Positions 1 through 11,094 of a stretch of DNA of 11,094 bases are shown here, one piece after another. Where the stretch lies: NCBI GenBank assembly GCA_050042985.1, contig JBHJIY010000237.1, positions 1 to 11,094 of the forward strand. The letters are read 5' to 3'. Positions within the stretch are counted from its first letter, which is position 1. Each line of letters begins with the position of its first letter. The DNA comes from Phormidesmis sp. (GTDB lineage Bacteria > Cyanobacteriota > Cyanobacteriia > Phormidesmidales > Phormidesmidaceae). The notes under the pieces are model-generated. The model did no database searches. It worked only from the letters and a program-made list of their open reading frames with translations, and was not told the DNA's origin. A program made the translations under genes and the position numbers.

Positions 1-483
1 GAAGCCAACTGCGTGGGCGGATTGGATGCCTGCCCATACGTCTTGCCAGCGCGATTTTCCCTTTCCGCCAATGATGGTCTTGAAGGTTTCAGCATTGAGT
101 GAATCTAGGCTGATGTTGATGCGGTTTAGGCCTGCGTCGTATAGCGGTTGTGCTAGCTCTTTGAGGCGGAAGCCGTTGGTAGTGAGGGCGAGGTCTTGAG
201 TTTGGGGAAGGTGGGCGATCGCTTCCACCAATTCCACAATGCCAGGCCGCAGCAATGGCTCACCACCGGTCAGCCGAAAGCGCGTAAACCCCACAGGAAT
301 AAAAACTTCCTTTAGCAGCAGCAAAATCTCATCGTGTGTCAGCCAATTTTCCTTGAGCGCATACTGAAGATCCGCACCTTCCGGCATACAGTACACGCAC
401 TGGAAATTGCAGCGATCGATCAAGCTGATACGCAGATAGTCGATGGGATTGGGCGCGGATAATGATTCGCGAATGGCAACCAT
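1..483 (-). CDS. moaA: GTP 3',8-cyclase MoaA (molybdenum cofactor biosynthesis), N-terminal 161 codons; gene continues beyond the window
   Basis: Minus-strand translation from the ATG (complement of 481-483) gives [36 protein letters not shown]...[12 protein letters not shown]. The CxxxCxxC radical-SAM cluster motif plus the RLTGGEPLL motif are diagnostic of MoaA. The frame is open exactly to position 1 (161 codons). This ORF is absent from the supplied track, probably because it is truncated by the window edge. Confidence 0.85.
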
Positions 484-581
484 TTTTATGTATTCGGGGT
501 TTTATCTATCCTCTATCATTGGCAGATAAATGACATGATGTGTGTGCTTTATGAGCAAAAGTTGTGATGCAGAAATTGTGA
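484..581. promoter_or_regulatory. Divergent intergenic region between moaA (-) and cbiD (+); presumed to hold both promoters
   Basis: 98-nt AT-rich spacer between two divergently oriented start codons, with -10-like hexamers (TATCAT, TAAATG). No element was identified specifically. It is too short for a cobalamin riboswitch and no Moco-RNA-like structure is recognisable. Confidence 0.25.
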
Positions 582-1682
582 ATGAGTGAGCCAAGGCGCG
601 GTTATACCTTACCTGTGTTTGCCTGTGCGGGCGCGATCGCAGCTCTCTACCAACTCAAAAGCAAAACCGCCTTAGACGCAGTTTCCCTCCATCTCATCGA
701 ACCAAACGAAACGGTAGACATTCCCATAGAGCAATCCTCTTTGCTTTCTAAAAATGAAGCGCTTGCCATCACGCGCAGTGATCCTGGCGACAATTTGGAT
801 TTGACGCGTAATACCCCAATTTGGTCAGTTGTCCGTTGGGCCAATTCAGAACAAGCTGAACAAATCGTGCTAGAAGGCGGGGAAGGTATTGGGCGACATG
901 CCAGCGGCGATGCCATTTATGCGTATGCCCAGAAGCTGATGATGAGTGCGTTGTCGGCTCAGCTGAGCGACGGCCAAAAGATTCGAGTGAAGATTATTTT
1001 GCCGGAGGGTCGGCGTTTGGCTTTGCGCACTTCTAACTCGGCCTTTGGGGTGGTGGATGGTCTTTCACTGCTAGGTACAAGCGGGATTGCGCAGCCTTTG
1101 AGCGCGCCAGGTCAACTAGCAGAGTATCGAGAAACGCTGAAGCAGAAGGCTGCTGACTATAAGGATCTGGTATTCTGTCTGGGAGAAAATGGTTTAGATT
1201 TGGCCCTGAAGTCAGGGATTGATCCAGACCGACGGCTGAAGACAGCGAATTGGATTGGCCCTCTGTTAGTAAAGGCTGGAGAACTCGATGTAGAGTCCAT
1301 TTTGCTGTTTGGTTATCACGGCAAGCTGATTAAGCTGGCGGGAGGCATTTTTCATACGCATCATCATGTGGCGGATGCACGGCAGGAAATTATGGCGGCC
1401 TATTGTGCGCAGGCAGGGTTGCAGACGGTGGTGGTTCAGCAGGTGTTAGAGAGTCCGACGACAGAAGCGGCTTTGCAGGTGTTACGAGGGCTAGATCAAG
1501 CTGGTGACACGGACTGGACTTCGTGGGTGTATGGCATTTTGGCGGAGCGGATTGATGAGCGATCGCGCGCCTACATCCGTACCCATACCGAAAGAACGGT
1601 TAAAGTTGGCAGCGTTCTATTCGATCGCAGTAGACAGATTATTACGACTAGTACTCAAGGAAACACTTTGTTGCCTTCTTAA
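582..1682 (+). CDS. cbiD: Cobalt-precorrin-5B (C1)-methyltransferase CbiD (cobalamin biosynthesis)
   Basis: 366 aa. Conserved CbiD blocks are present: RRGYTLPVFACAGAIAAL (cf. GYTTGxCAxAAAKAA), LEGGEGIGRHASGD (TGGEGIG), LLGTSGIAQPLS (GTTGIVxPMS) and FGYHGKLIKLAGGIFHTHHHVADARQEI ([23 protein letters not shown]). Confidence 0.88.
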   Translation: MSEPRRGYTLPVFACAGAIAALYQLKSKTALDAVSLHLIEPNETVDIPIEQSSLLSKNEALAITRSDPGDNLDLTRNTPIWSVVRWANSEQAEQIVLEGGEGIGRHASGDAIYAYAQKLMMSALSAQLSDGQKIRVKIILPEGRRLALRTSNSAFGVVDGLSLLGTSGIAQPLSAPGQLAEYRETLKQKAADYKDLVFCLGENGLDLALKSGIDPDRRLKTANWIGPLLVKAGELDVESILLFGYHGKLIKLAGGIFHTHHHVADARQEIMAAYCAQAGLQTVVVQQVLESPTTEAALQVLRGLDQAGDTDWTSWVYGILAERIDERSRAYIRTHTERTVKVGSVLFDRSRQIITTSTQGNTLLPS

Positions 1683-2062
1683 GAATCTCGTGATGTTCTA
1701 AGGGGCATCGGGTTTGCTACTGTAATTAAAAAGCAAATTAATAAACCAAGACGTCTCCGGGAAAGTACTGGAGAAAGCGCCTTTTTGCGCCAGTCCATTA
1801 TCTCAGCTAGTCCAAGACAAATTTCTACGCTCGACTGTCCAAAAAGTAGGTCTATTCCTGACGAGACCTAAGCTTTCGCTTATCCAGTTTTTGACCCAGC
1901 TTCTGCCATAGGTAGATCGTGCTCTTAACGTTCTAGCGTATTTCCTTCGCAGATTGCTCTAAAAGCCTCTAACGGTGCTTTACCAAAGACGCCAGCAAAA
2001 GAACTCAGGAGTGTCTATTTTTAGCACTCTCCACACCCGCAAACCAGACAAAAAGGATTATT

Positions 2063-3700
2063 GTGACCTCACAAACTTCCACATCACAACCCAAAACTGC
2101 CGATACCCCTGACCTTGGTGTTGCAGCAGGATCCTCCCCTTTGAACCGTCAAATGCTGGCGATTCTAGACTTTGGCTCACAGTACTCTGAACTGATCGCC
2201 CGTCGCATCCGCGAAACCGAAGTGTATTCGGAGGTTCTTTCTTACCGCACAACGGCGGAACAGCTTCGAAAGCTAAATCCAAAAGGGATTATTCTCTCGG
2301 GTGGCCCTAGCTCTGTATACGACAAGGGTGCACCTGCTTGTGATCCCGAGATTTGGAATTTGGGGATTCCGGTACTGGGCGTTTGCTACGGTATGCAGCT
2401 GATGGTGAAGCAGCTGGGTGGCCAGGTTGAGCGGGCAGAGCGCGGCGAGTACGGTAAAGCGGCATTGTTGATCGATGAAGTTGCTGGCTTGCTAAGTGAG
2501 GTAGAAGAAGCTTCGACGATGTGGATGAGTCACGGTGATTCGGTGACTCAGCTACCCGATGGATTTACGGTGTTGGCGCATACGGAGAATACGCCGCAGG
2601 CGGCGATCGCACATCCACAAAAGCGATTCTACGGCGTCCAGTTTCATCCAGAAGTCGTTCACTCAAAAGGTGGCAGCGCTCTAATACGCAACTTCGTGTA
2701 CGACGTGTGTGAGTGTGAACCCACTTGGACTACTGAAGCTTTTGTTGAAGAAGCGATTCGCGAAGTACGTGCCAAAGTTGGCGATCAGCGCGTTTTACTA
2801 GCGCTCTCTGGTGGCGTAGATTCCTCCACCTTGGCCTTCCTTTTGCACAAGGCGATAGGCGACCAGCTTACCTGCATGTTTATCGATCAAGGGTTCATGC
2901 GTAAGCGCGAGCCTGAGCGGTTAATCGAGATCTTCGATAAGCGTTTTCACATCAATGTGGAATATATCAATGCGGGCGATCGCTTTCTCGAAAAGGTCAA
3001 AGGCGTCACCGACCCCGAGGAAAAGCGAAAAATCATCGGCCACGAATTCATTCGCGTCTTTGAAGAAGAATCCACTCGCCTGGGTCCCTTCGATTACCTA
3101 GCGCAAGGCACTCTATATCCAGACGTTATCGAGTCTGCGGATACGAATGTAGATCCTCAAACAGGTGAAAAAGTCGCCGTCAAAATCAAAAGTCATCACA
3201 ACGTGGGTGGCTTACCAAAAGATTTACGATTTAAGCTAATTGAGCCGCTGCGAAAGCTTTTCAAAGACGAAGTACGCAAGGTAGGAACGGCAGTGAACTT
3301 GCCAGATGACATTGTGAGACGTCATCCTTTCCCCGGTCCTGGTCTGGCGATTCGCATTTTGGGTGAAGTGACTCCAGAGCGGCTACGTATCTTGCGTGAA
3401 GCGGACTATATTATCCGCCAAGAAATTCGCCGTAGTGATAGCTATCATGATTTCTGGCAGGCTTTTGGTGTGCTGCTACCGGTGCGCAGCGTGGGTGTCA
3501 TGGGTGACCAGCGCACGTATGCATATCCGATTGTGCTGCGCCTAGTGAGCAGTGAAGATGGGATGACAGCGGACTGGTCGCGTGCACCGTACGAACTGCT
3601 AGAGAGTATCTCAAACCGTGTGGTTAATGAGGTAGACGGTGTGAATCGTGTGGTTTATGACATTACTTCTAAGCCGCCTGGCACTATTGAGTGGGAATAG
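2063..3700 (+). CDS. guaA: GMP synthase (glutamine-hydrolysing)
   Basis: 545 aa. N-terminal glutamine amidotransferase domain ([29 protein letters not shown]), PP-loop ATP pyrophosphatase motif SGGVDSS, and the typical C-terminus PPGTIEWE. The GTG start at 2063 is preceded by AAGGA 5 nt upstream. An alternative ATG start at 2153 ([11 protein letters not shown]) would remove a 30-aa N-terminal extension. Confidence 0.93.
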
Positions 3701-3870
3701 CCCCGTCTGGAAATGGGTATTCATCTGCTGTATCTGTCCATAGTCCGTAGCCACCTTTCGTGGTTTACGGCACAATAGACCTACAGTAGCGGTGTACTTT
3801 TCGCTTCCTGGCTTTCCCGCTTCTTTCTTGTTTACCAGTATTCTTAGTCAATTTAGCTCTTCCCCCGCCA

Positions 3871-4274
3871 TGAACTCTGACTCATTGCTCGAACTCATCC
3901 AAAAAGGCTATCGCGTCACGCTAGGTGCGGCTTCCACTGCTGTAGAAGCGGTGCAAGATCCTCAGCGCACGGCTGATGAATTTTCGGCAATTGGTACAGA
4001 CTGGGAGCGCCTGGCAGACAAGCTTGAAGTGCGCGGTGCTCTCACAGAAAAAGAAGCCCGTGACTTTGTAGAAGGCGTAACGAGCCAAATGCCCGAGCCT
4101 TTTCGCAGTGCCTCGTCTCCTTTTACTTCAGGTGAGCCTGCTGAACCGCCTACCGTGACGACGGTTGCGACGCCTGTAGTGGATACTGAGCTGCAAGCAG
4201 AAGTGACGTCTTTGACTGAAGAGTTGATTGCGATCCGTCAGGAAATCGAAGCGTTGAAAAACAAAGACGCATAA
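3871..4274 (+). CDS. Small phasin-family-like protein (COG3937-like N-terminus) with Pro/Thr-rich linker and C-terminal coiled-coil; hypothetical
   Basis: The track ORF is 3792-4274, but its first 26 aa (MYFSLPGFPASFLFTSIL...) look non-coding. The likely start is the ATG at 3871 (MNSDSLLELIQKGYRVTLGAASTAVEAVQD...). The N-terminal LIQKGYxxxLGAASxAVE block resembles cyanobacterial 'phasin family' proteins, and the C-terminus (TEELIAIRQEIEALKNK) is coiled-coil-like. The family assignment is from memory, not a search. Confidence 0.5.
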
Positions 4275-4281
4275 TCCTTAA

Positions 4282-4299
4282 CTACTCGTATTAATATCG
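4282..4299. repeat. Left copy of imperfect direct repeat flanking the xisHI cassette (CTACTCGTATTAATATCG)
   Basis: Matches 5174-5190 (CTAGTTGTATTGATTCG) at about 14 of 17 positions with one 1-nt gap. Aligned by eye. Confidence 0.3.
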
Positions 4300-4310
4300 A
4301 ATATCTGGGT

Positions 4311-4349
4311 AGAAAGCAGATCTAGCGGTAAAGCCAAGGTCTGCTTTCT
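4311..4349. terminator. Strong hairpin between convergent genes (phasin-like + / xisI -); candidate bidirectional terminator lacking a U-tract
   Basis: AGAAAGCAGA (4311-4320), a 19-nt loop, then TCTGCTTTCT (4340-4349). This is a perfect 10-bp stem. A TTTTT run follows about 20 nt downstream on the plus strand (4369-4373). There is no adjacent T-run on either strand. Confidence 0.4.
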
Positions 4350-4388
4350 AGTGTGTAGGTGTATCTCAGTCTTTTTAGAAGGAAGCTG

Positions 4389-4763
4389 TCAAGCAACTGC
4401 ATATTCCGTTTGTTCACGTACTTCAACCGGCTGAAATGCTAAAACGATCCGCTCTTTAGGTACACCTGCTGCGACTAACTCCTTTGTGATGCTGTCTTCA
4501 ATTCCGTCGTAGTGCATCCAAATCTTACTGTCGCGGATTTCAGCATGGACGATGCAACCGTGAACTCGGCGATGACCTTCCCACCCTTCGTTCATCAGCA
4601 TGAAATGGCTTCTATCTTCGCTGGTGACAACATAGGTTTTGATGTCTCCATAGCGATAAGGTATGTCAGCGTAGTACTGAAGGCTACTCCTGATTGCTTC
4701 TCGCCACTGCTCCAACGTATCTACTGTGACATCTGTCAGATGAGTATCTATTGAGGTATCCAT
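4389..4763 (-). CDS. xisI: XisI family protein (fdxN-element excision controlling factor homolog)
   Basis: 124 aa. The YRYGDIKTYVVTSEDRSHFMLMNEGWEGHRRVHGCIVHAEIRDSKIWMHYDGIEDSITKELVAAGVPKERIVLAF block matches the XisI family (Pfam XisI; Anabaena PCC 7120 XisI). Its start overlaps the xisH stop by 16 nt, the usual xisH-xisI operon arrangement. Confidence 0.85.
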   Translation of the reverse strand: MDTSIDTHLTDVTVDTLEQWREAIRSSLQYYADIPYRYGDIKTYVVTSEDRSHFMLMNEGWEGHRRVHGCIVHAEIRDSKIWMHYDGIEDSITKELVAAGVPKERIVLAFQPVEVREQTEYAVA

Positions 4764-5167
4764 CGAATAATTTCCTCAGTTTTAGGATCAAACACAATAA
4801 TTCTAAAGTCAGGTTCTTCTAAAAGGAGTTGACCTGCTTCCTCAAGAAAAATGGTATCAAACGTCGTTGAACTTACTGCCAAATACAAAATACGATCTGG
4901 CTCTCGACGCTGAAGTGTCCTGGCGTACATGAAGAATTGCCCCCACGCATTTTCTAGATCGTTGAGCGGAGAAGGGCTAGAAAAACTTTTGATTTCGACC
5001 GCAATCTTGTCTGCGCCTTTTTCAGCTGCGATGAGCTTTTCAGCGCCAAGGTCTATGTGGACAGAGCGTAAGCCCAACTTTAGCGTTAGCGGATCGTCTG
5101 TGATCGTCCAGCCATCTCTGATGAGAGCTGCCTTCACAGTATCATGATGAAAATCCTTGGCTGGCAT
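4748..5167 (-). CDS. xisH: XisH family protein (endonuclease-fold; fdxN-element excision controlling factor homolog)
   Basis: 139 aa. MPAKDFHHDTVKAALIRDGWTITDDPLTLK...DLGAEKLIAAEKGADKIAVEIKSF is the characteristic XisH N-terminus (Pfam XisH). It lies immediately upstream of xisI and overlaps it. Confidence 0.85.
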   Translation of the reverse strand: MPAKDFHHDTVKAALIRDGWTITDDPLTLKLGLRSVHIDLGAEKLIAAEKGADKIAVEIKSFSSPSPLNDLENAWGQFFMYARTLQRREPDRILYLAVSSTTFDTIFLEEAGQLLLEEPDFRIIVFDPKTEEIIRWIPQ

Positions 5168-5173
5168 AGAACA

Positions 5174-5190
5174 CTAGTTGTATTGATTCG
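5174..5190. repeat. Right copy of imperfect direct repeat flanking the xisHI cassette (CTAGTTGTATTGATTCG)
   Basis: See the left copy at 4282-4299. It lies 7 nt beyond the xisH start codon, in the xisH-hisA spacer. Confidence 0.3.
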
Positions 5191-5225
5191 TGGTGCCGTT
5201 AGTTCATTACGGCGAAGACTTGGCC

Positions 5226-6002
5226 TTAGGCGATCGCACTTCCCATCCCACCTTCAGGCGGTACATCTTGCCAACGGCCTTGACCCACTGCGCGGATAGC
5301 CTGCTTCAGAGAAACATCGCCTGTGTATAGTGCCTTACCAACGATCACACCAGACACGCCAGATGTTACAAGGCTCAAAAGGCTGAGTAAGTCTGAGACT
5401 GAACTAACGCCGCCCGATGCAATCACAGGCGTATCAATAGCGGTGGCTAACTCTCTAAGCGCTTCTAAGTTTGGTCCTTTCATGGTGCCATCGCGCTTGA
5501 TATCGGTGTAGATAATCTCTGCCGCGCCCATGTCACCCATCCGTTTCGCGAGTTCTATAGCCATTACTTCAGAGGTCTCTAGCCAGCCGCGAGTTGCCAC
5601 TTTGCCTTCGCGGGCATCGATACCCACGATGATTTGGCCAGGAAATTTTTCGCACAGCTGACCGACCAAGGCTGGATTTTCAACGGCGACAGTGCCTAAA
5701 ATTGCATACTGTACGCCGAGCTCGAATAGGGCACTTACTCGTTCAGCATCACGTAAGCCACCGCCGACTTCAATCGGGATATCTATTGCGTCTGCGATCG
5801 CTCTAATCGCTTGCCAGTTTTCTGGCTTCCCAGCTTTCGCGCCATCCAAATCAACGAGGTGTAAACGGGTCGCACCCTCAGCCGCCCATTGCTGTGCGAC
5901 TTCTACAGGGTTGTCGTTGAATATTTGAGACTGCTCGTAGTCTCCCTGAAACAGCCGTACGCAGCGGCCTTCTAACAGGTCAATAGCGGGGATGACATCC
6001 AT
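5226..6002 (-). CDS. hisA: 1-(5-phosphoribosyl)-5-[(5-phosphoribosylamino)methylideneamino]imidazole-4-carboxamide isomerase HisA
   Basis: 258 aa. The [23 protein letters not shown]-terminus and the (beta/alpha)8 phosphate-binding motifs (GGGLRD, ASGGVSS) identify it as HisA rather than HisF. Confidence 0.92.
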
Positions 6003-6080
6003 TCAATTCAAAGCTCTTTTGTATGTTCTCTTGATGCGCTCGGCCTAGATTGTATCAAGAAAGACTATCGCTATTGCTGA

Positions 6081-6899
6081 CTAGAATGAGTTGAAGCTTT
6101 CTAGCAGCAGTTGAATTCTGTCACCGTCTGGAGCATTGGGGTGCGATCGCAAATACCCCTTCAAGTCATGCCGTGCCAGCTCGTAATTCTGCATTCGGTG
6201 ATGCAAAAGGCCGCGATCGCGCATTTGCCCAGCCGCTTCCGGCATTAATATCAGCAGCTTATCCAGCACGCTCACCGCCTCAGCATCGGCTTCCTGCTGA
6301 ATGTAAATTGCCTTCAAATTCATCAGCATCCTAGCCAAGAAAGGCTTCGGCATTACTCCGCTCAAAAACTCAGATTTCCACTGTGAGTGCGGAAACAGCT
6401 GATGAAATTTTTGCTTACAGTCTGCCAAGAAGAGCACTTCGCCCTGGTGAAATGGATCGACAAATACCTCCATTTCTTCGATGACGGGCCGCACCAAAAA
6501 ATGACCTGGCATCCCCACACCGACCATAGGAAAACGTAGCCGATGAGCAATCTCCAAATACACCAGTGACAGCGAAATTGGAATGCCGATGCGCCGGTCG
6601 ATAACGCAGTTGAGATGGCTGTTGTCAGCGCTGTAGTAGTCCTTGATATTACCGGTGAACTTGAGATCGGTGAAGAGGTAGTCGTTGATGGCTTGAATGA
6701 CTTTGAGCGGATAGCGCCGAGCGGGAAGGCGCGATCGCACCGCAGAGGCCATATCGTCCAGTGCTTCCAAATAACGGCTTGGATCCATGTCCCAGTATTC
6801 TTCCTGGGCAATGTATAGTGCTGCGGCTGCTAGGTTAATTCGCCCGTCGGCTTTTTGAACTTCCTGATAAAAACGTTGCCCAGCAGGGGAAAGTCTCAT
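6081..6899 (-). CDS. SirB1-like / YchA (UPF0162) family protein: transglutaminase-like domain plus C-terminal TPR-like region
   Basis: The track ORF is 6081-6920 (279 aa) starting at a TTG. That TTG lies inside the 6920-6944 hairpin, so the ATG at 6897-6899 (MRLSPAGQRFYQEV...) is the more plausible start. The IDRRIGIPISLSLVYLEIAHRLRFPMVGVGMPGHFLVRP...VFVDPFHQGEV core is typical of the transglutaminase-like superfamily found in SirB1-type proteins. The C-terminal approx. 80 aa look TPR/helical. Confidence 0.65.
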   Translation of the reverse strand: MRLSPAGQRFYQEVQKADGRINLAAAALYIAQEEYWDMDPSRYLEALDDMASAVRSRLPARRYPLKVIQAINDYLFTDLKFTGNIKDYYSADNSHLNCVIDRRIGIPISLSLVYLEIAHRLRFPMVGVGMPGHFLVRPVIEEMEVFVDPFHQGEVLFLADCKQKFHQLFPHSQWKSEFLSGVMPKPFLARMLMNLKAIYIQQEADAEAVSVLDKLLILMPEAAGQMRDRGLLHHRMQNYELARHDLKGYLRSHPNAPDGDRIQLLLESFNSF

Positions 6900-6919
6900 G
6901 GGTTCAGTGCGAAATGACA

Positions 6920-6944
6920 AAAGCAGCCGGGTTAGGGCTGCTTT
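6920..6944 (-). terminator. Hairpin downstream of flotillin-1 (minus-strand orientation); candidate intrinsic terminator
   Basis: Plus-strand AAAGCAGCC (6920-6928), loop GGGTTAG, then GGCTGCTTT (6936-6944). The 9-bp stem contains GC pairs. In minus-strand orientation the stem ends in TTTT and is followed by GTCATTTCG. It sits 46 nt after the flotillin stop and immediately before the SirB1-like start. Confidence 0.4.
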
Positions 6945-6989
6945 ATTGTATAGCGGACTTGAGTTGATATTAGGACTGATATTGCTCGA

Positions 6990-8279
6990 CTAGCTGTCAG
7001 AGACTGAGCCTTCTGGCAGTGCAGTGGTGCCGTTGCCATTTGCGGTACTGTTCAAACCGCCGCTCAATCCATTGAGCGCACTTGCTAAATCTACGCCCGA
7101 AGCCTGCTTTAGCTGTGTCATAAAGGCGGTGGCTTGCGTGGCTAAGTTGCCAGATTGCGTATCCACTACAGTCACATTCTGTACGGCCACATCAGGTACT
7201 GTAGCGGTCAATGTTTTTAATAGTACTTCCAGTTTTTGTAGCAGGAAAATGTCGCGAGCGCTGTCTCCTGCTGAGACCCAAGATTCGGCCAAGCTACGGG
7301 TACCTTCGGCTTGTGCTTTACCTTCTTCAATGATGGTGGAAGCGCTACCTTTTGCCTGTGCGATCGCTCTCTTACACTCCGCCTCAGCTGGCGCAATCAC
7401 ATCCGCTTTCAGCTGCTCCATAATTTGCTTAATCCGCTCCTCCTGCACAGGCACATCTGCTTGGATTCGAGCCAGGGAAGCTGCAATTTCAGCCTCTGCT
7501 TCTGCTACGACTGCTGCGCGCATGGTCAAAGCGTCCTGTGTTCTTTGCTCTGCGGCTGCTTGAGAAATGCCGATATCTCGTTCTAGGCGACGCACAGCAG
7601 TGATTTTTTCGTTTTCAGCGGTTTGCACAGCGGATTCGGCCTTCGCCTCTGCTTCTGCAATTCGCGCATCTCGCTGTAAATCGGCCTGCTGCTTGCGACC
7701 AATTGAGTCGAGGTAAAGTACATCGTCTGAGATGTTTTGAATTTGCAGCGTATCCAGCACTAAACCCAGCTTTTCCAAATCCTCTTCGGCTTCATCTAGC
7801 AAGCTTTTAGCAAATGCTGTTTTATCTTCGTTGACTTGCTCTGGTGTCAGGCTAGCGAGCACACCACGCAAATTACCTTCTAGAGTTTCCTTTGCGATTG
7901 TCTCAATTTCTTTACGAGGTTTCCCTAGCAAACGTTCAATCGCGTTGTGAATGGTAGGTTCCTCACCTGCGATTTTGATGTTAGCCACGCCATCTACATG
8001 TAGCGGGATGCCACCTTTTGAGTACGCGTTCGATACTCTCAGCTCGATGATCATGTTCGTAAGATTCATTTTCATCACTTTTTCGAGCAGTGGCGTACGT
8101 AGGCTGCTACCGCCTTTCACTAGCCGATAGCCCACGTTGCGACCTTCAGTCTTGCGGGTGCTACCGGCAAAGATAAGCACTTCGTTAGGCTGACAAATGT
8201 AGTAAAGGTTTTTGACAATGAGGGCAATTAGGCCACTAGCGCCACCACCTAAAACCAAAAACGCGAGCAAAAAAGGCAT
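6990..8279 (-). CDS. Flotillin-like SPFH/band-7 membrane protein (YqiK/FloT type), paralog 1
   Basis: 429 aa. N-terminal TM segment (FLLAFLVLGGGASGLIALIV) followed by an SPFH core (NEVLIFAG...TLEGNLRGVLASLTPEQVNEDK...LDTLQIQNISDDVLYLDSIGRKQ). A long Ala/Glu-rich coiled-coil region (EAEAEIAASLARIQ) follows, then the flotillin C-terminal block (DIFLLQKLEVL). GGAGA lies about 13 nt upstream of the ATG. Confidence 0.88.
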   Translation of the reverse strand: MPFLLAFLVLGGGASGLIALIVKNLYYICQPNEVLIFAGSTRKTEGRNVGYRLVKGGSSLRTPLLEKVMKMNLTNMIIELRVSNAYSKGGIPLHVDGVANIKIAGEEPTIHNAIERLLGKPRKEIETIAKETLEGNLRGVLASLTPEQVNEDKTAFAKSLLDEAEEDLEKLGLVLDTLQIQNISDDVLYLDSIGRKQQADLQRDARIAEAEAKAESAVQTAENEKITAVRRLERDIGISQAAAEQRTQDALTMRAAVVAEAEAEIAASLARIQADVPVQEERIKQIMEQLKADVIAPAEAECKRAIAQAKGSASTIIEEGKAQAEGTRSLAESWVSAGDSARDIFLLQKLEVLLKTLTATVPDVAVQNVTVVDTQSGNLATQATAFMTQLKQASGVDLASALNGLSGGLNSTANGNGTTALPEGSVSDS

Positions 8280-8349
8280 GATTCAAATTCTCCAGATATT
8301 CTCTATGACTTGAGATAAATTGCTTAAAACTAAGGGATTTATGGGTGTC

Positions 8350-8886
8350 TTAGGCTGGTGTTCCAGAAGCTGCGATCGCCGCAGTGCTAGAACCATTCAG
8401 CTTATTCATAGCAGCAGTTTTGGCGCTTAGTGTGCCAACCACATCGATCCCAAGCGTGGCTTCTACCTGAGTCAAAAACTGCTTGACGATTTCGGGATAC
8501 ACGTTGGCTAGGCTTGCGATCGCTTTTCCATCTCCGTTATCAATCACATTCACATTCCCAAGCTGCACACGGTGAGGAATCGCCGCCGCTTCCTGCAAAA
8601 TCATTTCAACCTGCTGTAGCAAAAAGATTTGACTGGCGTCTGCGCCTGTCTCTTTCCAGACCTGCGCCAGCATTTCGTTCACTTGCGCTGCTGCTTTGGC
8701 ATTCTCAGCCGTGCCAGCCGCTGCCCCTTTCGCATGCAGTGCTTGTGCTTCTCGGCGAGCCTCGGCGGGTAGTACTTCGTCGGCTTGCAGTCGCAAACGC
8801 TCTAGCTTAGCCCTTGTTGCTTGTAGCTGCTGCTCAGCTCTCGCTCTGGCCTCTTTCGCCGCTGCCGATGTGCGCTCTTCCTCAGA
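8350..8886 (-). pseudogene. C-terminal remainder of flotillin paralog 2, in the same reading frame directly downstream of the in-frame TAA
   Basis: 8887 minus 8350 is 537 nt (179 codons), so this ORF is in the same frame as 8887-9783. Translation continues ...DQRS*SEEERTSAAAKEARARAEQQLQATRAKLERLRLQADEVL...QIFLLQQVEMILQEAAAIPHRVQLGNVNVIDNG. This is colinear with the paralog-1 C-terminus (DIFLLQKLEVLLKTLTATVPDVAVQNVTVVDTQ). The track ORF 8350-8796 begins at an internal TTG. Confidence 0.6.
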
Positions 8887-9783
8887 TTATGATCGTTGAT
8901 CCAGCGCAGCTTTATTCTTGCTTAGTTCGTTGGTCTTTTCTTGAATAATCGTCAGCGCCTGAGACTTGAACATTTCAGCGCGCTTTTGACAGTCGGCTTC
9001 TATTCGCTCAGCTTCACCAATGGCGACCGCTTCGGCAATTTCAGCATCGCGGACAATTTTGGCAATCTGCCGACGGCCAATGGAGCTAAGGTAGTCCACA
9101 TCGTCTGTGACGCTCTGCACTTTCAGTGTATCGAGCTGAAGGCCTAGTTTGTTCAAGTCACGGGCTACATCTTCTGCGATGCGCTCGGCAAAGTTGAGTC
9201 GATCTTCATTGACTTGTTCGGGTGTGAGGTTGGCGACGACTCCACGCAAGTTCCCTTCTAGTGTTTCGCGTACCACCCGCTTAATTTCGGATCGATTGCG
9301 ACCCAAGAATCTTTCGATGGCGTTGCCGACAATTCCTTTGTTGCTAGAGACTTTTACGTTTGCGATCGCCTGAATATTCAGCGGCGTTCCTCCTTTCGCG
9401 TAGGAATTACTCACCTCTACCGGAATCGGCATGGTGGTCATGTCCATCTTTTCCACCCGCTCAATCACAGGTGTTACAAAAGCCCTACCGCCAAATACAA
9501 CTCGGTACCCTACCTCTTTGCCGTTTGGTTGCTTGTACTGTCGTCCCGAAATGATCAAAATCTCATTGGGTTTGCAAATCCGTAAGCAGGCTTTGAGCAG
9601 AGCAATGATACTGGCTAAAACAATCAGCGTTACACCAATAGCACCCACGCTAAAAACGCCGACAGCGGCAGGTGGTGGTGCTGTTGTTTGGCCAATAGGT
9701 CCGCTCGCTTGTGCCAGCACAATAGACTGCTCAGCGGGTAACTGCTCCGCAAAATTCTCTGACTCAGCAGAATGTTTACTCAT
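8887..9783 (-). CDS. Flotillin-like SPFH/band-7 protein, paralog 2, N-terminal 298 codons ending at an in-frame TAA
   Basis: AAGGAG lies 8 nt upstream of the ATG at 9781-9783. The 45-aa N-terminal extension is followed by a TM segment (VGVFSVGAIGVTLIVLASIIALL) and an SPFH core colinear with paralog 1 (NEILIISG...TLEGNLRGVVANLTPEQVNEDR...LDTLKVQSVTDDVDYLSSIGRRQ). The ORF is closed by TAA (complement of 8887-8889) in the middle of the Glu/Ala-rich coiled-coil region. Confidence 0.75.
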   Translation of the reverse strand: MSKHSAESENFAEQLPAEQSIVLAQASGPIGQTTAPPPAAVGVFSVGAIGVTLIVLASIIALLKACLRICKPNEILIISGRQYKQPNGKEVGYRVVFGGRAFVTPVIERVEKMDMTTMPIPVEVSNSYAKGGTPLNIQAIANVKVSSNKGIVGNAIERFLGRNRSEIKRVVRETLEGNLRGVVANLTPEQVNEDRLNFAERIAEDVARDLNKLGLQLDTLKVQSVTDDVDYLSSIGRRQIAKIVRDAEIAEAVAIGEAERIEADCQKRAEMFKSQALTIIQEKTNELSKNKAALDQRS

Positions 9784-9842
9784 TGTTTTGTGGCTCCTTA
9801 AAAAACGTGGTCATTGTGTTCAACAGTTAACTTTTAGTTTCG

Positions 9843-10538
9843 CTATGTCTCAGCTTCGTTAAGCGCGTGTTTGTCGGAAACGACCCAGAGTCGATTTTGG
9901 CTGCGTCCTACAACGAGAATGCGATCGCCTGTCTGAAAGCTCGTTGTCTCATCTGTGCAGGCAATCAAATGCAGCGTACTGCCGCCCACTTCCAAGAAAA
10001 CTTTGCCCTTACTGTTTTGGTCAAAAGGCAGTTCTACCGTGCCAGATAATCCCGAAAAGTCTTCATTGCGAACCAGGCTATCGACTTTACGGTGTTTGAG
10101 ATAGCGCAGGATGCTGACGAGTGTGCCGCCGCAGATAATGCCCATCGTCAGTGCGATCGCAAAAATCACCAGCCAACCTAGTTCAGGCCCTATCACGCCC
10201 ATCACTAGACCTGTCAGGCCAAAAAAGAACCCACCAAACGTCCAAAACTTAAAGCTTGTCAGAATCGACAGCCAACTAGGAATCCGCTTTCGCTTGCGAG
10301 CCGAAGACCTCAGCAGTTCTACATCTGTATCGATCTGAACATCGCCATCAAAGTCAGCGTCTAGGTCTGCATCAAAGTCAGCATCTAGATCCGCATCGAC
10401 GTCAAAATCTGCATCCGCGTCTATATCAAAATCCGCATCTGCATCGACATCCATCCCATCAAGCAGGTCCCCCCCAACGAGGGATAGGGCGACAAAGGCA
10501 CCGCCAATCGTCAAACAAAACCAATAAACTGACTGCAC
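9843..10538 (-). CDS. NfeD-like (YuaF-type, short form) membrane protein with C-terminal OB-fold; partner of SPFH/flotillin proteins
   Basis: 231 aa. TM1 (VYWFCLTIGGAFVALSLVGG) is followed by an acidic repeat loop, a basic patch RKRKR, two further TM helices and a C-terminal beta-rich block (GKVFLEVGGSTLHLIACTDE...FQTGDRILVVGRSQNRLWVV). That block is typical of the NfeD C-terminal OB-fold domain. It is the first gene of the flotillin operon, as in yuaF-floT arrangements. Confidence 0.78.
   Translation of the reverse strand: MQSVYWFCLTIGGAFVALSLVGGDLLDGMDVDADADFDIDADADFDVDADLDADFDADLDADFDGDVQIDTDVELLRSSARKRKRIPSWLSILTSFKFWTFGGFFFGLTGLVMGVIGPELGWLVIFAIALTMGIICGGTLVSILRYLKHRKVDSLVRNEDFSGLSGTVELPFDQNSKGKVFLEVGGSTLHLIACTDETTSFQTGDRILVVGRSQNRLWVVSDKHALNEAET
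10343..10462. repeat. Tandem 24-nt repeat (about 5 units) inside nfeD, encoding an Asp-rich 8-aa repeat (DADADFDI/DADADFDV/DADLDADF/DADLDADF)
   Basis: Units: cgccatcaaagtcagcgtctaggt, ctgcatcaaagtcagcatctagat, ccgcatcgacgtcaaaatctgcat, ccgcgtctatatcaaaatccgcat, ctgcatcgacatccatcccatcaa. Translated on the minus strand they give DVDADADFDIDADADFDVDADLDADFDADLDADFDGD. Confidence 0.7.
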
Positions 10539-10698
10539 AATGGTTGCTCTAGAAATAAACGATAAAACGTGAGTCTATCCGCTCAGATACATCAAGGACT
10601 CTTGCTATATCGTGTATGTAGATACCCAAAATCATGCGTTCATTCCCGAAAATCTTCACATCACTTCCACCCATCAGAGCCCCCCAATGTCTCAGCGA

Positions 10699-10734
10699 CA
10701 AAAAAAGGGAACACCCTTTTGAAAGAGCATTCCC
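10699..10734 (-). terminator. Candidate intrinsic terminator (minus-strand orientation) downstream of the partial ORF 10774-11094 and upstream of the nfeD promoter region
   Basis: Minus-strand reading gives GGGAA, an 18-nt loop, then TTCCC followed by TTTTTTTG. The alternative inner hairpin is AAAAGGG-TGTT-CCCTTTT followed by TTTG. Both stems are AT-rich, which is marginal, but a 7-T run follows. Confidence 0.4.
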
Positions 10735-10773
10735 TACATAGCTAATCAAATTAAGTTGTTAGTCCGATTCGAC

Positions 10774-11094
10774 CTAACTAGGCTTCTTTTCAGGCATCAA
10801 GCACTTATCCGAATCACAACCCGCAGGCCCAGCTTCCACTAGCTCACCCGCATCGTGCTTCTCAAGCGCCGCATGAAAATTCTCAGTCTTTCGGCGAGAC
10901 TGCACCGCTTTTAGCTCAGCCTCATACGCCTCCTTACTCACCGGCTCAAACGGTAACCGAGGAAACATCTGCAAATCATCGAACCGAGCCAGCAACGCTG
11001 CCGACACATAGCCCTCATCATTCTGAATCGCTTCAGTAATGCGCCGCGCCAACGGCTCAATCTCATTCTCCCGCAGCTCAATTGTTGCCGACGT
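10774..11094 (-). CDS. Hypothetical protein, C-terminal 106 codons; ORF open to the window edge
   Basis: The minus-strand frame is open from 11094 (TSATIELRENEIEPLARRITEAIQNDEGYVSAALLARFDDLQMF...AGPAGCDSDKCLMPEKKPS*). The track shows only the part from an internal TTG at 11052. I recognise no family and I am not assigning a function to the C-terminal CxxxxC. Confidence 0.55.
   Translation of the reverse strand, partial: TSATIELRENEIEPLARRITEAIQNDEGYVSAALLARFDDLQMFPRLPFEPVSKEAYEAELKAVQSRRKTENFHAALEKHDAGELVEAGPAGCDSDKCLMPEKKPS

What the first reader, a model, noticed from the sequence alone, without database searches (positions are those of the whole stretch)
4389..5167. Orphan xisH-xisI two-gene module between hisA and a phasin-like gene, compositionally foreign
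XisH (endonuclease-like fold) and XisI were described as accessory factors for XisF-mediated excision of the fdxN element in Anabaena PCC 7120. In this window there is no recombinase, no fdxN and no element boundary. The two genes overlap by 16 nt. They are visibly more AT-rich than hisA or guaA (for example, the 4765-4920 stretch). They sit in a 2.2-kb stretch (2984-5229) that lacks HIP1 octamers, which otherwise occur about every 700 bp. This pattern suggests a horizontally acquired, self-contained nuclease-like pair. I do not believe its function in this orphan context is established. Selfish addiction module, toxin-antitoxin-like pair and defence are all open hypotheses. It is the best candidate in the window for an uncharacterised 'system'. 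It follows hisA after only a 58-nt spacer, so it may be co-transcribed with a histidine biosynthesis gene.
Basis: partly seen in the sequence, partly recalled or inferred. Interest (0 to 1): 0.7.

Follow-up and report, generated by a model that had tools for sequence, protein, structure and literature searches.

The report
Stand-alone xisH–xisI nuclease/partner gene pair
This is an ordinary, intact copy of a two-gene cassette (a small nuclease-like protein plus its obligate partner) found in thousands of cyanobacterial genomes; its role away from a recombinase is still untested, and it was inserted long ago next to a histidine-synthesis gene.

Summary
Window 4748-5167(-) is a full-length XisH (PF08814, E 2.5e-51) and 4389-4763(-) a full-length XisI (PF08869, E 1.8e-35). 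They overlap by 16 nt and start 58 nt after hisA. No recombinase lies within 10 kb on either side, and the pair has no element borders.

"Compositionally foreign" is overstated. GC is only about 4-5 points below the flanks. The same offset holds for the family in general (33 of 40 loci). The HIP1-free stretch is not significant (P about 0.38).

Comparing related genomes shows that the hisA/downstream-gene junction is empty in 21 related species. xisHI was gained once in one Phormidesmidales subclade. It then evolved under purifying selection at housekeeping-like rates and was later broken, deleted or replaced in sister lineages.

Across about 90 loci, xisI always follows and overlaps xisH, and no third gene is conserved. 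The commonest neighbours are toxin-antitoxin genes, restriction-modification genes and transposases. The pair occurs on 40 plasmids and is essentially absent from phages. xisH is lost alone more often than xisI.

Best reading (about 0.45): a toxin-antitoxin-like cassette of a PD-(D/E)XK nuclease and its partner. Orphan xisHI pairs are already documented, so this is a new member of a known kind.

The parts
4748..5167 (-). xisH: 139-aa single-domain PD-(D/E)XK-fold nuclease-like protein. Candidate catalytic residues are D39, E58 and K60; D5 and H8 are also invariant.
4389..4763 (-). xisI: 124-aa obligate partner protein. The first 12 or so residues are a disordered extension. The fold is known only from the XisI family and has no recognisable DNA-binding motif.
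4748..4763 (-). 16-nt overlap of the xisH 3' end with the xisI start (ATG at 4763, with GAGGAA 8-13 nt upstream). This arrangement suggests translational coupling.
   Evidence: Overlap is a family hallmark: 13 nt in 57 of 77 intact pairs, 16 nt in 4 and 25 nt in 8.
5168..5225 (-). 58-nt spacer between the hisA stop and the xisH start. No terminator-like structure and no sigma-70 consensus match.
   Evidence: fold z +1.39, i.e. no more structure than shuffles. The homologous spacer is alignable in L007, L012 and L014.
4310..4350 (.). 14-bp-arm hairpin between the converging xisI and downstream-gene 3' ends. It is the likely shared transcription stop. It lacks a U-tract.
   Evidence: Inverted repeat I1. 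The RNA fold of 4275-4388 gives -25.7 kcal/mol, z -2.96. Several empty junctions in relatives carry a visible GC-rich inverted repeat followed by a T-run at the equivalent place (read from the sequences printed; not folded).
4275..5225 (.). The occupied junction: everything between the hisA stop and the stop of the downstream conserved gene. It is 951 bp here and 24-185 bp in 21 related species. The insertion borders cannot be placed to the base.
5226..6002 (-). hisA: the upstream flank of the insertion and the possible source of read-through transcription.
   Evidence: Pfam His_biosynth E 5e-87. Synteny.
3870..4274 (+). Conserved 134-aa gene of unknown function, convergent with hisA in all relatives. 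It is the other flank of the insertion and is not demonstrably a phasin.
   Evidence: Called as 134 aa in L001-L006. Conserved across about 30 species. No Pfam or NCBIfam family.

Best explanation
The pair is a chromosomal copy of the widespread, self-contained XisH-XisI cassette, and it most likely works as a toxin-antitoxin-like nuclease/partner module.

Shown:
- XisH is a minimal one-domain PD-(D/E)XK-fold protein with the D...ExK motif intact.
- XisI is its obligate partner, encoded from a start codon inside the end of xisH.
- The cassette sits in an intergenic hot spot between the hisA stop and the shared 3' hairpin.
- It was gained once in the ancestor of a Phormidesmidales subclade. It has been kept under purifying selection in this lineage and was broken, deleted or replaced in sister lineages.

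Inferred:
- XisH cuts nucleic acid, probably DNA.
- XisI binds XisH and restrains or directs it. Coupled translation would ensure that XisH is never made without XisI.
- The module persists as an addiction-type or stress/defence accessory cassette, not as part of an excision machine.
- It is probably transcribed by read-through from hisA.
- The role of xisHI in fdxN-element excision in Anabaena would then be a lineage-specific recruitment of such a pair.
For: 1. Families and folds. D5, H8, D39 and K60 are invariant and E58 is present in 115 of 117 XisH sequences.
3. Obligate pairing and overlap. In 89 further loci xisI directly follows xisH on the same strand wherever the contig continues. The overlap is 13 nt in 57 of 77 intact pairs. 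On plasmids, the annotation under the xisH match also lists an XisI gene in all but three of the 40 matching records.
4. Neighbourhood. Of 255 ORFs within 2.5 kb, the commonest specific families are PIN (5), HTH_3 (3), HicB (2), MazE (2), DUF433 (2), DUF2283 (2), Uma2 (3), DDE transposases (4) and restriction-modification subunits. On Picosynechococcus PCC 7002 pAQ6 the pair lies inside a row of toxin-antitoxin pairs: higB-HTH | xisH-xisI | copG-PIN | vapC-abrB.
5. Asymmetric decay.
   - In PCC 7003 the same island has a clean 375-nt deletion of xisH that keeps xisI. higB is also lost there while its HTH partner is kept.
   - xisH alone is broken in Leptolyngbya boryana and in L007.
   - Solo xisI genes occur on three further plasmids.
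   - XisI places outnumber XisH places on plasmids, 54 to 45.
   - XisI also outnumbers XisH in Thiomargarita genomes: 7 to 4 and 32 to 22 (PMC4853749, PMC10756260).
6. Mobile, accessory behaviour. The junction is empty in 21 related species, there was one gain, and L014 shows a very recent replacement by a DUF4058 gene although its flanks are 98-99% identical to those of L012. The pair is on 40 plasmids. Genomes and single contigs carry several copies (PMC11249958). GC is lower than the flanks family-wide.
7. The pair is functional, not a relic: dN 0.09-0.11 with saturated synonymous sites, and an identical XisH protein is encoded on 12 contigs from several samples.
Against: - No toxicity, nuclease activity or XisH-XisI binding has been shown for any family member in the literature I could search.
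- One lineage, seen in two independent metagenomes (L090, L091), has intact xisH while xisI is interrupted by a roughly 30-nt insert carrying a stop codon. XisH there has no clearly inactivating change. A potent toxin should not tolerate this.
- XisI has no HTH, RHH or AbrB domain of the kind classical type II antitoxins use for autoregulation.
- XisH is unusually conserved for a toxin: 75-78% identity between cyanobacterial orders.
- PADLOC and NCBIfam have no model that matches.
- The only experimental role known for the family is in site-specific excision (Ramaswamy et al. 1997, as cited in PMC4874684 and PMC11249958).
- In this window the neighbours are housekeeping genes, not an island of mobile genes.
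Confidence: 0.45

Rival explanations
1. The pair supplies trans-acting accessory or directionality factors for a large serine recombinase encoded elsewhere in the genome. This would mirror XisH/XisI with XisF at the Anabaena fdxN element, controlling excision or inversion of some unlinked element.
For: This is the only genetically demonstrated role of the family. xisH and xisI are required for XisF-dependent fdxN-element excision (Ramaswamy 1997, as summarised in PMC4874684 and PMC11249958). Hwang et al. 2014, as cited in PMC4853749, propose that XisH is an endonuclease and XisI a directionality factor. The strong sequence conservation of XisH would fit a conserved macromolecular partner.
Against: - No recombinase lies within 10 kb on either side, and the pair has no element borders.
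- No Resolvase or Recombinase family appears among the 25 most frequent families of 255 neighbouring ORFs.
- The record titles place the host among non-heterocystous Phormidesmidales/Leptolyngbya-type cyanobacteria.
- The literature reports xisHI without xisF in Beggiatoa and Thiomargarita (PMC4853749). In Calothrix, three xisHI operons lie outside the nif-interrupting elements (PMC11249958).
- Many genomes carry several to dozens of copies.
- The rival does not explain the association with toxin-antitoxin genes or the preferential loss of xisH.
Confidence: 0.2
2. The pair is a two-subunit anti-phage or anti-plasmid nuclease. It would be restriction-like or an abortive-infection system, with XisI acting as sensor, specificity or licensing subunit for the XisH nuclease.
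Against: Neither protein hits PADLOC. No methyltransferase or other conserved third component accompanies the pair. In the window, and in the Nodosilinea locus L089, the neighbours are housekeeping genes. Solo xisI genes and preferential loss of xisH fit a toxin/antidote relation better than a two-subunit enzyme. This rival overlaps with the best explanation, because toxin-antitoxin modules can act in abortive infection.
Confidence: 0.2
3. The pair is a housekeeping function coupled to histidine biosynthesis, because it sits 58 nt downstream of hisA on the same strand.
For: Same strand, a short spacer, and no terminator between hisA and xisH.
Against: In 21 related species hisA is followed directly by the convergent downstream gene. 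Other relatives carry unrelated cargo at the same junction: DUF4058, a pentapeptide-repeat protein or a methyltransferase. Elsewhere xisHI sits in unrelated contexts.
Confidence: 0.03

Closest known systems
XisF-XisH-XisI excision system of the Anabaena/Nostoc PCC 7120 fdxN element
   Same: The same two protein families (PF08814, PF08869), the same gene order xisH then xisI, and the same tight operon. The folds match solved XisH and XisI structures.
   Different: There is no xisF-type serine recombinase within 10 kb, no interrupted gene, no element borders and a non-heterocystous host lineage. Identity to the solved Anabaena/Nostoc-type proteins is only about 46-50% for XisH and about 29-40% for XisI.
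Orphan xisH-xisI pairs already described in non-heterocystous cyanobacteria and giant sulfur bacteria: the Lyngbya majuscula hox region, Beggiatoa, Thiomargarita, and the extra operons of Calothrix NIES-4101
   Same: A stand-alone pair without xisF, variable genomic context, often several copies per genome, function stated to be unknown (PMC2674450, PMC4853749, PMC10756260, PMC11249958). In Lyngbya the pair heads a transcript with unrelated downstream genes. Here it may be the tail of the hisA transcript.
   Different: This copy sits at a different locus and in a different lineage (Phormidesmidales). Here its history can be reconstructed: one gain, long residence, then repeated decay or replacement.
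Toxin-first type II toxin-antitoxin modules (such as higBA) and small PD-(D/E)XK nuclease toxin/immunity pairs (CdiA-CT/CdiI, TseT/TsiT)
   Same: Two small co-directional overlapping genes. The first protein has a nuclease fold. The pair is patchily distributed, plasmid-borne and multicopy, and is embedded among PIN/VapC, HigB, HicB and MazE modules. The first gene is lost preferentially, leaving a solo second gene.
   Different: No toxicity or neutralisation has been shown. XisI has no DNA-binding antitoxin domain and a fold of its own. XisH is free-standing, not the C-terminal domain of a secreted toxin. In one lineage intact xisH coexists with a broken xisI.
Other small accessory genes that expand in cyanobacterial genomes and occupy the same kind of site (Uma2/DUF820, DUF4058)
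   Same: They occupy the very same hisA junction in sister species: DUF4058 in L014 and L016. Uma2 genes recur next to xisHI elsewhere. Uma2 is a predicted PD-(D/E)XK endonuclease (PMC3424549).
   Different: These are single genes without a partner, from different families, and their function is equally unknown. I did not test whether DUF4058 has a nuclease fold.

Membership tests
XisH family (Pfam PF08814; PD-(D/E)XK superfamily) | Full-length match to the family HMM above the gathering score | tested here: met
   173.8 bits against a cutoff of 25; residues 1-134 on profile positions 1-134 of 134.
XisH family (Pfam PF08814; PD-(D/E)XK superfamily) | Fold of the solved family members and an intact D...(D/E)xK motif | tested here: met
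XisH family (Pfam PF08814; PD-(D/E)XK superfamily) | xisI immediately downstream and overlapping | tested here: met
   16-nt overlap here. The family norm is 13-34 nt.
XisI family (Pfam PF08869) | Full-length HMM match and the family fold | tested here: met
fdxN-type developmental excision system (XisF + XisH + XisI) | A large serine recombinase (xisF-like) encoded next to xisHI | tested here: not met
   None in the window or within 10 kb on either side in L001. The rest of the genome could not be searched.
fdxN-type developmental excision system (XisF + XisH + XisI) | Location inside a DNA element that interrupts a gene and is bounded by recombination sites | tested here: not met
   The pair lies in an intergenic junction between intact hisA and an intact downstream gene. 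No flanking repeats were found.
fdxN-type developmental excision system (XisF + XisH + XisI) | Heterocyst-forming host | tested here: not met
   The closest genomes are titled Phormidesmis, Phormidesmidales or Leptolyngbya. That these are non-heterocystous filamentous lineages is established taxonomy, taken from my own knowledge.
fdxN-type developmental excision system (XisF + XisH + XisI) | Genetic requirement of xisHI for excision | not testable with these tools
   Needs genetics.
Type II toxin-antitoxin module | Two small adjacent co-directional genes, usually overlapping and co-expressed | tested here: met
   139 and 124 aa with a 16-nt overlap.
Type II toxin-antitoxin module | Accessory, mobile distribution: patchy presence, plasmids, multicopy, clustering with other toxin-antitoxin loci | tested here: met
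Type II toxin-antitoxin module | The toxin gene decays first and orphan antitoxin genes remain | tested here: inconclusive
   About six lineages have xisH lost or broken with xisI kept. One lineage shows the reverse. Three have both broken. The sample is small and not systematic.
Type II toxin-antitoxin module | The antitoxin carries a DNA-binding domain for autoregulation | tested here: not met
Type II toxin-antitoxin module | The toxin arrests growth and the cognate partner neutralises it by direct binding | not testable with these tools
   Needs expression and binding assays. No complex prediction was available.
Catalogued anti-phage defence systems (PADLOC-DB v2) | Match to a model of a known or candidate defence protein | tested here: not met
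   No hit at E<=0.1 for XisH, XisI or the downstream ORF.

The most novel reading that the evidence does not exclude
XisH-XisI would be an unrecognised, very large class of toxin-antitoxin or abortive-defence modules: a minimal PD-(D/E)XK nuclease held in check by a partner with a fold of its own. It numbers thousands of clusters in cyanobacteria and has spread to Chloroflexota, giant sulfur bacteria and high-GC bacteria. The textbook role in fdxN-element excision would then be a secondary recruitment of one such pair by a serine recombinase. The window copy would be an ordinary working member, useful because close relatives with empty, broken and replaced sites provide natural controls.
Probability: 0.35. 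Interest if true: 0.6.

Novelty: new member of a known kind. Interest (0 to 1): 0.3.

Why it matters
The locus itself is ordinary. The family, however, is abundant: at least 2743 clusters at 90% identity for XisH alone. It has carried the label 'excision factor' since 1997, although most copies have no recombinase to assist.

This window and its relatives offer a clean natural experiment. The same junction is empty in 21 species, occupied by an intact pair, occupied by a pair with a frameshift in xisH, reduced to remnants, or replaced by a DUF4058 gene. Together with the toxin-antitoxin-rich neighbourhoods and the preferential loss of xisH, this turns 'function unknown' into a specific, cheap test: XisH alone versus XisH plus XisI, with D39/E58/K60 mutants.

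If the toxin-antitoxin-like reading holds, the annotation of thousands of genes should change. The Anabaena excision phenotype would also need reinterpreting.

Tried and rejected
- HIP1 gap as evidence of foreign origin: rejected. P is about 0.38, most of the gap is guaA and the downstream gene, and L001 has a longer gap elsewhere.
- Recent horizontal transfer: rejected. Synonymous sites are saturated, dN is like that of the neighbours, and the bearers of xisHI form one clade. Low GC is a family trait.
- Element borders or target-site duplication: none found.
- Promoter or terminator in the hisA-xisH spacer: the consensus scans found none, and the spacer is not structured. The L012 ortholog has TTGACA-N18-TACAAA in its spacer, but this is not conserved in the window, so I drew no conclusion.
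- PADLOC, NCBIfam, Rfam and tRNA scans: no relevant hits.
- Phage origin: no hit in 50,697 phage records, and only 2 relatives among 2.9 million viral contigs.
- E43G in the XisH of L090 as an inactivating change that would explain tolerance of the broken xisI: rejected, because E43 varies in 15 of 117 sequences, including intact pairs.
- Literature search for XisHI as a toxin-antitoxin pair or as defence: nothing found. The key structural paper (Hwang et al. 2014, PMC5094899) is not held, so its model is quoted only second-hand from PMC4853749.
- 'Phasin-like' neighbour: no family match.
- Alternative later start for xisI: the only candidate is a TTG at codon 17. NCBI aa for the L012 ortholog. 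I kept the ATG at 4763 because of the upstream GAGGAA and the family-wide overlap, but the true start remains uncertain.
Full report
**1. The observation**

The window contains two overlapping minus-strand ORFs: 4748..5167 (139 aa) and 4389..4763 (124 aa). They follow hisA (5226..6002) after 58 nt.

- Pfam assigns them, over their full lengths, to XisH (PF08814, E 2.5e-51) and XisI (PF08869, E 1.8e-35).
- Both match solved structures by sequence: 2inb and 2okf for XisH; 2nlv, 3d7q, 2nwv and 2nvm for XisI.
- There is no tRNA, no Rfam family and no pair of repeats bracketing xisHI.

**2. Composition**

On the 20-kb source locus L001, xisH (GC 0.448, GC3 0.414) and xisI (GC 0.467, GC3 0.456) are the lowest two of 16 genes. 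The others have GC 0.474-0.530. In a leave-one-out codon-preference score, only xisI lies outside the neighbours' range.

The HIP1-free stretch is real but unremarkable. A gap this long among 16 random sites arises in 38% of simulations. More than half of it is guaA and the downstream gene. L001 has a 3200-bp gap elsewhere.

Across 40 unrelated xisHI loci with at least 3 kb of flank, the cassette is AT-richer than its flanks in 33. The mean offset is -4.2 points (Wilcoxon p 4e-7), and the window shows -4.1. The AT shift is therefore a property of the family, not a mark of recent arrival here.

**3. Source and surroundings**

An identical XisH protein is encoded on 12 metagenomic contigs from several samples. 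NCBI names it 'element excision factor XisH family protein [Phormidesmis sp.]'.

On the 230-kb contig, the 10 kb on each side hold glycosyltransferases, class II ribonucleotide reductase, two Band_7 genes, the transglutaminase-like gene, hisA | xisH, xisI | the 134-aa gene, guaA, cbiD, moaA, a CAP-domain gene, rpsD and ftsH. There is no recombinase, transposase or integrase.

**4. History of the locus**

A scan of one genome per species with HisA returned 80 loci. The order Band_7-Band_7-TGL-hisA-[junction]-134-aa gene-guaA-cbiD is conserved in about 30 Phormidesmidales-type species.

- *Empty sites.* The junction is 24-185 bp in 21 species. Several of these carry a visible GC-rich inverted repeat followed by a T-run.
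- *Occupied sites.* The junction is about 1 kb in the following:
  - the window species (xisHI);
  - L012 (xisHI, 83% and 80% identity);
  - L007, where xisH carries a +1 frameshift and there is a 24-nt deletion at the overlap;
  - L014, where a DUF4058 gene sits after the first 12 or so codons of xisH;
  - L016, which has the C-terminal 45 codons of xisI plus an N-truncated DUF4058 gene;
  - L023 (a pentapeptide-repeat gene) and L032 (a methyltransferase).
- *One gain.* In a neighbour-joining tree of HisA+GuaA+CbiD, the four genomes with xisHI or its remnants form one clade, and the sister clade has empty sites. This indicates a single gain.
- *Long residence.* Between the window and L012, synonymous sites are saturated in xisH and xisI as in the flanking genes (pS 0.69-0.84). 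dN is 0.090 for xisH and 0.113 for xisI, against 0.076 for hisA, 0.050 for guaA and 0.17-0.18 for cbiD and TGL. The cassette is therefore an old resident under purifying selection.
- *Dispensable.* L012 and L014 are 98-99% identical in HisA, GuaA and the 134-aa protein. One has intact xisHI and the other has DUF4058 in its place.

**5. The family at large**

- *Size and conservation.* XisH has at least 2743 clusters at 90% identity among candidates sharing short exact words with the query. The nearest relatives outside the clade are 75-78% identical and come from other orders, so the protein is strongly constrained. D5, H8, D39, K60 and G76 are invariant and E58 is present in 115 of 117 sequences. 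D39...E58-x-K60 is the PD-(D/E)XK motif, and XisH is family 60 of that superfamily in PMC3424549.
- *Pairing.* In 89 further loci, xisI follows xisH on the same strand wherever the contig continues. The overlap is 13 nt in 57 of 77 intact pairs. Four contigs carry two pairs.
- *Plasmids and phages.* 40 plasmid records carry xisH. In all but three of them the annotation under the match also lists XisI. One is a Herpetosiphon plasmid. No phage record among 50,697 carries it, and only 2 of 2.9 million viral contigs do. Host GC ranges from 0.32 to 0.76, so the family reaches beyond cyanobacteria.
- *Neighbours.* Among 255 ORFs within 2.5 kb, the commonest specific families are PIN, HTH_3, HicB, MazE, DUF433, DUF2283, Uma2, DDE transposases, type I restriction subunits, TPR and STAND-like ATPases. 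No serine-recombinase family is among the 25 most frequent in either batch.
- *Individual contexts.*
  - Kamptonema: next to a type II restriction-modification system in an island with an integrase and a transposase.
  - Nodosilinea: between a TPR gene and putA.
  - Pseudanabaena plasmid: followed by a hypothetical-PIN pair.
  - Herpetosiphon plasmid: with a PIN gene and an integrase.
  - Picosynechococcus PCC 7002 pAQ6: higB-HTH | xisH-xisI | copG-PIN | vapC-abrB.

**6. Which partner is dispensable?**

- In Picosynechococcus PCC 7003 the same island as in PCC 7002 carries a clean 375-nt deletion. It removes xisH from codon 13 onward and joins codon 12 to the xisI start. In the same island higB is gone while its HTH partner remains.
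- xisH alone is split in Leptolyngbya boryana plasmids and frameshifted in L007.
- Solo xisI genes, with no detectable xisH, occur on plasmids of Synechocystis PCC 7338, Brasilonema and Chroococcidiopsis.
- XisI places outnumber XisH places on plasmids, 54 to 45, although XisI is less conserved. Published counts show the same in Thiomargarita: 7 to 4 and 32 to 22 (PMC4853749, PMC10756260).
- The reverse case was seen once. L090 and L091, from two metagenomes, have intact xisH and an xisI interrupted by a roughly 30-nt insert with a stop codon. E43G in that XisH is not a convincing inactivation.
- Both genes are broken in L098, L102 and L130.
- The sample is small and was not collected systematically.

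**7. Mechanism**

*Shown:* the folds, the intact catalytic motif, the obligate overlapping pairing, the accessory and plasmid-borne distribution, the toxin-antitoxin-rich neighbourhoods, and purifying selection.

*Inferred:*
- The overlapping start, with GAGGAA 8-13 nt upstream, would couple XisI synthesis to XisH synthesis.
- The spacer after hisA is unstructured and has no terminator. The only strong hairpin (4310-4350; -25.7 kcal/mol, z -2.96) lies after xisI. Read-through from hisA is therefore plausible.

I put the toxin-antitoxin-like nuclease/partner reading at about 0.45. A trans-acting recombinase accessory role and a two-subunit defence nuclease each get about 0.2. A histidine-linked housekeeping role is effectively excluded by the empty sites.

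**8. Comparison with what is known**

The genes are members of the XisH and XisI families; all testable features are met. The locus is not an fdxN-type excision system: the adjacent recombinase, the interrupted gene and borders, and the heterocystous host are all not met.

It behaves like a toxin-first type II module or a nuclease/immunity pair. Membership is not established, because there is no activity data, XisI has no DNA-binding domain, and there is one counter-example.

Orphan xisHI pairs have been reported repeatedly, with their function left open:
- Lyngbya, 2009: 'still to be disclosed' (PMC2674450);
- Beggiatoa and Thiomargarita (PMC4853749);
- Calothrix, 2024 (PMC11249958).

In the held library I found no paper proposing or testing a toxin-antitoxin or defence role. 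The structural paper by Hwang et al. 2014 could not be read.

**9. Verdict**

This is a real, intact, long-resident copy of a known two-gene cassette, so it is a new member of a known kind. The claim of compositional 'foreignness' is weak, and the HIP1 argument is not valid. Interest is modest (0.3). It lies in the unresolved function of the family and in the set of empty, broken and replaced sites found here, not in this locus as such.

Noticed in passing
window 8350-9783 (-), stop at 8887-8889: The second Band_7/flotillin-like gene is a single 477-aa ORF in the otherwise near-identical contig L001 (5385-6818). In the window it carries an in-frame stop at codon 299 plus four nearby substitutions (ELRKIKAELDQRSK becomes ELSKNKAALDQRS*). 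This is either a strain-specific pseudogene or an assembly variant.
   Followed up: partly
L014 6775-7766 and L016 6775-7826 (the junction equivalent to window 4275-5225): A DUF4058 gene (PF13267, E 1.5e-95) occupies the place of xisHI. L014 keeps only the first 12 or so codons of xisH. L016 keeps only the last 45 codons of xisI, and its DUF4058 gene is N-truncated. L014 and L012 are 98-99% identical in the flanking proteins, so the swap is very recent. The two DUF4058 copies are 73% identical and sit in non-sister genomes, so the site was either invaded twice or exchanged by recombination.
   Followed up: partly
L181 about 2986 (Picosynechococcus PCC 7003) and L014 about 6870: Two independent deletions or replacements of xisH end at the same place, right after codon 12 (...AVK / ...TVK). 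With n=2 this could be coincidence, microhomology or a preferred break site.
   Followed up: no
L023 2670-3395 (-) and L032 6871-7656 (-): The same hisA junction holds unrelated single-gene cargo in two other species: a 241-aa pentapeptide-repeat protein and a 261-aa Methyltransf_24/O-methyltransferase-like protein. The junction is therefore a general hot spot for insertion of small accessory genes.
   Followed up: partly
L090/L091 6500-6552: A roughly 30-nt insert (CGCGTTGGCGTAGCCTCCCCTTAAGGGAATCTC) interrupts xisI with a stop codon. It is identical in two metagenomes, and xisH stays intact there. I did not examine what the insert is, for example a miniature element.
   Followed up: no
window 3870-4274 (+): The 134-aa gene convergent with hisA is conserved (72-89% identity) and syntenic in about 30 Phormidesmidales species, and more weakly (49-51%) in a few others. 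It has no Pfam or NCBIfam family. The gene callers start it at the ATG at 3870, not at the GTG at 3792 of the longest ORF.
   Followed up: partly
L160, L123, L147, L148, L156 (metagenome contigs): xisHI pairs occur on contigs with flank GC of 0.62-0.76, far above typical cyanobacterial values. This suggests spread into high-GC phyla. I did not identify the organisms.
   Followed up: no
L087/L088 5325-9673: In two Kamptonema assemblies the block hyp180-xisH-xisI-RE_XamI-Eco57I-type methylase is identical, but the left flanks differ (integrase/ATPase versus DDE transposase/housekeeping genes). The pair may therefore travel together with a restriction-modification system.
   Followed up: no

Follow-up and report, generated by a model that had tools for sequence, protein, structure and literature searches.

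An in-frame stop codon in a flotillin gene of Phormidesmis is probably part of a local error cluster in one metagenomic assembly

Does the TAA codon that interrupts the second of two tandem flotillin genes in a Phormidesmis contig belong to the organism or to the assembly? The sequence analysed here (the window) is a complete 11,094-bp contig of a Phormidesmis metagenome-assembled genome (MAG), in which flotillin paralog 2 (Flot2) carries an in-frame stop next to an intact paralog 1 (Flot1). The TAA is present in the deposited contig. An initial annotation had offered three explanations, namely a nonsense mutation of very recent date, an error of sequencing or assembly, or readthrough of the stop. 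Comparison with conspecific assemblies and orthologs favours the error, leaves the recent mutation as a possible cause, and speaks against readthrough, given that the stop is not conserved and stands in the context TAA-T. The features of the locus are listed in Table 1.

Table 1. Features of the flotillin locus (window coordinates)
Feature	Position	Strand	Remarks
Flot1, flotillin paralog 1, 429 aa, intact	6990..8279	-	protein identical on 10 other contigs
Flot2, flotillin paralog 2	8350..9783	-	477 codons; translation, Pfam Band_7
148-aa ORF	8350..8796	-	Flot2 codons 330-477; annotated as hypothetical protein, P0129/MGD1867540.1
Internal in-frame TAA, codon 299	8887..8889	-	AAA (Lys) in every conspecific contig
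35-nt patch with all five window-private Flot2 substitutions	8889..8923	.	compared with conspecific contigs
231-aa membrane protein, Asp-rich repeat	9843..10538	-	first gene of the three-gene cluster

Translation of the minus strand from 9783 to 8350 confirmed that Flot2 is a single frame of 477 sense codons, cut by one internal TAA (the complement of 8887-8889) and closed by a terminal TAA. Gene calling yields two ORFs in this common frame, one of 298 aa with an ATG start (8887..9783) and one of 148 aa. The initial annotation was right that both share a frame in which the TAA is the sole interruption, but not that the TAA alone parts them: 30 sense codons (8797-8886) also lie between the stop and the start of the 148-aa ORF, an internal TTG that is the codon of the invariant Leu330. 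In the NCBI annotation the halves appear as a 'flotillin family protein' (MGD1867541.1; P0090, 298 aa) and a 'hypothetical protein' (MGD1867540.1).

The protein encoded by the full frame has a membrane segment at its N-terminus, followed by an SPFH/Band 7 domain and a coiled-coil tail rich in Glu and Ala. Residues 70-252 match the Pfam family Band_7 (PF01145) with 92.7 bits (cut-off 23.6; E = 3.7e-26), a score above the gathering threshold that places Flot2 in the SPFH/Band 7 superfamily. Flot2 and paralog 1 are 39% identical over 424 aa (E = 1e-85), and the alignment continues straight across the stop, which bears out the colinearity of the two paralogs proposed earlier. A phmmer search against the PDB matched flotillin-1 (9l3g_A, E = 3e-35, residues 70-328) and flotillin-2 (E = 1e-34); the human flotillin-1/2 cryo-EM chains 9l3g and 9bq2 together match residues 70-334 (E = 3e-35). 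Flot2 thus has the SPFH and coiled-coil homology of the flotillin family, with a post-stop region that is colinear with paralog 1 and all orthologs. The FloT equivalog model of NCBIfam (NF058507) aligned to residues 51-287 (E = 1e-39), with 133.5 bits for the 298-aa fragment and 136.6 bits for the intact protein (P0122). Because the latter score is far under the cut-off of 700, Flot2 is, as judged from its sequence, a flotillin-family protein and no FloT ortholog or equivalog.

The order 231-261-aa protein, Flot2, Flot1 is conserved in eight of the contigs compared (L001, L002 and L164-L169), as part of a wider conserved order of membrane protein, Flot2, Flot1, transglutaminase-like/TPR protein and hisA. 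In tblastn searches, spans of 1.75-2.05 kb for the 1.35-kb gene suggested insertions in L006, L019, L025, L113, L101, L120, L125 and L144. For L006, L019, L025 and L113 insertions were rejected, since matches to Flot2 and partial matches to the adjacent Flot1 had been joined; it follows that the tandem pair is conserved there. NfeD genes adjoin bacterial flotillin genes, and the 231-aa protein may be NfeD-like, as suggested solely by where it lies and by how its C-terminus looks; it matched no family in Pfam or NCBIfam, NfeD models included. Its acidic repeat, DADADFD(I/V)DAD... (approximately 10257-10530), differs in length among conspecific contigs: L167 lacks 24 nt (10365-10388) of the Asp-rich repeat region, and L166 has many substitutions and small indels at approximately 10257-10530.

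Two further features of the contig were noted. An overlapping XisH/XisI pair (4389-5167, minus strand; Pfam E = 2.5e-51 and 1.8e-35) separates hisA from the guaA side of the contig. All conspecific contigs that cover this stretch have the pair, and L001 and L002, the nearest other lineages, lack it there, which makes it a lineage-specific insertion. A conserved ORF at 3792-4274 (plus strand), 160 aa from a GTG in the window, is called with 134 aa in the conspecific contigs; a segment at its C-terminus resembles a coiled coil, and no family matched it significantly.

The conspecific set comprised eleven contigs from at least 10 samples or assemblies. Ten of them (L164-L173) came from the ENA assemblies ERZ4903314, ERZ4903328, ERZ4903308, ERZ1740052, ERZ1740056, ERZ1740067, ERZ1740070, ERZ23487348, ERZ23487739 and ERZ23487988, and one (L178) from the Logan assembly of SRR3401489. 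Where aligned, L164-L173 are 98.9-99.9% identical to the window at the nucleotide level. The exact Flot1 protein of the window was found on 10 other contigs and the exact HisA on 6, and the 477-aa flotillin P0122 is encoded on contigs of up to 230,814 bp, the same maximum as for the contigs of the neighbouring proteins. The conspecific ENA and Logan contigs were retrieved via exact look-ups of neighbouring proteins and were missed by both exact-DNA scans. The 23-mer TCTGAGGAAGAGCGCACATCGGC, located just downstream of the stop, had no exact match in two public DNA collections (genome and metagenome contigs); since these collections missed conspecific contigs that exist, a missing match there is weak evidence of absence. 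An exact look-up of the 298-aa product returned no encoding contig on record.

Codon 299 is AAA (Lys) in all eleven conspecific contigs: at base 8889 the window has A where 10/10 of the loci L164-L173 have T, and L178 likewise reads AAA. The gene is covered in full by eight contigs (L164-L169, L172 and L178), each of which encodes the intact 477-aa protein. This protein, P0122, differs from the conceptual translation of the window at only four of 477 residues (288, 290, 293 and 299), so that a full-length version of about 477 aa, whose existence had been put in question, is encoded by an intact gene in other assemblies. A sense codon in other data had been named in advance as the outcome that would turn the stop into a sequencing error; its presence therefore favours the error reading, within public assemblies.

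The stop does not stand alone. Within Flot2 the window differs from the unanimous bases of the loci L164-L173 (10/10) at positions 8889, 8906, 8915, 8922 and 8923. On the coding strand these differences read CTG>CTA (L287, silent), CGC>AGC (R288S), ATT>AAT (I290N), GAG>GCG (E293A) and AAA>TAA (K299*), that is, four transversions and one transition, of which four are nonsynonymous (the stop included) and one is synonymous. Between 3645 and 11094, comparison with the same ten loci revealed no window-private difference outside the patch, and hence none downstream of the stop; the chance that all five private changes fall within 35 of 7450 nt is approximately 2e-9. Their plus-strand spacing of 17, 9, 7 and 1 nt tightens toward 8923, which is suggestive only but fits a deteriorating read end. 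A contig-wide quality problem was rejected, as the six other genes of the contig (Flot1, upstream protein, TGase-like, HisA, GuaA and orf160) have 0-3 scattered unique residues and no stops.

The orthologs tell the same story at the protein level. Among the best 120 matches, the other proteins have 405-510 aa, and 117 of them have at least 430 aa. In alignments of 23 orthologs and of 117 full-length orthologs, codon 299 encodes Lys in the large majority and is never a stop; in the ortholog DNA it is AAA or AAG, or CGN (Arg) in some distant relatives. The proposed comparison of the orthologous codon thus found a sense codon everywhere, with AAA in the 11 conspecific contigs and Lys or Arg in about 150 orthologs. 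The converse expectation, that the orthologs would all stop here and have a diverged downstream region, was contradicted: none stops, and the downstream region is conserved and colinear. In the 117 orthologs, 241 columns are at least 90% conserved, and the window departs from them solely through R288S, I290N and E293A, all of which lie no more than 11 codons upstream of K299*; R288 is invariant, and I290 and E293 are more than 90% conserved. Neither S288, N290, A293 nor a stop at 299 occurs in any of the 117-151 orthologs. The residues unique to the window are these four at 288-299 and one in the variable C-terminal tail, a result confirmed in a second check with 151 orthologs; four unique residues in 12 of 441 columns have a chance probability of approximately 5e-5.

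As far as the compared sequences tell, the stop and its four companions are private to one assembly while all others agree, tightly clustered on the scale of a read end, and unfiltered by selection. It is the confinement of five such changes, the stop among them, to 35 nt that favours the error reading: we consider it probable that the stop is part of a local error cluster that was built into the assembly, for which we infer a technical cause. The TAA at codon 299 would then most likely be absent from the genome of the organism, and the real gene would be an ordinary functional flotillin, second in the cluster small membrane protein, flotillin 2, flotillin 1. Five base-call errors in 35 nt would most plausibly derive from the poor-quality end of a read where coverage was very low, and the annotation pipeline would then have called two genes, one for a 298-aa 'flotillin family protein' and one for a 148-aa 'hypothetical protein'. 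Counting against an error is the cleanness of the remaining 11-kb contig, which has no other error-like cluster, and consensus assemblers normally remove single-read errors unless coverage is very low.

Clusters of private substitutions in eleven sequences, the window and L164-L173, form two classes, long (95-272 nt) and short (21-64 nt); their positions are given in window coordinates. Long patches change chiefly third codon positions and are synonymous and transition-rich; examples are window 663-873 (cbiD), L166 10257-10528, L169 1577-1671 and L170 9103-9196, where 18/18 changes are synonymous. They look like real strain mosaicism or chimeric joins of co-occurring strains. In the window, the stretch 549-873, which comprises intergenic sequence and the 5' part of cbiD (582..1682), has 25 private substitutions relative to L164, L166 and L167; within the cbiD part, 15/23 are at third codon positions and 16/23 are transitions. 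Its appearance is that of recombination with a related strain, or of a chimeric join to one, and not that of an error cluster.

Short patches, by contrast with the long ones, are transversion-rich, mostly nonsynonymous and at times stop-creating. In L170, the patch equivalent to window 5814-5877 has nine substitutions in 64 nt (2 transitions, 7 transversions) at a coverage of 1.97x; among them is L47*, which splits hisA (3205-3981 in the numbering of L170) into genes of 46 aa and 207 aa. In kind, this lesion matches the flotillin stop. In the transglutaminase-like gene of L173 (coverage 3.16x), six substitutions in 44 nt (6681-6724) are all transversions, and the same contig has a second short patch at 8437-8457. 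A weaker example is L172 9022-9043 (coverage 4.49x), with 2 transitions and 3 transversions, 4/5 of them synonymous. Short patches were absent from all three contigs with a stated coverage of at least 6x (L164, L165 and L167) and also from L168, whose coverage is not given. In the sister contigs the equivalent clusters track low coverage, which points to a technical cause. Five of the six transversions in L173 6681-6724 are directed toward T on the plus strand of the window, and this cluster, too, resembles an error.

A genuine recent mutation would give the same picture in a single assembly. One event of error-prone repair or synthesis in the sampled strain could have introduced all five substitutions, K299* included. 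Flotillin 2 would then have a newly arisen allele, null or truncated, and would be an incipient pseudogene with the adjacent intact paralog as a buffer. The stop does stand in the deposited consensus, the contig has no second cluster that resembles an error, and a tandem paralog of 39% identity could cover the loss of Flot2. The dN/dS ratio of the downstream segment, whose determination had been proposed, was 0.015-0.05 and does not differ from that of the upstream part (0.016-0.033), both relative to the two nearest other lineages; the intact pair L001/L002 gave 0.02-0.037. There is thus no relaxed constraint after the stop, as would mark a pseudogene, although the nearest other lineage is already at a dS of 1 or more, so that the ratio is blind to a very young lesion and does not by itself tell an error from a young mutation; a downstream part free of decay is just what such a lesion would leave. 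Independent sequences of the same lineage do not share the lesion either, since 11/11 conspecific contigs from at least 10 samples or assemblies lack the allele, and a mutational event that placed five substitutions in 35 nt while sparing the 7.4 kb around them would be exceptional. With the equivalent clusters in the sister contigs following low coverage and pointing to a technical cause, we regard a real clustered mutation as rather unlikely. If it were true, the strain would live with an SPFH-only stub ending at residue 298 beside an intact paralog, a natural experiment on the need for the coiled coil in flotillin assembly.

A function for the stop appears highly improbable, whether through readthrough or recoding that yields the full-length protein or through a split in which the 298-aa product acts as a cap-like or dominant-negative partner of the intact flotillin. 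All that speaks for it is the reading frame, intact on both sides of the stop, and the general notion that coiled coils mediate the oligomerisation of SPFH proteins, with which the match to the flotillin-1/2 cage structures 9l3g and 9bq2 agrees. Nevertheless, the stop is conserved in no conspecific contig or ortholog, and its context is not leaky: UAA-U is an efficient terminator, the strongest in established work on E. coli. TAA also ends the frames of Flot2 itself, HisA, CbiD and orf160 in the window, so that the codon is not reassigned. Readthrough thus finds neither a conserved stop nor a leaky context or reassignment. A functional restart was likewise rejected: the 30 codons after the stop contain no start codon, the first in-frame start is the TTG of the conserved Leu330, 31 codons past the stop, and R288S, I290N and E293A alter conserved coiled-coil residues but create no new ribosome-binding site or start. 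The suggestion of a dominant-negative or cap-like partner found no support, as no truncated form occurs in any other assembly or ortholog, and we give hardly any credence to a stub that is selected for such a role.

We consider it likewise highly improbable that the patch came from a related strain in the same samples, as a short recombination tract or a chimeric join; such patches exist in the population (window 549-873; L166, L169 and L170) and a lineage of approximately 80% identity co-occurs in the same samples (L001 in ERZ4903314, L137 in ERZ1740067), but the variant bases and residues are found in 0 of about 160 orthologous sequences, the co-occurring lineage included, and real mosaic patches are mostly synonymous and transition-rich, whereas 4/5 changes in the Flot2 patch are nonsynonymous and 4/5 are transversions. 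Gene conversion from paralog 1 or another donor was rejected because no donor sequence was found: neither the window nor the fetched loci contain a second copy of the patch or its variant k-mers. L042, L044 and L080 do contain a 12-mer of the patch that excludes the stop, a chance recurrence. A diversity-generating retroelement was also rejected, as the changes are not restricted to adenine, no template repeat was found and the allele is private to one assembly.

The main value of these results is one of data quality. A conserved two-flotillin cluster of a marine filamentous cyanobacterium appears in one public MAG as a truncated flotillin and a separate hypothetical protein. Nothing in the comparison is evidence of a truncated regulatory flotillin, of readthrough or of a pseudogene, and two intact flotillin paralogs should be assigned to the organism. 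The approach offers a check of split genes that does not require reads, in which exact-sequence neighbours are located in other assemblies and the lesion is then examined for being private, clustered and blind to selection. It also exposed the identical type of artefact splitting hisA in a sister contig of 2x coverage.

The proposed error shares with the assembly-error split genes of MAGs and draft genomes a disabling change that is private to one assembly, a conserved gene, and halves that are annotated separately. The usual artefact of this kind is a homopolymer indel that shifts the frame; unlike it, the Flot2 patch is a cluster of substitutions without an indel.

The gene itself resembles FloT (YuaG) of Bacillus subtilis in its N-terminal membrane anchor, its SPFH/Band 7 domain and its long Glu/Ala-rich coiled-coil C-terminus, and also in its location directly downstream of a gene for a small membrane protein. 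In the B. subtilis operon, FloT lies downstream of the small membrane-protein gene of its NfeD partner YuaF. The Phormidesmis locus differs in having two diverged flotillin paralogs in tandem and an upstream protein that matches no NfeD model. Flot2 is homologous to eukaryotic flotillin-1 and flotillin-2 (9l3g, 9bq2) over residues 70-334, across the SPFH domain and the initial part of the coiled coil, and it differs from them as a bacterial protein with a transmembrane N-terminus. Codon 299 lies within the region aligned to the flotillin coiled coil, so that a real truncation would delete the assembly region. Like the flotillin-1/flotillin-2 complex, the Phormidesmis locus comprises two paralogs, which probably co-assemble.
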